Under the pieces are notes generated by a model that was not told the origin of the DNA, ran no database searches, and saw only the letters and a program-made list of their open reading frames with translations. A stretch of 64,000 nucleotides of DNA, taken from positions 1,472,001 through 1,536,000 of the forward strand of contig CAXXMV010000006.1 in assembly GCA_963662285.2 (NCBI GenBank), read 5' to 3'. A program made the position numbers and the translations under genes. Shown one piece after another: positions 1 through 64,000 of the stretch. Positions within the stretch are counted from its first letter, which is position 1. Each line of letters begins with the position of its first letter. This DNA is from a bacterium (GTDB lineage: Bacteria > Hinthialibacterota > Hinthialibacteria > Hinthialibacterales > Hinthialibacteraceae).

Positions 1-160
1 CATAAAGGAAGAAGCGGTTCGGATCATCCTCCGCTTTGAGCACATCGAAACACAGGTTGCCCGGTTCTTTGCGCGTGTTGCGGGCGTTATTCAGAGTGGC
101 CTGGATAAACTCTTCCGTGTTTTCCGGTTTAACGTGAATCGTAACGCATACTACATACAT
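1..160 (-). CDS. Antibiotic biosynthesis monooxygenase (ABM)/LsrG-like protein, 3' end outside window
   Basis: Hand translation from ATG at 160: MYVVCVTIHVKPENTEEFIQATLNNARNTRKEPGNLCFDVLKAEDDPNRFFLY, the ABM pattern (EPGN.xFDV...DP.RF.LYE). AGGAG SD upstream. Not in the ORF track. Confidence 0.8.
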   Translation of the reverse strand, partial: MYVVCVTIHVKPENTEEFIQATLNNARNTRKEPGNLCFDVLKAEDDPNRFFLY

Positions 161-234
161 AATTGAAATCTCCTGGTAATTATTTGTCTTGGTTCATTGG
201 TAGTGATAGGTCAGCCAATTGAAGCGCGTTATTC

Positions 235-320
235 CTCCCCCAAGCCTGGGGGAGGTTAGGTGGGGGTTGATCCGTCGAAGCGCAACCCCCCTCTAACTCC
301 CCCCAAACTTGGGGGGAGAA
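235..320. repeat. REP-like palindrome pair (CTCCCCCAAG..GGGGGAG family)
   Basis: Two inverted units CTCCCCCAAGCCTGGGGGAG and CTCCCCCCAAACTTGGGGGGAG. A related copy lies at about 41786-41827 and a weaker one at about 23121-23150. Confidence 0.7.
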
Positions 321-395
321 TTTTGACATGATCGCTTTGTATAAAGCATAGTTATTATGTTGTGACTTTATATGGCTGAACTGTTAGCATCGGGA

Positions 396-1166
396 TTATT
401 TGAGTTCCTTGATTTTGATATCTTTGAAGCGGATTTTTAGTTGATCGCCTTTATGGATTTGCAGGGCGATGAAGCCTTTTTGTCCGACATTCAATTTTTT
501 ATGGATCTCATCATTGAGGATGCCGTCGCCGTTGAAGTCAGTGATGATGACGCCGTTTAATTTCGCTGTAACTTTTAATCCTTCTACTTTAATTTCAAAA
601 TCATTCCAACCACTTTTTTCGTCGCTGTAGTAAAAAATGATGCCCGGCTTAGCCATGGATTCATTGACCCAGCCTTCAGCGAGATCGGGGAATATCCAAC
701 GCTGATTGCCGCGCGTCTCATCCCACATCATGCCGGTGCGCCAGAAGCCGCTGGGATGGATATCCACTTGCGGGCCATTGAGCCAGCCATCTTGATCATT
801 ATCATCGTAACGGCTCATAATTTGAACGCCGCTGTTGCCTTTGCAGTCTCTATAAGCCTGGAATTTTAAGCGCAGCACGAACTGAGAGTATTCTTTATCG
901 CTCATCAGCCACACGTAGTCATGACCCTTGTAATCCAGTGAATCGGCCAGAATGGTTCCCTGGTCAACTTTCCAGAATGGCTTTTCTTTGTCGGCTGCTT
1001 TGCACTTAACCGTCCAGCCGCTGAGGTCTTTGCCATTAAAAAGCGGCGTCCATTGCCCGGAATCCTCTTTTTCACTTGCAAGAGCATCTAAAGAGTACAG
1101 GCAAACCGCTAGAAGCAAAACGGATAGCAAGGCGCGTCTCATTAACAAACCGGTATTGATCTTCAT
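396..1166 (-). CDS. Secreted DUF1080 (3-keto-disaccharide hydrolase-like) protein
   Basis: Signal peptide, WTPLFNGKDLSGW, GNSGV, C-terminal GFIALQIH..IRFKDIKIKEL. Confidence 0.88.
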   Translation of the reverse strand: MKINTGLLMRRALLSVLLLAVCLYSLDALASEKEDSGQWTPLFNGKDLSGWTVKCKAADKEKPFWKVDQGTILADSLDYKGHDYVWLMSDKEYSQFVLRLKFQAYRDCKGNSGVQIMSRYDDNDQDGWLNGPQVDIHPSGFWRTGMMWDETRGNQRWIFPDLAEGWVNESMAKPGIIFYYSDEKSGWNDFEIKVEGLKVTAKLNGVIITDFNGDGILNDEIHKKLNVGQKGFIALQIHKGDQLKIRFKDIKIKELK

Positions 1167-1636
1167 TGGGTTTTCCTTTTGAAATATATCTTTGTTAAGT
1201 AAATCTCATGAAAGGATACATCATCAGTGAGTTAAGAATCAAGCGAATGGCGTGAAACAGTTAAGGAGAGATGTGTGGCAAGCATGAGCAAGGAGGCGGG
1301 GGATTTGAAATATCTATTGACATTACTCTCAAAATATGATTTTTCTTAAAAAGGATGAAATATCTTTAGCCAATAGTTCAAACGCCAATAACAATCCTTA
1401 AATTTCATTCATCAACATTCTTTTTGTGTAAGTTAAGTTATCATAGTTGTTTTATGGTAAGTAATGATGATTAAGTAGAGTAATATTGGATCGAATTACC
1501 GGAATAATATACGCCATTTCCTTGAGTGCCGTTGCATTTGGAGTGATTTTTTTGATAGTATTACTTTATCCAATAATTTGAAAATCTGTATTAAAAACAC
1601 GAAAAGGGGCTGTTTCCCTAAAAAGGAGGAAACAAA

Positions 1637-2956
1637 ATGTCAATGTTAAAATCAATCCTTGCCGAGCGGATTCCTAAATTTCGGGAAGCACGGCAACGTA
1701 TTGCGAAGACTTATGGAAATTTGAAGGTTTGTGAAGTATCAGTCGGTCAGATATATGGAGGTTTGCGCGGTGTTCGTGGACTTATATGCAACACTTCATC
1801 TGTTGAACCTGATCAGGGGTTGAGAATTAGAGATATTCCGATCAAGGAACTCACAGATAAACTGCCTGAAGAAATTCTATTCCTTTTATTATCCGGTTCA
1901 TTGCCGGACGCCGAGCAATTGAAAGACTTGCAGAATGACCTGTCCAGCAGATGCAAGGTTCCCGCTTATGTGGTGGATGTGTTAAAAGCCATGCCTTCCG
2001 ATTCGCATCCCATGGCTATGTTCAACACCGCCATTCTGGTGATGCAGGGTGAATCGATATTCGCCAAGAAATATGAAGAAGGTATACCTAAGTTAGAATT
2101 ATGGGATCCCGCTTTTGAAGACGCAATGAACATCCTTGCAAAATTGCCCGCAATCGCCGGTTATGTATATCGGTTGCGATTCAATAAGGGTGAACTGATT
2201 GAACCAGATCCTTCTCTGGATTGGGGCGCCAACCTGGTTCGTACGCTTGGACTACCCGATTCAAATGGTATGTTCACCAAATTGATGCAACTATATCTTA
2301 CGCTTCATTCAGATCATGAAGGCGGTAACGTCAGCGCTTTCACCAGCCGCGTAGTCGGATCGGCTTTATCTGATGCATATTATTCGTTGTCTGCTGGTTT
2401 GAATGGTCTGGCTGGACCGTTGCACGGATTGGCCAACCAGGAATGTTTACGTTGGGTGGCTATGCTGCGCGACAAGTTCGGTGGAGTTCCTTCTGATGAA
2501 GAATTACGTGAATTCGCATGGGAAACTCTTAATAGCGGACAGGTTATTCCCGGCTATGGTCATGCTGTGCTGCGCGTAACCGATCCGCGTTATGATGCAT
2601 TCCTCGAATTTGGAAGAAAACATTGCATGGATGATGAAATTTTCCAACTGGTTTCTAAAATATTTGATATCGTTCCCGATGTTCTTAAGCAAGTTAAGAA
2701 AATTAGCGATCCCTGGCCCAATGTAGATGCTGGATCAGGCGCCTTGCTGAATCATTATGGTCTAGTGGAATATCCGTATTATACAGTATTGTTCAGCGTG
2801 TCGCGTGCGATGGGCATTTTGGCGCAATTCGTTCTGGCTCGCGGCGTCGGAAGACCGATCACCAGACCTAAATCAGTTACAATCAAATGGATGATGGATT
2901 TTATAGAAAAAGAGACTGGCGACAAAATTGATCGCGGCATCTATGGCGAAATTTAG
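1637..2956 (+). CDS. gltA: Citrate (Si)-synthase, eukaryote-like type
   Basis: HSDHEGGNVSA, GLAGPLHGLANQE, IPGYGHAVLR, WPNVDA motifs. Strong AGGAGG SD. Confidence 0.95.
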   Translation: MSMLKSILAERIPKFREARQRIAKTYGNLKVCEVSVGQIYGGLRGVRGLICNTSSVEPDQGLRIRDIPIKELTDKLPEEILFLLLSGSLPDAEQLKDLQNDLSSRCKVPAYVVDVLKAMPSDSHPMAMFNTAILVMQGESIFAKKYEEGIPKLELWDPAFEDAMNILAKLPAIAGYVYRLRFNKGELIEPDPSLDWGANLVRTLGLPDSNGMFTKLMQLYLTLHSDHEGGNVSAFTSRVVGSALSDAYYSLSAGLNGLAGPLHGLANQECLRWVAMLRDKFGGVPSDEELREFAWETLNSGQVIPGYGHAVLRVTDPRYDAFLEFGRKHCMDDEIFQLVSKIFDIVPDVLKQVKKISDPWPNVDAGSGALLNHYGLVEYPYYTVLFSVSRAMGILAQFVLARGVGRPITRPKSVTIKWMMDFIEKETGDKIDRGIYGEI

Positions 2957-3017
2957 AGGGGTTATGTCTGGAGTGGTTGCGGATTAGCGCTCACCCAACC
3001 ACGAGTGAATAAATCCC

Positions 3018-3212
3018 GTAGGGGTACCTTGTGGTTGCCCGGTTCCAGATTTTCCCATGTTAGGGTTGCTCGTAGGGGCAATCCCTCGTGGTTGCCCGGT
3101 TCCAGATTTTCCCATGTTAGGGTTGCTCGTAGGGGCAATCCCTCGTGGTTGCCCGGTTCCAGATTCTCCCTTGTGAGAGGTAGCCCGTAGGGGCAATCTC
3201 TTGTGGTTGTCC
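3018..3212 (+). repeat. Tandem array of four GTAG-REP-like units (period 54-58 bp)
   Basis: GTAGGGGCAATCCCTCGTGGTTGCCC-type hairpins start at 3018, 3072, 3129 and 3187, with near-identical linkers GGTTCCAGATTTTCCCATGTTAGGGTTGCTC. Confidence 0.85.
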
Positions 3213-3237
3213 GCCTTAGTAACCAATGAATAAAGAT

Positions 3238-3268
3238 AAGAAGCGGCCTGTTATGGGCCGCTTCTTTC
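3238..3268 (+). terminator. Intrinsic terminator after gltA and the REP array
   Basis: AAGAAGCGGCC-loop-GGCCGCTTCTT hairpin. Confidence 0.6.
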
Positions 3269-3308
3269 ACTTAAGTAGATAAAACTTGCCAAAAAAATGA
3301 ATATCCCC

Positions 3309-3336
3309 TTGCGAAAAGTTAGGCAAGCCGTAAAAT
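3309..3336 (+). promoter_or_regulatory. sigma70-type promoter with an overlapping DtxR-family box
   Basis: TTGCGA-N16-TAAAAT with TTAGGCAAGCCGTAA (3319-3333) between the hexamers, upstream of the DtxR-family gene. Confidence 0.55.
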
Positions 3337-3381
3337 ATAAGGTGTGACGAGTATGTTGAGTGGATACTAGAAACTATAATT

Positions 3382-3906
3382 ATGACAAATACCAAAACTC
3401 TTAGCGAAAGTCTTGAAGATTATCTGGAAGCCATTTTCCACATTGTGGATAAAAAACAGGCCGCCAGAGCTAAAGATATCGCATTGCGTATGAATGTTAA
3501 GAGTTCGTCCGTTACAGGGGCGCTGCATGCGCTCTCTGAAAAAGGTTTGATCAATTACGCACCGTATGACCTGATTACCTTGACTGTTGAAGGAACCAAA
3601 AAAGCTGATAATGTAGTGCGGCGCCATCGCGCGTTACGTGACTTCTTCGTCAAGGTTCTTTCGGTTGGAGAAAAAGAATCTGAAGAAGCTGCATGCAAGA
3701 TGGAACATGGCGTATCACCCAATATTTTGAAGCGCTTTCGTGAATTTATTGGATTTATTGAAAGATGCCCGCGAATGAACATTCATTGGACTGAAGGAAG
3801 AGGTTATCATTGCGAGCATGGTGACCTGGTCGTCAATTGCGAAAAATGTATATCCCTATGTTTGAAAGACCTGAAAGTTGGAAAGGACAAAGCAGAGTGC
3901 AATTAA
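3382..3906 (+). CDS. DtxR/MntR-family metal-dependent transcriptional repressor
   Basis: SLEDYLEAI, HTH, RRHRAL, EAACKMEH metal-site motifs, and a Cys-rich C-terminal tail. Confidence 0.92.
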   Translation: MTNTKTLSESLEDYLEAIFHIVDKKQAARAKDIALRMNVKSSSVTGALHALSEKGLINYAPYDLITLTVEGTKKADNVVRRHRALRDFFVKVLSVGEKESEEAACKMEHGVSPNILKRFREFIGFIERCPRMNIHWTEGRGYHCEHGDLVVNCEKCISLCLKDLKVGKDKAECN

Positions 3907-3926
3907 GCGCTCTCAATGTGATCCCT

Positions 3927-4166
3927 ATGGTAACACCCAATACAACCAAAATGCCTTTAGCCATGGTGGAAACTGGAAGAGTAGTGCGACTGGTTGAAAT
4001 AACCGCCGGAAAAAATCTCAAGACTCGCCTGGCAGATATGGGACTGTATCCTGGTATGGAATTTACTGTCATAAAGAATACAATGGGCGGACCATTTATT
4101 ATTGCTGTAAAAGAGAGCCGCATAGCTATTGGTCGAGGTATGGCTCAGAAAATCATGGTAGAATAA
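3927..4166 (+). CDS. feoA: Ferrous iron transport protein A
   Basis: RLADMGLYPG...GPFII.V..SRIAIGRGMAQKIMVE. Start moved to the ATG at 3927 (3951 also possible) to avoid overlap with the upstream gene. Confidence 0.9.
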   Translation: MVTPNTTKMPLAMVETGRVVRLVEITAGKNLKTRLADMGLYPGMEFTVIKNTMGGPFIIAVKESRIAIGRGMAQKIMVE

Positions 4167-4196
4167 TTTAAAATATCAATATAAGAAGAGTTTTTT

Positions 4197-4225
4197 TTGG
4201 ATAAAAAGTTAGGTGCTCCTAAAAT
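4197..4225 (+). promoter_or_regulatory. Internal promoter with DtxR-family box before feoB
   Basis: TTGGAT-N17-TAAAAT enclosing the palindrome TTAGGTGCTCCTAA (4209-4222). Same AAAAG/AAATATA flanks as the box at 3319. Confidence 0.65.
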
Positions 4226-4240
4226 ATATAGGAGAGCCAA

Positions 4241-6790
4241 ATGAGAAAGAATAAAATGTCTTCAAAAATAAACAAAATAACTATTGCCTTAGTCGGGAAT
4301 CCAAACTCAGGCAAAACCACAATTTTCAATAAAATAACTGGCGAGCGCCAGCATGTTGGTAATTATGCAGGCGTTACGGTCGAAAAAAAAGATGGTTATT
4401 GTGAACATAAAGGGGTGAATATCCATGTAGTCGATCTGCCTGGAACATACAGTTTAACGGCATTTTCTCTCGAAGAGTTGGTAGCCCGGAACTTCATTAT
4501 TGATGAAAAGCCGGATGTGATTGTTGATATCCTTGATGCATCAAATATCGAACGGAATCTTTATCTTGCAACTCAATTGATGGAACTCAACGTCCCGCTG
4601 GTTCTGGCGCTTAATATGAGCGATACGGCGAAATTGCGCGGGATAGAGTTTGACCTGAAGCTTTTGTCTGATCTGCTTGGAAGCCCAATCGTTACTACAA
4701 TTGGCCATAAAGGCAAAGGGATCAATGAACTGCTGGATGCAGTGATATCTGTCGCAGAAGACGAGAATAGGGCGCCTGGCATCCAGATGAATTTAGGACG
4801 CGATATTGAGAAGCACATCAATAAGATTCAGGGATTGATTGAACGTGAACAAAAACTGACTGAGAAATGCAGTCCCCGATGGCTGGCCATAAAATTATTG
4901 GAAAATGATAAGGAAATCCACCAGGAAAACTGGCCTGATGATATTATTCAGGCAACCGAAAAAGCAGTCAGGCGTATTGAAGAAGTGCTGGGCGATTCGC
5001 CTGAAATTATTATCGCCGATAAAAGATATGGCATCATCTCCGGCGCCTGTCAGGAAGCTGTCCGCCTGACCGTCGAAGCGCGTCATACTTATTCAGATAA
5101 AATAGATGAAGTTCTCACCAATAGGATACTAGGTTTGCCGATATTCTTCATCATGATGTATATCGTTTTCCAGTTAACCTTCGCTTTTGGTGAAATCCCC
5201 ATGGGGTGGATAGAAAACGGCTTCGCTTTTCTGGGTGACTCGATAAGTTACCTATGGCCTAATGGATCTGATAGCCTTTTGCTTTCATTGCTGGTAGATG
5301 GAATTATCGGCGGGGTTGGCGGCGTTATCGTCTTTGTTCCCAACATATTTCTGCTCTTCATGGCCATAGCCATTTTGGAAGATACCGGTTATATGGCGCG
5401 GGCGGCGTTTAATATGGATCGTTTGATGCATAAAATCGGCCTGCATGGCAAGAGTTTTATACCTATGCTGGTCGGATTCGGCTGTTCGGTTCCGGCGATT
5501 ATGGCAACCCGCACCCTGGAAAACCGCCGCGACCGCTTGATTACTATGATGATTGTTCCATTGATGAGTTGCGGCGCCCGGTTGCCCATATACACTTTGA
5601 TTATTCCCGCTTTTTTCCCACAGGTATGGCAGGCGCCGATTCTCTGGTTGATCTATTTGATTGGAATTATGGTTGCCATTGGTGTGGCTAAACTGCTGCG
5701 TATTGCTGTTTTTAAGGGAGAAAGCAGCGCCTTCGTTATGGAACTGCCGCCCTACCGCATCCCCACTCTTAAAGGCGTCATGGTTCATGTGTGGGAGCGT
5801 ACATGGTTATACCTCCGTAAAGCGGGCACTGTCATTCTGGCCATCTCAATTGTAATGTGGGCTTTATCAACCTTCCCTCAAAAAACGGTTTATGACCATG
5901 ATTATGATGCCATTACAGAACAATCCACCAATGATTATTTATCCGCTATCAGAGGTCTTAATCCACTACTTGATATATCGCCTCAATCTACGGTTCTGGT
6001 AGATGCGCTTCACGCTGAATATAACATGATTGAAGAACAACAGGCGTTTCACCCGTTTGAAACGGGATTTGAAATGGCGGAGCAAAAGAAGAATAAAACC
6101 ATTGATCGACTGGTTCAGTCTGAAGAAGGAAAGAAATTAGCCGTTTTTCTTGAAATGATCGAACAGATATCAGTAGTTAGAAATAATTTTGATGCATCCA
6201 TCGAGCAAAATGAATTGGAAACAGGCACTACGAAATATTTATTGTTTGATCAGGAGAAAGATCATACTTTGGAAGCAATTGAAAAATCCAATCCGGTAAT
6301 ATATCAAGCCGCTGTTAAATACATAGATGATATCAAATCTCCATACGATGAGAAAATGTCTGAGATCAATCAATTAATTCACTCGGAGCAAATGACCTAT
6401 TCTATTGCAGGTCGCATCGGCAAGGGTATAGAACCGGTTTTGAAGCCGCTGGGCTTCGATTGGAAAATAGGAACCGCACTAATAGGGGCTTTCGCCGCCA
6501 AAGAAGTATTCGTGGCTCAATTGGGTATTGTCTATTCGTTGGGAGAGACCGATGCAAAATCTGATGCGTTGCGTCAGAAACTACAGAAAGATTTCACGCC
6601 CTTAGCGGCTTTCTGTATTATGATATTTTGCTTGATCAGTGCGCCATGCATGGCCACCATAGCAACCACCAGGCAGGAAAGTGGTTCCTGGAAATGGGCT
6701 ATGCTGCAGTTAGGTGGATTGACTCTGATAGCCTATATTCTCACCTTGGTTATCTATCAGTCCGGTTTATTATTTGGAATAGGAATCTAA
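4241..6790 (+). CDS. feoB: Ferrous iron transporter FeoB
   Basis: GNPNSGKT, VGNYAGVTVE, DLPGTYSL, LEDTGYMARAA, GFGCSVPA, MELPPYR motifs. Confidence 0.97.
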   Translation: MRKNKMSSKINKITIALVGNPNSGKTTIFNKITGERQHVGNYAGVTVEKKDGYCEHKGVNIHVVDLPGTYSLTAFSLEELVARNFIIDEKPDVIVDILDASNIERNLYLATQLMELNVPLVLALNMSDTAKLRGIEFDLKLLSDLLGSPIVTTIGHKGKGINELLDAVISVAEDENRAPGIQMNLGRDIEKHINKIQGLIEREQKLTEKCSPRWLAIKLLENDKEIHQENWPDDIIQATEKAVRRIEEVLGDSPEIIIADKRYGIISGACQEAVRLTVEARHTYSDKIDEVLTNRILGLPIFFIMMYIVFQLTFAFGEIPMGWIENGFAFLGDSISYLWPNGSDSLLLSLLVDGIIGGVGGVIVFVPNIFLLFMAIAILEDTGYMARAAFNMDRLMHKIGLHGKSFIPMLVGFGCSVPAIMATRTLENRRDRLITMMIVPLMSCGARLPIYTLIIPAFFPQVWQAPILWLIYLIGIMVAIGVAKLLRIAVFKGESSAFVMELPPYRIPTLKGVMVHVWERTWLYLRKAGTVILAISIVMWALSTFPQKTVYDHDYDAITEQSTNDYLSAIRGLNPLLDISPQSTVLVDALHAEYNMIEEQQAFHPFETGFEMAEQKKNKTIDRLVQSEEGKKLAVFLEMIEQISVVRNNFDASIEQNELETGTTKYLLFDQEKDHTLEAIEKSNPVIYQAAVKYIDDIKSPYDEKMSEINQLIHSEQMTYSIAGRIGKGIEPVLKPLGFDWKIGTALIGAFAAKEVFVAQLGIVYSLGETDAKSDALRQKLQKDFTPLAAFCIMIFCLISAPCMATIATTRQESGSWKWAMLQLGGLTLIAYILTLVIYQSGLLFGIGI

Positions 6791-6803
6791 AAGGAAATCT
6801 ATC

Positions 6804-7001
6804 ATGTTTGAAAACATCATTGTTTTTATTATAATCTGCATCGCAGGATTTTTTGTAAGCCGTTCGTTAAGGAAATCCTTATCCGCCAAAGGTGGAGGAT
6901 GTAATTGCGGACAAGGCGGCGAAGGTTGCAGCGGGCAATCATGCTGCGATTCTTCTCAAGAAACTATTAGTATTAGTAACAATAAAGATCAAAAGAAATA
7001 A
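6804..7001 (+). CDS. FeoB-associated Cys-rich membrane protein
   Basis: N-terminal TM helix then GGGCNCG...GCSG.SCC, directly after feoB. Confidence 0.85.
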   Translation: MFENIIVFIIICIAGFFVSRSLRKSLSAKGGGCNCGQGGEGCSGQSCCDSSQETISISNNKDQKK

Positions 7002-7042
7002 AGATTGCAATTTGTTTTTCGACTTCACAGGTTTATATCTCT

Positions 7043-8782
7043 ATGCCAAGACTAAGTCGAACCAATAGGATTGAAAGTTTCATATTAGGCCTTTTACTTT
7101 GGTTGGGGATTTTTTGCGTTAACTCTTATGCATTGGAAATTGCTTATAAAATCTCGATGCCTAATCCTGCTGATCACTATTTTATTGTTCAGATAGATAT
7201 CTCAGGTATTGAGACTGATTCACTCGATCTTCAAATGCCCGCCTGGTCTCCCGGACATTATCAGATTTTCGATTTCTCCCGTAACATAAGCCGTTTTTCC
7301 GCCCAAGCGAATGGAAACTCTCTTCCATTCAATAAAACAGATAAACTAACCTGGAATATTCAGATGCTTGGCGCCTCTCAAGCAACCGTTAAATATCGAG
7401 TTTTCAGCGATAACCTGACCGGAGAATTATCTCAACTCAATGATTTTCATGCTTTCCTGATTGGCGCCAGCCTGTATATGTATGTGGTTGATCATCAAGA
7501 CAATCCAGTATCTTTGGATATCGAGCCTTATCCGGGGTGGCATATTTTATCCAGCGCCGGTGAAATCGGTCAGAGGCATTTTGAGTTTCCCCATTACGAC
7601 CGGATGATAGACGAATTGGTTCAAATGGGTGAATTCATTGTGGATCGTTTCACTATTGCCAATACAGAATATCGCGTCTGCATCGCTAACACCGGAAGCG
7701 GGGAAAGACGGTTGGAGTTGGTTGAAACGCTTCGCGTACTTCAACAGTACGCCGTCGAAATGTTAGGCCCCATAGATAATGACATCTATACTTTCTTCTG
7801 GCATTTTTTCCCTGATTCAAATTACAGCGCCGCGATGGAGCATATGAACTGCTGTCAGATGACCCGTAGACATGCCTTGAATGATCAAACGCCAAATATG
7901 GATATGACCATCTGGGTGGCTGCTCATGAGTTAAGCCACACATGGAACGTTAAACGGCTTCGTCCTCAAGGTTTGGGGCCGTTCGATTACACCAAAGAAG
8001 TTTACACGGATCTTTTATGGTTTGCCGAAGGGTGCACCAGTTATCTGGCTGATCTGATCATGGTGCGATCCGGCGTTTGGAACAAAGAAGAATTTTATGA
8101 TCAATTCGCTGATCAAATGACGAATTTCCGTAATTCAACGGGAATTTATGAACGCAGTCCTGAGCAGGCAGGTTTTGATAACTGGCTGATTCCAAATAAT
8201 GATAAGTATAAAACTGATTGGTATAGTAATTGGACCAGTTATTATATATCCGGCGAGTTGCTAGGCATGTGCATTGATCTGGAAATCCGCCGCTTAACCG
8301 GCAATCAGAAGAATTTTGATGATTTCTTTTTGCTCTTATATAACCGCGCTTACCTGCAAGCGGAAGCGGAATCTTATTATGCTCCAGGACGCGGCTATAC
8401 CACCAGCGACCTTCTGCAAGCGCTGCATGATACAACCAATACTTCCTGGGATTTATTTTATTCTGATTATATCGCCTCTTCCGGCGATATTCCTTTCGAG
8501 CAATTTTTGGCTTACGCAGGATTGGAACTGATTGATATTAATAACGAAGTCTCAGCCAACTTTTATCAGTCATCAGCTGATTTTGAAGCATACCCGGATA
8601 TTTATCTTAATCAAAAAAAATTCTTCATAGAAAGCGATACGCTCTCTTCAGTGGATATCCAGAATGAAATTAGGATTTACAAAATTATCGAATCAGATGA
8701 CGCATCGCCGTTAGCTTTAGAAATACGGCAAGATTGGCTCCAACCTCAACATACAACCTCTCTCGAATGGATGCATTACTAG
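7043..8782 (+). CDS. M61-family (glycyl aminopeptidase-like) metallopeptidase, secreted
   Basis: MPAWSPG.Y, AMEH, AHELSHTWNVKRLRP, LWFAEG.TSY. No clear PDZ domain. Confidence 0.9.
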   Translation: MPRLSRTNRIESFILGLLLWLGIFCVNSYALEIAYKISMPNPADHYFIVQIDISGIETDSLDLQMPAWSPGHYQIFDFSRNISRFSAQANGNSLPFNKTDKLTWNIQMLGASQATVKYRVFSDNLTGELSQLNDFHAFLIGASLYMYVVDHQDNPVSLDIEPYPGWHILSSAGEIGQRHFEFPHYDRMIDELVQMGEFIVDRFTIANTEYRVCIANTGSGERRLELVETLRVLQQYAVEMLGPIDNDIYTFFWHFFPDSNYSAAMEHMNCCQMTRRHALNDQTPNMDMTIWVAAHELSHTWNVKRLRPQGLGPFDYTKEVYTDLLWFAEGCTSYLADLIMVRSGVWNKEEFYDQFADQMTNFRNSTGIYERSPEQAGFDNWLIPNNDKYKTDWYSNWTSYYISGELLGMCIDLEIRRLTGNQKNFDDFFLLLYNRAYLQAEAESYYAPGRGYTTSDLLQALHDTTNTSWDLFYSDYIASSGDIPFEQFLAYAGLELIDINNEVSANFYQSSADFEAYPDIYLNQKKFFIESDTLSSVDIQNEIRIYKIIESDDASPLALEIRQDWLQPQHTTSLEWMHY

Positions 8783-8950
8783 CAAAATACCTTAAATACC
8801 ATTAATCTGCTTTTATTCCAATGATTTTACAAAGATAAGCCCAAAAACAATGGTTTAAGACAAATTTCATTTTTAATTGACTATAATATTAGTAGTTGGA
8901 AAACTCAAAAAAACTGACAACATATTCGCATTTCTTCTCGTTAATATTAG

Positions 8951-11900
8951 TTGAACACTCTTTTATTTGATAATGATATATATATGAAAAAGTTCTTGTT
9001 TAATACTGTTTTGCAGTTATATTCGTCGATTTCTTATCGAATGGTCTGTCTATTTATTCTCGCATTGTTTTATTCTACACTGGTTTTCGGCGAATCAGTT
9101 TGGGTATCACGGTTATTCAAACCCTTCGATGGGCTTGCTTATCAAGTAGTTCGCGACATGGTTCAGACTCCCGATGGATCGATTTGGTTTGCCACATGGG
9201 GAGGAGGACTTTCCCGTTTCAATGGCTCTAAATGGGAAACAATTAATGAAGAGAAAGATTTATCAGATTATATGATCCGCAGTCTTGCCTGCGATCTTCA
9301 AGGTGGATTATGGGTCGGCAGTATAAAGGGTATTAAATATTATGATGGTCTGCAATGGAAACAGTATTCCACCCAAACTGTACCGGATTTGAAAATGGAC
9401 TCAGTGTTTACTATACTCCCACGAAAAAACGGTGAGATATGGTTCGGGATGGATAACGGGTTTCTCTATTCATATAATTCCCTGGAAACTGCCTCTAAAG
9501 AATGGACTCTTGTTAATAATCCTGAGTTTTTCCAAAACAAAGCCATCCGCTGTTTGATTGAACTGGATGATGGATCGATCTTGGCGGGAGGAAATAGAAT
9601 CTATCAATTCAATGGGCGGGAATGGAATGATCATTCTTTAGGTCAAGATATTCGTTATTTATATAAAATGAAAAATGGTCGAATTATGGCCGCAGGACTT
9701 AAAGCGCTCTTCCAGTTTGATGGAGAGCGATGGGAAATAGTAGAAGATGCAGCTGTTCAACCACGTAGTATTTTTGAAACCCACGATAGTTCCATCATGG
9801 TTGGTACGAAAATGGGTGTGCGTTTGTATCAACACAATGCTTGGAGCGATTTTAAACTATCCAATGACTTCGCTCAACCATATGTGGAAATGATTCGCTC
9901 TTTTGAAGATGGCTCGATATGGATAGGTACAAGAAATGGAGTCTATTTAGTTCAGCGATCAGATTGGGCAATATTCACGCCGCCACCATCAGAATATATT
10001 TTTAAAGCGAAGCGTTTTTTTTCATCTCCACAAATTTCTCCGAGAATAATCACGCAAAAAGGTGAAATCATAAGCCCAATAGAAGATGACTGGATAAACC
10101 TTGGGACTTTTAAGAAAAACAATGATGAAATTATTGAAATCCTGCATTATGATAAGGATCGACTGACGATTCATACGAGAAATGCTTTTATTGAATACAC
10201 TGCCAACGATCTTTCAATCATACGCTCAGTTCCAATACCTGATTCTTTGAATCAATTAAATGGATATCAAACTGTTGATGGAGTATTCTGGTTATATGGT
10301 GCGGAAGGACTATTCTATTGTACTGGATTGGGCTGGAAGCCTTATGAACGGAACAATCATCAGCCAAACGAGAGAGTAAGATTATTCAAGGAAACACGGG
10401 ATGGAACAAGATGGATAGTTTTTCATGATGGTATAGAAGTGATAGGTAAAGAATATCCTTTTTTAGATATATTTAAAACGCCGCGTAATATTGGCCATGC
10501 CGTAACTGATATTTGCGTTGACCGTGATGGTTCCATCTGGTTTGGGACTAGTGGATTGGGTATTTTCGTTTATGACGGTATGGATTTTAAGAATTATAAC
10601 AGTCGCAGAGAACTTCCCAGTGACTGGATATTATGCCTGTATGAAGATTCCGGGGGCGCTATATGGGCGGGGATGGATGATTCTACCGTTGCTTCTTTCC
10701 GGGACCACAGATGGATCACTTTTTCAAAAAAAGAGATCGAATTGGAATCCCGGATAACTAAAATTACTGAAGATTCGAGCGGCGCGGTTTGGTTTGTAGT
10801 AGAACCCGCAGGTTTGGTGCGATACACTCCATCAACCTATGCCCCCGAAACCATGATTGATGTTTTTCCCAAAGATATTGTTCCGCAAGGAATGGGCATT
10901 TTTTCATTTCATGGATGGGATGCGTTGCATATGACGCTTCCAAATGAGTTGGCTTTTTCTTGGCGAATATTAGATCATCAAAGCGGGAATGATATCGTTC
11001 CATGGTCGCCATATGAAAAGAAGAATACGGTCAGTTCTCCTCCCTTGAATCCCGGAGAGTATGTATTCGAAGTGCGGGCGGCCGATAAGGAAAGAAATTT
11101 TGATCCCACTCCCGCATCCGTGCGGTTTTTTGTTGAACCGTATTTTTATATGAAAACCGGTTTCTGGATTCCATTACTTGTTTTAATTATCCTTGTATTG
11201 GTTTCATTACTCATCGTTTACCGGAAACACCGGGCATTACGGGAAAGTGAAAAATGGCTTTCTCATGCTCAGAAAATCGCCCACATTGGTCATTGGATCG
11301 CAGATTTTTCTCAAAACAAACTGTTTGGATCAGATGAGGCTTATAGAATATTAGGAACCGCAAGGGAGAGTGTTAAAGGTTCGTACCAATCCTATCTGCA
11401 TTTCGTTCATCCTGAAGATAGGAAATACGTACAGCAAACTATTCGTACGGCATTAACAGAAAAACAAACGTTCAAATTCGATCACCGTATTATTTTAGCG
11501 GAAGGCTTATTATGTACGGTTCAGATACAATCCAATATCGTGACCAACGATTCCGGCCAACCAATTCGTATGGTGGGCACTATCCAGGATATAACTGATA
11601 AAAGACGCGCTGAAGAAGACGCTCAAAGAATTCAAAAACTCGAAGCGATCAGAGTCTTAGCTGGCGGAATCGCGCATGATTTCAATAACCTTCTGATGGC
11701 GATTCTCGGGAACATTTCATTAGTCAAACGTTCTCTTGATCCCCAGAGTGTTGCTTATAAACGATTGCTCGTATCGGAAAAGGCCAGTCATAAAGCTCAT
11801 GATTTAACCATGAAACTGATATCTTTTGGTGAGGCGAGCAAGCCAATCAAGAAATTGTGTTCTCTGGACACAATAGTGAAACGTTCATCACTCCTCGCGA

Positions 11901-12361
11901 TTAATGAATCCAATACTCGTTTGGAGTTTGACATACAGGATCATCTCGATGCGGTTGAAGTTGATGACCGGCAAATCGACCGGGTAATCAAGAATGTTAT
12001 AGATAATGCCAGTCAATCCATGCCGGACGGGGGGCTTATAAATATTTGTATCAAGAATATTGAAATTCATGATGAATCGATGATTGATTTATCCAAAGGA
12101 CATTACCTTGTAGTCACTATCGAAGATCATGGTTGCGGAATTCCTTCAGAACATCTATCCAAGATATTCGATCCCTATTTTACCACTAGGGATAACGTGA
12201 CTCAGAAAGGTATGGGTTTGGGCTTGGCAATCAGCTTTTCAATAATCAAACAACATAAGGGGCATATCATAGTGGAATCCGAACCGGGCATTGGATCGAA
12301 ATTTCATATCTATCTACCCGCTTATGAAGGACATCATGCCAATTCTGATAATATTGATTAG
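8951..12361 (+). CDS. Sensor histidine kinase: periplasmic beta-propeller (Reg_prop/Y_Y_Y-like), TM, PAS, HisKA, HATPase
   Basis: Repeated D..G.IW.GT blades, GEYVFEVRA, TM helix, VHPEDR PAS, AGGIAHDFNN H-box, DHGCGI, FDPYFTT, GMGLGL. The ATG at 8984 is a possible start. Confidence 0.9.
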   Translation: MNTLLFDNDIYMKKFLFNTVLQLYSSISYRMVCLFILALFYSTLVFGESVWVSRLFKPFDGLAYQVVRDMVQTPDGSIWFATWGGGLSRFNGSKWETINEEKDLSDYMIRSLACDLQGGLWVGSIKGIKYYDGLQWKQYSTQTVPDLKMDSVFTILPRKNGEIWFGMDNGFLYSYNSLETASKEWTLVNNPEFFQNKAIRCLIELDDGSILAGGNRIYQFNGREWNDHSLGQDIRYLYKMKNGRIMAAGLKALFQFDGERWEIVEDAAVQPRSIFETHDSSIMVGTKMGVRLYQHNAWSDFKLSNDFAQPYVEMIRSFEDGSIWIGTRNGVYLVQRSDWAIFTPPPSEYIFKAKRFFSSPQISPRIITQKGEIISPIEDDWINLGTFKKNNDEIIEILHYDKDRLTIHTRNAFIEYTANDLSIIRSVPIPDSLNQLNGYQTVDGVFWLYGAEGLFYCTGLGWKPYERNNHQPNERVRLFKETRDGTRWIVFHDGIEVIGKEYPFLDIFKTPRNIGHAVTDICVDRDGSIWFGTSGLGIFVYDGMDFKNYNSRRELPSDWILCLYEDSGGAIWAGMDDSTVASFRDHRWITFSKKEIELESRITKITEDSSGAVWFVVEPAGLVRYTPSTYAPETMIDVFPKDIVPQGMGIFSFHGWDALHMTLPNELAFSWRILDHQSGNDIVPWSPYEKKNTVSSPPLNPGEYVFEVRAADKERNFDPTPASVRFFVEPYFYMKTGFWIPLLVLIILVLVSLLIVYRKHRALRESEKWLSHAQKIAHIGHWIADFSQNKLFGSDEAYRILGTARESVKGSYQSYLHFVHPEDRKYVQQTIRTALTEKQTFKFDHRIILAEGLLCTVQIQSNIVTNDSGQPIRMVGTIQDITDKRRAEEDAQRIQKLEAIRVLAGGIAHDFNNLLMAILGNISLVKRSLDPQSVAYKRLLVSEKASHKAHDLTMKLISFGEASKPIKKLCSLDTIVKRSSLLAINESNTRLEFDIQDHLDAVEVDDRQIDRVIKNVIDNASQSMPDGGLINICIKNIEIHDESMIDLSKGHYLVVTIEDHGCGIPSEHLSKIFDPYFTTRDNVTQKGMGLGLAISFSIIKQHKGHIIVESEPGIGSKFHIYLPAYEGHHANSDNID

Positions 12362-12386
12362 AACTAATAATTCTATAATTATTAGC

Positions 12387-12414
12387 AATCCCCGGCAATA
12401 AATCACCGGGGATT
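12387..12414. terminator. Hairpin between convergent genes
   Basis: AATCCCCGG-loop-CCGGGGATT. Confidence 0.6.
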
Positions 12415-12446
12415 ACTTTATTACGAATAGTTACGAAAAGGTTTGA

Positions 12447-14771
12447 TTAAAATCCTGGAGGACCTCTCATGAATCCTCTTGGTGGTCTGGCGTTTTGATT
12501 AATACCTCCAGTTATTTCACTATTATCGAGATCATTACTTTGATTGGCGTCCCAATTCTTGAACCAATCCGCCCATAATGATTTGAAATCAGATTGAGTT
12601 ATATTGCCGTCATCATCCGCTTTTTCCATAAAAGGCGCCACCAAGAGCATTCCTGGAGAAAAACCTTCTGGAGGACCGAATGGCATGTCTTCTGGAGCGT
12701 GAAAGATTTGCCCTAAACCATCTGAAATCTCTTTTTCATTTAGAATTTTGCTATTGTCCTTATCCCATTCAGTAGACCATTGAACAACCTTGTTATCCCA
12801 TTCGGATTGAGGAATTTTGCCATCTTTATCAATATCAAGTACATCAAGGAGTTGTGGGCCTAAAAACATACCCGGACCAAAACCGCCGGGACCGCCGGGA
12901 CCGCCGGGGCCGCCGGGGCCGCCAGGACCGCCTCTACCACCAGGGCCGCCTCGCGTGAGTTTGACTCCTTCAGATTCTCCATCCAACTGTTGTTGGATGG
13001 ATAGACGACGTCCTTCGATCCAGGAAACAATAGAAAAACTTGAGCGTATTCCCCCTGGTCCTCTTCCTCCGGGGCCTCTTCCAAAATCTGGTCTTCCTTC
13101 TCTACGGACTTCTCTGTTCTGATCTGCCCCTGGTCTATTTCCGGGAGAAAATGGATTATCTATCTCTCGCGTTATATCAATGGGTTCATCAGAGATTGCT
13201 TTAACGTATTGATCGAATTGCGAGTTCGGTTCTTCTTTTACTGTATCTTGAATGACCTTATTTATGGCGTCAATTTTGTCTCTGATGCGTTCCGGTTGGA
13301 AAATTGTTTTATTGAACTCGCGGATATATCCCAAATATTTTTCTTTCCACTGAGGTATAGCCAGTATGCGTTCAATAAGAATCTGATTAGTCGCTACAGG
13401 TTGATCTATGTTCGCTTGCATTTGATTAATGTAAGATCCAACCATGGGGAACGTGCCGAATGAATGATTCAAATCCCAAGGTATCCATAGGTATTTTTGA
13501 CTATTGGGATCGCCATAGATGTAAAAATTCTGTCCCATCGAGAGAATTCCATCGTAATTGGAGGTAACCACATATACCGATAGAAAACGCAGGAATTGAT
13601 TTACATCGGTATATTTTTCGATCTGTCCTGTGAATTCTTCATCGCTCGATTCATTGACGAATTTGGTGAAATCCATAAACCGTTTGGCTTCTTTCCAGGT
13701 AACATCATCCGATTTTGGCATGTATTGTCGTACATAATTATCCCAGTTTTCGCCCAGGTATGGAAAATCTTGAAGATGTTGCGCTTTGACTAATAGACCT
13801 TTTTTTTGATCAAAATTACGTTTCAGAAAGTCTGAATCGACTTGTTCAATCATGGTATATAAACCAAGATATTCAGGTTCGTTGCGTCCTTCCACATTCA
13901 AATAAATCTTAGCCAATGCTGTTCTGGGCGCCGCTATCTGGAAATCCCTGAACATTTCATAAGCCAATGTATCGATCATGTGAGATGGAGTCATCATATT
14001 GTTATTCAGATTTAATTTTTTGATGCCAAAAAATTTCTGGTTTTTTGAGAATCTATTAAAATCAACTTTGAATGATTTCTTGGGGCTATTACGCGCCATC
14101 ATAAATGTTGAATGCCCCTTAAACCGTAGACCAACATTCTTGATGGTTTGTCCTTCAAATACAAAATCTGCTTTAACGTATGTAAAATTCGTTCCTCCCA
14201 TACCAGGTCCCGGGCCTCTCATTCCTCCTTCTCGGCGGTTTGGACGTTGATCTTGTGTATCAGGTCGGTCGTTAGAATCTCGTATGTTTTGATCCGGTCG
14301 TGGAGGACGTTGATCTTGCGCATCAGGTCGAACGTTAGTATCGCGCATGTTTTGATCCGGCCGGGGAGGACGTTGATCTTGTGCATCAGGTCGAACGTTA
14401 GTATCTCGCATGTTTTGATCCGGTCGTGGAGGACGTTGATCTTGTGCATCAGGTCGAACGTTAGTATCTCGTATGTTTTGATCCGGTCGTGGAGGACGAT
14501 TATCTCCATCATTCATTGGCGGACGATTGCCCATAGGAGGTCCACCGGGGAATCCACCGGAATTTTCCGGTTCGATTTTTTCCCATTGTTCAGCGGAAAC
14601 CTTTAATTGTATGGTCCATAGTTTCGTCATGCCGAATAATTCATCTGATGATTTATCACCCAGCGATTTTGATTCAGCAATTTCTGGATAATAGACGCAC
14701 GCCAATAGAAGAATTATTAAAGTACAGCAAATTGTGAAATACTTAGATGTCATCTTGTATTTTCCTCTCAA
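12447..14771 (-). CDS. CotH-kinase family secreted protein with Pro/Arg repeats, GGP repeats and EF-hand-like C-terminus
   Basis: VGLRFKGHST, K.SFKVDF, LNLNN, YLGLY..IEQVD, NFYIY, WIPWDLN. DIDKDGKI and DANQSNDLD EF-hand-like loops. Confidence 0.88.
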   Translation of the reverse strand: MRGKYKMTSKYFTICCTLIILLLACVYYPEIAESKSLGDKSSDELFGMTKLWTIQLKVSAEQWEKIEPENSGGFPGGPPMGNRPPMNDGDNRPPRPDQNIRDTNVRPDAQDQRPPRPDQNMRDTNVRPDAQDQRPPRPDQNMRDTNVRPDAQDQRPPRPDQNIRDSNDRPDTQDQRPNRREGGMRGPGPGMGGTNFTYVKADFVFEGQTIKNVGLRFKGHSTFMMARNSPKKSFKVDFNRFSKNQKFFGIKKLNLNNNMMTPSHMIDTLAYEMFRDFQIAAPRTALAKIYLNVEGRNEPEYLGLYTMIEQVDSDFLKRNFDQKKGLLVKAQHLQDFPYLGENWDNYVRQYMPKSDDVTWKEAKRFMDFTKFVNESSDEEFTGQIEKYTDVNQFLRFLSVYVVTSNYDGILSMGQNFYIYGDPNSQKYLWIPWDLNHSFGTFPMVGSYINQMQANIDQPVATNQILIERILAIPQWKEKYLGYIREFNKTIFQPERIRDKIDAINKVIQDTVKEEPNSQFDQYVKAISDEPIDITREIDNPFSPGNRPGADQNREVRREGRPDFGRGPGGRGPGGIRSSFSIVSWIEGRRLSIQQQLDGESEGVKLTRGGPGGRGGPGGPGGPGGPGGPGGFGPGMFLGPQLLDVLDIDKDGKIPQSEWDNKVVQWSTEWDKDNSKILNEKEISDGLGQIFHAPEDMPFGPPEGFSPGMLLVAPFMEKADDDGNITQSDFKSLWADWFKNWDANQSNDLDNSEITGGINQNARPPRGFMRGPPGF
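14240..14500 (-). repeat. Intragenic 63-bp tandem repeat, about 4 copies (RPPRPDQNxRDTNVRPDAQDQ)
   Basis: GATCCGG anchors at 14291, 14354, 14417 and 14480. Confidence 0.9.
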
Positions 14772-14816
14772 TAATTAACTTTTATTTTCAGGATTTTTTT
14801 TACAAATATGTTAATT

Positions 14817-14832
14817 TGCAAGAATGAGGCCA
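14817..14832 (-). promoter_or_regulatory. Putative sigma54 (-24/-12) promoter for the CotH gene
   Basis: Minus strand TGGCCTCATTCTTGCA gives GG-N10-GC and matches TGGCAC-N5-TTGCW at 9 of 11 positions, about 45 bp upstream of the start. Confidence 0.6.
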
Positions 14833-14951
14833 ATAATTATTTATCCATGAGTATAAGTTGATGCATAGCAAAAAACGCTGGATTGTTTTATTGATTTGTG
14901 GTTTATGAGAAATTAAAGTATTTTTACGAGGAAAATTGTTAATACATAAAT

Positions 14952-15000
14952 TGAGCAAAATTAGCACATTAGCGCAGGTTGTTTGCGCAATTATTGCTCA
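14952..15000. promoter_or_regulatory. Two 17-bp palindromes, candidate enhancer-binding-protein sites
   Basis: TGAGCA-AAATT-AGCACA (14952-14968) and TGCGCA-ATTAT-TGCTCA (14984-15000), centres 32 bp apart. Confidence 0.55.
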
Positions 15001-15036
15001 AGGGATGAAAGGTAATATGAATGCCATTCAAGTTAT

Positions 15037-15786
15037 TTATGTATTTTGAGGATTTGGTATAAGGCGTGTTACGTAAGGCGTTTGATATAAATCATATCCA
15101 TCATCTAGATGATTTTTAGGTTTCACTTTCTTTTTGGGGGATTGAATCAATTTCACTCCACGAACCACTATTACCAGGTCTTGATAATCATTATCCCCGG
15201 TGAATTCCCAACATATTACATACCAATTCTGTTTGATGCCGGATTTTGTTTTATAAGGATATATCCGGGCTTTATGGATATGGCCATCAAAACGCGTGAT
15301 GGGTTTATTCCTCTTATCCTGGGTATAAACAGTCTCTTTTTTTACTGAAAAAGTAGGATTAAATGCGGCGCTTTGCACGAAAAATCCGAAGGGACTTGGT
15401 GGCGGAACAAACCGGTATGGCCCTCGCGGCGTTGCCGGGAGACCTGAAATCCGGCTTTGACCATCAACCTCCGATCCACTTTCGAATAATGTATGAAGGC
15501 GGGTGGGAGCGCCTAAAGAATAATAACCAAACCTGATTTTTGCAGTTTCTGGTTCTTGGGTAGATGAATATTTTGCTGCAAGAACAATTTCTACTTTTGG
15601 TTCAACTTTTATAAATAATCCTTGTAAAGAGGCGCTATTTTTAATGTAATCGATCTGGTTTAACATAAATCCAAGATCATCCAGAACTTTTTTTACTGGC
15701 GGTTCGTTATTTTGCGCAAAACAGACGCTCGAAATAAGCGCCAATATAACTATACTGATTAGGCGCGTCATAAAAATACTCCTCAT
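15037..15786 (-). CDS. Secreted hypothetical protein with DUF4114-like motif
   Basis: Signal peptide. FGYY, FGFF and WE...GDNDYQDLVIVV resemble DUF4114. Confidence 0.6.
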   Translation of the reverse strand: MRSIFMTRLISIVILALISSVCFAQNNEPPVKKVLDDLGFMLNQIDYIKNSASLQGLFIKVEPKVEIVLAAKYSSTQEPETAKIRFGYYSLGAPTRLHTLFESGSEVDGQSRISGLPATPRGPYRFVPPPSPFGFFVQSAAFNPTFSVKKETVYTQDKRNKPITRFDGHIHKARIYPYKTKSGIKQNWYVICWEFTGDNDYQDLVIVVRGVKLIQSPKKKVKPKNHLDDGYDLYQTPYVTRLIPNPQNT

Positions 15787-15919
15787 TTACTTTTACTATG
15801 GGAATTATCACAAACTGATTGTAATACTGATAACATTTTCATTCATCCCCCTTCAATCAGGGACTGGTTTTTGTTCAAATAAAAGCCTCTATTTTTTATC
15901 TCTGATAGGAGTTGCACCC

Positions 15920-17017
15920 ATGAGTAACATTTCACTATCCAGAAGGTCCTTCGTGACAAAGTCAGTTGCTGGAGCCGTTTTGGCGTCGAGCGTCGCAACC
16001 AATAGTCTGGCCGATTCCACCGAAGTGGTGGATGCTAAAAAAACAGACGATTCCAAAGGTTCCCAGAGGCTCAGTCTGGATCAATTAAAAAAGTGGGAAG
16101 CTCTGCAATATGGCATGTTTATCCATTTCGGTATGAGTACCTTTGTTTCTAACGAACTTCCAACAGGTAATGATGATCCTATAGTATACGCCCCGGATCG
16201 GCTGGACGTCGATCAGTGGGTCAGCGTCGCACGGGATTCTGGGATGAAATACGCTGTATTAACTACTAAGCATGTTGCCGGTCATTGCCTGTGGCCTAGT
16301 AAACAAACTCACTACTCGGTTGCAGCCAGCGGCAATAAAACGGATGTTGTAGAAGAATTCGTCAAAGCATGTGAACGCCGGGGAGTGCTGCCGGGATTCT
16401 ATTATTGCTCATGGGATAATCATCACCGGTTTGGCAGCGTTACCTATTCTGATGCCCGGAATCAACCCGAAAACGAAAAACAAAAAATAATTCCATACAC
16501 TACTTCTTTATATCAATCCTTTCAAACCGCCCAAATTACTGAACTTCTCACCCAATATGGCTCAATCGCTGAGGTGTGGATTGATATTCCCGGCGTCTTA
16601 GGACGCGGTTACAGGCAATTTCTTTATAATCATATTGCCGAGTTACAGCCCGAATCCATCATTATGATGAATAGCGGTATAGGAACCGGGGAAAATTATA
16701 GAGTAGATTACGCCTGGCCGTCTGATTTGATCGCCATTGAAAGAAAAATGCCTCCAGAAGCCGGTCATCAACCCTGGCGAACCATTGAAGGCAAAAGATA
16801 TTACATGCCAGGTGAAATATGCGATCCCATTGGTAAAGAATGGTTTTACGTTGATGGAGACGTCCCTCGCGCTGATGAAGACCTTAAGAATCTATTTGAT
16901 ATATCCATACAGCGCGGCGTAAATCTGCTGCTGGATGTTCCACCAGACAAGCATGGCGTTATTCCCAAAGATAACGTTGAAGCCTTAAAGCGTTTACGGC
17001 GTAATGTGAAAATTTAG
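15920..17017 (+). CDS. Alpha-L-fucosidase (GH29), Tat-exported
   Basis: SRRSFV Tat signal, YGMFIHFG, LTTKHVAGHCLW, EVWID, NLLLDVPPD..G.I. Confidence 0.9.
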   Translation: MSNISLSRRSFVTKSVAGAVLASSVATNSLADSTEVVDAKKTDDSKGSQRLSLDQLKKWEALQYGMFIHFGMSTFVSNELPTGNDDPIVYAPDRLDVDQWVSVARDSGMKYAVLTTKHVAGHCLWPSKQTHYSVAASGNKTDVVEEFVKACERRGVLPGFYYCSWDNHHRFGSVTYSDARNQPENEKQKIIPYTTSLYQSFQTAQITELLTQYGSIAEVWIDIPGVLGRGYRQFLYNHIAELQPESIIMMNSGIGTGENYRVDYAWPSDLIAIERKMPPEAGHQPWRTIEGKRYYMPGEICDPIGKEWFYVDGDVPRADEDLKNLFDISIQRGVNLLLDVPPDKHGVIPKDNVEALKRLRRNVKI

Positions 17018-17024
17018 TATTATA

Positions 17025-17786
17025 TTATTCAGGAATTAATCCTGGATTAACGCCCAACACCCATTCACGCTTGAAACGGTCAATAAACGCTTCATCAAAT
17101 GCTGTATGTCCTTCTATTGAGCGTGCTTTCCAATGCTTCTGTAGGTCTATGGTTAAGTATTGTTTCAGGTAGGGGATTGATAATTCAGAATAACTCCAAT
17201 GCCATGGTTCATACGCATATCCCGTGCGTAGCGGATCATTGGTGTAAACCTCTTCAAATCCAAAAGATGCACCATTTTTTTTAAGCCACTGGTAAAGATC
17301 ATGGTAAATCCCCCCTTGAAGATAATGCTCGGTTAATAGTGGATCAGACGGACGGGGTTTGGAATTATCTATGATGTCCAAATCAGTTCCCCAATGATGA
17401 CGTGATGTTCCGGGGATGCTGGAATATCTAATAATATTCTGGATGATTTTTTGAGGCGGTATTTTTTTCTTCAGCAGTGCTCTATATTTACTGTTCCATA
17501 TATTTTTCTGACGTTCGAAACTCCGGTAACTTGATAAAGAATAAAGTTCGATTCCGTCTTTTTTGGCGGCGAAGATCATTTTTTGAAAAGCTTCGGCTGC
17601 TGGTTTTCTTAAATTGAATCCCTTACCAAACAGGGAGGGCTGTTGTATACCCAGTAGTTCCAGATCGGATATAGAGTGATGAGTAGCCTTGGCATTGCTA
17701 TAAGATTTGATGGGATGAAGCGCCGGGCATAGTACAGCGCCGCAAAAATAACCAGTAGTATTTGAAATAAATTGCCTGCGTTCCAT
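17025..17786 (-). CDS. M15-family D-Ala-D-Ala carboxypeptidase (VanY/LdcB-like)
   Basis: SSYRSFERQ, PGTSRHHWGTDLD, YEPWHW, and an RRQF Tat-like N-terminus. Confidence 0.9.
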   Translation of the reverse strand: MERRQFISNTTGYFCGAVLCPALHPIKSYSNAKATHHSISDLELLGIQQPSLFGKGFNLRKPAAEAFQKMIFAAKKDGIELYSLSSYRSFERQKNIWNSKYRALLKKKIPPQKIIQNIIRYSSIPGTSRHHWGTDLDIIDNSKPRPSDPLLTEHYLQGGIYHDLYQWLKKNGASFGFEEVYTNDPLRTGYAYEPWHWSYSELSIPYLKQYLTIDLQKHWKARSIEGHTAFDEAFIDRFKREWVLGVNPGLIPE

Positions 17787-17820
17787 TATCTATCCTTATC
17801 TTTTGATATCTATGCAATAA

Positions 17821-17865
17821 AAAAAATCAGACTATTCGGCGCTTAACCAAACAGTCTGATTTTAT
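17821..17865 (-). terminator. Terminator after the ferredoxin gene
   Basis: AAAATCAGACT-loop-AGTCTGATTTT, with a U-tract on the minus strand. Confidence 0.55.
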
Positions 17866-17906
17866 TTAACCTATAAAGTAGTAACGTGAATAATTAAGTG
17901 ATTTAA

Positions 17907-18137
17907 TTATCCATCATTACCGACAGATTCTGTAGGGCAACCTTCGATAGCGGCTTCCAGTTGTTCTATCTCTTCTGGAGTCGTTGGTTGTTTGGTTATA
18001 TAGCAGTGGTCGCCATCATCGCTTTCAGCGATGTTATCGGGAGCTTCGTCCAAGCATACCATGCAATAAGTGCAGCTCTTATCGATGTAATATTTGCCTG
18101 GTGCATTGTCTTCAAAACGATCATTCTTATCAGCCAT
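17907..18137 (-). CDS. Single-cluster ferredoxin
   Basis: CTYCMVC...KQP...GCPTESVG. Confidence 0.9.
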   Translation of the reverse strand: MADKNDRFEDNAPGKYYIDKSCTYCMVCLDEAPDNIAESDDGDHCYITKQPTTPEEIEQLEAAIEGCPTESVGNDG

Positions 18138-18379
18138 TATAGTAAACCTCGCAATTAATGTTTATCGAATGAAATAATCACTCGATGCAAATTGAACCTC
18201 TAAAAAACAAGTGTATTTTTTTTCACTCAGCCGTCAAGCGTTAAGAAACAGATTAAAGGTTTTGAATTAACCCTTTTCTAATTACTGAGTATTGTAGTAA
18301 TATGTTTATTGATGATTTCAAATAGTATTTTGATATCTTCGGGGGAATAAAAAATTCACCGTCAAATAAGAGAGGAAAC

Positions 18380-19693
18380 ATGAGAATGGAAAATATTTTA
18401 TCGTCTCGACGTAATTTTATGAAAAAAACCGGTTTGGGAGTTACTGCCGGTTTGGCAGCTGCAAATTACCAGGCTCTTTCAGCTTTTGGAAGTAACGACA
18501 AACTCAATCTCGCCATCATCGGCATCGGCGGTCGTGGAAGCCACCTGTTGAGATGGGCCAAGAAAAAAGAAGGCGTTCAGTTTGTCGCCGTTTGCGATGT
18601 TTATGTCAAACGCCGTAAAAACGCCGCCAGAGCCGCTGATCTTGATCCTGAAAATGAACAGGATTGCACCGGCGATTATATGGAAGTTTTGAAACGTAAG
18701 GATGTAGACGCTGTAATTATCGCTACTCCTGACCATTGGCATGCCCGCATCGCTCTCGACGCCATGAAGCAAGGTAAAGACGTCTATCTTGAAAAACCAA
18801 TGACCAAAACCGTCGAAGAAGCCGTCGAAATTTGGAAAATGGTTAAGCAAACTGGACGCGTTCTTCAGGTTGGCAGTCAGACCACATCCAGCGACCAATG
18901 GTGGCAAGCCAAAAAAGCCATGCAAGAAGGCATGATCGGTAAACTGATCATGAGCCAAGGCTCATATCATAGAAATTCCATTGAAGGTGAATGGAACTGG
19001 AGCATTGATCCTGATGCAGGCCCCAAGGCTTCTGGCGACAATTACGTTGATTGGGAAACATGGTTGGGATCAACAACCAAACGCGACTGGGACCCTGATA
19101 GATTCTTCCGTTTCAGAAAGTTCTGGGATTATTCCGGCGGCATCGCTACAGACCTTTTCTACCACGTCATGGCGCCATTGAATATCTGCTGGCCCGAACC
19201 GCAATTCCCATACAAAGTTATGGCCAGCGGCGGTACATACATCTTCAAAGATTCACGTGAAGTGCCTGATACTTTTGCGTTAATGGCTGAATATCCCGGC
19301 GAGCATCAGGTTGTTCTAAGTTCAAGTATGGCCAACAGTACTCACATTCCCGGGCTGATCCGCGGCCATGAAGGAACTATCATGATGGTTCCTCACGGCC
19401 AGTTTGAAGGACATGTTGACCACATTACAGTTACTGCTGAAAAGAAATTTGAGAAGAAATTTGTTGATAAATTCGGCAAAAATGAAATCCAGTTTGCTTG
19501 TGAAAAACGCGAAGATCACATGGATAACTTCCTGGGCTGCGTAAAATCACGCAAGGCTCCTGTTTTGAATGCTGAAACAGCGCTCAAAGCCATGGTTACT
19601 ATCGCCATGTCAGTTGAATCATATCAAAAAGGGAAAATTCTCTACTTCGATGAAAAGAACTTGCGTGTTCTCGAGAGTCCTCCCAAAGCGTAA
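18380..19693 (+). CDS. Gfo/Idh/MocA-family oxidoreductase, Tat-exported
   Basis: [27 protein letters not shown]. Confidence 0.92.
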
Positions 19694-19719
19694 ATCAAAG
19701 ACATAACCTTAATACAATC

Positions 19720-19755
19720 AGGGTCTGATGGATTTATTTCCGTCAGACCCTTTTA
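19720..19755 (+). terminator. Intrinsic terminator
   Basis: AGGGTCTGATGGA-loop-TCCGTCAGACCCT followed by TTT. Confidence 0.7.
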
Positions 19756-19781
19756 AGATTTACCTCATTTTTATATGCAAA

Positions 19782-20294
19782 TCATTCTTCAGCAGGAACA
19801 ACCGGAATCGGCCCCATTTTAGGCATCTTCTCTAATTCTCTGAACAGGTCGGGGAACATATCTTTGGCTAAGATATCATCATCACTTGGTGCGCCGTCTT
19901 TTCCATAACTGCGTAAATCCACTTTGCCGTTCTGGTCGATGCTATAAATCAAACGATGATTCCAGGGATCAAGGAAAACCTTATCGCTCAAAGCATAGGG
20001 ACCTTTCCATTCGCCGGTCGCTTCAAGAATTTCCGGTTTGACGATTAGAGCATCAAGGTTGTTCGTCTCATTGGGGTAAGAGCCTGTATGCAGACGGTAT
20101 AACTCAAGGGAAACCATCACATATAACATTTGCTGTTTGAAAGTCAGACTCTTATCCCCGATCTGAACGCGATAGGAATCGATTGCAGGGCTATTATTAT
20201 TAGATTCTCCACAACCCATGAATATAACGGCAGCTGCCAGAATAATCAGTATTGTTTGAAATGGATTCTTGTTTGATTTAATAAAGTTATTCAT
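19782..20294 (-). CDS. Lipoprotein with a T2SS GspG-type C-terminal domain
   Basis: Lipobox-like IFMGC. LELYRLHTGSYP, LDALI.KP, WKGPY, DPW...Y, SYGKDG..S.DDI. Confidence 0.75.
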   Translation of the reverse strand: MNNFIKSNKNPFQTILIILAAAVIFMGCGESNNNSPAIDSYRVQIGDKSLTFKQQMLYVMVSLELYRLHTGSYPNETNNLDALIVKPEILEATGEWKGPYALSDKVFLDPWNHRLIYSIDQNGKVDLRSYGKDGAPSDDDILAKDMFPDLFRELEKMPKMGPIPVVPAEE

Positions 20295-20330
20295 AGGTAT
20301 TTATAGATTTGAATCAAACTTTGGCCGGGA

Positions 20331-21026
20331 TTATCTATTCTCACGAAGCATGGGATCATTTCTGGCATCGAATATAATGTCTTCTAATTCCTTGCGCGCC
20401 TTATCTTCCTGACCATTCTGGATAAACGATAGCGCTCGCGATGCAATCATCCGGTCGAAGATGCGCTGTCGCGCATGTGGAGAAGGGAAACTCTCAATAA
20501 CCAGCGCCCGCAAGGTTCCAACCAATTCCAGGAAAGTACCATATTCCTCGCCATAAGCCATTTCTAATTCCTGGCGGATGGATGCCGCCAGAGTCGGGCT
20601 GATGCCGGATGTCGAAACCGAGATCGATAATGGACCGCGTTCAACTGAACTGGGGACGATAAAGGTGCATTCTTCAGGAGCATCAACCACATTGCAAAGA
20701 ATATCTTTTGATTTACATAGTTTGGCAATAAGTTTGTTCGTCTCTCTGTCATCGGTTGCCGCTATAACCAGAAACATATCATCTACGTCGGATGGTTTAA
20801 AATTGCGTTCTTTCCAAATAATCTCTTTTTGAAAAGCCATATATTCCAATACAGAATCAAGTTTCGGGCTGGTAACGGTTACTCTGGCGCCGCAATCGCT
20901 TAACGAAGCGACTTTACGCCGGGCTACATCGCCGCCTCCAGCAACCAGAACCGGCTTGTCGGTAACCTTCAAACAGGCTGTATAGTAGGGCTTATACGCC
21001 ATATTCGGCGATTTCATATCAAGCAA
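20331..21026 (-). CDS. Precorrin-2 dehydrogenase/sirohydrochlorin ferrochelatase (SirC/CysG N-terminal type)
   Basis: VAGGGDVARRK, AATDD...N, CNVVDAPE.C.F..PS, ISVSTSGISP.LA. Confidence 0.9.
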   Translation of the reverse strand: MLDMKSPNMAYKPYYTACLKVTDKPVLVAGGGDVARRKVASLSDCGARVTVTSPKLDSVLEYMAFQKEIIWKERNFKPSDVDDMFLVIAATDDRETNKLIAKLCKSKDILCNVVDAPEECTFIVPSSVERGPLSISVSTSGISPTLAASIRQELEMAYGEEYGTFLELVGTLRALVIESFPSPHARQRIFDRMIASRALSFIQNGQEDKARKELEDIIFDARNDPMLRENR

Positions 21027-21104
21027 CCTCCATAAATTACACTATTAGTCATTCTAGCATAATGGAAACAAAATTTCTTATGGTTCAAAGAAAAAAAATC
21101 TTAA

Positions 21105-22880
21105 TTAATTAGTTTGTTTTATTATCCTTACAGACCACTCAGCCATTTTTGGGATCGGGATTTTGGTTCCCGGAAATTCACTTTCAAGCGTATAAGCCTC
21201 AGGGGACGGATTGATTAACAGGTTTATAGATAGATTTTGCTCATGTAGATGTACGAAAATCAACCCGGATTGCATGGAACGAATAATCGATTTTGATTGC
21301 GGACCAGCTAATGTGTACCAACAAAATCTATTCTTGTAATGGACCCGTAACCTTTCACCTTGATTGAATTCTTCATAGTTTGGAATAATTCCTGTTGGAA
21401 ACAAAAGTTGCGCATCGGTATTGGTGAAGGTTAGGACGCCCTCCTCAATTCTTTTAATGATTGCTGAATGAACCTTATCTTTTATCAATTCGATTATCGC
21501 ATCTTCAAAGGGCTGCTTGTGTATAACAACAGTCATGTCATCTGAAAAAACATAGGCCGTTGTTAAATTATCGCTTGGAACAAACAAAACCTCTATTCCA
21601 TCAGTGACGGAGACAACTTTATAAGATGACAATTGGTTTTTATCATTTGCATTGAGCCGTTTGCTGTCATAACCATAACCAATGGTTCGTGTGAACTGGG
21701 GGTGAGCAGGGAAGATAACCGGCGGTTGACCTTTATAAGACCAAGACTGCATTCCTCTGGCGGCGCCGGGGTCCTGCAATATTACCGCCGCCTGATAATT
21801 CTTGCCGACTAGCGCATATTTCGATAGCATAGACTGCTCGTGAATCTCGAAATACGGTTTATAAGGCGTCTCTGGCAATACTTCAGGTTGTTTATGATAT
21901 GCCGCGCCTAACAGGAATGTGCATCCCCCTCCTCCCAGGCTGAAACCGGGCGGCGAATCGAGCAACGATTCGATATAGCGCGTGGCAATTTGAGTGAAAT
22001 CCGCTTCTCGCCGGGAATAATACGATATAGGACCAATCAGTTGAGCGATGCCAGAGCCATTTAACTCTCCGTTATTTTGGTTATCACTGATTAAGGGAAT
22101 GCCCCGGAAATTATAAATTCTGGAAAACCACCTCAAGCAGCCGACAATAGAATCATCTAAATCATTTTGGTCTGTATGAAGCCGATATAAAAACAGATAG
22201 CGTATGAAACTCAACGCCCGGCGTAAACCAATTCCGTTGGGATCAAGGTATTCACCGGACTCTGCGATTAGTGGTTTCAGCCAATCAAAGGCCAGATGCG
22301 CGGCTTGCTGATATTTATCATCGCCGCTCAGGCGCGACGCCAAAGCCATTACGGCGCACCAGGTCATCCCTTTTTCATTCTGCATACGGACCGGGTGAGT
22401 GAATAAGAACTCGATGCGTCCATCCAGAAATGCTCTCAAAGCGGTTTTTTCTGGCTTAGGCAAATATTGAGCAATAAGAACATAAGCATTAATCAAAGGT
22501 TCGGTAAGCAATGATGATTGGTAAGATTCGTTCTCCGCAGAGAGAATTGAGGCCGATTTTTGATCTATCAGAGCAGCGATATTAGAACGGATTTGTTCCA
22601 GGATCACTTCGCTTTTGCGCCATTTGGATGATGGAATGGTATAAGCATAGGCCATTGCGCCCGTCAATTCAGAGCGCCGTAATGCTTTTAGTTGATCAGT
22701 AGATGCATCAATTGTTTTTAATAATTCCTCAATATCACGGTCCAGCATAGCGACGTACAGTTTGGCGATTTGGCTGTCCTGCACCGTAATTTGTATAGTT
22801 GAGGCGTCTTCAGCGTAAATTGGATTAGTTGTGGCGAATAAGGCTAAGGTTATTAAAAATGAATGGATTAATAATTTCAT
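21105..22880 (-). CDS. Secreted hypothetical protein (helical N-half, beta-rich C-half)
   Basis: 591-aa ORF with a signal peptide and no motif I recognise. Confidence 0.6.
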   Translation of the reverse strand: MKLLIHSFLITLALFATTNPIYAEDASTIQITVQDSQIAKLYVAMLDRDIEELLKTIDASTDQLKALRRSELTGAMAYAYTIPSSKWRKSEVILEQIRSNIAALIDQKSASILSAENESYQSSLLTEPLINAYVLIAQYLPKPEKTALRAFLDGRIEFLFTHPVRMQNEKGMTWCAVMALASRLSGDDKYQQAAHLAFDWLKPLIAESGEYLDPNGIGLRRALSFIRYLFLYRLHTDQNDLDDSIVGCLRWFSRIYNFRGIPLISDNQNNGELNGSGIAQLIGPISYYSRREADFTQIATRYIESLLDSPPGFSLGGGGCTFLLGAAYHKQPEVLPETPYKPYFEIHEQSMLSKYALVGKNYQAAVILQDPGAARGMQSWSYKGQPPVIFPAHPQFTRTIGYGYDSKRLNANDKNQLSSYKVVSVTDGIEVLFVPSDNLTTAYVFSDDMTVVIHKQPFEDAIIELIKDKVHSAIIKRIEEGVLTFTNTDAQLLFPTGIIPNYEEFNQGERLRVHYKNRFCWYTLAGPQSKSIIRSMQSGLIFVHLHEQNLSINLLINPSPEAYTLESEFPGTKIPIPKMAEWSVRIIKQTN

Positions 22881-23197
22881 GATCCTCTTATTATGCTCCA
22901 GGATTAAATACCTTTTAAGATATACATTACCAATAAACTTTGAGCAACTGCTATATCGCTTTTCCTTTTCAATTGATTCTTATATCATAGTTATGGTTCT
23001 AATACCATAGTTGCATGTAGAGCGATACTCAATATGACGTGTTTCAATGTGATTTCAATACGCATATTGTTTGTTTAATAGTTATACTATTTTTGCCAAC
23101 AATTAATTCCGGGCGTCAATGTCCCCTCTCCCCGCGGGTGAGGGTAAGGGCTAAGTTAATATTACCCATGATCAAACGAGTTGGAAAGATATAACCA

Positions 23198-25681
23198 ATG
23201 CGCAACGTTTCTCTATATTTATCAATCGGTTTGGCTGTTTTATTATCTTCATGTGGAGCAAAACAGGATAATTCTTCAAAATCAGTGCTGCATCTTTTCT
23301 CTGATGCGGAACTGGTTGAAGCGCAAGGCGCGCTTCAATATCCTGAAGACAATAAACCACTGCCTTCCATGTTAACCTATCCACACGACTCCGCATTATG
23401 GATGACCGATTGGCAGGGTAAGCAGGCGCTGCGTTTTGAAAGCAATGAATCCGGTGATTTGCGTGGTACGCTTTATTCGTTTCATAAACCACTCGAAAAG
23501 AACTTTGAGGTCTGTTTAAGCAGCTGGATGGATATTTCACGTCCAGAATCATGGAATGGCATTGTATTTTGGATGGGTGATAACATCAAACGCGCGGTCG
23601 GCGTCAGATGGAAAACCATTGGAGTTAAAAATGAAATATCTGTTCAGGTATTCAATTATCTATTCCCTCATGTTAATCCATTGCTGAAGCGTTCATTGCC
23701 CATTAATGATTCACATTGGGCTGATATCAAACTCAGCGTTCAAGACAATAAAATATCTTTCACCATTGACGATCAGCAACCAGTCACTTTCCAGGCAAAA
23801 GAAGAATGGTATTTAGGCGATACATTTGGATTATTCCAGGGCCTAGGAACGGGATTCTTCGCTGATTTAGTCGCTTCAATGGGAAACAACCAGTATCAAT
23901 TTGGCGATCTCTTCAAAAATTGGAACAACGAGATGGCCAAAACCACCCGCAAAATCCTGCTTGAAAAAACTGCAATCCCCGACGATTTCGTCGGTAAGGA
24001 TATTCAGGTGCGTAGGCTCGCTATCGCGGATGACTGGCGTACTACCGTTCCAGTGCATTGTCCCAGCCAATTGGTTTACAAAGTATCTGTTCCTGCAAAC
24101 GCTGTATTGCATTCAGCCTTTGGCATTCTGCCGCCTTTTTCGCTGGTTTCGACCGCAGCTGAATTTCAAATAATCGCCAGGACATCCAATAATAAGGAGA
24201 AAATACTTGCTTCTAAAGTAATAACTCCGGTAAATGAACCGCTAAGTTCTTTCCGGTTCCATGATTATCATTTATCGCTGGCTGAGTATGCCGGAAGCGA
24301 AATTGATCTGATATTCAAACTTGACAGACTGAGCGGGGAAGAGCCGCTGATCGCCTGTTGGGCTGAACCCGTCATCGGCGTTTCTAAACCCGAAAAGAAG
24401 AAGACCAATGTCCTGTTGGTTCTGCTCGATACTCTCCGGGCGGATCGCGTTGGAGCCTACGGTAATCAGAGCGGCCTGACGCCATACATTGATCAATTGG
24501 CTCTAAACGGTTCGACCTTCCTTCAGACTGTATCGCAGGCGCCTTGGACTACCCCGTCACACGCCTCTTTCTTTACTGGTCTCTACCCGTCCGAAACCGG
24601 CTGCGGTAATCCCGGAAGCAAGGGAAACCGCTTGCAGGAATCCTATCTAACCTGGGCTGAACGTCTCCAGCAAACCGGCTATAGCACCGCCGCCTTCACC
24701 TCTGGAATCGCCGTGCGCGGCGACCTGGGCTTTAACCAGGGTTTCGACCGCTATTATGATATGATGTACGACAGTTCATATAGTTACGAAGCAGTTCATC
24801 AACGCGCCTGTGAATGGTGGGACGCGCATCAGGGCGAGCCGTTCTTCCTGTTTTTACATACTTACGCCGTACATTTTCCCTACAAGCATCATCAGTTCCT
24901 GGAATACCGCAATATCGCCCGGACATGGGATGATCAAAAAATACTGGATGATGATTCGTATGATGGCGGCGTGCGCTATGCTGATGAATGGACTGGTTCC
25001 ATTATTCGCGAGTTAAAGCAGAGAAAGCTCTTCGATTCAACTTTGATCATCATCGCTTCCGACCACGGTGAAGACCTTGGCGAACGGGGCATGCCCCGGC
25101 CATCGCGGCATGGGCATACGCTTTATGATGAACTATTGCAGGTTCCCTTGATTTTTCATCTCCCCGGCAGCATACCTCAGGGCAAGAAAATCAATCAGCA
25201 AGTGCGTTTGCTTGATATGATGCCCACCGTCTTGGATGTATTGGGGCTGGAACAACCTGTTATCCAACGCGGCAAGACTCTGTTGCCTCTTATGAACGGT
25301 AAAAAAGAGATTGATAGATTTTCCTATAGTGAGGGAATGACCTACGGTACGGATCAAAAAGCGGTACGAACCGAAACATTCAAATACATCTTCGCGCCGG
25401 ATATTAATAAAAAACTGGATAACTCACCTACTGGATACCCCATGCCCGTACCTGCGCCTATCCAGTTATACGACTTAAAAGCTGATCCCGCAGAAACCAA
25501 TAATATTGCCGCTCAACAACCCAAACACCTACAAGATATGCAAGCCATATATCAGTATATTCAAAGTGAATCACTATCCCCGGAATTCTTCACCAGCGGC
25601 GATACCACGCTTGAACCTCCCGCTATTCCCGCTGATATACAGGAACAGATGGAAAAACTTGGATATGCAGCGAAGAACTAG
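23198..25681 (+). CDS. Sulfatase-like/alkaline-phosphatase-superfamily lipoprotein
   Basis: LLSSC lipobox, NVLLVLLDTLRADR, WTTPSHASFFTG, SDHGE, HGHTLY.E...VPL, LYDL..DP.ET.N. Confidence 0.85.
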   Translation: MRNVSLYLSIGLAVLLSSCGAKQDNSSKSVLHLFSDAELVEAQGALQYPEDNKPLPSMLTYPHDSALWMTDWQGKQALRFESNESGDLRGTLYSFHKPLEKNFEVCLSSWMDISRPESWNGIVFWMGDNIKRAVGVRWKTIGVKNEISVQVFNYLFPHVNPLLKRSLPINDSHWADIKLSVQDNKISFTIDDQQPVTFQAKEEWYLGDTFGLFQGLGTGFFADLVASMGNNQYQFGDLFKNWNNEMAKTTRKILLEKTAIPDDFVGKDIQVRRLAIADDWRTTVPVHCPSQLVYKVSVPANAVLHSAFGILPPFSLVSTAAEFQIIARTSNNKEKILASKVITPVNEPLSSFRFHDYHLSLAEYAGSEIDLIFKLDRLSGEEPLIACWAEPVIGVSKPEKKKTNVLLVLLDTLRADRVGAYGNQSGLTPYIDQLALNGSTFLQTVSQAPWTTPSHASFFTGLYPSETGCGNPGSKGNRLQESYLTWAERLQQTGYSTAAFTSGIAVRGDLGFNQGFDRYYDMMYDSSYSYEAVHQRACEWWDAHQGEPFFLFLHTYAVHFPYKHHQFLEYRNIARTWDDQKILDDDSYDGGVRYADEWTGSIIRELKQRKLFDSTLIIIASDHGEDLGERGMPRPSRHGHTLYDELLQVPLIFHLPGSIPQGKKINQQVRLLDMMPTVLDVLGLEQPVIQRGKTLLPLMNGKKEIDRFSYSEGMTYGTDQKAVRTETFKYIFAPDINKKLDNSPTGYPMPVPAPIQLYDLKADPAETNNIAAQQPKHLQDMQAIYQYIQSESLSPEFFTSGDTTLEPPAIPADIQEQMEKLGYAAKN

Positions 25682-25932
25682 GGATTATGTTGATAGTTTG
25701 GATTAGGTTAGCGTTGGTAAGTTGTAGTTTTTGTGTGGAGTATAGATTTTTCTTATATAGAGTGTGAGAACACTCTTTCTTTTAATTAATTCTACTGAAG
25801 AATATCTTCACAAATAAGATAATATCGCTTTATATCTACTAGAATCTGTGATAGGATTTTTTCGTTCGACGATATCTTATTAAAAATCAATTGATTATTA
25901 TCACTTATTCCGCAATTTAGGAAGACACTATA

Positions 25933-27318
25933 ATGAAAATTTTATTTCGTTCGATTCTATTACTATGCCTGATTACTAGCGCTGCTTCACCCGATGATCT
26001 TAAAACTCAGGTTGATCAGTATTTTCGTCCTCTTCTGGAATGGAAGCCTAAATGCGCATTGGTAATTGGAGTCGTCGAAAACGGTAATCAGCATGTTTTT
26101 AGTTACGGGCAAATGTCCCATGATAATCCCCAAAAACCGGATGGTGATACGGTCTTCGAGATTGGTTCGATTACGAAAGTTTTTACTGCAATTCTACTTT
26201 CTGATATGGTGCTCAAGGGTGAGGTAAATCTGGAGGATTCCATTAAAAAATATCTACCTGATTCAGTAACAATGCCAAATTGGAAAGCGCGGGATATTAC
26301 TTTGCATGATTTGGTATGTCATATTTCGGGTTTGCCTGGACTACCTAGTAATATGAAACAAGAAGATGCTGTAAATCCTTTCGCCAATTATTCTGTGGAG
26401 AATTTATATGAATTTCTCAATCAAGTAGAATGTAAAACAGAACCTGGAACAAAATATGCCTATTCAGAAAGTGGATTTGGTTTACTGGGGCATTTGTTAG
26501 AGAGGATAAGCAATTCTAACTATGAGACCCTCTTGGCATCACGATTGACTAAACCATTGGGTATGAAAGATACTGTAATAACTTTCAATTCGGATATACG
26601 CTCAAGAGTGGCTCAAGGTTATGAAAGAGATGATACTCCTATAAAGAACTGGGATTTAGCAGAGGCCCTTGTGGGAGCGGGTGCGATACGATCCACCGTC
26701 AATGACATTATGATATTTCTCCGCGCCAATATGGAAATTGATCAAACAAGCCTAACACCGGCCATGAAATTCTCGCATCAAGCCCACCTTCCGAAGGATA
26801 AACAAGTGAATCAGAGTATTTGTCTTGGTTGGCATATTTCTTACGGTGGCAATTATAGAACTCCCTTTATTAGTAAGGGTGGAGAAACGGGTGGCTATCG
26901 CGGATTCCTAGGATTTAATAAAGAAAAACAAATTGGAGTGGTAGCAATGATTAATTACAGCGTTTGGCAAATGGAAAGTGGAGTTAAACATTTAATGAGC
27001 GTCCTTTCGGGTTCGGAAGCATATATGGATATGCCAGAAAAAACCCAAAAAATATCAGTTGCTCCCTCCATATTAGATGCTTATGTCGGCCAATATGAAC
27101 TACCAGGCAAAGTAATAGTACTAATCACGAAATTTAATAATCGTTTATATGTTCGAACTGCGGGAGGAGAAATAATGCCAGCTTTTCCTGTTTCGGAAAC
27201 TGTGTTTTTTGCTAAGAGATTTCAGGCGGAAATTACGTTTTGTAAAAACGATCAAGGAAAGGTTACGCATTTTCTTTTGCATCAAGGTCTAGATCATAAA
27301 GCAATGAAAATCAAATAA
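25933..27318 (+). CDS. Serine hydrolase, beta-lactamase class C-like, with a DUF3471-like C-terminus
   Basis: FEIGSITK (SxxK), YAYSE, KGG.TGG, C-terminal LDAYVGQY. Confidence 0.88.
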   Translation: MKILFRSILLLCLITSAASPDDLKTQVDQYFRPLLEWKPKCALVIGVVENGNQHVFSYGQMSHDNPQKPDGDTVFEIGSITKVFTAILLSDMVLKGEVNLEDSIKKYLPDSVTMPNWKARDITLHDLVCHISGLPGLPSNMKQEDAVNPFANYSVENLYEFLNQVECKTEPGTKYAYSESGFGLLGHLLERISNSNYETLLASRLTKPLGMKDTVITFNSDIRSRVAQGYERDDTPIKNWDLAEALVGAGAIRSTVNDIMIFLRANMEIDQTSLTPAMKFSHQAHLPKDKQVNQSICLGWHISYGGNYRTPFISKGGETGGYRGFLGFNKEKQIGVVAMINYSVWQMESGVKHLMSVLSGSEAYMDMPEKTQKISVAPSILDAYVGQYELPGKVIVLITKFNNRLYVRTAGGEIMPAFPVSETVFFAKRFQAEITFCKNDQGKVTHFLLHQGLDHKAMKIK

Positions 27319-27475
27319 CATTGTTCCTGACTCATACAGCCAATACAAATTCCATAATATTAGGAATAACATACAGTCTAGGAATATCAATTTTTGCAAT
27401 TACTTAATCATAAAAAATCCTGAATATCCCACCCATCCTGGATATCCAGATTCAGACAAAATAACCAAAAGCCAC

Positions 27476-28975
27476 CTATTGCTTTTCCACATCCCGTTCA
27501 AAGATAAAAAACCATCCATAATAGCTCTCTCCAAACGAAACGCGCTGCGGCGGTTTGAAATTCTCATCCAGCCATTCACGCATGGGTGTCATCAGGGGAT
27601 CATCCATTATCTGGCGGATATATTTGTCATAGGCCACTACGCAGCCGATGGGCAGCGTCTTCCAATACTCAACCGTCCGCTGCATATCATCAGGCGTCAT
27701 ATAGCCGCGTCCTGCGATAGTCATGAAAAATGGCATACGCGTCATGCGTTCGCCTTGAAACGCGGGGGGAATCTCTTTATCAGTCCAGACATAAAGCGCT
27801 GGATTGGTAAGATTTAGCAGATATGGTTCATCGCAAAAACGTTTAGCGTGTTTGGCCAGATTGCTCTCATCGGTCAGAGATATCCCTGGATAGAACCAAT
27901 CGTTTTTAGGCCAACCAGCCATTGATGCAAGAATAAAAACACCTATACCTATCCAGTTAACCAGTGTTTTCTTTTCAAAGCGCTGAGTAATTTGATCCAG
28001 CAGCCATGCAGCGAAGGCGCCCGCCAACAATGCCGTCGGCGCCGCGCAAACCAGGAAATAATGACGCCATAGGTGAGTCGGGATGATAATATTCCCTAGC
28101 AAAACGGTAATAAACAATATCCATACAAAGCCAATCGTTTTATATTGCTTACCCTTCAGTAACATCAGGGAACCGAGGGGTAGAATCCATAAAACCGGGG
28201 CGAGATTTACGATTGATTTCCATTCATGCCAGCGGAAAATCATGGTGTGATGCGTGAAAGCTCCAGCCATCAGGTGGTGAGCCGTCCAGATATCGAACCA
28301 CATGGCAGGCAACGCGCCCAGTATGAGCATAGTAATCAGGAAAGGCGCCATGATCAACATGATTCCTACAATCCACGTCAAGCCATCTTTGATGAATCTG
28401 TCAAGAGATTTTTCTTGACAGAAGATAAGCCATGCTGCAATAGCCGGGGGAATCACGAAAATGGCAGTCTGTTTGGATAGGGCGTATAAGCCCAGCACGA
28501 CCCCAGACAGTAGTATGCGTTTAGTATTATTGCGGATTAATCCTGTTATCAGCAGCCAATAGACTATCGTTTCAAACCAGGGCGCCCAGGTTGAAGTATG
28601 CAGGTATTTAGCCCAGATGCAGGTGAACGGTTCGAGGGTTAGAATCAGCAATGCCGCCCAGGCCGCTTTTTCTCCCAGAAGTTCCTTGCTTAAAAGCCAG
28701 AGCGCTAATAGTCCAATTAAGCTAAATAGAACCATTGCCAAGCGCATGGGGATTATAGGTGCGTCTCCCACCAGGAAGAACAGGGCGGCTATTATAGGCG
28801 CCAGGGGAGTCTTGTTGAATTGGGTGTCGCGGTAGATTACATAACCATCGGCCAGTTGTTTGCCTTCCGCCCAATAGACTCCCTCATCGACGTTGGTGCC
28901 GCACCAGACAGTGGCCAGGCGGATGATGGCCGCGATTATTAAGATTGCAATTAAGTATCGGTTGTTTTTGGACAT
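27476..28975 (-). CDS. ArnT/PMT-like (GT-C) integral membrane glycosyltransferase
   Basis: DEGVY, G.V.YRD...NKTP, LSKQ, multiple TM helices. Confidence 0.8.
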   Translation of the reverse strand: MSKNNRYLIAILIIAAIIRLATVWCGTNVDEGVYWAEGKQLADGYVIYRDTQFNKTPLAPIIAALFFLVGDAPIIPMRLAMVLFSLIGLLALWLLSKELLGEKAAWAALLILTLEPFTCIWAKYLHTSTWAPWFETIVYWLLITGLIRNNTKRILLSGVVLGLYALSKQTAIFVIPPAIAAWLIFCQEKSLDRFIKDGLTWIVGIMLIMAPFLITMLILGALPAMWFDIWTAHHLMAGAFTHHTMIFRWHEWKSIVNLAPVLWILPLGSLMLLKGKQYKTIGFVWILFITVLLGNIIIPTHLWRHYFLVCAAPTALLAGAFAAWLLDQITQRFEKKTLVNWIGIGVFILASMAGWPKNDWFYPGISLTDESNLAKHAKRFCDEPYLLNLTNPALYVWTDKEIPPAFQGERMTRMPFFMTIAGRGYMTPDDMQRTVEYWKTLPIGCVVAYDKYIRQIMDDPLMTPMREWLDENFKPPQRVSFGESYYGWFFIFERDVEKQ

Positions 28976-28979
28976 AAGG

Positions 28980-30032
28980 CTAAGCGTTCATCAATGCGCT
29001 TTGGATATCAGAAGGCTCTAGATCATAAATCGATTCGGGAATTGCGTCATTAAACTTATTGTCAAAGATATGACAGGCCACTTGCCGGTTCCCGATCTGC
29101 ATCAACTGTGGTTCATGCTTGTCGCAGGGATCGAAGCAAAAATGGCAGCGCGGGTGGAAGCGGCAACCCGAAGGTGGATCGATAGGATCGGGTACGTCTC
29201 CCTCCAGTAGTATGCGTTTTCTCTTCTCTTCAGGATCGGGAATCGGGGCCGCTTCGAGCAATGCGCGGGTATAGGGATGCAATGGTTTAGTATAGAGGAT
29301 TTCGGTTTCAGCCAGTTCAACGATCTTACCCAGGTACATGATGGCCACGCGGTCGCTGATATGACGAACCACGGAAAGGTCGTGGGCGATAAACAGATAA
29401 CTGAGACCCAATTGGTCTTTCAAATCCATCATCAGATTAACGATCTGCGCCTGGATCGAAACATCCAACGCCGAGACCGCTTCATCGGCCACAATCAATT
29501 CCGGTTCAACCGTCAGAGCGCGGGCGATGCCTATTCTCTGCCGTTGGCCGCCGGAAAATTCATGGGGATAACGGTTCAGGTGTTCTTCCAGCAGCCCGAC
29601 TTTTTTCATTAAATCGATGCATCTTTCACGTAAATCCGCCTTGGTTAGCGCTAATTTGAATATTTTAATCGGTTCGCTCAAAGCGCTGCCCACTTTTAAG
29701 CGGGGATTGAGCGACGAGTATGGGTCCTGGAAGATAATCTGCATCTGCTTGCGGTAGGGTCGCATCTCTTTATTGGATAGATCAAGCAGGTTGGGAGAAT
29801 CCTTAAAATAGACTTCTCCTGAGGTCGCATCCAAAAGGTTGAGGATCATGCGCCCGACCGTGGTCTTACCGCATCCGCTTTCGCCCGCCAGACCCAGCGT
29901 TTCGCCTTTATGAATAACCAGATCGACGCCGTCAACCGCTTTTACATGATTGACGATTCTTCCGAGAACGCCTTTTTTGATCGGAAAATGCTTGACTAGA
30001 TTTTTAACCCTAAGTAATGGTTCCAATTTCAC
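28980..30032 (-). CDS. Oligopeptide/dipeptide ABC transporter ATP-binding subunit (OppF/AppF type)
   Basis: [44 protein letters not shown]. Confidence 0.93.
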
Positions 30033-30215
30033 TATTGATATCCTGTTTTTCTGAGCTAACGGCTATAATTACTACTCGATAATAAAGAGAGAACAGCAAA
30101 ACGAAAAGGGATCGTTTCCAGTCAGTCTCTCATCTACAGCGCCTTATTGAGCGATTCCTTTATTCAATGTAGTATAACCCTCTCAGCAATCCCAATCAGG
30201 AGAACCATATAACCG

Positions 30216-31490
30216 ATGAAATTGCAACGACCCATAGGTACTTACGATCTTACTCCGGAAGAAACATCCGTTTGGATTATCCTTGAAAACCGCATCAGGG
30301 ATATGTTCCACCGCTATAACTATGGTGAAATCCGCACCCCGATGTTCGAGTATACTGAACTTTTTCAACGCGGCGTAGGCGAAGCCAGTGATATTGTCGC
30401 CAAGGAGATGTATACCTTTAAGGATCGCGGCGACCGCAGCCTTACTCTACGTCCCGAAGGAACGGCGGGCGTAGTTCGCGCATTCATCGAAAACGGTTTA
30501 GAGAAAAAAAGCCCTGGAATATCCAAACTATTCTATTTAGCACCCATGTTTCGTTACGAACGCAAACAACGGGGGCGCTTCCGTCAACATGTTCAATACG
30601 GCTGCGAGGTTTTCGGCGCTGACGGTCCCAATATTGACGTTGAATTGCTGGTTATGCTCAATCAGTTTTATCAGGAACTCGGATTGATCGAACTTGATCT
30701 GATAATCAACAGCGTGGGCTGCAATGTTTGCCGTCCCGGTCATCGTGATGAATTCGTGGCCTGGGCTAAACCTTATCTGAAAGATTTCTGCGAAGATTGC
30801 CAACGCCGCTTCGGCGCTAATCCCCTGCGGATGTTTGATTGCAAAGAGGAACAATGTCAAAAAATCCTGCAACACGCCCCGAAATTGATTGATTACCTCT
30901 GCGATTCCTGTCAGCCCCATTTTGAAGAACTACGGGCCGGGTTGGATCGGCATGGCATCACCTATGAAGTCGATCCCAAACTGGTGCGCGGTTTGGATTA
31001 CTACACCAAGACCGCCTTCGAGATGAGCTACGCCCCGCTAGGATCGCAAGGCGTATTGATGGGCGGAGGCCGTTACGACGGATTAACCAAGTACCTGGGA
31101 GGCTCTAACACCCCCGGCATCGGCTTCGGCGCCGGCTTAGAACGTCTCATCATGATATTGCAGGAAACAGGCAAGGGAATTGAGCCAGACACGGGCATGG
31201 ACCTATTCGCAGTATCTATGGGAGACCGTGCGAAGATTGAAATAGAAGGCCTGTTGCTCAAAGCCAGGGCATTAGGTCTACGATGCGACCGCGACTTCAC
31301 TGGAAAATCAGTCAAAAAGCAATTCCTGGCCGCCAACAAACTAGGTGCCCGCTTCGCTGTAGTAATCGGCGACGATGAAATTGATAAAAAGATAATCCTG
31401 CTGAAAAACCTGGTAGAAGGCTCGCAACAGGAAATCCCCTGGACTGATGATTTGTCTGAATTACGGGATAGTATCAATGGTTCCGCATAA
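30216..31490 (+). CDS. hisS: Histidyl-tRNA synthetase
   Basis: LRPEGTA, FRYER.Q.GR.RQ, LVRGLDYY, GGGRYDGL, GFGAGLER. Confidence 0.98.
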   Translation: MKLQRPIGTYDLTPEETSVWIILENRIRDMFHRYNYGEIRTPMFEYTELFQRGVGEASDIVAKEMYTFKDRGDRSLTLRPEGTAGVVRAFIENGLEKKSPGISKLFYLAPMFRYERKQRGRFRQHVQYGCEVFGADGPNIDVELLVMLNQFYQELGLIELDLIINSVGCNVCRPGHRDEFVAWAKPYLKDFCEDCQRRFGANPLRMFDCKEEQCQKILQHAPKLIDYLCDSCQPHFEELRAGLDRHGITYEVDPKLVRGLDYYTKTAFEMSYAPLGSQGVLMGGGRYDGLTKYLGGSNTPGIGFGAGLERLIMILQETGKGIEPDTGMDLFAVSMGDRAKIEIEGLLLKARALGLRCDRDFTGKSVKKQFLAANKLGARFAVVIGDDEIDKKIILLKNLVEGSQQEIPWTDDLSELRDSINGSA

Positions 31491-31582
31491 ACTGATTATT
31501 ATCATAACCAATTGAAAAATCTCAGGTGTTAGAAAACAACCCTCTCTTTGAATGACCGGGCACATAGTTTACACTTTAGCAT

Positions 31583-31612
31583 GTAGGGTGGGTCGCGCCT
31601 CACCGACCCACC
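31583..31612 (+). repeat. GTAG-REP-like hairpin (GTAG-GGTGGG..CCCACC family)
   Basis: GTAG GGTGGGTCG-CGCCTCAC-CGACCCACC. Relatives at 39784, 40695 and 56650. Confidence 0.75.
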
Positions 31613-31646
31613 GAAACCACCTAAGTATCCAAACATATCCGATGGT

Positions 31647-31680
31647 AAAAAAAGCCCAGGATGAAAATCCCGGGCTTTTT
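31647..31680. terminator. Bidirectional terminator
   Basis: AAAAAAAGCCCAGGA-loop-TCCCGGGCTTTTT between convergent hisS and the Ytr-like operon. Confidence 0.7.
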
Positions 31681-31709
31681 GAATTATTGTAACCTATGCG
31701 AAGCCGTTA

Positions 31710-33620
31710 TCACCACTCCCAACCCGCTAATTGAATTTCGTTGGTTTCTTCAAACTGACGAGTAGAATATGAAGAATCATAAACTTGGTCAGTGTGAATC
31801 TTATAGGCCGTATTACTAAAAATCCAATAGGTTTTCCGGGGGATTTTTATTTTGACTATATATTCTCGCTGTTCCACAGGTGAATCGCCCTGTTTTGGTA
31901 TTGGCAGAGGTCTCATCCAAATGCTAGGATCCATATACTGCTCTCTTCGATAATCACCCTGTTGTGAAGCATGGGTTATTCTGGATGTAACAGACTGAAC
32001 CAATGGACTCATGGCGCTTAACATTCCTTCCATCCATTTATGGTTTTCTTTACGGAATTTCATAGCCTGTGGGCTGTTATCATTTTTTTGAGGTAAACAC
32101 TGTACGTAAATGATTTTACTATCCCGGGCGTTAAAGAAACTGGGCGCTGGTATTAACTTAGATGAAGGAGCATATTCAGAAATTATGTTATTTTTTATAA
32201 AATGTCTCGTCAGTAGGTCAGGATTCATATCAACTACGTAGCATAATTCCTGACCTAAAGGAAATGTCTTATGCATTTGTTCTGGAGTTAACCATTGACC
32301 GTTTTTATCTCTTTCCATACGCCACTTATAGGCTGCTTGCAATGCCAATACTCTTCTTTTTATAACTGTCATTCTTTGAGTTAAGTAATAACTTGTATTA
32401 TGAATATTTGAAGAGTTAGTTATAGATGGATGACTATATAATCGAGATACGGCGTAAGTTAACTTTGGCAGTTGTCTGGCTTGTTCAGCGGATAGCAGTG
32501 GATCACTCTCATAAAAGGCATCCGGTAGTCGATCACAACGTTTGCGAAGAGCGGCGAGAGTTGTCCATTTTCCAAGCATAGAATTTACTACTGGAGTTTT
32601 CTTCTCTTTGTTTGTCAGAAATCCGACTTTTATAAAATCACTGCATAAATCATTATAATCATAAGTTTTCGACTCTTTCTTTGCGAATTCAATATGGGGA
32701 ATAACAAAATTATTGCTAATCAATATGGAAGCCGCTAATTGATCCGAAGATAACTTGCTTTCTTTGAAAATAGCACTAATTAATGTTTTCTTAGTAGAAT
32801 AAAATGATTTCTCTTCAAATATTGAACTTATTAATAAGTTTTCAATATTTGAACTCTGGCAAAATCTTGGTAATTTCCATTCATTAAATTTGATATTATT
32901 AAGACTTTTATAAATTAGTGATGTTCTTTCATAATCAGGATTAGTCCAAATCAAATGATCAAATCCATCAAACCCTAAATGATGAATATTAATGCGCAAA
33001 AACTGTAGATGTTCTTTTGCAAAGGCATATCTGACACTTTCTCCGAAATCAATGATAGTTTTAAGTTGTTTCAAAGCGCTTTCAAAATCGCCTTCCAACC
33101 AGTCTCGATAAGCCATTTGTCTAATAGCGTAAGAGATTCTTTTTAACCAATATAAATTATGAGATTCGCGTGAATCTATATCAGAGAAATGGCTCTCATT
33201 TGGAGCAGCAATAAATGGGTGGCATTGCAGAGCCTTTTCCATATTTTGCACATGAGTTTGCATTTGATTTAAATAATCATCAAACCATTCAGGTGAGCTT
33301 GCATTGGCGACAAATCCTTGGTTTTCGCAAGGATTGTTAAATTGATTGGACATAAATATTTCTTGATTTGCGCCTGATATTGTATCATCGCTTGAGGGGA
33401 GCAGTTTATAATATGCTTCCTGACTACCAGGACCGTATTTATCCCAAATAGCCTGATTGAATATTTTGGCGTATTCCGGTGCATTTGCAATTTGATTCTT
33501 GATATGTTGCGCTTCAAACAACTTATTACCCAGCACAAGAATCAAAGCTGTTAATATTGTACATTCCATTAAGCGTTTGGTTATTGATTTCACGGTCATT
33601 CTCCTTTTTGAACCGCTCAT
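31710..33620 (-). CDS. Membrane-anchored hypothetical protein, last gene of the Ytr-like operon
   Basis: 636-aa AT-rich ORF with an N-terminal TM segment. Confidence 0.65.
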   Translation of the reverse strand: MSGSKRRMTVKSITKRLMECTILTALILVLGNKLFEAQHIKNQIANAPEYAKIFNQAIWDKYGPGSQEAYYKLLPSSDDTISGANQEIFMSNQFNNPCENQGFVANASSPEWFDDYLNQMQTHVQNMEKALQCHPFIAAPNESHFSDIDSRESHNLYWLKRISYAIRQMAYRDWLEGDFESALKQLKTIIDFGESVRYAFAKEHLQFLRINIHHLGFDGFDHLIWTNPDYERTSLIYKSLNNIKFNEWKLPRFCQSSNIENLLISSIFEEKSFYSTKKTLISAIFKESKLSSDQLAASILISNNFVIPHIEFAKKESKTYDYNDLCSDFIKVGFLTNKEKKTPVVNSMLGKWTTLAALRKRCDRLPDAFYESDPLLSAEQARQLPKLTYAVSRLYSHPSITNSSNIHNTSYYLTQRMTVIKRRVLALQAAYKWRMERDKNGQWLTPEQMHKTFPLGQELCYVVDMNPDLLTRHFIKNNIISEYAPSSKLIPAPSFFNARDSKIIYVQCLPQKNDNSPQAMKFRKENHKWMEGMLSAMSPLVQSVTSRITHASQQGDYRREQYMDPSIWMRPLPIPKQGDSPVEQREYIVKIKIPRKTYWIFSNTAYKIHTDQVYDSSYSTRQFEETNEIQLAGWEW

Positions 33621-33666
33621 TAATAATCTTTATTAAATACTATTGATCCGATGATATTTATCTTGT

Positions 33667-35157
33667 CTAACCCATACCTAGCTCTATCCCGGTTAACAAA
33701 TAAATTAAATCGAGCCAGCCAGTGTTAAAAATAATCACAATCACGGATAGCATAAACAAGAATATTCGTCCAACATACAATTGGCGATACATAGTGCTTC
33801 CGGTCAGTACGCTGTGGTCTGTCGCAGTCCGCCATGTCGTCAAAATTATGCCTATAAATAGGGCTAGAATAATCCAGGGAATACCAGGAATAATGTCTAA
33901 CATATCAATATGTTTTCTTTTAGTTATTGACGTTGCAATATCTGTAATATGCGAGGTCCCGAATTGCAGGTAGCAATAAACTAAAGATACAGAGAGAAAA
34001 GCTGGAATACATTCCAGGAAGGCGTATAGCGTGTTACGTATGGCATGAGTAAACAAAGCCGCACAGGCAAAAAGCCCTAAACCGATCAGGGGCAAACAGA
34101 AAAATATTATTAATTTCTCTCTATCTCTGTTGCTATGAGCATTATTAAACTCAAAGGTATTTATTCCAAAGATTACAAACATTATGCACAAAGCGGGAAC
34201 AAGAGCCAGCACTAAGCCTGACAGCCACTTGGCCCAGAAAATTTCACTCAAAGAAATCGGTTGATAAAACAAAACATTCTGCTGACCATGCTTCTCGTTA
34301 TTCTTGTAAGTTGATATCCCGATATATATTGATAATAAAACTGAACCGACTAAAGATAAACTTACGATTAGATCTGAATTAGTTGCAAAACCGAATACAC
34401 TGACAATAATAAAAAAGACGCCCAGTATTAGAGATGTCCAGTTCTGTTTTATTTGCAGCCATAGCAGCTGTTCCGTCTTGAATCGAATAGTGCTATTCAA
34501 AGAATGGCGTAGTTTTAATATCCCCATACTGGCGCCAAAGGGAATGGTGAAAACCAGTAAGAATAATGGATAAAAATAATAAACGCCGATTTTGGTCTGA
34601 AAAGCATAATGATGCGCAACCATCATGCTGATGAAAACAATCACTATCCCGCAAAGCAGAACCGTAATGGTCTGTTTAACTTTACTAGATATTATCACCC
34701 CGACGCCATAAGCGAAGATGCTGTATGACAATATGTAGGCGAAGATTTTATTTTCAGATTCCCATAACGTAACTCCGAATAGCAATGTTACCAGAAACCA
34801 TAGCGCTTGAACCAGACATACCACTATTACTATTGATAATCCCGCAGCTATTTTTTCAGAGAAAATACGCGTCCATGAAACCGGCAGACGCGTCAATAAG
34901 ATAACATTGTTTCCACTACGTTCTTCGGCCATGAAATAAGCCGCTGCAATCAATGCAATCAGGGCGGTTATAGTGATTTGCACCTTAAAAAACCAATTAC
35001 TCAAACTCCATTCATCAAATAGACTAACAAAGCCGATTTGATTTTTTAAAATGGGAAACAGTGCCATAATGAAAGCCTGCACCATCAATGCCAATGCGGC
35101 ATGTCGGCTCAGCTGCTTAAAGTCTTTTTGGAAAATTGCAAAGGATTGTATATTCAT
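33667..35157 (-). CDS. ABC-2 type permease (duplicated domain)
   Basis: About 12 TM segments with two EE...LL.RLPVS...I...K-like motifs. ATGA overlap with the ATPase gene. Confidence 0.8.
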   Translation of the reverse strand: MNIQSFAIFQKDFKQLSRHAALALMVQAFIMALFPILKNQIGFVSLFDEWSLSNWFFKVQITITALIALIAAAYFMAEERSGNNVILLTRLPVSWTRIFSEKIAAGLSIVIVVCLVQALWFLVTLLFGVTLWESENKIFAYILSYSIFAYGVGVIISSKVKQTITVLLCGIVIVFISMMVAHHYAFQTKIGVYYFYPLFLLVFTIPFGASMGILKLRHSLNSTIRFKTEQLLWLQIKQNWTSLILGVFFIIVSVFGFATNSDLIVSLSLVGSVLLSIYIGISTYKNNEKHGQQNVLFYQPISLSEIFWAKWLSGLVLALVPALCIMFVIFGINTFEFNNAHSNRDREKLIIFFCLPLIGLGLFACAALFTHAIRNTLYAFLECIPAFLSVSLVYCYLQFGTSHITDIATSITKRKHIDMLDIIPGIPWIILALFIGIILTTWRTATDHSVLTGSTMYRQLYVGRIFLFMLSVIVIIFNTGWLDLIYLLTGIELGMG

Positions 35158-36047
35158 GATCCCACCAAATCTACGAAGATATCTTCGAGCGTCATCTCTT
35201 CGATTATCACATTGTCGGCGCCAGACGACTGCTTGATGTCTTGCTGCGTCTTACGCTGGTCGAAATTGTAGCAAGTGATAATCGCTTCACGCCCATTTTT
35301 CTTGACGCTCAAGGCATCGCATACTCCCAACTTATCGGGAACCGACTCTCCGAATATTAAACGCACCCGTTTCATGCAATTCTGCAAGTCATCCATACGA
35401 TTTGATGATATTAATTGTCCTTCACGGATGAATGCAACATGATCCAACAGTCCGGCGAATTCATTCAACAAGTGCGACGATAACAGAATGGTCTTGCCCG
35501 ATTCCTGATAGCAGGCCAGGATTGTTTCGATGAAGTTCCTACGCGCCGCCGGGTCGAGTCCGCCGGTCGGTTCGTCAAGCACCAGCATTTCCGGTTCAAA
35601 TGAAAGCGCCAACAGCAGCGCCAGTTTGGCGCGCATTCCTTTGGATAGTTCTCCAACCTTCTGTTTTTGTTCCAGGCCGAAATCCATCAGCAGTTGATTG
35701 GACAATGTCCAGTTCCAAGTCGAATGATAAGCGGCGACCAATGAGATTAGTTCATCGACCTTCATCCATTCGTAATAACCATAATTCTCTGGTACGTAAC
35801 CCACCCGCTGCCGGATTGCAATGCCTTGTTTGGCCGGATCGAGACCTAATAAAGAAATCTTGCCGCTGGTTACAGGTAATATACCCATGATCATATTTAT
35901 AGTGGTTGATTTACCCGAACCGTTGGGGCCGAGTAAGCCGAATACAGACCCTGTAGGAACTTCCAGGTCGAGATTGTTAACCGCAAGTTTTTTCCCGAAT
36001 TTACGGCTCAATCCCTTAGTGGATATCGCAATGTCACTCATTTTCAT
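35154..36047 (-). CDS. ABC transporter ATP-binding protein (YtrB-like)
   Basis: GPNGSGKST, LSKGM, LDEPT.GLDP, SSH. Confidence 0.93.
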   Translation of the reverse strand: MKMSDIAISTKGLSRKFGKKLAVNNLDLEVPTGSVFGLLGPNGSGKSTTINMIMGILPVTSGKISLLGLDPAKQGIAIRQRVGYVPENYGYYEWMKVDELISLVAAYHSTWNWTLSNQLLMDFGLEQKQKVGELSKGMRAKLALLLALSFEPEMLVLDEPTGGLDPAARRNFIETILACYQESGKTILLSSHLLNEFAGLLDHVAFIREGQLISSNRMDDLQNCMKRVRLIFGESVPDKLGVCDALSVKKNGREAIITCYNFDQRKTQQDIKQSSGADNVIIEEMTLEDIFVDLVGS

Positions 36048-36429
36048 TCTCCTTACTGAGTCTCCCCGCGCTGTTGCGGATCATGTCAATGATTTCCTCT
36101 ATGCTTATCTGGTAGTGGTTTGCTTCCAGCGTCAGATCATCCGACATCCGTTCCAGGATTTTCAGACGCTCTTTCTTCTCCAGCCCCGGGCCGTCATCCG
36201 TCACAAAACATCCAGCACCCTGCCGCGCTCGCACAACCCCCATGTGTTCAAGTTCCAGATAGGCGCGGCTCACCGTATTACGGTTCACCCGCGCTTGCAC
36301 CGCCGCTTCTCTGATAGTGGGGAGCTGATCCCCTGGTTTTAGCGCTCCGGTGGCAATCGCACGCCTGACCGACTCGACGATTTGGAGATATGTTGCTTTT
36401 GGATTGGATAAATCGATTGTAATAATCAT
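36034..36429 (-). CDS. GntR-family regulator, YtrA subfamily
   Basis: YLQI...I..G.LKPGDQLPTIRE.A....VN.NTV.RAY.ELE..G......G.G.FV. Start placed at the ATG at 36429 (MIITID) because the longer TTG start coincides with the -35 box. Confidence 0.9.
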   Translation of the reverse strand: MIITIDLSNPKATYLQIVESVRRAIATGALKPGDQLPTIREAAVQARVNRNTVSRAYLELEHMGVVRARQGAGCFVTDDGPGLEKKERLKILERMSDDLTLEANHYQISIEEIIDMIRNSAGRLSKENENE

Positions 36430-36468
36430 TGTGCTAGGTATGCTATGACAATTATCAAAAAACGTCAA
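36430..36468 (-). promoter_or_regulatory. Promoter with a YtrA-type operator abutting the start codon
   Basis: Minus strand TTGACG-N17-TAGCAT. The imperfect palindrome TGTCATA-N7-TAGCACA (36450-36430) ends immediately before the ATG. No SD. Confidence 0.65.
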
Positions 36469-36594
36469 GCAGTTTTTTTGATTTCACTAGAATCGGATTA
36501 GTTAAATTTAATTAAATAAGGTGCTTGGGGATAGAAAATATTTTGTGACGGATATGGTTGCTATAACCTTTCCCTTCAGAGAATAGCACAGAGC

Positions 36595-36805
36595 GGGGAG
36601 CATCGGCTTCTAGCCGGTGTGTCAAAGAAACCTATAAAACAGTCAACCAATTACGAATATCGCGTAGAATCCTTCTTCACATGCACATACTACTGGTACC
36701 ATTGATAATTCCAAACCTTGGATATCATTCGATCACAACAATACTTCATATTTGTATGAAGAGAACCGAAGGGATTGGCGAACCGGCTAGAAGCCGATGC
36801 TCCCC
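36595..36805. repeat. Perfect 24-bp inverted repeat pair (REPIN/MITE-like)
   Basis: GGGGAGCATCGGCTTCTAGCCGGT (36595-36618) and its exact reverse complement (36782-36805) around 163 bp of AT-rich filler. Confidence 0.85.
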
Positions 36806-36858
36806 TTTTCGATTATATCAATCGCATCCTGATTCTGACAAAAATTATCCCCAAAAAA

Positions 36859-37197
36859 TTAGATCGGCAGCTGAATCATCCTGTCGGATTTGGTATTGAA
36901 AGTCAATTCGCCTGGTTGGGCGTTATAATAGAGCAGGCAACCCGGTAATTTTTCTTGAACCATTGGGATTAATTGATCACGGCTGGTTTCGATGATTTGA
37001 GCATCCATTTTAACGTCTAAACGCCAGGATAAGGCGGCGGGGAGGGTAGACCATAGAAAGAGAACCAACTCTCCATGAGTGGTTTCCCCTAAAACCAGAG
37101 ATAATTTTTGATTCGTCGATCCCTGATTGGTCGTGTTTTGATTATTCCGCCTTAGCAGAAATAATGTATTTGGCAGTTCATCAACAGTCACAGACAT
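36859..37197 (-). CDS. Hypothetical protein
   Basis: 112-aa ORF filling the gap, no recognised motif. Confidence 0.5.
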   Translation of the reverse strand: MSVTVDELPNTLFLLRRNNQNTTNQGSTNQKLSLVLGETTHGELVLFLWSTLPAALSWRLDVKMDAQIIETSRDQLIPMVQEKLPGCLLYYNAQPGELTFNTKSDRMIQLPI

Positions 37198-37285
37198 TTA
37201 CCCTGGTTAAGATTTTGTATTATATTACATAAATGAATAATCAACTAATCCAGTGGTTGTTAATTTAAAACTTATGGGGTGAACA

Positions 37286-39682
37286 ATGATGATGAAACAA
37301 TCAGCGTCTTCCTTTATTAAGATTATAGGCTTACTTTTTGTATCTTTCCAATTTATATCATCTCCCTTGAGTCATTCTGACGCCATTAATAATCCCAAAT
37401 ACGGGCAATTAGATAAGTTCCGTCAGTTGGAAGAGGTATTGCCATCACCCAATCCATACCGCACCGCTTCTGGCGCCCCTGGAAGTGAATATTGGCAGCA
37501 AAAAGTGGATTATGTAATAGACGTCGAATTGGATGATGCAAACCAACGCATCACCGGTTCCGCCAAAATATCATATCTCAACAACTCACCTGATGTTCTG
37601 AATTATTTATGGATGCAGCTAGACGCCAACATCTACACTCCTGCAGCTGATTCAGTTATGAAGTCTGAGGCGCCAGATTTTAACAGCATAAGCCATTCAG
37701 GGTTGCGTTGGTTATTATCGCGGCAGGATTTCAACGGCGGCATCAACATCACTTCTATCAAAGAGAACAGCGGCAAACCACTGGCCCATCAGATCGTTAA
37801 AACCATGATACGCATTGACCTTCCGGCGCCGCTTAAACCGGGAGATAAATTCGTATTCTCCATTGATTGGAATTACAAAATCAACAATTCCAAATATGTT
37901 AAAGGTAGAACGGGTTGTGAATTCTTTGAAGATGACGGTAATTTTATATATGAAATAGCCCAATGGTTTCCCCGCTTATGCGCCTATACCGATGAATCCG
38001 GTTGGCAGAACAAGCAGTTTATGGGTGACGGAGAATTTACCCTGGAATTCGGCGACTACCTGGTGCGCATCACCGCGCCCGATGATCATATCGTGGCCGC
38101 GTCAGGCAAACTGCAAAATCCCCGCGATGTAATGACGGCGGAACAGCGCCAACGGTTCAAACAAGCCAGGACTGCTGAGAAACCGGTATTCATCGTTACT
38201 CCTGATGAAGCCAAAGCAAACCAATCTTCCAAGCCTGAGGGAAAGAAAACCTGGATTTTCAAAGCGGATAACGTCCGCGACTTCGCGTTTGCGTCTTCAC
38301 GCAAATTCATCTGGGACGCCCAAGGTTGCAATAACGGCGGCAATACAGTCATGGCTATGTCGTTTTACCCCATCGAAGGTGAACCTTTGTGGAGCAAATA
38401 CTCAACTCACTCCATCATCCAAACGCTTGACGTCTACTCAAAATATACCTTCGATTATCCCTATCCGGTCGCCATTTCAGTCAATGGACCCGTTGGAGGT
38501 ATGGAATACCCCATGATCTGCTTCAACGGCCCCAGGCCGGAAGAGGATGGCACATACTCCAAGGAAATCAAATACCGTCTTATCTCGGTCATTATTCACG
38601 AAGTCGGTCATAATTATTTCCCCATGATCGTCAATTCCGATGAACGCCAGTGGACCTGGATGGATGAAGGTCTCAACACCTTTATGCAATACTTGACTGA
38701 ACAGGAATGGGAAGGCGATTATCCTTCGGGTCGCGGCGAACCCAAAAAGATTATTGGATACATGACATCGCGTAATCAGGTTCCCATCATGACTAATTCG
38801 GAATCACTTTTGCAATTCGGCAACAACGCTTACGCCAAACCATCTACGGCTCTGAATATCCTGCGCGAAACCATCCTGGGCAGGGAACTGTTTGATTTCG
38901 CTTTTAAGGAATACGCCACACGCTGGATGTTCAAACGCCCGACTCCGGCGGATTTCTTCCGCACCATGGAAGACGCATCCGGCGTTGATCTCGATTGGTT
39001 CTGGCGTGGGTGGTTCTACTCAACCGAGCATTCTGATATCGAAATCAATAAACTGATTCATTACACTATGGACAGCGGCGATCCTGAAATCGATAAGGCC
39101 AAATCCAAAGCAGAACGTGATGAGGAACCGGAAACCCTATCCGAAATGCGAAACAAGGATTTGCCCAAACGGGTGGACAAATACCCCGAATTAAAAGATT
39201 TCTACAATGAATACGACGAATTGGACGTCACCGAGACTGACCGGGAAAAATATAAGGAACTACTGGAAAAACTGGATGACGAAGAGAAAGAGCAACTCAA
39301 ATTAGAATCCAATTTCTACGTAGTCGATCTGAAAAACAACGGCGGCCTGGTGATGCCGGTCATCATTCAGGTGGAATATGAAGATGGAACTACTGAAGAG
39401 ATTCGCATCCCAGCCGAAATATGGCTGCATAATGCAAAAAACGTTTCCAAACTTATCCTGACCGAAAAACTGATTAAACGTTTGATTCTCGATCCACACC
39501 TGGAAACCGCCGATGCTGATATAGAAAACAATTACTTCCCGCGCCGCATACAAAAGAAGAGATTCAAACTCAAAAAGCCCGACGAGAAAGACAATCCTAT
39601 GCAGCAAAAGCGCAAGGAAGAAGAGAAAAAGATCAAAGAGGATGAAGAAAAACTAAAAGAAGCGGAAAAACCCGAAGTTTGA
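37286..39682 (+). CDS. M1-family zinc aminopeptidase, secreted
   Basis: YWQQ..DY, AQWFPR, GGMEYPM, HEVGH-N18-E (WMDEG), and a charged C-terminal tail. Confidence 0.92.
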   Translation: MMMKQSASSFIKIIGLLFVSFQFISSPLSHSDAINNPKYGQLDKFRQLEEVLPSPNPYRTASGAPGSEYWQQKVDYVIDVELDDANQRITGSAKISYLNNSPDVLNYLWMQLDANIYTPAADSVMKSEAPDFNSISHSGLRWLLSRQDFNGGINITSIKENSGKPLAHQIVKTMIRIDLPAPLKPGDKFVFSIDWNYKINNSKYVKGRTGCEFFEDDGNFIYEIAQWFPRLCAYTDESGWQNKQFMGDGEFTLEFGDYLVRITAPDDHIVAASGKLQNPRDVMTAEQRQRFKQARTAEKPVFIVTPDEAKANQSSKPEGKKTWIFKADNVRDFAFASSRKFIWDAQGCNNGGNTVMAMSFYPIEGEPLWSKYSTHSIIQTLDVYSKYTFDYPYPVAISVNGPVGGMEYPMICFNGPRPEEDGTYSKEIKYRLISVIIHEVGHNYFPMIVNSDERQWTWMDEGLNTFMQYLTEQEWEGDYPSGRGEPKKIIGYMTSRNQVPIMTNSESLLQFGNNAYAKPSTALNILRETILGRELFDFAFKEYATRWMFKRPTPADFFRTMEDASGVDLDWFWRGWFYSTEHSDIEINKLIHYTMDSGDPEIDKAKSKAERDEEPETLSEMRNKDLPKRVDKYPELKDFYNEYDELDVTETDREKYKELLEKLDDEEKEQLKLESNFYVVDLKNNGGLVMPVIIQVEYEDGTTEEIRIPAEIWLHNAKNVSKLILTEKLIKRLILDPHLETADADIENNYFPRRIQKKRFKLKKPDEKDNPMQQKRKEEEKKIKEDEEKLKEAEKPEV

Positions 39683-39715
39683 TAAGAGTATTCTGCTCCA
39701 TTTTATGATATAACT

Positions 39716-39817
39716 GGGTGCCAAGGGCAAGACCGCAATGCGGTCAGCCCTTGATGCGATAACCTACGTATCTAAAAAAGCGCGTAGGGTGGGCTAAAAG
39801 CGAAAGTGTAGCCCACC
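39716..39817 (+). repeat. GGGTG-CAAGGG REP-like hairpin plus a GTAG-REP
   Basis: GGGTGCCAAGGGCAAGACCGCAATGCGGTCAGCCCTTGA (39716-39754) and GTAGGGTGGGCTA..TAGCCCACC (39784-39817). Confidence 0.8.
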
Positions 39818-39864
39818 AAGAATAACTTAAAAAAATTCGATCCTAAAAGATCGGTTAAAAATCT

Positions 39865-40542
39865 ATGTCAAACCAATTACCTGTTCCATTAGCATATAAT
39901 CCTGATTTATTGTCGATCATGCCTGAAGCGGTTGGAAGGGTGCTGGAATTTGGCTGCAACGATGGCGCTTTAGGTAAAGCCTACAAAGAAAAATTCCCTG
40001 ATACCCATTATATTTCAATAGAAATTAATCCCGATGCAGCAGCGAAAGCAAGCCAACATGTCGATAAAATAGTAAACGGGGATTGTGAAAAAGTCGAAGT
40101 TATCGAACAAGCGCTGGATGGCCAACCCGTCGATTGCATTGTTTATGGGGATGTCCTGGAACATCTCCACGATCCCTGGGCGGCGCTAAAACTTCATTCG
40201 TCATACCTGACAAAGAACGGCGTAGTGGCCGCCTGCATCCCCAATATCCAGCATTGGACAATCATCAATAACCTGTTCCACGGTTACTGGGAATATCAGG
40301 ATTCCGGTATTCTGGATAGAACTCATCTAAGATTTTTCACCCATCGATCAGTCCGGGCGTTGTTTGAAGGCGCTGGATTGTTCATCGATTTTATTCGTGG
40401 CCGCCGTCCGGGCAAGGATCAGTTTCCCCAATTTCTAGAAGCGATGAAGCCAGTTCTTCCACGGCTCAATGTTGATGAAAAAATATTCGCTGAAGCGGCC
40501 AGCATTGTCCAGTTCGTAGTTCGCGCAACCAGAAATGATTAG
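39865..40542 (+). CDS. Class I SAM-dependent methyltransferase
   Basis: VLEFGCNDG, DVLEHL.DPW, IPN, GILDRTHLRFFT (a type often associated with glycan synthesis). Confidence 0.88.
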   Translation: MSNQLPVPLAYNPDLLSIMPEAVGRVLEFGCNDGALGKAYKEKFPDTHYISIEINPDAAAKASQHVDKIVNGDCEKVEVIEQALDGQPVDCIVYGDVLEHLHDPWAALKLHSSYLTKNGVVAACIPNIQHWTIINNLFHGYWEYQDSGILDRTHLRFFTHRSVRALFEGAGLFIDFIRGRRPGKDQFPQFLEAMKPVLPRLNVDEKIFAEAASIVQFVVRATRND

Positions 40543-40632
40543 AATAATATGAATCATAAGAACATAGGTAACTAAACAGAGGTAACAAAAAAAATAAAAC
40601 CTACCAGAACATTAGTAGGGCGCCAAAAACCG

Positions 40633-40727
40633 GGGTGCCAAGGGTAGTGTACTTTCTACCCTTGAAAACCACCTAAGATTAAACAAGCCAACGCGTAGGG
40701 TGGGCTAAAAGCGAAGCGTAGCCCTCC
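40633..40727 (+). repeat. GGGTG-CAAGGG REP-like hairpin plus a GTAG-REP
   Basis: GGGTGCCAAGGGTAG..CTACCCTTGA (40633-40665), tail AACCACCTAAGATTAAA, then a GTAG-REP at 40695-40727. Confidence 0.75.
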
Positions 40728-40811
40728 AAAAAACACTATATATATTCTTCAATTGACTTTAAGATATCATTAATCATACTTCATCTGCAAACTATTAGGA
40801 GAGACTAATCC

Positions 40812-41714
40812 ATGAAACCTGTTCTGCATTCCGTAAGTTACGCCGGTCTCTGGGGGCAAGATGCGTTAAACCTGGAAGAGTTCATTTCTCACACTGCTGA
40901 TCTAGGATATTCCGGCGTGATGCTGATGGCCAAACGGCCTCACCTGTCGCCTTTGGATTATGATGAAAAGAAAATAGATCAATTGGTAAAATTGCTTCAA
41001 GCAAAGAATCTCACCGTATCATGCATGGCGGCCTATAGCGACCCCAATTGCGGCTACTCAGCCACCAGCGGGCCATTCGCTCCGGTTGGTGAAATGCAAT
41101 TGCTGAGCATCCGTCATTTCGCAGATATGGCGCAAAAACTTAACTCTCCCATTATACGCTTGCTGACCGGACTGGCCGCAACCGGAGAACCATACAAAGT
41201 CCAATGGGATCGTTGCGTAAATTTTATGCGTGAAGCCTGCGATATAGCTGCCGCTTACGGCGTTACAATCGGCATTCAGAATCATGATGATATCGCCGGA
41301 CACTATCTATCAATGGGCGACCTGATCGAAGAGGTTAACCGTCCCAATTGCAAAGCCTGCTTCGACGCCTGGTCGATTGCGTTGCATGGTGATGATCTTA
41401 CAGAAGCCGTCAATACCCTGGGCGACAAGATAATCCATACCACCGTAGCCGATTACGTCAAACGCCCCCGCTTCCGTTATCATAATCCAGGGGAAGGGAA
41501 TATATACGAACGCATCCTGGATGAAGTGCGCGCCGTGCCGCCTGGCGAAGGTTTTATTGATTACGCCGCATTCTTTGATGCGTTAAAGAATATCGGTTTT
41601 GAAGGAACAGTCGCTTTTGAAATGTGCTCCCCCATTCGCGGCGGAGGAAGCCGGGAGAACCTGGATCGTTACGCAACAAAATTTCTCGAATTCTTTGAAC
41701 CGTGGGTGGTTTAA
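40812..41714 (+). CDS. Sugar phosphate isomerase/epimerase (xylose-isomerase-like TIM barrel)
   Basis: GIQNH, CFD, PGEGFIDY...F..L..IGF.G.V.FE. Confidence 0.85.
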   Translation: MKPVLHSVSYAGLWGQDALNLEEFISHTADLGYSGVMLMAKRPHLSPLDYDEKKIDQLVKLLQAKNLTVSCMAAYSDPNCGYSATSGPFAPVGEMQLLSIRHFADMAQKLNSPIIRLLTGLAATGEPYKVQWDRCVNFMREACDIAAAYGVTIGIQNHDDIAGHYLSMGDLIEEVNRPNCKACFDAWSIALHGDDLTEAVNTLGDKIIHTTVADYVKRPRFRYHNPGEGNIYERILDEVRAVPPGEGFIDYAAFFDALKNIGFEGTVAFEMCSPIRGGGSRENLDRYATKFLEFFEPWVV

Positions 41715-41827
41715 TCAAGGGCTGACCGCAATGCGGTCTTGCCCTTGCCACCCGTCAAATTAATATAATGAGTTATATCCCAAAACCCCTCTCCCCCAAG
41801 TTTGGGGGAGAATTCAAGAGGGGGTTG
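41715..41827 (-). repeat. Reverse GGGTG-family REP plus a CTCCCCC-family palindrome
   Basis: The 43 bp at 41715-41757 are identical to 51803-51845. CTCCCCCAAGTTTGGGGGAG follows. Confidence 0.8.
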
Positions 41828-41880
41828 TTTTCAAAAACTATTGATTTTTTATTTAATGTAATCATAACAGGTGTTTTTTT

Positions 41881-42747
41881 ATGACCATGATAATGATGTT
41901 GAATTTAAAGGGGGGCGTCGCCAAAACGACTAATGCCGTAGCTATTGCTGAATATCTGGCGACGATGAAGAAAAAAATACTCTTCATCGACGCCGATCAT
42001 CAATATACCGCCAGTGAATTGTTGATTGGAGAAGAACGATGCCTGGAGCAGGATTCCAAGCGCAAGACGCTGCATGATCTTCTTTCCAGTATGATGAGTG
42101 AAGATTTTGAATCATCAGTTCTTGAGCAATATATCACCAAAGATGCATCCAATATATCCAGAATCCAAAAGTATATGGATTGCATCCCCTGCTCATACCG
42201 CATAGATGAATTCACTTCCAATATTGCTAAAGCCAAAAAAGGCTTCTTGGGGGACGACGAATTTCAAAAGAAATGGTTGAATCAAAAAAGAAAGTTACAC
42301 CGCTGGTGTCTCAAAAATTATGATTTCACCATTGTTGATTGTCCGCCCAGCCTCGCTATCCAGGTGCGTTTCTTTTTGGGATGCGCTGACTTCTTTATCG
42401 CTCCCACCATTCCCGATAGATTATCAGTACGCGGAACCGCTTATCTGCTGGAGCGAATCAGAAAAAGAGGACACAAAAGAATTCTGCCCCTCGGATCATT
42501 ATGGTCTATGGTGCGCGTGCAAAACCGCAAGCATAAAGAGATGATGAAAATCGTTGAAGATGAAAAATGCCAATATGATGGAATCCCCAAACCATTCAAA
42601 ACCTACATTCCCAACATGGCGGCCATCGCCAACGCCATGGAAAACAACAAGCAATTCGTTAATTTCAGCGACAAATATAAATCCCAGTCAATAAAACTAT
42701 ATAAAGCTCTATGCCAGGAAATTATTGAAAGAATCGAGAAGAATTAA
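41881..42747 (+). CDS. ParA/Soj-family ATPase (orphan)
   Basis: NLKGGVAKTT deviant Walker A, IDADHQ, IVDCPP. Confidence 0.88.
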   Translation: MTMIMMLNLKGGVAKTTNAVAIAEYLATMKKKILFIDADHQYTASELLIGEERCLEQDSKRKTLHDLLSSMMSEDFESSVLEQYITKDASNISRIQKYMDCIPCSYRIDEFTSNIAKAKKGFLGDDEFQKKWLNQKRKLHRWCLKNYDFTIVDCPPSLAIQVRFFLGCADFFIAPTIPDRLSVRGTAYLLERIRKRGHKRILPLGSLWSMVRVQNRKHKEMMKIVEDEKCQYDGIPKPFKTYIPNMAAIANAMENNKQFVNFSDKYKSQSIKLYKALCQEIIERIEKN

Positions 42748-42760
42748 CCTAGGAAAACCA

Positions 42761-44020
42761 ATGAACAGCAAACAACGGGTTTTAGCAGCCATAAATCATC
42801 AACAACCGGATCGCATCCCCATAGATTTCGGCGGCAGTAATGTCTCCAGTATGCATGTAACCTGCGTTGCTGCGTTGCGCGATTACTATGGTCTGGAGAA
42901 GAGACCTGTAAAAGTTCACGAACCTCATCAGATACTGGGTTGGATTGATGAAGACCTCAAACAGGCCATAGGCATTGATGTTGACAGTCCATTCCCCGCA
43001 GCCACCGGATTCGGCTTCCCCAACGAAAATTGGAAAGAATGGGAAATTCCAACCACTGGATTGACTGTGCTGGTTCCTGAGAAATTCAATACTGTACCAG
43101 AAGATAACGGGGATATTCTTTTGTATCCCCAAGGCGACCAATCGGCGCCGCCCAGCGGCAGGATGCCCAGAGGCGGCTATTACTTCGACGCAATTCTAAG
43201 GCAGCAGCCCATAGATGAAGATAAACTTGATCCAGAAGACAACCTTGAGGAATACAGCGTCGTTTCGGATAGTGAAATAGAAGAATACGCCCAAACCATT
43301 CGTAATACTGCAACCTATGGACGCGCTGTAGTAGGTAAAGTTAACTGTACATCTTTTGGAGATATTGCCCGCGTTCCCGGCATCCAGTTGAAACATCCCA
43401 AAGGCATTCGCGATATAACTGAATGGTACATGTCCATAGCCACCCGGCCTGACTACATACATGCCGTCTTCGCTAAACAGTGTGAATACGCATTAGTCAA
43501 TCTTCAGAAACTCAAAGACGCCTGCGGCGACCTGATTGACGTGCTATATATCTGCGGAACCGATTTCGGAACGCAGGATTCCACCTTCTGCTCGGTCAAC
43601 ACCTACAACGATCTCTTTAAACCTTATTACAAAACAGTCAACGACTGGATTCACCAGAATACCAATTGGAAAACCTTTAAGCATTCATGCGGAGCGGTGG
43701 AACGCTTTATCGATCCCTTCGTTGATTCAGGATTCGACATCCTCAATCCAGTGCAATGTTCAGCCAAAGGTATGGCGCCCGGTCATCTCAAAGACGCCTA
43801 TGGCGACCGCATGGTCTTCTGGGGCGGGGGAGTGGATACCCAGAAAACTCTGCCTTTCGGAACTCCGCAAGAGGTTCGCCAGGAGGTATTGCAGCGCTGC
43901 GAAATTTTCTCCAACAACGGTGGATTCGTCTTTAATGCAGTTCATAATGTACAAGCCAACACCCCGGTAGAAAACATAGTAGCCATGATTGACGCAGTCA
44001 AAGAATTTAACGGAGAGTGA
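42761..44020 (+). CDS. Uroporphyrinogen-decarboxylase-fold (MtaA/CmuA-like) protein
   Basis: MNSKQRV..AI.H..PDRIP.D, DFGTQ, HSCG, LNPVQ, FWGGGVDTQ, GGFVF..VHN.Q...P.EN. Start set at the ATG at 42761. Confidence 0.85.
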   Translation: MNSKQRVLAAINHQQPDRIPIDFGGSNVSSMHVTCVAALRDYYGLEKRPVKVHEPHQILGWIDEDLKQAIGIDVDSPFPAATGFGFPNENWKEWEIPTTGLTVLVPEKFNTVPEDNGDILLYPQGDQSAPPSGRMPRGGYYFDAILRQQPIDEDKLDPEDNLEEYSVVSDSEIEEYAQTIRNTATYGRAVVGKVNCTSFGDIARVPGIQLKHPKGIRDITEWYMSIATRPDYIHAVFAKQCEYALVNLQKLKDACGDLIDVLYICGTDFGTQDSTFCSVNTYNDLFKPYYKTVNDWIHQNTNWKTFKHSCGAVERFIDPFVDSGFDILNPVQCSAKGMAPGHLKDAYGDRMVFWGGGVDTQKTLPFGTPQEVRQEVLQRCEIFSNNGGFVFNAVHNVQANTPVENIVAMIDAVKEFNGE

Positions 44021-44027
44021 AATTACC

Positions 44028-45641
44028 ATGTACAACATCATTAAACAAAGTTTGTATGTAAGTCTTTTTCTCTGCTCACTGCTAACATTATCAATGCAGG
44101 TTGTTTTAGCTGAAGACAGCGGAGTCTTCTCGGTTAAACAATACAATGCCGTCGGCGACGGTCAAACGCTTGACACCAAAGCCATCCAGTCAGCCATTGA
44201 CGCCGCCTCGGCTGCCGGAGGAGGGACGGTCGATTTCCCTGCGGGAACCTACCTGTCAGGTACGCTTATCCTCAAAAGCAATATTACCCTGAATTTACAG
44301 CCTGGCGCAGTATTATTGGGCAGCCGTAAAGTTGAAGATTATCCACATACTATTCCCTCTATCAGGTCGTATACCGACAACTACGTCAAGCAAAGTTTGA
44401 TCTATGCCGAAAACCTCCACAACATCGCCATCACCGGCAGCGGAACCATCAATGGACAGGGCGACGCCTTTAAATGGAAAAAATATGAAAACCGCCCTTA
44501 TATAATCCGCATGATCTCTTGCGAGAAGGTCTTGATAGACGGAATCACGCTCATCAAATCACCCATGTGGATGCAGCATTATCTGGCCTGCGAAGACCTA
44601 ACAGTTCGCAATGTCCATGTCTTCAACCATGGCAATTATAACAATGACGGTATTGATCTGGATAGTTGCCGCAACGTCCGTCTTTCCGGTTGTTCTTTCG
44701 ATTCCGATGATGACGCTCTCTGTCTCAAAAGCACTACCGACAAACCATGCGAAAGCATAACCATTACCAATTGCGTACTCAGCAGTCATTGCAACGCCTT
44801 CAAAATGGGAACCGAATCAAACGGCGGTTTCAAAGATATCACCTTCTCCAACAGCACAATCCACTCTCCCCGGCTTAGCCAGGTCGAATATGGCAAACAG
44901 CGCGGTCTGGCGGGCATCGCATTAGAGATCGTTGATGGCGGAACTATGGATCAAATCGCCATATCCAACATCGTTTTAAGGGGAGTCTCCGTACCTCTCT
45001 TCCTGCGCTTGGGCGACCGCGCCCGGCCATTCATCAAAGATGCGCCCAAGCCGAAAGTAGGCCAATTCAAAAATGTAAGCATCAGTAATATAGTCGCTAC
45101 TGGCGTCTCCAAAATCGGCTGCTCCATCACCGGACAACCAGAGAAATTCTTAGAAAACGTCTCCTTGCAGGATATCCATATCGAATACGAAGGCGGCGGG
45201 ACAGAGGAAGACGCCATGCGGGAAGTAGAACACAAACCGACGTCGTATCCCGAATCAACCATGTTCGGCGTCCTTCCATCCTACGGCTTCTATTGCCGCT
45301 ATGTAAATGGATTAAACCTGCGCAACATCAACTTACGCTGGAAAGATAAAGACCTACGCTCCGCCATGATATGTCAAAAAGTGAATGATCTAACCATTGA
45401 CGGTTTCTATAGTAAAGCAACTCCTGATGGAAATTCTTCAATTATTTTGGATGATGTATCTGGAGCATTACTCAGAGGATGTCAGACCAAAGAGGCTATA
45501 AATGTTTTCTTGCAATTAGAGAATGAGACCAAGGATATTAGTTTGCTTTCCTCGGATCTAAGAAAAGCTGAAAATGCTGTTAAGTTTATGAATCAGGAAA
45601 TAAGAAAAACCTTTTTCCAAACCGCCAATCTCGGCGTATAA
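44028..45641 (+). CDS. GH28-family (polygalacturonase-like) glycoside hydrolase, secreted
   Basis: AVGDG..LDT.AIQ.AID, NNDGID, DDALCLKS, KMGTESNGGF. Start set at the ATG at 44028. Confidence 0.88.
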   Translation: MYNIIKQSLYVSLFLCSLLTLSMQVVLAEDSGVFSVKQYNAVGDGQTLDTKAIQSAIDAASAAGGGTVDFPAGTYLSGTLILKSNITLNLQPGAVLLGSRKVEDYPHTIPSIRSYTDNYVKQSLIYAENLHNIAITGSGTINGQGDAFKWKKYENRPYIIRMISCEKVLIDGITLIKSPMWMQHYLACEDLTVRNVHVFNHGNYNNDGIDLDSCRNVRLSGCSFDSDDDALCLKSTTDKPCESITITNCVLSSHCNAFKMGTESNGGFKDITFSNSTIHSPRLSQVEYGKQRGLAGIALEIVDGGTMDQIAISNIVLRGVSVPLFLRLGDRARPFIKDAPKPKVGQFKNVSISNIVATGVSKIGCSITGQPEKFLENVSLQDIHIEYEGGGTEEDAMREVEHKPTSYPESTMFGVLPSYGFYCRYVNGLNLRNINLRWKDKDLRSAMICQKVNDLTIDGFYSKATPDGNSSIILDDVSGALLRGCQTKEAINVFLQLENETKDISLLSSDLRKAENAVKFMNQEIRKTFFQTANLGV

Positions 45642-45667
45642 TAAACAGAACAGCAAGTGGAATCCAT

Positions 45668-45693
45668 GTAGGGTGCGCCTCTCGTGGGCGCCC
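45668..45693 (+). repeat. GTAG-REP-like hairpin
   Basis: GTAGGGTGCGCCTCTCGTGGGCGCCC shares the CTCGTGG core with the 3018-3212 units. Confidence 0.6.
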
Positions 45694-45734
45694 TGTTTGA
45701 AGCAATCACCTATGATTCCAAAGGATAAAAATTC

Positions 45735-46001
45735 ATGATCAATTCCATAGAAAAGCAATTACAGCAAATCCCGAATGTAGGCCTTGCAATATCCAGCAAA
45801 ATGATGCGTCTGGGAATCAAATCCATCGATCAGTTAGCTGATAGTGATGCGGAAAAGTTATATGACCGCCTCTGTGATATGGACGGCGTACAGCATGATG
45901 TCTGCCTGTTGGATGTCTTCGTATCCGCCGTCGAATTCGCAAAAACCGGGACAAATGAACCCTGGTGGGAATATAGCCGCAAACGCAAGCAAGAAGCATG
46001 A
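45735..46001 (+). CDS. Helix-hairpin-helix protein (Cdd1/mitomycin-resistance-like)
   Basis: LQQIPNVG, LGI, LYDRLC...G..HD.C.LDVF..AV.FA, PWW.YS..RK. Confidence 0.8.
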   Translation: MINSIEKQLQQIPNVGLAISSKMMRLGIKSIDQLADSDAEKLYDRLCDMDGVQHDVCLLDVFVSAVEFAKTGTNEPWWEYSRKRKQEA

Positions 46002-46321
46002 ATACCAAAAACCCTGAATATTGCTTGTAGGGCTTTCCCCCTCAAACAAAACAGGCATCGCCTGATAGTAGGCGCCAGCCATCATAATATAATAAATATC
46101 AAGGATTAAAAAAATCCCTGGAAGTTGGAAGCCCCTTTTATTATTTATTTCTAGAAATCCTCTAAGAATCTCTTAGGGGATTTTTTGGAATTATGCCCTA
46201 TCATTTCTCCCTAATATTCATAATTATCATTGTTTTACATATATTTTGCCTATGATTTATCATACAATAGAATCATATACACGTATGCATCACATAAGTC
46301 TAGAATAATCTGGAGGTTGTT

Positions 46322-47680
46322 ATGTTAAATAAGAGTATGATCCGCTGTTTATTTACTATATGGTTTGCGACTCTCGCCCTATTCGTTTCAGCGGCGGATT
46401 TCGAAGCTGGCGTCGCCAAGGCGTGCATTACCCCTTCTTATGATATATGGATGTCGGGTTACGCCTCACGTGACAAGCCGTCGCAAGGCAAACTACACGA
46501 CCTCAATGCTAAAGCCCTGACTCTTAAAGACAAAGATGGCAATTGCGCGGTGCTTTTGACCGCTGATCTGATAGGCGTATCGGCTGATCTGAGCGACCGG
46601 GTGGCTCAGCGCGTCAAAAAACTTACCGGAATAGAACGTGAGGCTATCATGGTAAGCGCCAGCCATACTCATAGCGGCCCGGTGTTGCGCAATAATCTGG
46701 AAACCATGTACGATCTTCCACCGGAAGAATGGGATAAAATAACTCGATATACTAAAGAATTAGAAGACAACATGGTAAAGGTGATCTGCCAATCGGTTGA
46801 AAATCTACAACCGGCCTCACTATATCGTGGAAATGGCGAGGCGCATTTCGCCGTCAATCGGCGCGAATATACCCTTGACGGAGTTAAGATTGGAGTGAAT
46901 CCCATAGGACCTTTGGATAATGACGTCCCGGTTATGAAAGTCGTCGATCAATCCGGTTCGATAATGGCCATAGTTTTCGGCTACGCTTGCCATAATACTA
47001 CTCTCAGCATCTTCAAACTAAGCGGCGATTACGCTGGTTTCGCTCAATACGAAATTGAAAAGAATCACCCCGAAGCCATCGCCATGTTCTTTATCGGCTG
47101 CGGCGCTGATGCTAATCCCAATCCCCGCAGAGAATTGGAACACGCCCGGAATTATGGCAAACAATTGAGCGACTCAGTAGACCGGGTGCTCAATGGCTTC
47201 ATGCGAGAAATCAAAGGATCAATTAAGACCTCATTCACCACCGTACCTCTTCCCCTGACTCCCGCGCCAACCCGCGCCCAACTTGAAGAACAGGCCAAAG
47301 ATGAATACATATATATCGTCCGCCGCGCCAAGAGTCTCTTAAAACAACTTGATAAAGACGGCTCTCTTCCAGAAACCTATCCTTATTCATTGCAACTGTG
47401 GAGCATTGGAAATGATTTCCGCTGGTTAGCCATGGCGGGCGAGGTCGTGGTCGATTATTCCTTACTCTTCAAGCACCTATACGGCAAAGATGATATCTGG
47501 GTGACGGGTTACGCCAATGACGTCTTCGCTTACATCCCATCATTACGGGTATTGCGAGAAGGCGGTTATGAAGCAAACGAATCCATGATCTATTACGGCC
47601 TACATGGTCCCTGGAAGCCTGAAATTGAAAAGATTATTGTAGATACAGTAGCCCAACTGGCTGATGAGATTGATTCCTAA
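46322..47680 (+). CDS. Neutral/alkaline ceramidase N-terminal domain protein, secreted
   Basis: MSGYASR, SASHTHSGP, VNRR, YACH.T, GCGAD.NP, GYANDV..YIP. Confidence 0.85.
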   Translation: MLNKSMIRCLFTIWFATLALFVSAADFEAGVAKACITPSYDIWMSGYASRDKPSQGKLHDLNAKALTLKDKDGNCAVLLTADLIGVSADLSDRVAQRVKKLTGIEREAIMVSASHTHSGPVLRNNLETMYDLPPEEWDKITRYTKELEDNMVKVICQSVENLQPASLYRGNGEAHFAVNRREYTLDGVKIGVNPIGPLDNDVPVMKVVDQSGSIMAIVFGYACHNTTLSIFKLSGDYAGFAQYEIEKNHPEAIAMFFIGCGADANPNPRRELEHARNYGKQLSDSVDRVLNGFMREIKGSIKTSFTTVPLPLTPAPTRAQLEEQAKDEYIYIVRRAKSLLKQLDKDGSLPETYPYSLQLWSIGNDFRWLAMAGEVVVDYSLLFKHLYGKDDIWVTGYANDVFAYIPSLRVLREGGYEANESMIYYGLHGPWKPEIEKIIVDTVAQLADEIDS

Positions 47681-47696
47681 CGCTATCAGCGTAACA

Positions 47697-47747
47697 GGGT
47701 GCCAAGGGCAGTGTTTTTTCTGCCCTTGATAACCACCCAAGATTAAA
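47697..47747 (+). repeat. GGGTG-CAAGGG REP-like hairpin
   Basis: GGGTGCCAAGGGCAG..CTGCCCTTGA with tail AACCACCCAAGATTAAA, as at 40633. Confidence 0.75.
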
Positions 47748-47771
47748 GATACAACCTATGGAGTAAAACCA

Positions 47772-49106
47772 ATGCTAACATCAAACCGAAACACTTACCT
47801 AATCGCCTTCTGCATCCTATTCGCAGCAAGTTCATTCGGATCAGATGAAACTCAGGATTTCTCTCCCCAACCGGACGAGCAGCAATTATCAATATCTATG
47901 CATTCCAAGATGGAAGAACTTCCTCTGATACGAGTCGGTCAATCTGATTCTGATCTAATTGGTAATGATAACCGCGTACTCCAGGCCGCAGTGGATTACA
48001 TAGCCAACCTGGGCGGCGGCGTGGTCGAGATTGGCGCCGGAACCTACACCATGCGCGATTCACTGCATCTTCGCGCTAATGTAACCGTCCGCGGCGTTGC
48101 GGATAAAACCATCCTGAAAAAATCGGATTGCGTATCATCTCTGCTGGCCATTGACGGCGACTTCGGCGAAGAGCAGATCACCCTGAAGAATCCAGATGGA
48201 TTCAAGGTCGGCGACGGCGTTGCAGTGTGGGATGACCAAGCCGGTGGTTTTCATACGGTCGTAGCCCGCATTACCGGACGCCGGGGCAATACTTTTTCGA
48301 TCAGCAAACCCCTGGGTTCTGATTATATGATTAATAATAAGGCTCATGCTGATACGGTCTTTCCAGTTGTCAGCGGTTATCATTTAGGAGGCGTACGCAT
48401 TGAAAATCTCGTCATCGATGGCAACCGGGATAGTAACGTCCACCTGAACGGCTGCCGTGGAGCGGGCATCTTTCTCTATCGCGGATTCGGAACCGTGATC
48501 AAGGATTGCATCGTGCGAAATTACAACGGCGATGGCATCAGTTTCCAGCAATCCAACGACGTAACCGTTATCAATTGCATCTGCGAAAACAACGCAATGC
48601 TGGGATTGCATCCCGGCAGCGGCTCGCAGCGTCCGCAGGTCAAGAATTGCATCGCCCGTAAAAATGGAACCGACGGCCTCTTCTTATGCTGGCGCGTGCG
48701 GCATGGATTATTTGAAAACAACATCATGGAGCAAAACGGGAGATTCGGCATCTCCATCGGACATAAAGACAGCGATAACCTGATCCAAAATAACCGCGTA
48801 GTTTCTAACCAAAACGATGGAATATTCTTCCGCAATGAAACAATCGGCATGGCGGGGCATCGCAACAAACTAAAGAACAACATCATCGAAAACAACGGCG
48901 CCGAAGGGAACGGCGCGGGCATAAGAATCCGCGGAGAAACCAACGGAACCGTAATAATGAACAACATAATCCGGGATACCCGCCCAGCTGATCAACAAAC
49001 CCAAACAGTAGGAATCCGAATAGAAGAAAAAGCCGGAACCGTTATTATCGAGAATAATAAGAACCAATCTCAACAGAAGATTGTTGATTTGCGTGAGGAG
49101 AAGTAA
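47772..49106 (+). CDS. Right-handed parallel beta-helix protein, secreted
   Basis: LQAAVD, GGVV.I.AGTY, repeated N...GI/NN.I..N coils. Confidence 0.85.
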   Translation: MLTSNRNTYLIAFCILFAASSFGSDETQDFSPQPDEQQLSISMHSKMEELPLIRVGQSDSDLIGNDNRVLQAAVDYIANLGGGVVEIGAGTYTMRDSLHLRANVTVRGVADKTILKKSDCVSSLLAIDGDFGEEQITLKNPDGFKVGDGVAVWDDQAGGFHTVVARITGRRGNTFSISKPLGSDYMINNKAHADTVFPVVSGYHLGGVRIENLVIDGNRDSNVHLNGCRGAGIFLYRGFGTVIKDCIVRNYNGDGISFQQSNDVTVINCICENNAMLGLHPGSGSQRPQVKNCIARKNGTDGLFLCWRVRHGLFENNIMEQNGRFGISIGHKDSDNLIQNNRVVSNQNDGIFFRNETIGMAGHRNKLKNNIIENNGAEGNGAGIRIRGETNGTVIMNNIIRDTRPADQQTQTVGIRIEEKAGTVIIENNKNQSQQKIVDLREEK

Positions 49107-49152
49107 CCTGAAAATGGATGAAACACACTTCCGCTTTGTCTCAACTAATTGG

Positions 49153-49226
49153 CTATCCTGGATGATTTCCAGCGAGGTAGATGTACTGTAATTGGATATT
49201 GCTGTTCCCAAGGAGGATAACAACGT
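49153..49226 (+). pseudogene. Putative decayed C-terminus of a type I R-M specificity subunit (hsdS relic)
   Basis: Frame reads L-S-W-M-I-S-S-E-V-D-V-L-*-L-D-I-A-V-P-K-E, versus the HsdS-type tail LPRLISGEVDVSELDI as I recall it. Most differences are single-base changes (TCC/CCC, TGG/CGG, ATG/CTG, AGC/GGC, TAA/GAA). Confidence 0.55.
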
Positions 49227-51485
49227 ATGTCTGAAACTGTATTTACAAAAGTCGATTATGATCTGGGCTCATTGATTAAGTATATCGGATTAGGAGAAAT
49301 TGGTCTTCCAGATATTCAGCGGCCTTTTGTCTGGAAGAATGCCAAAGTTCGCGATCTGTTCGATTCCATGTATAAAGGTTACCCAGTGGGTTATCTGCTG
49401 TTTTGGCAAAATGGGCAGGCCGATGCTTCCCGAACCATCGGAGTCGACAATAAACAGAAACCGCCCCGTTTGGTGATCGTAGATGGCCAGCAACGCCTGA
49501 CTTCTTTGTATGCCGTCGTCAAAAACATTGCCATTTTGCGGGATAACTTTGAAAGCGAACCTATCCAGATTGCCTTCAATCCACTGGAAGAAAATTTTGA
49601 AGTGGCCGACGCGGCCATTTGTAGAGACAAGTCATTTATCCCGGATATCTCTGTTTTGTGGAGTGCGGATGCAAAGATAACCCGGATTATTCGAGACTAC
49701 CTTGAGAATCTGCGGACGAGTCGTGAAATAAGTGAAGACGCAGAGTTGGAGATAGAAGACCGAATTCTAAAACTTCAGGGATTGCTGAGTTTCCCGTTTA
49801 CCGCTCTAGAACTGGCATCAGATATTGATGAAGAGGCAGTATCGGATGTGTTCGTACGAATCAACAGCAAAGGAACACCGCTAAATCAGGCCGATTTCAT
49901 TTTGACTCTAATGTCGGTATTTTGGGACGAAGGGCGCGCTGCCCTGGAGCGTTTCTGTCGCGAATCTCGTCAACCTGCGAAAGGCACAGCGTCCTCGTAT
50001 AACTATTTTATTAAACCGTCCCCCGATCAGTTGTTGCGAGTAGGTGTGAGCGTCGCATTCAAACGCGCCAGATTGAAATACGTGTACTCGATATTACGGG
50101 GCAAGGATCTTGAAACCGAACAATTCAGCCCCGAACTCAGGGAACAACAATTTGAACGTCTAAAGAATGCCCAAGAACGTGCGCTGAATCTCCAACACTG
50201 GCACGACTTCATGAATTGTATTCGTCAAGCCGGGTTTCGCAGTGAAAAAATGATCAGTTCACAGAACAATCTGATGTTTGCCTATTCACTCTATCTGATT
50301 GGTCGTACGGAATACAAGGTACCCGAGTTCAAACTTCGACGAGCGATCGCTCGCTGGTTCTTTATGTCGGCTGTCACAGGCCGCTTTACCGGCTCGCCGG
50401 AATCAGTCATGGAATCCGATCTCGCACGGTTCCGTGACGTAGATACCGACGAGGGATTCATGAAAATTCTCAACCAAATCTGCGACATCACACTCACCAA
50501 TGATTTCTGGGCAGTTTCTCTACCGAATGATCTTGCCACCTCATCATCCCGCAGCCCTTCACTGTTCGCCTATTATGCAGCGCTGGTAATGCTGGATGCG
50601 CGAGCGTTATTCTCCAAAATCAAGGTGGCCGATCTACTAGATCAGTCCATTCAGGCTAATCGTGCCGCCTCAGAACGACACCATCTGTTTCCTAAGAGTT
50701 ACCTTGGTAAACAGGGTATGAAAACTCCCCGTGATACAAATCAGATTGCTAATTTCGCGCTTGTAGAATGGGGCGACAATACGACTATTTCCGATCAGGC
50801 GCCTTTGGATTACGTGCCTGCAATGAAGGCGCGATTCAGTCAGGCAGAACTTGAGCAGATGTATCGATTTCATGCTTTACCGCCAAACTGGGAGCATCTG
50901 GATTACCGGAAATTTCTAGAGAAACGTCGCGAACTGATGGCGCAAGTGATCGCCGAGGGCTACGCGACCCTTCTGACCGTGGAAAACAAGAAAGATATAG
51001 CCGCAGCAGAGTTTGATCTGTCAAAGGTCATTTTGAACGGCGAATCCGAAGCAGTGGAGTTCAAGTCTACCTTACGCACTAACATGCACACAGGCGATAA
51101 AGACCCACGTATGGAATTGGCTGTGCTTAAGACTCTGGCTGGTTTTTTGAATACAAATGGCGGTATGTTAGTTATAGGTGTTTCGGATGATGGTAGCCCA
51201 GTTGGTATTCAGGCTGATGAATTTGAAAATGAAGACAAGATGAGTTTGCATCTTGTAAATATTGTCAAATCCCGTTTGGGAATACAAGCCATGATTTCTC
51301 TTCATATTAATTTTGACGATCGCAACAAATATCGTGTTATGGTAGTGAAATGCAATAAATCTCCTACGCCTGTTTTTGTTAAGGATGGCAACAATGAACG
51401 TTTTTATATTCGTACAGGGCCATCCACAACTGAGTTGAGTCCCAGCCAGACTCCTGAATATATCAAACAGAGGTTTATTGCATGA
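49227..51485 (+). CDS. GmrSD-like DUF262-HNH protein fused to a C-terminal Schlafen/AlbA_2 domain
   Basis: DUF262 motifs PDIQRPFVW, DGQQRLT, FVRIN. HNH-like ERHHLFPK..NQIANF..N. AlbA_2 GESEAVEFKS..AGFLNTNGG.LVIGV.DDG...GI..FYIRTGPST. AAGGAGG SD. Confidence 0.88.
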   Translation: MSETVFTKVDYDLGSLIKYIGLGEIGLPDIQRPFVWKNAKVRDLFDSMYKGYPVGYLLFWQNGQADASRTIGVDNKQKPPRLVIVDGQQRLTSLYAVVKNIAILRDNFESEPIQIAFNPLEENFEVADAAICRDKSFIPDISVLWSADAKITRIIRDYLENLRTSREISEDAELEIEDRILKLQGLLSFPFTALELASDIDEEAVSDVFVRINSKGTPLNQADFILTLMSVFWDEGRAALERFCRESRQPAKGTASSYNYFIKPSPDQLLRVGVSVAFKRARLKYVYSILRGKDLETEQFSPELREQQFERLKNAQERALNLQHWHDFMNCIRQAGFRSEKMISSQNNLMFAYSLYLIGRTEYKVPEFKLRRAIARWFFMSAVTGRFTGSPESVMESDLARFRDVDTDEGFMKILNQICDITLTNDFWAVSLPNDLATSSSRSPSLFAYYAALVMLDARALFSKIKVADLLDQSIQANRAASERHHLFPKSYLGKQGMKTPRDTNQIANFALVEWGDNTTISDQAPLDYVPAMKARFSQAELEQMYRFHALPPNWEHLDYRKFLEKRRELMAQVIAEGYATLLTVENKKDIAAAEFDLSKVILNGESEAVEFKSTLRTNMHTGDKDPRMELAVLKTLAGFLNTNGGMLVIGVSDDGSPVGIQADEFENEDKMSLHLVNIVKSRLGIQAMISLHINFDDRNKYRVMVVKCNKSPTPVFVKDGNNERFYIRTGPSTTELSPSQTPEYIKQRFIA

Positions 51486-51514
51486 CCCCACCCACTGGCT
51501 ATACTGAAGATGCT
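51482..51514 (+). pseudogene. Putative N-terminal relic of a type I restriction subunit (hsdR), cut by a REP-like element
   Basis: ATGA overlap with the upstream stop and an AGAGG SD. Reads MTPPTGYTEDA, resembling HsdR starts of the Y(S/T)ED.LVEQPA type as I recall them. A degenerate REP begins at the next codon. Confidence 0.5.
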
Positions 51515-51546
51515 GGGTACCATAGGCAAGACCCCAATGTGGTCTC
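51514..51546 (+). repeat. Degenerate GGGTG-family REP
   Basis: TGGGTACCATAGGCAAGACCCCAATGTGGTC matches the 39715 copy at 26 of 31 positions. Confidence 0.65.
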
Positions 51547-51600
51547 ACTTACTAACATGTAAGACTGTGTTTATGAGATATCCAAGAGGAGAGTTGTGAA

Positions 51601-51802
51601 ATGAATGCCATGCAAAAACAGACGCTGGGACATCTGAAATCAAAGTTATCCGAGTTTTATCAAGACCGTCTTGAAAGTCTTTATCTGTTTGGATCGCAAG
51701 CCAGGGAGACAGCTGAAGCTGAGTCGGATATTGATGTCATAGTTGTTTTGAAATGGCAGGATGATTGTAAGGTTTGAACGAATTGTTATTACAAAGGTTG
51801 CA
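51601..51802 (+). pseudogene. Minimal nucleotidyltransferase (MNT) fragment, frameshifted and truncated
   Basis: 58 codons to the TGA at 51775-51777 with LYLFGSQARETAEAESDIDVIVVL (GS..R.....SD.D). A shifted frame continues FERIVITKVAS into the REP at 51803. Not in the ORF track. Confidence 0.8.
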
Positions 51803-51852
51803 TCAAGGGCTGACCGCAATGCGGTCTTGCCCTTGCCACCCGTCACCCGTCA
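51803..51852 (-). repeat. Reverse GGGTG-family REP with a 7-bp CCCGTCA duplication
   Basis: Identical to 41715-41757, followed by a second CCCGTCA. Confidence 0.8.
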
Positions 51853-51897
51853 AAGCGCCAGCGTGTCCCAGCGATTGTGCATTAAATTTGTTCCTAA

Positions 51898-52122
51898 TTA
51901 TTTCAAGTAATCTAAGAATTCATCAACAGTAATCCCTGCTTGACGGATGATTGAACGCAAGGTTCCTTTATCTATTACGTTATGATCTGGAACAACAACG
52001 AGGGAATAAGGTTCATCTCTGCGCATAATAATATGGCTTCCATGCTGTCGTTTGATGTTAAAGCCCTTTTTTGCAAGCGCTTTAACACATTCACGGCCAG
52101 ATAATACGGGCAGTACGCTCAT
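51898..52122 (-). CDS. hicA: HicA-family toxin (mRNA interferase)
   Basis: SGRE.VKAL...GF...RQ.GSH..M, V.VPDH, GTLRSIIRQAG. Confidence 0.92.
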   Translation of the reverse strand: MSVLPVLSGRECVKALAKKGFNIKRQHGSHIIMRRDEPYSLVVVPDHNVIDKGTLRSIIRQAGITVDEFLDYLK

Positions 52123-52328
52123 ACGGCAACCAAAATTGCATTAAAGTGATCTTCCGGGATGGGACGGTTATCTTCTTCCAATACTGCGATGTAGCCCTGA
52201 ATGGCTTCTTTGATGTTATTGATTGCATCTTCCTTGGATTGCCCTTGGCTCACGCAACCCGGTAGGCTGGGACATTCCGCCACCCAAAAGCCATCTTCTC
52301 CAGGGTAAATTAGAACTTGTCTCATCAT
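52119..52328 (-). CDS. hicB: HicB-family antitoxin, short form without a DNA-binding domain
   Basis: EDG.WVAECPSLPGCVSQG.S.E.AI.NIKEAI..Y. ATGA overlap with hicA. Start at 52328 or 52325 after a GAGAGG SD. Confidence 0.9.
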   Translation of the reverse strand: MMRQVLIYPGEDGFWVAECPSLPGCVSQGQSKEDAINNIKEAIQGYIAVLEEDNRPIPEDHFNAILVAV

Positions 52329-52377
52329 CAACCTCTCTAGCATTTATTATTCTATTATAGTACAAAATAACGAAATC

Positions 52378-53811
52378 CTACGGAAATATCCCTTTATCCA
52401 CATAGAACTGGGCGATTTTCCGGATTGATTCAATGAATGCGGCGGTTCGTAGGTCTATGTTATCATTCACGCTTTTAAGCGTATCGCGGATGTGGTTGTA
52501 GGATGACATCATGGTCTCTTCGAGTCCCGCGTATACCAGGTCTTTTTCGCTGGCGCCGTAGCCCATTTGTTTGACATGTTCGGGAGTTATTTTCTCGCCG
52601 AACAAATCTTGCAGCGTACTTAATATGCTGCTGTGAAAGTTATCATCAAAGCGTTTGGTCATACGCCCGAAGCGGACGTGGGATAAATTCTTGACCCACT
52701 CAAAATAGGATACGGTCACCCCCCCGGCGTTTAGGTAAATGTCGGGGATTATCATGACTCCTTTATTATGCAGGTATTCATTGGCGTAGGCGGAGATCGG
52801 GCCGTTGGCTGCTTCTGCTATTATTTTGGCTTTGATCCGCTCAGCATTATCTATGGTAATCTGATTTTCCATCGCAGCTGGAATAAGGATATCGCATTCC
52901 ATTTCCAGGCCAATGCTTCTATCAGGAAGATTTTCGGCGTCGGGGAAATCGAGAATTGATTCTGTCGCTTTACGGTGTTCGATCACCTTTTCAATGTCTA
53001 ATCCATTGGGATTATAGATGGCGCCTTCATATTCACTTATGCAAATAATTTTGGCGCCAGCCTCATGAAAGAAATGCGTCGCGTGATAACCCACATTGCC
53101 CACTCCCTGGATGATAACCGTCTTGCCTTCTATGCCTGTAGCAAGACCCAGTTTATCCATGTCATCCTGGAAACTACATGCATGGCGCGTGCCATAAAAG
53201 ACGCCTAATCCGGTCGCTTCAGCGCGGCCATCTACTCCCCCCAAACTGACGGGTTTCCCTGTGACGCAGCCGATGGCGTCCAACTCATGCACCGCGAGAG
53301 TAGTATAGGTATCGACGATCCAGGCCATCTCTTGCGGACCGGTTCCGAAATCGGGCGCCGGGACGTCTGAACTGGGACCGATGAAATTCTTTCTATACAA
53401 CTCGAAGGTATACCGGCGGGTTATGCGTTCCAATTCGGATTCAGAATACATATGTTTGGATATTTTGACGCAGCCCTTGGCGCCTCCAAAAGGGACGTCA
53501 ACCACGGCGCATTTATAACTCATCAGCGCGGCCAGCGCGGTAACTTCATCTTCATTGACGTTAGCGGCGAAGCGGATGCCGCCTTTAGTCGGTAATATAT
53601 GATGACTATGCTCCGCCCGCCAGGCATGGATAACCTCTATGGTTCCATTATCGCGTTCAAGTGGAAAGGTTATGTGATAAACGTTACTACAACTCTTAAC
53701 CTGTTCTAAAAGCCCTGGCTCAAAATTGGTGTAACGGGCGGCTTTATCGAAATTCCAGTTGACCTGCTCGAAAAATTTCAGTTCACCTGACATAGTCACA
53801 TCCTTATACAT
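52378..53811 (-). CDS. gdhA: Glutamate dehydrogenase
   Basis: PTKGGIRF, KCAVVDVPFGGAKG, VPAPD, VTGKP..LGG..GR.EATG.G, QGVGNVG, NAGGVTVSYFEW.KN. Confidence 0.93.
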   Translation of the reverse strand: MYKDVTMSGELKFFEQVNWNFDKAARYTNFEPGLLEQVKSCSNVYHITFPLERDNGTIEVIHAWRAEHSHHILPTKGGIRFAANVNEDEVTALAALMSYKCAVVDVPFGGAKGCVKISKHMYSESELERITRRYTFELYRKNFIGPSSDVPAPDFGTGPQEMAWIVDTYTTLAVHELDAIGCVTGKPVSLGGVDGRAEATGLGVFYGTRHACSFQDDMDKLGLATGIEGKTVIIQGVGNVGYHATHFFHEAGAKIICISEYEGAIYNPNGLDIEKVIEHRKATESILDFPDAENLPDRSIGLEMECDILIPAAMENQITIDNAERIKAKIIAEAANGPISAYANEYLHNKGVMIIPDIYLNAGGVTVSYFEWVKNLSHVRFGRMTKRFDDNFHSSILSTLQDLFGEKITPEHVKQMGYGASEKDLVYAGLEETMMSSYNHIRDTLKSVNDNIDLRTAAFIESIRKIAQFYVDKGIFP

Positions 53812-53814
53812 TCA

Positions 53815-55593
53815 TTATTGTAATTCAATAATGCTCCATATACCCTGATTCGTCATGGATAAACTTATGACGTCGCCATCAGTTGTTATCTTCAAATTAC
53901 GGCTCTCACTATTGGGTGAATGAATCGTTGCCTTGCTTATAGTTCTCGCGCCGAAAATCTTCTTGGATATTTGTACTGTAGCAGATATCGGCGTTATCGA
54001 ATCATTATCAAAGTCATAATTTTGATTGAGAACATGACACACAATAGGCGCCTTGTCATCTTCAGTATTATATCGCAGGGAAACACGCAGATCATTTTCT
54101 GTTTTACAGCGGATATCTGTTTTCAAAGACTGGGGAAGCGAGTCGATATTCTTACACTCAATAACTTGCGCTTTTAACTTATTCAACCATTCGGCTTTGG
54201 CTAAAGTCATGGGATGTACCAAGATTGAATCAATTCCCGCCAGTTGCTTCATGTCCGGCTTGGTTGATGCATCAGCCATATAAACGATCCTATGTGGAAT
54301 GTTGGCATCGGTCATTTGTATGCATAATTTTTTAGTCGCGTTGAAATCATCGTTACTGCAAATAACGGCTGTCCTGGTCAGCGATTTATATCCATCAAAA
54401 AGCGCTTTGTTCTTCTGCACAAATTGGTATAGATCAGCAAAATCCTCTGGTTTTCCATTATACCAATGGGTTCCCAGTTCTTTGGTATAACACCATTGCC
54501 GGTGGGGAACCATAAAGACGCTGCCGAAAGCGTAGGTCTGGGCTATCCATGCCCTGACAAATCCCGGTTTATCATTGGCTTTGATCCAGGCCCAGTCCTG
54601 ACCCGATGCGGTAGCCGTCTGCCGGTCGCCCAAGGCTTCCACCATGCGGTAGACGAATACCGGTTGCGCATTGACTTTTTTACTCGCTGCATCCTGGGGA
54701 ATCTCGCCGCAGAAATAGTCAATAATAGGGGAGGGAATAACAGTTCGCGGCGACGAGGCGCTCGAATTGACGCTGCGCACCAGGGCTTTGCCGCGGATTT
54801 TCTCCGCATATTCATAGACCTCAGTGATGCGAATCTTCATCTGCTCATTTTGAAAATCCTGAAATTCTCCACGCAGTGGGATGGTATGCGCTTTATGCTT
54901 AAAGTCATCAGCCGAAAATCCTTTGCCTCTTAAGAATTTCCCATAATCAAAATCATCAATATTAGTGACGCCATAATCTTTAAGTTCTTCTTTGGACTTA
55001 TTCTGCTTGAGATATTCTCTGAAACCTTTCATGCAATGAACGCAAAAGCAACCTCCCATATAGGAACTGCAATTTGAAGAACCGCCGTAATCATCTATAT
55101 GCAAGCCATCTATTGGCGCCAGGCAGGCGCGTTTGGCTTGATCGAGAAAAAACTTTTGATATGAGGGATTATTCGAGCAAAACCAATAAGATGGATGGCC
55201 TTTGTGTTTATGATCCCACAACCAGGGAACGCATATTGCGTTGCCTTCCAGATCAAGGCTGATGGCTTCTTTGAAATTATCCGGCGCGAAATCGATATAC
55301 CCGCCAAAATCAACTAAAAAGTTAACGCTGCCGCAATACCTCATTCCCCGCTTATGAGCTTCAGCAACGCGTTTATTAAAACTCTCAACGCTCTTCTGAT
55401 CGCGCGAATTGCATAAGCCTCCCCAGCCAACCACCGTTCCCGAATAGTCGTCATACTGCTTAGGAGAACTGGCTGCATACATAAAAACAACATCGCTGGC
55501 ATGAATCGAAGGACGCTCTTCGGCATGCGCCAGGGTAAATCCCATTAGGCTGATGACGGATAAAACAAAGACGTGTTTTATAGAAGGTTTCAT
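53815..55593 (-). CDS. Secreted hypothetical protein, possible TIM-barrel glycoside hydrolase
   Basis: Signal peptide from MKPSIKH, IDGLHIDD, GGCFC.HC..GFREYL. Confidence 0.6.
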   Translation of the reverse strand: MKPSIKHVFVLSVISLMGFTLAHAEERPSIHASDVVFMYAASSPKQYDDYSGTVVGWGGLCNSRDQKSVESFNKRVAEAHKRGMRYCGSVNFLVDFGGYIDFAPDNFKEAISLDLEGNAICVPWLWDHKHKGHPSYWFCSNNPSYQKFFLDQAKRACLAPIDGLHIDDYGGSSNCSSYMGGCFCVHCMKGFREYLKQNKSKEELKDYGVTNIDDFDYGKFLRGKGFSADDFKHKAHTIPLRGEFQDFQNEQMKIRITEVYEYAEKIRGKALVRSVNSSASSPRTVIPSPIIDYFCGEIPQDAASKKVNAQPVFVYRMVEALGDRQTATASGQDWAWIKANDKPGFVRAWIAQTYAFGSVFMVPHRQWCYTKELGTHWYNGKPEDFADLYQFVQKNKALFDGYKSLTRTAVICSNDDFNATKKLCIQMTDANIPHRIVYMADASTKPDMKQLAGIDSILVHPMTLAKAEWLNKLKAQVIECKNIDSLPQSLKTDIRCKTENDLRVSLRYNTEDDKAPIVCHVLNQNYDFDNDSITPISATVQISKKIFGARTISKATIHSPNSESRNLKITTDGDVISLSMTNQGIWSIIELQ

Positions 55594-55712
55594 ATTATGC
55601 TTTCTCCCAATAGTAAAACTATCCAAAATATTTTAATCTATTAATATTACTGTTTCTTAGTTATACCATATTAGATGATTAAAATAAGATATCACTAGAG
55701 TGGAGCGCTCAA

Positions 55713-56486
55713 ATGAAAAAAATAATTCTATCAATATCTTTAATTCTATCTTGTGCTTTTCCTGGTTTCGCCAAATCCGTTTTGATCATTGCGGATGAAT
55801 GGCCGCAAATGGAAATCTTGGCGGAGTATCTCAAGACTGAGGGTAAATTCAAGGTTCAATCAGTCGAACAAACCGGGATACCCAAACGCATATCCTCAAA
55901 CAGGGCTGTTTTTATGTTCATTCATAAAGACCTTAATCAAGACGCCGCATTACAGATGATCGATTATGCAAAAAATGGAGGGAAATTAATTGTCATGCAC
56001 CACGGCATATCTTCCGCCAAGCGAAAGGTTCCTCAATGGTTCGATCTTCTAGGCGTCCATCTACCAACCAAAGAAGAAGAACCGGATAACTATTATACCT
56101 ATCAGCATGAGGTTGATTACCATATCGTAAATCTTCGTCCATCGCATTACATCACAACCAATAAAATCCTATGGCCGGATACTATAGAGTATCAATCATC
56201 CGATGCGCCTAGTCGTTATGCGCAAACGCCTGCCATGATCTTTGAAAATTCAGAAATATTCATGAATCATAATTTCAAAGATGGCCGTGAAAAAACCGTC
56301 CTGCTTGGCTTTCATCATAAGAATCCTAAAACGGGAAAAATAATTATGCAGGATCGAGGCGGTTGGTATAAGAAAGCTGGGAAGGGATGGGTATTCTATT
56401 TCCAACCAGGACACCTGACATCTGATTTTCAACAACCATATTGCCAGATGCTATTAAACTGCCTGAACTGGAAACCGGGGAAATAA
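55713..56486 (+). CDS. ThuA-like (class I glutamine-amidotransferase-like fold) secreted protein
   Basis: Signal peptide, GG.LIV.HH, GKG.VFYFQPGH. Confidence 0.75.
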   Translation: MKKIILSISLILSCAFPGFAKSVLIIADEWPQMEILAEYLKTEGKFKVQSVEQTGIPKRISSNRAVFMFIHKDLNQDAALQMIDYAKNGGKLIVMHHGISSAKRKVPQWFDLLGVHLPTKEEEPDNYYTYQHEVDYHIVNLRPSHYITTNKILWPDTIEYQSSDAPSRYAQTPAMIFENSEIFMNHNFKDGREKTVLLGFHHKNPKTGKIIMQDRGGWYKKAGKGWVFYFQPGHLTSDFQQPYCQMLLNCLNWKPGK

Positions 56487-56649
56487 TATGACGCAGAGAG
56501 AAATGACGCAAACTCATAATCCGCATAGTTTCATGAATCTATTAAGGTTGGTTGGTTTAACCCTTCTAACGGTTGCAGTATATGTCGCCCTCAAAATACA
56601 GGGCAAATTGAAAATGTAAATTCAGTCAATTAAAACAATCCACCAAAGC

Positions 56650-56678
56650 GTAGGATGGGTCGGCCTTATCGACCCATC
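56650..56678 (+). repeat. GTAG-REP-like hairpin
   Basis: GTAG GATGGGTCG-GCCTTAT-CGACCCATC. Confidence 0.7.
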
Positions 56679-56706
56679 AAAAATCCACCCCAACTAACAC
56701 TCCCCA

Positions 56707-57342
56707 CTACTCAGCCGCCTCAAAGTATACTATAGGAGTGTTAATTTCTTGAAAAACCAGACGGAAATCCTTGCCAAATGTTTCTAAAAATAAACTTTTT
56801 TTCCGGTCAACTGCATTTAATTCCTCAACGCATGGAAAATCTGAATCGGCTTTGAATGTATAAGCCCCATTGGCCTGGATGCATTCAATATCCCTGATGC
56901 GCGTCTCATGTCCCGTATCCAGCCCATCAGCAATCCGTAAAAAGGAAGCCAGTTTTCTCACTACCAACTGATCTTCAGGTGAAAGAAGAACAAACAGGGA
57001 ATGAGAATGCTTAGGTAAAGATCTACGATGGTATCTTACAATATTGGCGAGCATCCTTAATTCTCTATCATCAAAAGCAGGAAGATTGCTATTTAGAATA
57101 ATCCTCATCGAGTGTTTATGATGAGATTTTCTTGAAATACTCCACCCGATATCATGCAGAAAAGCGGCGCTTTCTAATAGGGTGCGTTCTTCAATTCCTA
57201 ATTCATGAAGTGATGTTAACTGATCAAAAAGGGCCATTGATAGTTTTGTTACATGAAGAGAATGCGAAACTTCATGACCAATAGACTCTAATAATTCTCT
57301 CGCTTGAATGGTTTTGGATTTTAATCCATCAAAGGACGGCAT
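56707..57342 (-). CDS. Stand-alone HD domain of the Ppx/GppA C-terminal type
   Basis: H..HV..L...LFD, AA.LHDIG..I....HHKHS..II, RYHR, LRIADGLD. Confidence 0.85.
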   Translation of the reverse strand: MPSFDGLKSKTIQARELLESIGHEVSHSLHVTKLSMALFDQLTSLHELGIEERTLLESAAFLHDIGWSISRKSHHKHSMRIILNSNLPAFDDRELRMLANIVRYHRRSLPKHSHSLFVLLSPEDQLVVRKLASFLRIADGLDTGHETRIRDIECIQANGAYTFKADSDFPCVEELNAVDRKKSLFLETFGKDFRLVFQEINTPIVYFEAAE

Positions 57343-57723
57343 TATCTATGTTCCTCAAAGAAGTGCATGTGATGCATAAAGCCAGCTTGCGTGATAGTCC
57401 AATATTGGATGTCATTTGACATCATTCAGTAATACTATATCTTGATTTTTTGGTTTGTCATTAAAAATTTTCTTCATTAATACTACATTTAAGCAACTGC
57501 ATATTATAGTATTTACATTTCTTTCTAACAAAAGGTTAACACAAATATTACGAAACACCCACATTTTTTATTCAATTAAAAAATATCTTTATAAAAAGAG
57601 AAATTACATGATTAAACCTGAATGAAAGTTATAATGAGACATCGCAATCTCTTAATTGATTATTTTATTATTCAATGTAATATTTGCAAATCCCTATGAG
57701 ATAATTAAGAGGAGAATATAAAA

Positions 57724-59364
57724 ATGATAAACCGAATGTTTTCAGCATGTTTTCTTATGTTATCGCTGCTCGTTTGTGGATTCACTTCAGTGGCAATGGC
57801 GGAAAGCGTTCAACGGTGGGGACGATTCGAAAACTCATTTATAAGTACTATAGAATACCAAAATCCTGTCCAGCAAGTGAAATTGAAGGTTGAATTCACT
57901 TCACCTGACGAAAAAAAACGTACTATTCTTGGATTCTGGGATGGCGCAAAACAGTGGCGCGTCAGGTTCTCCCCTGATCAGATTGGTTCTTGGACTTATA
58001 AAACTTCCTGCTCCGATGAGCAAAACAGTGGCTTAAATAATCAAACCGGCAAGTTTGAATGCATAGCATATAAAGGCAATCTCGAGTTATTTAAGCATGG
58101 CGAACTCAGGATATCTGATAACCATAGATACATAGTTCATAACGATGGCGCTCCATTCTTCTGGTTAGCCGATACGGTCTGGTGCGGTCCGGCGCTGTCG
58201 GATTTCGATGATTGGCAGGTATTCTGCCAGGACCGGGTTGATAAAGAATTCACCGCCATTCAATTCGTCATGACTCAATGGCGCATGACCAAAACTGACG
58301 CCGATGGCAATCCTACATATACTGGAAAAGAAAAGATCGCTTTGAATATGAATTATTTCCAGCGTTTGGATAAATACGTAGATCAAATTAACCATGCCGG
58401 TCTGGTGGCGGTTCCCGTCCTGCTTTGGGCTATTAATGGAGAAGAGAATCCCGGTTGGTCATTGCCTGAAGATCAGAAGATTATACTGGCTCAGTACATG
58501 ATCGCCCGCTATGGCGCTCATCAGGTTATCTGGTTCCTGGGCGGCGACGGTAATTACAGCGGATCAAGAGCAGATAGTTGGAAACGCGTCGGCAGAGCAG
58601 TATTCAATAAAGATCAACATCGTCTGGCGACCATGCACGTCGGTGGAACTATGTGGGCTGAGAAAGAATTTAGCGGTGAACCATGGTTCAGTTTTCTGGG
58701 CTACCAAAGCGGTCATGGCGATAGTCAAAAAACATTTGCTTGGTTGAACCAGGGACCGCCCAGTACTGAGTGGAATAACCAACCAACTTTGCCATTTATT
58801 AATACCGAACCGAATTATGAAGCTCATAATGGATACTCGTCCAAGAAAGTGCATAATGATCATGCCGTTCGCCGGGCAGCTTATTGGAGTCTTCTGGTTT
58901 CGCCTCCCGCCGGGGTAACCTATGGCGGTCAGGGCATCTGGGGATGGCATACAAAAGTACAAGCGCCCGCCGACCATATAAGCACCGGTTTGGGATCGCC
59001 CTGGAATATCGCCAAAGACCTGCCCGGCGCCTTCAGCATGAAATATCTGCATCAATTTTTCAAATCAATCGATTGGTGGACATTGCTGCCTGCTCCAGAG
59101 ATGGTTTTGAATCAACCAGGAAAAGAAGATCCGTCAAAATTCATCGCCGCCGCGAAATCTAAGGACGGCGCCTTAGCAGTGATATATCTTCCTGAAGGTG
59201 GAGAAGTCAAACTGGATACAGCATCATTAAAAAAGGACGCCGTGGCGCGTTGGTATCATCCACGTACAGGCGGTTGGCTTAATGCAGATATGATTCTACA
59301 GACTCCTCAGGTTTTCAAGACGTCTGATCGCAACGACTGGGTTCTTCTGATTGAAGCGAAATAA
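57724..59364 (+). CDS. DUF5060-DUF4038 (apiosidase-like) secreted protein
   Basis: GFWDG...WRVRFSP...G.W.Y, DG.PFFWLADT.W, QSGH, EPNYE, G.TYG..GIW, W..PRTG, DWVLLI. Confidence 0.82.
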   Translation: MINRMFSACFLMLSLLVCGFTSVAMAESVQRWGRFENSFISTIEYQNPVQQVKLKVEFTSPDEKKRTILGFWDGAKQWRVRFSPDQIGSWTYKTSCSDEQNSGLNNQTGKFECIAYKGNLELFKHGELRISDNHRYIVHNDGAPFFWLADTVWCGPALSDFDDWQVFCQDRVDKEFTAIQFVMTQWRMTKTDADGNPTYTGKEKIALNMNYFQRLDKYVDQINHAGLVAVPVLLWAINGEENPGWSLPEDQKIILAQYMIARYGAHQVIWFLGGDGNYSGSRADSWKRVGRAVFNKDQHRLATMHVGGTMWAEKEFSGEPWFSFLGYQSGHGDSQKTFAWLNQGPPSTEWNNQPTLPFINTEPNYEAHNGYSSKKVHNDHAVRRAAYWSLLVSPPAGVTYGGQGIWGWHTKVQAPADHISTGLGSPWNIAKDLPGAFSMKYLHQFFKSIDWWTLLPAPEMVLNQPGKEDPSKFIAAAKSKDGALAVIYLPEGGEVKLDTASLKKDAVARWYHPRTGGWLNADMILQTPQVFKTSDRNDWVLLIEAK

Positions 59365-59379
59365 TTAAGGTTAAACACA

Positions 59380-60912
59380 ATGTCTCTTATCGGTCTCGAC
59401 ATCGGCGCAACTGGTTGTAAAACAATAGTATTTAGTGAAGAAGGTCATATTCTTGGACAATGCCATAGAGAATACAGTATCCTGCATCCTCAACCCGGTT
59501 GGATTGAACAGGATGCTGAGCGCGTCTGGCAGATGGCCTGGGATTCCCTCGAAGACGCCATCGCCGATGCAGGGCGGGGTGATTCTCCCACGGCAATGGC
59601 AATATCCGTGCAAAGCGGCGCCATTATTCCCATCGATCGCAGTGGTTTCTCCATGCGCTACGCTATTTTGGGTATGGATGCCCGCTCCAGTGCGGAAAAC
59701 CAATGGCTGCAAGAGACATTCGGAGCTGAAGAATTATACAATCTGACCGGGGCGCCATTACACCCTTCAAACATGCTGCCCAAATTACTCTGGCTGCAAC
59801 GCCATGAGCCGGATTTATGGAAACAGGCAGACTACTTTCTATCCTACGAAGATTTCATATTACGCCGTTTCATCGGTAAACCTATGACTGGACATTGCCT
59901 GGCCTCATGCACTCAGATGTATGATTTAGCTAATGGATGCTGGGCTGGAGATATTCTTGATAAATGCAGTATAGATGTAAACCGTCTGGCCGCTCTGGGG
60001 ACTGAATCAGTCGGCGTTCTGGGAACCATGCGCCTGGAATTGGCTATGGAATTAGGCGTCCATCATAATGACATCGCTATCATCAGTGGGGGACGCAATC
60101 ATGCCTGCGCCGCCATAGGCTGCGGCGCCATCAAGACCGGATCAGTAGTAGTCTCCACCGCAATCGATCAGGTAATTGCAACAGCTATAGATTCTCCTGC
60201 GATCAATAAAACTCTGCGCGAGGGCAATATTGAGGTATGCCGTCATGCAGCGCATGGATTATATTTGGCAATGAACCGGAATCCGAACAGTGAGTTACTG
60301 CTGCGTTGGTTCAGGGATTCTTTCTGTGAACCGCAAATCGAGCGGACTAAACAAAGCGGAGGTGATCCCTATGATCTTATACTAGCGGATGCTACAGAAG
60401 GCCCTACCGGATTAATGGTTCTGCCTCATTTCGCTGGAAGTGGAACGCCTCAATTAGACGCAGAATCCAAAGGCGCCATTCTTGGTTTGACCCTGTCTGA
60501 CAACCGATCAACTATCGCCAAAGCAATGCTCGAAGGATTAAGCCACGAACTACGCATCAACCTTGATACGATTCGGGACGGTGGGATTGATATAAGCCAG
60601 TTGAATATTGTAGGCGATAGCGCCAGCAATCCATTATGGCTGCAAATTCAAGCCGACATCTGTCAGATTCCATTGAACGTTGCCCAAACAACAGTAACCT
60701 CATGCCTGGGCGCGGCGCTTCTAGCAGGAACCGCTACGGGAGTATATCCAGACCTTGATTCAGCAATTTCGCAAACCGTAAAAAAACCACAACGCATCGA
60801 GCCGCAACAAGCAAACGCCGCCGCTTATAATAAAGCTCATCAAACCTATAAAAAGATTTACCCCGCCATCAAATCGATAGGACGCGCTTCTACTTGGTCC
60901 CATAATACTTAG
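59380..60912 (+). CDS. FGGY-family carbohydrate kinase homologue with degenerate motifs
   Basis: LGLDIGATGCK, PGWIEQD, KLLWL, LPHFAG..TP, G.I.GLTL, A.LEG, LGAALLAG. Several catalytic motifs are altered. Confidence 0.85.
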   Translation: MSLIGLDIGATGCKTIVFSEEGHILGQCHREYSILHPQPGWIEQDAERVWQMAWDSLEDAIADAGRGDSPTAMAISVQSGAIIPIDRSGFSMRYAILGMDARSSAENQWLQETFGAEELYNLTGAPLHPSNMLPKLLWLQRHEPDLWKQADYFLSYEDFILRRFIGKPMTGHCLASCTQMYDLANGCWAGDILDKCSIDVNRLAALGTESVGVLGTMRLELAMELGVHHNDIAIISGGRNHACAAIGCGAIKTGSVVVSTAIDQVIATAIDSPAINKTLREGNIEVCRHAAHGLYLAMNRNPNSELLLRWFRDSFCEPQIERTKQSGGDPYDLILADATEGPTGLMVLPHFAGSGTPQLDAESKGAILGLTLSDNRSTIAKAMLEGLSHELRINLDTIRDGGIDISQLNIVGDSASNPLWLQIQADICQIPLNVAQTTVTSCLGAALLAGTATGVYPDLDSAISQTVKKPQRIEPQQANAAAYNKAHQTYKKIYPAIKSIGRASTWSHNT

Positions 60913-60921
60913 CTAATCAAA

Positions 60922-62136
60922 TTATTTCTTCGGCGCAGTCCAGGAAAACAGTTTTGCATCAGTGAATGGCAGTTTGTTGAATGAACGGCTGCTCTTCTTA
61001 TTAAAAAATATCTTATCGGCGAAGTCGGCTAAGGCTTGCCAGTCTTCTATCATCTGATCATGGCCGCCTTGGCGGAAGTGGATTCCATTATTGCCGCTGG
61101 CATTGAGAAAGTCGAAAACTGGTTGGGCAGCGAGATAGGTCTGCTGTTCGCCGATAGGATTAGCCCACTTGTCGCCCAGGGCGTCGGTGGTTAAGAGCGC
61201 CCGTGGCGCCACCAGGGCTTTAAGGAAATGTTGGTCGAATGGAAGTCTGGTTTCCTTATCAGCGAAATCCCGCAGACGCTTATGAAACCAATAACTGAAG
61301 CGCTTGGGTTCGGTAATCAGTTTAAGGCTTTCTCCAACTCTAACCCGGTAGCAGCCGCCTCCCCCGCAACCTGAACCATTGGGAACCGTCAACGCGATGC
61401 GTTCATCCAACGCTCCCGCCAGTAAAGCAGCCTTACCGTCACGCGAATGGCCAGTTATGGCGATGCGCTCTTTATCAACGCAATCCAGAGTCATGAAATA
61501 ATCCACCACCCGATGGCATCCCCAGGCCCACGCGGCCAGAGCAGCCCAGTCGTATTCGGGGTAAGCTGATTGCGCAGCGCCGATTACATCGTTTCCCTCA
61601 ACATCTGGATCAACGCTGTCGCGGGCGTACTCGCAGGCGATGTAACCACGGTCGATCAGTTCACAGGCGATGGGAATATCTCGCAGCCCGGTTTCACCCA
61701 AGTGGGGCGTGAACTTGATAATAGCAGGGAAGGGGCCGCCGCTGTTAGGAATCATCATACCGATGTTTATCTTGATTTGACTGTTCGGTCCCAGGGTAAG
61801 CAGGATGCGCTTTTCAGTTGCGGCGCCATTGAATACGCTTTTTGAAGATAGTTCACGGGCGATTATGTTGTCTGGCGCCGGGGGCATGAAACCGTATTGA
61901 TAGTAGAGCATCATCGATTTGATTTCAGCGCGACGCTTAGTCCAATCCGAGATACTGCGAACCATCGTTCCATCATTCATCATAAAAGGATTGGGCAGTT
62001 CTCTAATTACCGGCAGTTGATCCACATCCGGTAACTCAATCGCACTGGGCGTCTGCGCTTGTGAAATAATCGTTAAGCAGCAGAAAAACATGATGACGGC
62101 TAAGCAGTAAATCCACATATCGTTTTTATCTAACAT
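60922..62136 (-). CDS. CE15 glucuronoyl-esterase-like protein, secreted
   Basis: LP.PF...DG..V....W..RR.EI, AWAWG..R..DY, TGHSR.GKAAL..GA.DER, PFDQH.L.AL.APR. Confidence 0.88.
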   Translation of the reverse strand: MLDKNDMWIYCLAVIMFFCCLTIISQAQTPSAIELPDVDQLPVIRELPNPFMMNDGTMVRSISDWTKRRAEIKSMMLYYQYGFMPPAPDNIIARELSSKSVFNGAATEKRILLTLGPNSQIKINIGMMIPNSGGPFPAIIKFTPHLGETGLRDIPIACELIDRGYIACEYARDSVDPDVEGNDVIGAAQSAYPEYDWAALAAWAWGCHRVVDYFMTLDCVDKERIAITGHSRDGKAALLAGALDERIALTVPNGSGCGGGGCYRVRVGESLKLITEPKRFSYWFHKRLRDFADKETRLPFDQHFLKALVAPRALLTTDALGDKWANPIGEQQTYLAAQPVFDFLNASGNNGIHFRQGGHDQMIEDWQALADFADKIFFNKKSSRSFNKLPFTDAKLFSWTAPKK

Positions 62137-62287
62137 TGGCGTCTCTTTTCAGGTTTATTAGCATATTCTAATCCGTTAGTTCTTTCCGGGAAATGAGGAT
62201 TAATTCTGTAATTACCTATCTAAACCTTCCTTTTTTGCAGCCATTCTGAGAAAATTTACACTCAATTTAATATATTTGCCTTAAATA

Positions 62288-63655
62288 ATGCACAGGAGAA
62301 TAGCAATGGATCGTAGAAAATTTTTACAAGCCAGCGCCGCTGGACTCGCAATGTCGTCTTTGAGTAGCCATGCCGCTGATTTCGATAGACAAAAAAAACG
62401 CAAAGTCGCTCTGATTGGCAGTGGATGGTATGGCAAAAGCGCTCTGCTCCGCGCCATCCAGGTGGCGCCAATAGATGTGGTCGCCCTGTGTGACGTCGAT
62501 AGCCAGATGGTGGCTGAAGCCGCTGAACTGGTTGCCACGCGGCAGCAATCCGGCAAGAAGCCCCGCACCTACGGTGATTTCCGCGAAATGCTTAAAAAGG
62601 AAGAACTGGATATCGTCCAGGTTTCAACCCCGGATCATTGGCATGCTCTAGCCGCCATCGCCGCCATGCAATCCGGCGCTGATGTATACGTCGAGAAACC
62701 CGTCAGCGTTGATGTTGTTGAAGGCCAGGCTATGGTGGCCGCCGCCAAGAAATATAAACGGGTAGTGCAGGTCGATACCCAAAGACGCAGCACTCCGCAT
62801 CTGATTGAAGCAAGGGATAACATCATCCGCGAAGGCAAACTGGGCAAGATCGCCTATGCCGAAGTCTGCTGTTATTATCACATGCGTAATCGCAACAAAC
62901 CTCAAGTCATTACGCCGCCTGCAACTTTAGATTACGATTTCTGGGCAGGTCCAGCGCCCAAGATTCCCTTCAATCCCAATATTCATCCGAGAAGCTGGCG
63001 CGCCTATATGGAATATAGTAATGGCATCATGGGCGATATGTGCATCCACATGTATGACATGGTGCGCTGGATGCTCGATTTGGGTTGGCCCAAGCGCATC
63101 AGTTCATCCGGAGGCATCCTGGTCGATAAGGAAAGCGTAGCCACTATCTCCGATACCCAGACCGCCACCTTCGACCATTGGGATAAGGATATAGTATGGA
63201 CCCACCGCACCTGGGGTTCCACGCCGGATAAAGATTACCCTTGGGGCGCCATTATATACGGCGACAAGGGAACCTTGAAATTAAGCGTTCATGGCTACGA
63301 TTTCATCCCTCAAGGCCGGGGCGAAAAAATCCGCAAGGACGTTACCTATGAATTAGAGCAATATCCCGAAGACAAAACCGAAAAAGATCTAGAAAAACAA
63401 TGCGCTCCAGCTCTCCGCGCTCATTGGAAGGATTTCCTTACCGCTGTTGATAACCGGACCAAGCCAGTCGCCACTATCGAAGAAGGCTTTATCTCCAGCG
63501 CCAGCTGCATCATGGCCAATATCGCCATGAAAGTTGGCCGCACCCTGGCCTGGGATCCAATCAAAGGCTGCATCATCGGAGACGATGAAGCCAACAAATT
63601 ACTCCAACGCCCCTACCGCAAACCCTGGGTGCACCCCACACCTGATAACATTTAA
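62288..63655 (+). CDS. Gfo/Idh/MocA-family oxidoreductase, Tat-exported
   Basis: DRRKFL, IGSGWYG, STPDHWH, YVEKP, GDM.IH..D. Confidence 0.92.
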   Translation: MHRRIAMDRRKFLQASAAGLAMSSLSSHAADFDRQKKRKVALIGSGWYGKSALLRAIQVAPIDVVALCDVDSQMVAEAAELVATRQQSGKKPRTYGDFREMLKKEELDIVQVSTPDHWHALAAIAAMQSGADVYVEKPVSVDVVEGQAMVAAAKKYKRVVQVDTQRRSTPHLIEARDNIIREGKLGKIAYAEVCCYYHMRNRNKPQVITPPATLDYDFWAGPAPKIPFNPNIHPRSWRAYMEYSNGIMGDMCIHMYDMVRWMLDLGWPKRISSSGGILVDKESVATISDTQTATFDHWDKDIVWTHRTWGSTPDKDYPWGAIIYGDKGTLKLSVHGYDFIPQGRGEKIRKDVTYELEQYPEDKTEKDLEKQCAPALRAHWKDFLTAVDNRTKPVATIEEGFISSASCIMANIAMKVGRTLAWDPIKGCIIGDDEANKLLQRPYRKPWVHPTPDNI

Positions 63656-63676
63656 GTGATAGTATTCATTGAGACT

Positions 63677-63710
63677 AACGGGCTATGCGAATAATTGCAT
63701 AGCCCGTTTT
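63677..63710 (+). terminator. Intrinsic terminator
   Basis: AACGGGCTATGC-loop-GCATAGCCCGTTTT. Confidence 0.8.
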
Positions 63711-63876
63711 GGTTAATCGTTTTGATATTTCAAACAAGGGCTGCTGCGTCAACCTTGCGGCAGTTAATGTATTTGGTTAATTATATTGTTGATAATTTGT
63801 TATTTTAGGGCTAATATTTTGAGATATCTGATAAGTATTGTTTTGTTGCGTGATAAATGTCAAAGTGAGATATAAC

Positions 63877-64000
63877 ATGAATAGAAACAAACTAATCTTA
63901 TTTATATTGCTGATTATTCCTTTTTCTTTGAATAATTGTATTTTTATGCCGCGGAATAACTTGAAAGTTGATAAGCAGCGTCAAATTGAAGAAGATAGCC
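63877..64000 (+). CDS. N-terminus of a probable exported or lipoprotein ORF, runs off the window
   Basis: MNRNKLILFILLIIPFSLNNCIF..., open to the window end. Confidence 0.5.
   Translation, partial: MNRNKLILFILLIIPFSLNNCIFMPRNNLKVDKQRQIEEDS

Follow-up and report, generated by a model that had tools for sequence, protein, structure and literature searches.

In a 64,000-nucleotide stretch of bacterial DNA (the window, meaning the whole stretch that was analysed), we found that the gene at 49227..51485 on the forward strand is, judged from its sequence, an intact member of the DUF262-Slfn class, in which a GmrSD core of the BrxU type is joined to a Schlafen/AlbA_2 domain. It probably encodes an intact, horizontally acquired, single-gene anti-phage protein with two nucleases directed at two substrates, DNA and tRNA. 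A first-pass annotation of this DNA had proposed a GmrSD-like nuclease fused to a Schlafen/AlbA_2 domain, an architecture that is backed by Pfam and PADLOC profiles, by the fold and by the literature; the anti-phage role proposed with it is likewise backed by profile, fold and literature evidence, a class member, EcoSlfn7, being known to defend E. coli.

The architecture, whose novelty that annotation had left undecided, is not new and belongs to a widespread published class. According to the searchable text of Perez Taboada et al. (Nat Microbiol 2026, PMC13056530), the class carries the name DUF262-Slfn and accounts for 1.8% of 5,930 prokaryotic Schlafens, and its member EcoSlfn7 lowered T7 plating 538-fold in E. 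coli, T7 being the best target. The class joins BrxU/GmrSD type IV restriction with the Schlafen tRNases of human antiviral immunity. What the searchable text of that paper gives for it is a plating phenotype only; no mechanism for the class is published in searchable text, and the HNH/GmrSD_C part is unmentioned in that of PMC13056530. Clean and intact, the gene described here represents a subfamily of unusual conservation and mobility and is a reasonable candidate for biochemical and structural work.

The gene and its modules

The open reading frame (49227..51485, + strand) lies exactly where the first-pass annotation had placed it and encodes 752 aa in one uninterrupted frame from an ATG start; the N-termini of homologues line up with it from residue 1. 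All of the motifs quoted in that annotation are present in the translation and conserved in relatives, a set well outside what chance would produce. The GC content of the gene is 45.9% against 43.7% for the window, and the gene is not an outlier. Sequencing runs listed for the stretch comprised two DNA runs from a single study and no RNA run. A search of the protein against NCBIfam matched 0 families, and the following features were delimited from the evidence named with each.

49210..49216, + strand: Shine-Dalgarno AAGGAGG, 10 nt 5' of the ATG (read from sequence)
49227..51485, + strand: whole gene, BrxU-type GmrSD core plus Schlafen/AlbA_2 domain, DUF262-Slfn class (ORF, Pfam, PADLOC HEC-05, AlphaFold, Foldseek)
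49293..49904, + strand: DUF262/GmrSD_N NTPase domain, aa 23-226 (PF03235, BrxU alignment, motif conservation)
49905..50636, + strand: all-helical linker domain, aa ~227-470 (model secondary structure; Foldseek collinearity with the BrxU linker)
50637..50981, + strand: candidate DUF1524-like His-Me-finger (HNH) nuclease domain, aa ~471-585 (profile alignment, Foldseek, conservation)
50985..51008, + strand: flexible inter-domain linker, aa 587-594 (sole segment of the model with pLDDT <50)
51042..51437, + strand: Schlafen/AlbA_2 single-lobe nuclease domain, aa 606-737 (PF04326, SLFN14 profile alignment, Foldseek, conservation)

The N-terminal domain scores 109.1 bits against PF03235 (GmrSD_N) over aa 23-226 (E=3.9e-31; cut-off 33.2), as the first reading of the sequence had led one to expect, and its motifs are intact: QR at 31-32, RDLFDS at 42-47, DGQQR at 86-90 and FVRIN at 209-213. 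BrxU (7p9k) was aligned to aa 14-237 with E=1.6e-9, or E=2.4e-22 when the family profile was used, and both RDLFDS, a nucleotide-binding motif of the RLFDS type, and DGQQR, the NTP-hydrolysis motif, are aligned with their counterparts in BrxU. Conservation of DGQQR over 101 aligned rows is 100 for D86, 98 for Q88, 99 for Q89 and 100 for R90. PADLOC matched the protein to its BrxU-like model HEC-05 (124.6 bits, E=1.2e-36). Pfam matched no family in the helical linker that follows (aa ~227-470).

The DUF1524/GmrSD_C match implied in the first-pass annotation failed to appear: PF07510 gave no hit on the 752-aa protein at E<=1, and 5 of 33 family members matched it, all below threshold (best E=0.027). 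Because PF07510 is unmatched, the HNH assignment draws on the fold together with a profile alignment, itself weak, that is collinear with the DHIYP motif of BrxU. The region carries the motifs ERHHLFP (483-489), NQIANF (505-510) and EWGDN (514-518). In one weak stretch of the profile alignment (7.6 bits), HHLFPK is placed on BrxU 474-479 (D474-H475-IYPK), and N505, N509, E514 and N518 are aligned to N505, N509, E514 and N518 of BrxU. Among 117 aligned rows, H485 is kept in 110, H486 in 107, N509 in 114 and N518 in 106. The isolated region (aa 440-600), folded from 23 orthologues, gave a poor model with pLDDT 65.2. The sequence and the model together point to a candidate HNH domain collinear with the DHIYP...N...N site of BrxU, through a stretch that is weak when taken by itself. 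As the accessible text of Payne et al. describes, D474, H475, N485, N519, E528 and the DGQQR residues of BrxU were mutagenesis targets, and the D and H mutants lost resistance.

At the C-terminus, aa 606-737 score 72.1 bits (E=7.5e-20; cut-off 25.3) against PF04326 (SLFN_AlbA_2) and cover positions 1-117 of its 118, which upholds the AlbA_2 domain proposed there. Its motifs are GESEAVEFK at 605-613, giving E606-x4-E611-x-K613, and GVSDDG at 651-656. The family profile matches SLFN14 at E=3.7e-9 over SLFN14 residues 186-344, the catalytic C-lobe, with E606, E611 and K613 aligned to E206, E211 and K213, and D654-D655 aligned to D248-D249; the E-x4-E-x-K spacing of the Schlafen site that had been noticed in the sequence is borne out by this alignment. 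Over 40 aligned rows, E606 is kept in 38, E611 in 39, K613 in 39 and D654 in 37. The searchable text of a preprint (10.1101/2025.07.24.666596) defines the catalytic motif of prokaryotic Schlafens as Ex4(E/D)xK. A homodimer prediction for two copies of the isolated Schlafen domain (aa 596-752) scored 0.00, below the mark, and is given no weight in either direction.

AlphaFold returned a confident model of the 752-aa protein (pLDDT 93.8, pTM 0.78), with a BrxU-like core and a C-terminal domain of the SLFN/SAMD9 fold. The top Foldseek match was BrxU, aligned along its whole chain (650 columns, E=1.9e-14, 16-17% identity), followed by SspE and DndI, and BrxU is the best PDB match of the protein by both sequence and fold. 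The C-terminal domain matched 3lmm, SAMD9 (7ksp, 9o0d) and SLFN5, SLFN11, SLFN12, SLFN13 and SLFN14. It is worth mentioning that the first crystal structure of the SAMD9 AlbA_2 domain (7ksp) presented it as a DNA-binding domain, which counts against an RNase reading. As far as homology can show, none of the three catalytic modules is missing; they are collinear with those of solved relatives, and purifying selection acts on them.

Likeness to known systems

By its architecture as described in the searchable text, EcoSlfn7 resembles our protein in being a single-gene phage defence that combines DUF262 with a Schlafen nuclease carrying Ex4(E/D)xK. BrxU from Escherichia fergusonii pEFER (7p9k/7p9m; HEC-05) shares the RLFDS-type motif, DGQQR, the helical linker and an HNH of DUF1524 type whose H and N residues are collinear, and both proteins are often embedded in other defence operons. 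However, BrxU has 587 aa and no Schlafen domain, and its nuclease motif is DHIYP, whereas the 752-aa protein has HHLFP. The biochemistry of BrxU, in the parts of the literature available to us, comprises modification-dependent cleavage and an NTP-driven dimer-to-monomer cycle. The cutting of modified-cytosine DNA is a feature described for BrxU.

HEC-06, SspE and DndI share the DUF262 plus DUF1524 organisation and DGQQR, but the likeness is weaker (at most 26 bits for HEC-06 in PADLOC; E of 3e-5 to 2e-3 in Foldseek). An identity as a phosphorothioate sensor of the SspE/Dnd kind was rejected, with the best SspE model reaching 18.8 bits in PADLOC and the partner genes absent: no ssp or dnd genes adjoin the gene between 44000 and 57000, where metabolic genes and HicAB are found instead.

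On the Schlafen side, RorSlfn5, which available text describes as a phage-activated tRNase, and Cash (CRISPR-associated Schlafen) are, like the domain described here, single-lobe Schlafen nucleases of bacteria that are joined to a sensor. In RorSlfn5 the sensor is an Ig-like domain that binds the tail chaperone of a phage, and in Cash it is the cA4-binding Csx15 domain, whereas the partner in the 752-aa protein is itself an NTPase-nuclease. The tRNase domains of human SLFN11, SLFN13, SLFN14 and SAMD9 share the AlbA_2 fold and the catalytic E-x4-E-x-K plus Asp; eukaryotic Schlafens have two AlbA_2-like lobes per chain and a helicase, in contrast to the one lobe of the 752-aa protein.

Spread and genomic setting

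Homologues 61-86% identical to the protein are spread over many bacterial and archaeal phyla. Among 40 relatives of the source genome, 0 have a close copy, and the best matches there are 36-40% identical proteins lacking the Schlafen domain. Because the 61-86% copies span phyla while none of the 40 genome relatives has one, the gene is taken to be horizontally acquired. Matches to sequenced phage records numbered 7, with 0 covering at least 80% of the protein, and these records gave no sign that phages carry the fusion. Plasmid records gave 206 matches, mostly to core-only proteins covering aa 1-583; 4 cover at least 80%, at 23-26% identity. A blastn search of the gene in distant mode found no match in 5,426 complete E. 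coli genomes.

A look for direct repeats of the att type on either side of the gene gave nothing convincing. Of 19 family relatives, 7 yielded the glutamate dehydrogenase gene of the window; in the surroundings of that gene in 5 relatives, the 11 remaining window genes were all absent and no empty insertion site was identified.

The two-domain composition is well kept. Among the best 120 protein matches, all of the other 119 carry both PF03235 and PF04326. A full-length ORF is present in 72 of 80 related loci, and in these 72 DGQQR and the HH pair are always intact (72 each) and the strict Schlafen motif is found in 71.

Type I restriction-modification genes surround the gene in 25 of the 80 related loci; where 5 kb or more is available on each flank (30 loci), they do so in 13. 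The usual order at these loci is HsdM-(YhcG)-HsdS-gene-HsdR on one strand. This matches the embedding of GmrSD-like genes in type I restriction-modification loci that is already reported in the accessible literature. In the window itself, the gene lies among glycoside hydrolase, ceramidase and glutamate dehydrogenase genes and HicAB, and no restriction-modification or other known defence system adjoins the gene. In many genomes the gene is thus placed inside a type I restriction-modification operon, where its protein may act as a complementary layer; in the source genome it stands alone, beside toxin-antitoxin genes.

Mechanism and competing readings

We propose that aa 1-585 would work as a BrxU-type GmrSD enzyme, composed of an NTP-binding and NTP-hydrolysing DUF262 domain, a helical linker and a DUF1524-like HNH DNase, and that an eight-residue flexible tether would connect it to a Schlafen/AlbA_2 nuclease of one lobe that has the E-x4-E-x-K and Asp set in full. 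By analogy, NTP binding and hydrolysis at DUF262 would gate a BrxU-like cycle between dimer and monomer through which foreign DNA is engaged, and the HNH domain may cut the DNA so engaged. The same sensing event may release or position the tethered Schlafen domain, which would cut tRNA, as RorSlfn5, Cash and human SLFN11 do; translation would then stop and the infection would be halted even with the DNA surviving. The sensing of modified phage DNA that the first-pass annotation proposed is a property borrowed from BrxU/GmrSD by analogy, and the fail-safe role that it gave the RNase when DNA cleavage fails is a hypothesis; neither is supported here in the form in which that annotation put it.

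Another reading, which we regard as unlikely, keeps the GmrSD core as an NTP-gated DNA sensor and makes the Schlafen RNase the sole effector, acting by tRNA cleavage and abortive infection, with the HNH site binding or nicking DNA merely within sensing. It agrees with the searchable text of Perez Taboada et al. (PMC13056530; 10.1101/2025.07.24.666596), in which the domains fused to prokaryotic Schlafens are read as sensors and the Schlafen as the effector. Four representative relatives have lost the catalytic HNH histidine (P0156, P0161, P0192 and P0230, the last of which has lost QR and DGQQR too), and all four keep the canonical E-x4-E-F-K-S; P0133, in which the HH pair is present and displaced by a 2-residue insertion, was not counted as HNH-degenerate. 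Because these relatives keep E-x4-E-F-K-S without the histidine, the Schlafen domain appears to be an effector and not a passenger, a point that also serves the reading with two active nucleases. Among alignment rows with an intact HNH, 0 have a degenerate Schlafen set. To our knowledge, T7 carries no hypermodified bases and does not rank among the classic substrates of type IV restriction. T7 is the phage on which EcoSlfn7 acts best, by the searchable text of PMC13056530. However, neither the HH pair nor DGQQR is damaged in any of the 72 full-length loci, which argues that the HNH site is under selection; relatives without a Schlafen domain (60 of 83 core rows) retain this core, and BrxU, as available text describes it, defends through its own HNH site. 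It is conceivable, if somewhat doubtful, that one polypeptide turns the recognition of foreign DNA, not necessarily modified DNA, by its BrxU-like NTP-gated core into tRNA destruction, with the dimer-monomer cycle licensing the Schlafen domain and HNH dispensable in some lineages. If true, what was ancestrally a restriction enzyme would there serve purely as the sensor of an abortive-infection RNase, and the class would connect type IV restriction mechanistically with Schlafen immunity.

The Schlafen domain also occupies what, from the alignments, is a swappable slot. On the core tree it was gained or lost at least 7 times, most parsimoniously 14, which marks it as a swappable accessory, and sister proteins hold RAMA (5) or DUF4268 (2 to 3) in the same C-terminal slot or carry N-terminal additions (Mrr_N in 5, McrB_N in 1); P0129 was counted under DUF4268, its Pfam assignment, despite its SLFN-like alignment coverage. 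RAMA, DUF4268, Mrr_N and McrB_N are mostly DNA-reader modules. Because RAMA and DUF4268 are held there, the slot is not reserved for effectors, and one could suppose that AlbA_2 binds nucleic acid, either DNA or an RNA-DNA structure, and guides or regulates the HNH DNase of an ordinary type IV enzyme, in the manner of RAMA, Mrr_N and McrB_N in sister proteins. Foldseek matches that include 'hSAMD9_DBD with DNA' and the 'DNA/RNA binding protein' SLFN5 point the same way. We nevertheless consider this very unlikely: a pure binding domain would not need E606, E611, K613 and D654, yet these are kept in 37-39 of 40 rows and the Schlafen motif in 71 of 72 close loci. According to PDB entry titles, the same residues were mutated to inactivate SLFN11 (E209A) and SLFN14 (E211A), and an RNase, HEPN, is also seen as an accessory domain among the relatives. 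As for defence itself, the DUF262 fold belongs to the ParB/Srx superfamily, a BREX survey, in its available text, calls GmrSD ParB plus HNH, and the neighbours in the window are metabolic, so that a housekeeping or a plasmid- or chromosome-maintenance ParB-like protein with nuclease domains might be imagined. This is hardly credible beside a patchy, horizontally shaped distribution with 0 of 40 genome relatives holding a close copy, and beside a class member with an experimental defence phenotype in the searchable text of PMC13056530. An anti-phage protein is also the better fit to copies that are embedded in type I restriction-modification operons and are broken in at least 3 of 80 loci (L004, L031 and L065).

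Architecture of the fusion protein and its solved relatives

The fusion gene is one unbroken ORF of 752 aa with an ATG start. All motifs quoted in the first-pass annotation are present in its translation, and the architecture proposed there, a GmrSD-like nuclease joined to a Schlafen/AlbA_2 domain, was recovered at the domain level by Pfam, including the match of the C-terminus to AlbA_2 (PF04326).

Features of the fusion gene and protein (motifs from the translation)
49227-51485, + strand: fusion gene
49210-49216: ribosome-binding site AAGGAGG, read from the sequence
aa 23-226: GmrSD_N (PF03235), Pfam, E=3.9e-31
aa 31-32: QR
aa 42-47: RDLFDS
aa 86-90: DGQQR
aa 209-213: FVRIN
aa 483-489: ERHHLFP
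aa 505-510: NQIANF
aa 514-518: EWGDN
aa 605-613: GESEAVEFK
aa 606-737: SLFN_AlbA_2 (PF04326), Pfam, E=7.5e-20, profile positions 1-117 of 118
aa 651-656: GVSDDG

The top PADLOC model was HEC-05 (124.6 bits, E=1.2e-36), which its authors describe as BrxU, their chosen homologue being 99.2% identical to that enzyme; NCBIfam had no model for the protein. BrxU, a GmrSD-type type IV restriction enzyme (PDB 7p9k), was also the sole solved relative found by sequence, aligned over aa 14-237 (E=1.6e-9), and the match improved to E=2.4e-22 with a profile of 33 family members. An HNH (DUF1524) nuclease had been claimed as well, and this claim held in part. Pfam GmrSD_C (PF07510) had no match in the protein at E<=1 and gave only sub-threshold matches in the 33 relatives (5 of 33, best E=0.027), whereas the family profile added a weak (7.6-bit) collinear stretch that places HHLFPK on BrxU D474-H475-IYPK, and the fold matched along the whole chain. 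Within this stretch, N505, N509, E514 and N518 align to the same-numbered BrxU residues. Picton et al. mutated D474, H475, N485, N519 and E528 in BrxU, and the D and H mutants lost resistance according to Payne et al.

AlphaFold2, given 150 diverse homologues, produced a model with a mean pLDDT of 93.8 and a pTM of 0.78; the HNH region modelled in isolation came out poorly (pLDDT 65.2). Only aa 587-594 fell below a pLDDT of 50, which indicates a short flexible tether ahead of the last domain. Foldseek against the PDB placed BrxU first (E=1.9e-14), with 650 aligned columns covering the entire BrxU chain, followed by SspE and DndI. The C-terminal domain retrieved DIP2311 (3lmm) and the DNA-binding/tRNase domain of SAMD9 (7ksp, 9o0d), together with SLFN14, SLFN13, SLFN12, SLFN11 and SLFN5. 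The family profile matched SLFN14 at E=3.7e-9, with E606/E611/K613 on SLFN14 E206/E211/K213 and D654-D655 on D248-D249; the strong part of this match, residues 186-344, is the C-lobe, which carries the Ex4ExK active site as described by Perez Taboada et al. (10.1101/2025.07.24.666596).

Catalytic centres and the proposed mode of action

Among 80 genomic loci with close relatives of the gene, the ORF reaches at least 740 aa in 72; the shorter ones are cut by contig ends (three), split into pieces (L004, L031 and L065) or shortened (two). DGQQR and the HH pair are intact in 72 of 72 full-length ORFs, the P that follows the pair being S or A in three, and the strict E-x4-E-[FYL]-K motif is found in 71, the exception (L067) reading D-x4-E-x-R. 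These results indicate that all three catalytic centres are under purifying selection in the close subfamily. In a wider set of 50%-identity representatives (40 aligned rows), E606 is kept in 38, E611 in 39, K613 in 39 and D654 in 37. W occupies otherwise invariant glycines in the homologues P0187, P0204, P0228 and P0242 (DWQQR for DGQQR; NWW or WWW for NGG), the pattern expected if genes that use genetic code 25, in which TGA means Gly (Gracilibacteria/Absconditabacteria), had been translated with TGA as Trp.

The fusion protein belongs to a known, published class, so its architecture is not new. DUF262 fusions make up 1.8% of 5,930 prokaryotic Schlafens, and the member EcoSlfn7 (DUF262-Slfn, E. 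coli UC4224) reduces plating of a broad range of phages, T7 most strongly (538.5-fold) (Perez Taboada et al., Nat Microbiol 2026, PMC13056530; preprint 10.1101/2025.07.24.666596). The mechanism examined there is that of another class, RorSlfn5, and the terms HNH, ParB and GmrSD are absent from its main text. Related systems include Cash, a Schlafen tRNase activated by cA4 (PMC13462974), and Schlafen-Argonaute fusions, which are also on record; a BREX survey describes GmrSD and Schlafen as separate auxiliary effectors. Our full-text search of the literature, which covered main texts, found no published mechanism for the DUF262-Slfn class.

We consider it probable that the fusion protein is a two-nuclease defence enzyme, in which a BrxU-like, NTP-gated core would bind and cut foreign DNA through its HNH site, and the tethered Schlafen domain would cut tRNA and so stop translation. 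Its domains, their collinearity with solved enzymes and the selection on its three catalytic centres are supported directly by sequence and fold comparison; we infer the substrates, the coupling between the modules and an abortive outcome. EcoSlfn7 acts on T7, which is not known to carry hypermodified bases, and this phenotype suggests that the class also acts against phages without hypermodified DNA.

That the Schlafen domain alone defends, with the core as its sensor, appears unlikely for the fusion protein itself, since the HNH and DGQQR motifs are strictly conserved in its close family. The converse, in which AlbA_2 only binds nucleic acid on behalf of an HNH DNase, is quite improbable, as the Schlafen catalytic set is retained where the HNH site has decayed. 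Among the 50%-identity representatives, the catalytic HNH histidine is lost in four Schlafen-bearing rows, P0156 (RHRLFS), P0161 (RHTLFPK), P0192 (KHNLKP) and P0230 (GYSLLFPK, with GQ in place of QR and DGKNR in place of DGQQR), and all four keep the canonical E-x4-E-F-K-S motif; the Schlafen set is degenerate only in P0220 and P0268, where the HNH pair is lost too. This pattern speaks for the Schlafen domain being an active effector.

Modularity and horizontal spread

Many relatives consist of the core alone (aa 1-583, about 580-600 aa long). Among 50 representatives of at least 690 aa, Pfam found GmrSD_N in 48, SLFN_AlbA_2 in 24, Mrr_N and RAMA in 5 each, DUF4268 in 3, and DUF4357, MrcB_N, HEPN_Swt1 and HEPN_SAV2148 in 1 each. 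The C-terminal slot of the Schlafen domain is filled by RAMA in P0145, P0163, P0182, P0183 and P0201 and by DUF4268 in P0127 and P0129. In a maximum-likelihood phylogeny inferred from 83 core regions, where P0129 is labelled Schlafen-bearing despite its DUF4268 by Pfam, Schlafen presence needs 14 changes, of which well-supported branches force at least 7. The shared slot and the repeated changes indicate that a BrxU-like core can carry any of several accessories in exchange for one another, the Schlafen domain among them.

The DUF262-Schlafen fusion is common. A word-indexed protein search listed at least 8,000 matches, and the best 119 non-query proteins among the matches listed (729-778 aa, 77-85% identical) all have both Pfam domains; their names, where given, are "hypothetical" or "DUF262 domain-containing protein", and their sources include Anaerolineae, Firmicutes, Desulfobacterales and Planctomycetes. 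An exhaustive search of 50%-identity representatives yielded 13,487 relatives at E<=1e-3, of which 914 also reach E<=1e-30. In a contig set with one genome per species, relatives are encoded by 367 stretches; the 80 kept (61-86% identical) span many bacterial phyla and include archaea (Methanotrichaceae, Methanocrinis, Methanohalophilus, Methanoculleus and Thermoplasmata).

The gene is present in a single copy in its own 7.29-Mb genome, and a close copy occurs in 0 of 40 relatives of this genome (19 of the same family), whose best matches are 36-40% identical open frames of 565-666 aa without a Schlafen domain. Given its wide spread elsewhere, we conclude that the gene was acquired horizontally. 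The amino-acid identity across Planctomycetota, Chloroflexota, Bacteroidota, Desulfobacterota and methanogenic archaea in the 80 loci (61-86%) is unusually high for a defence gene. Such identity across domains of life implies that inter-phylum transfer has probably been recent and frequent. Neither integrases nor transposases were among the recurrent neighbour clusters of the 80 loci.

Genomic neighbourhood

ORFs of the 80 loci were clustered by all-against-all BLASTP, and recurrent clusters were annotated with Pfam. The recurrent neighbours are HsdR (18 of 80 loci), HsdS (15), HsdM (13), a separate SLFN_AlbA_2 + Fic-like_C protein (8) and a YhcG/DUF1016 nuclease (5). Of the 80 loci, 25 carry type I restriction-modification genes; among the 30 that extend at least 5 kb to both sides of the gene, 13 do. 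The usual arrangement is HsdM-(YhcG)-HsdS-gene-HsdR on one strand. The SLFN_AlbA_2 + Fic-like_C gene (about 470-560 aa) adjoins the fusion gene, for example in L007, L020, L023, L029, L030 and L037, often within the same type I operon.

No type I restriction-modification operon surrounds the fusion gene in the window. URO-D-like, GH28, Cdd1, ceramidase-like and beta-helix genes lie upstream; two small elements and then glutamate dehydrogenase lie downstream.

51601-51777, + strand: minimal nucleotidyltransferase fragment, 58-aa ORF (PF01909, E=1.7e-8; Polbeta, E=7.1e-8)
51898-52343, - strand: HicA/HicB pair with a 4-nt overlap, convergent with and directly downstream of the fusion gene

The 58-aa ORF covers only the first ~40 positions of the nucleotidyltransferase profiles and resembles a minimal nucleotidyltransferase (MNT-type antitoxin) that has been truncated and has no HEPN partner; an imperfect 30-nt inverted repeat brackets it (51515-51544 and 51812-51841, 77% complementary). 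The HicA toxin (74 aa, PF07927, E=9.5e-20) and the HicB-like antitoxin (74 aa, PF15919, E=1.5e-8) are both intact. HicAB and the remnant together form a small defence/toxin-antitoxin islet amid metabolic genes, and HicAB is not among the recurrent neighbour clusters of the 80 loci. Insertion boundaries were looked for and not found: the relatives examined share no synteny around the gene, no flanking direct repeats stand out, and the composition of the gene is unremarkable relative to the window. An ORF of 603 aa (53815-55626, - strand) lies between the genes for glutamate dehydrogenase and a ThuA-like protein; its N-terminus is predicted to contain a hydrophobic stretch, and Pfam assigns it to no family at E<=0.001.

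Elsewhere in the 7.3-Mb genome, six more SLFN_AlbA_2 domains score above the Pfam cut-off, in open frames of 320-553 aa.

Further SLFN_AlbA_2 domains in the genome (G000; contig and positions)
C2:296935-297300
C6:931516-931908
C8:272648-273031
C2:323017-323355
C1:1109584-1109937
C1:660275-660592

With the fusion gene, the organism thus has seven Schlafen-type proteins of several architectures.
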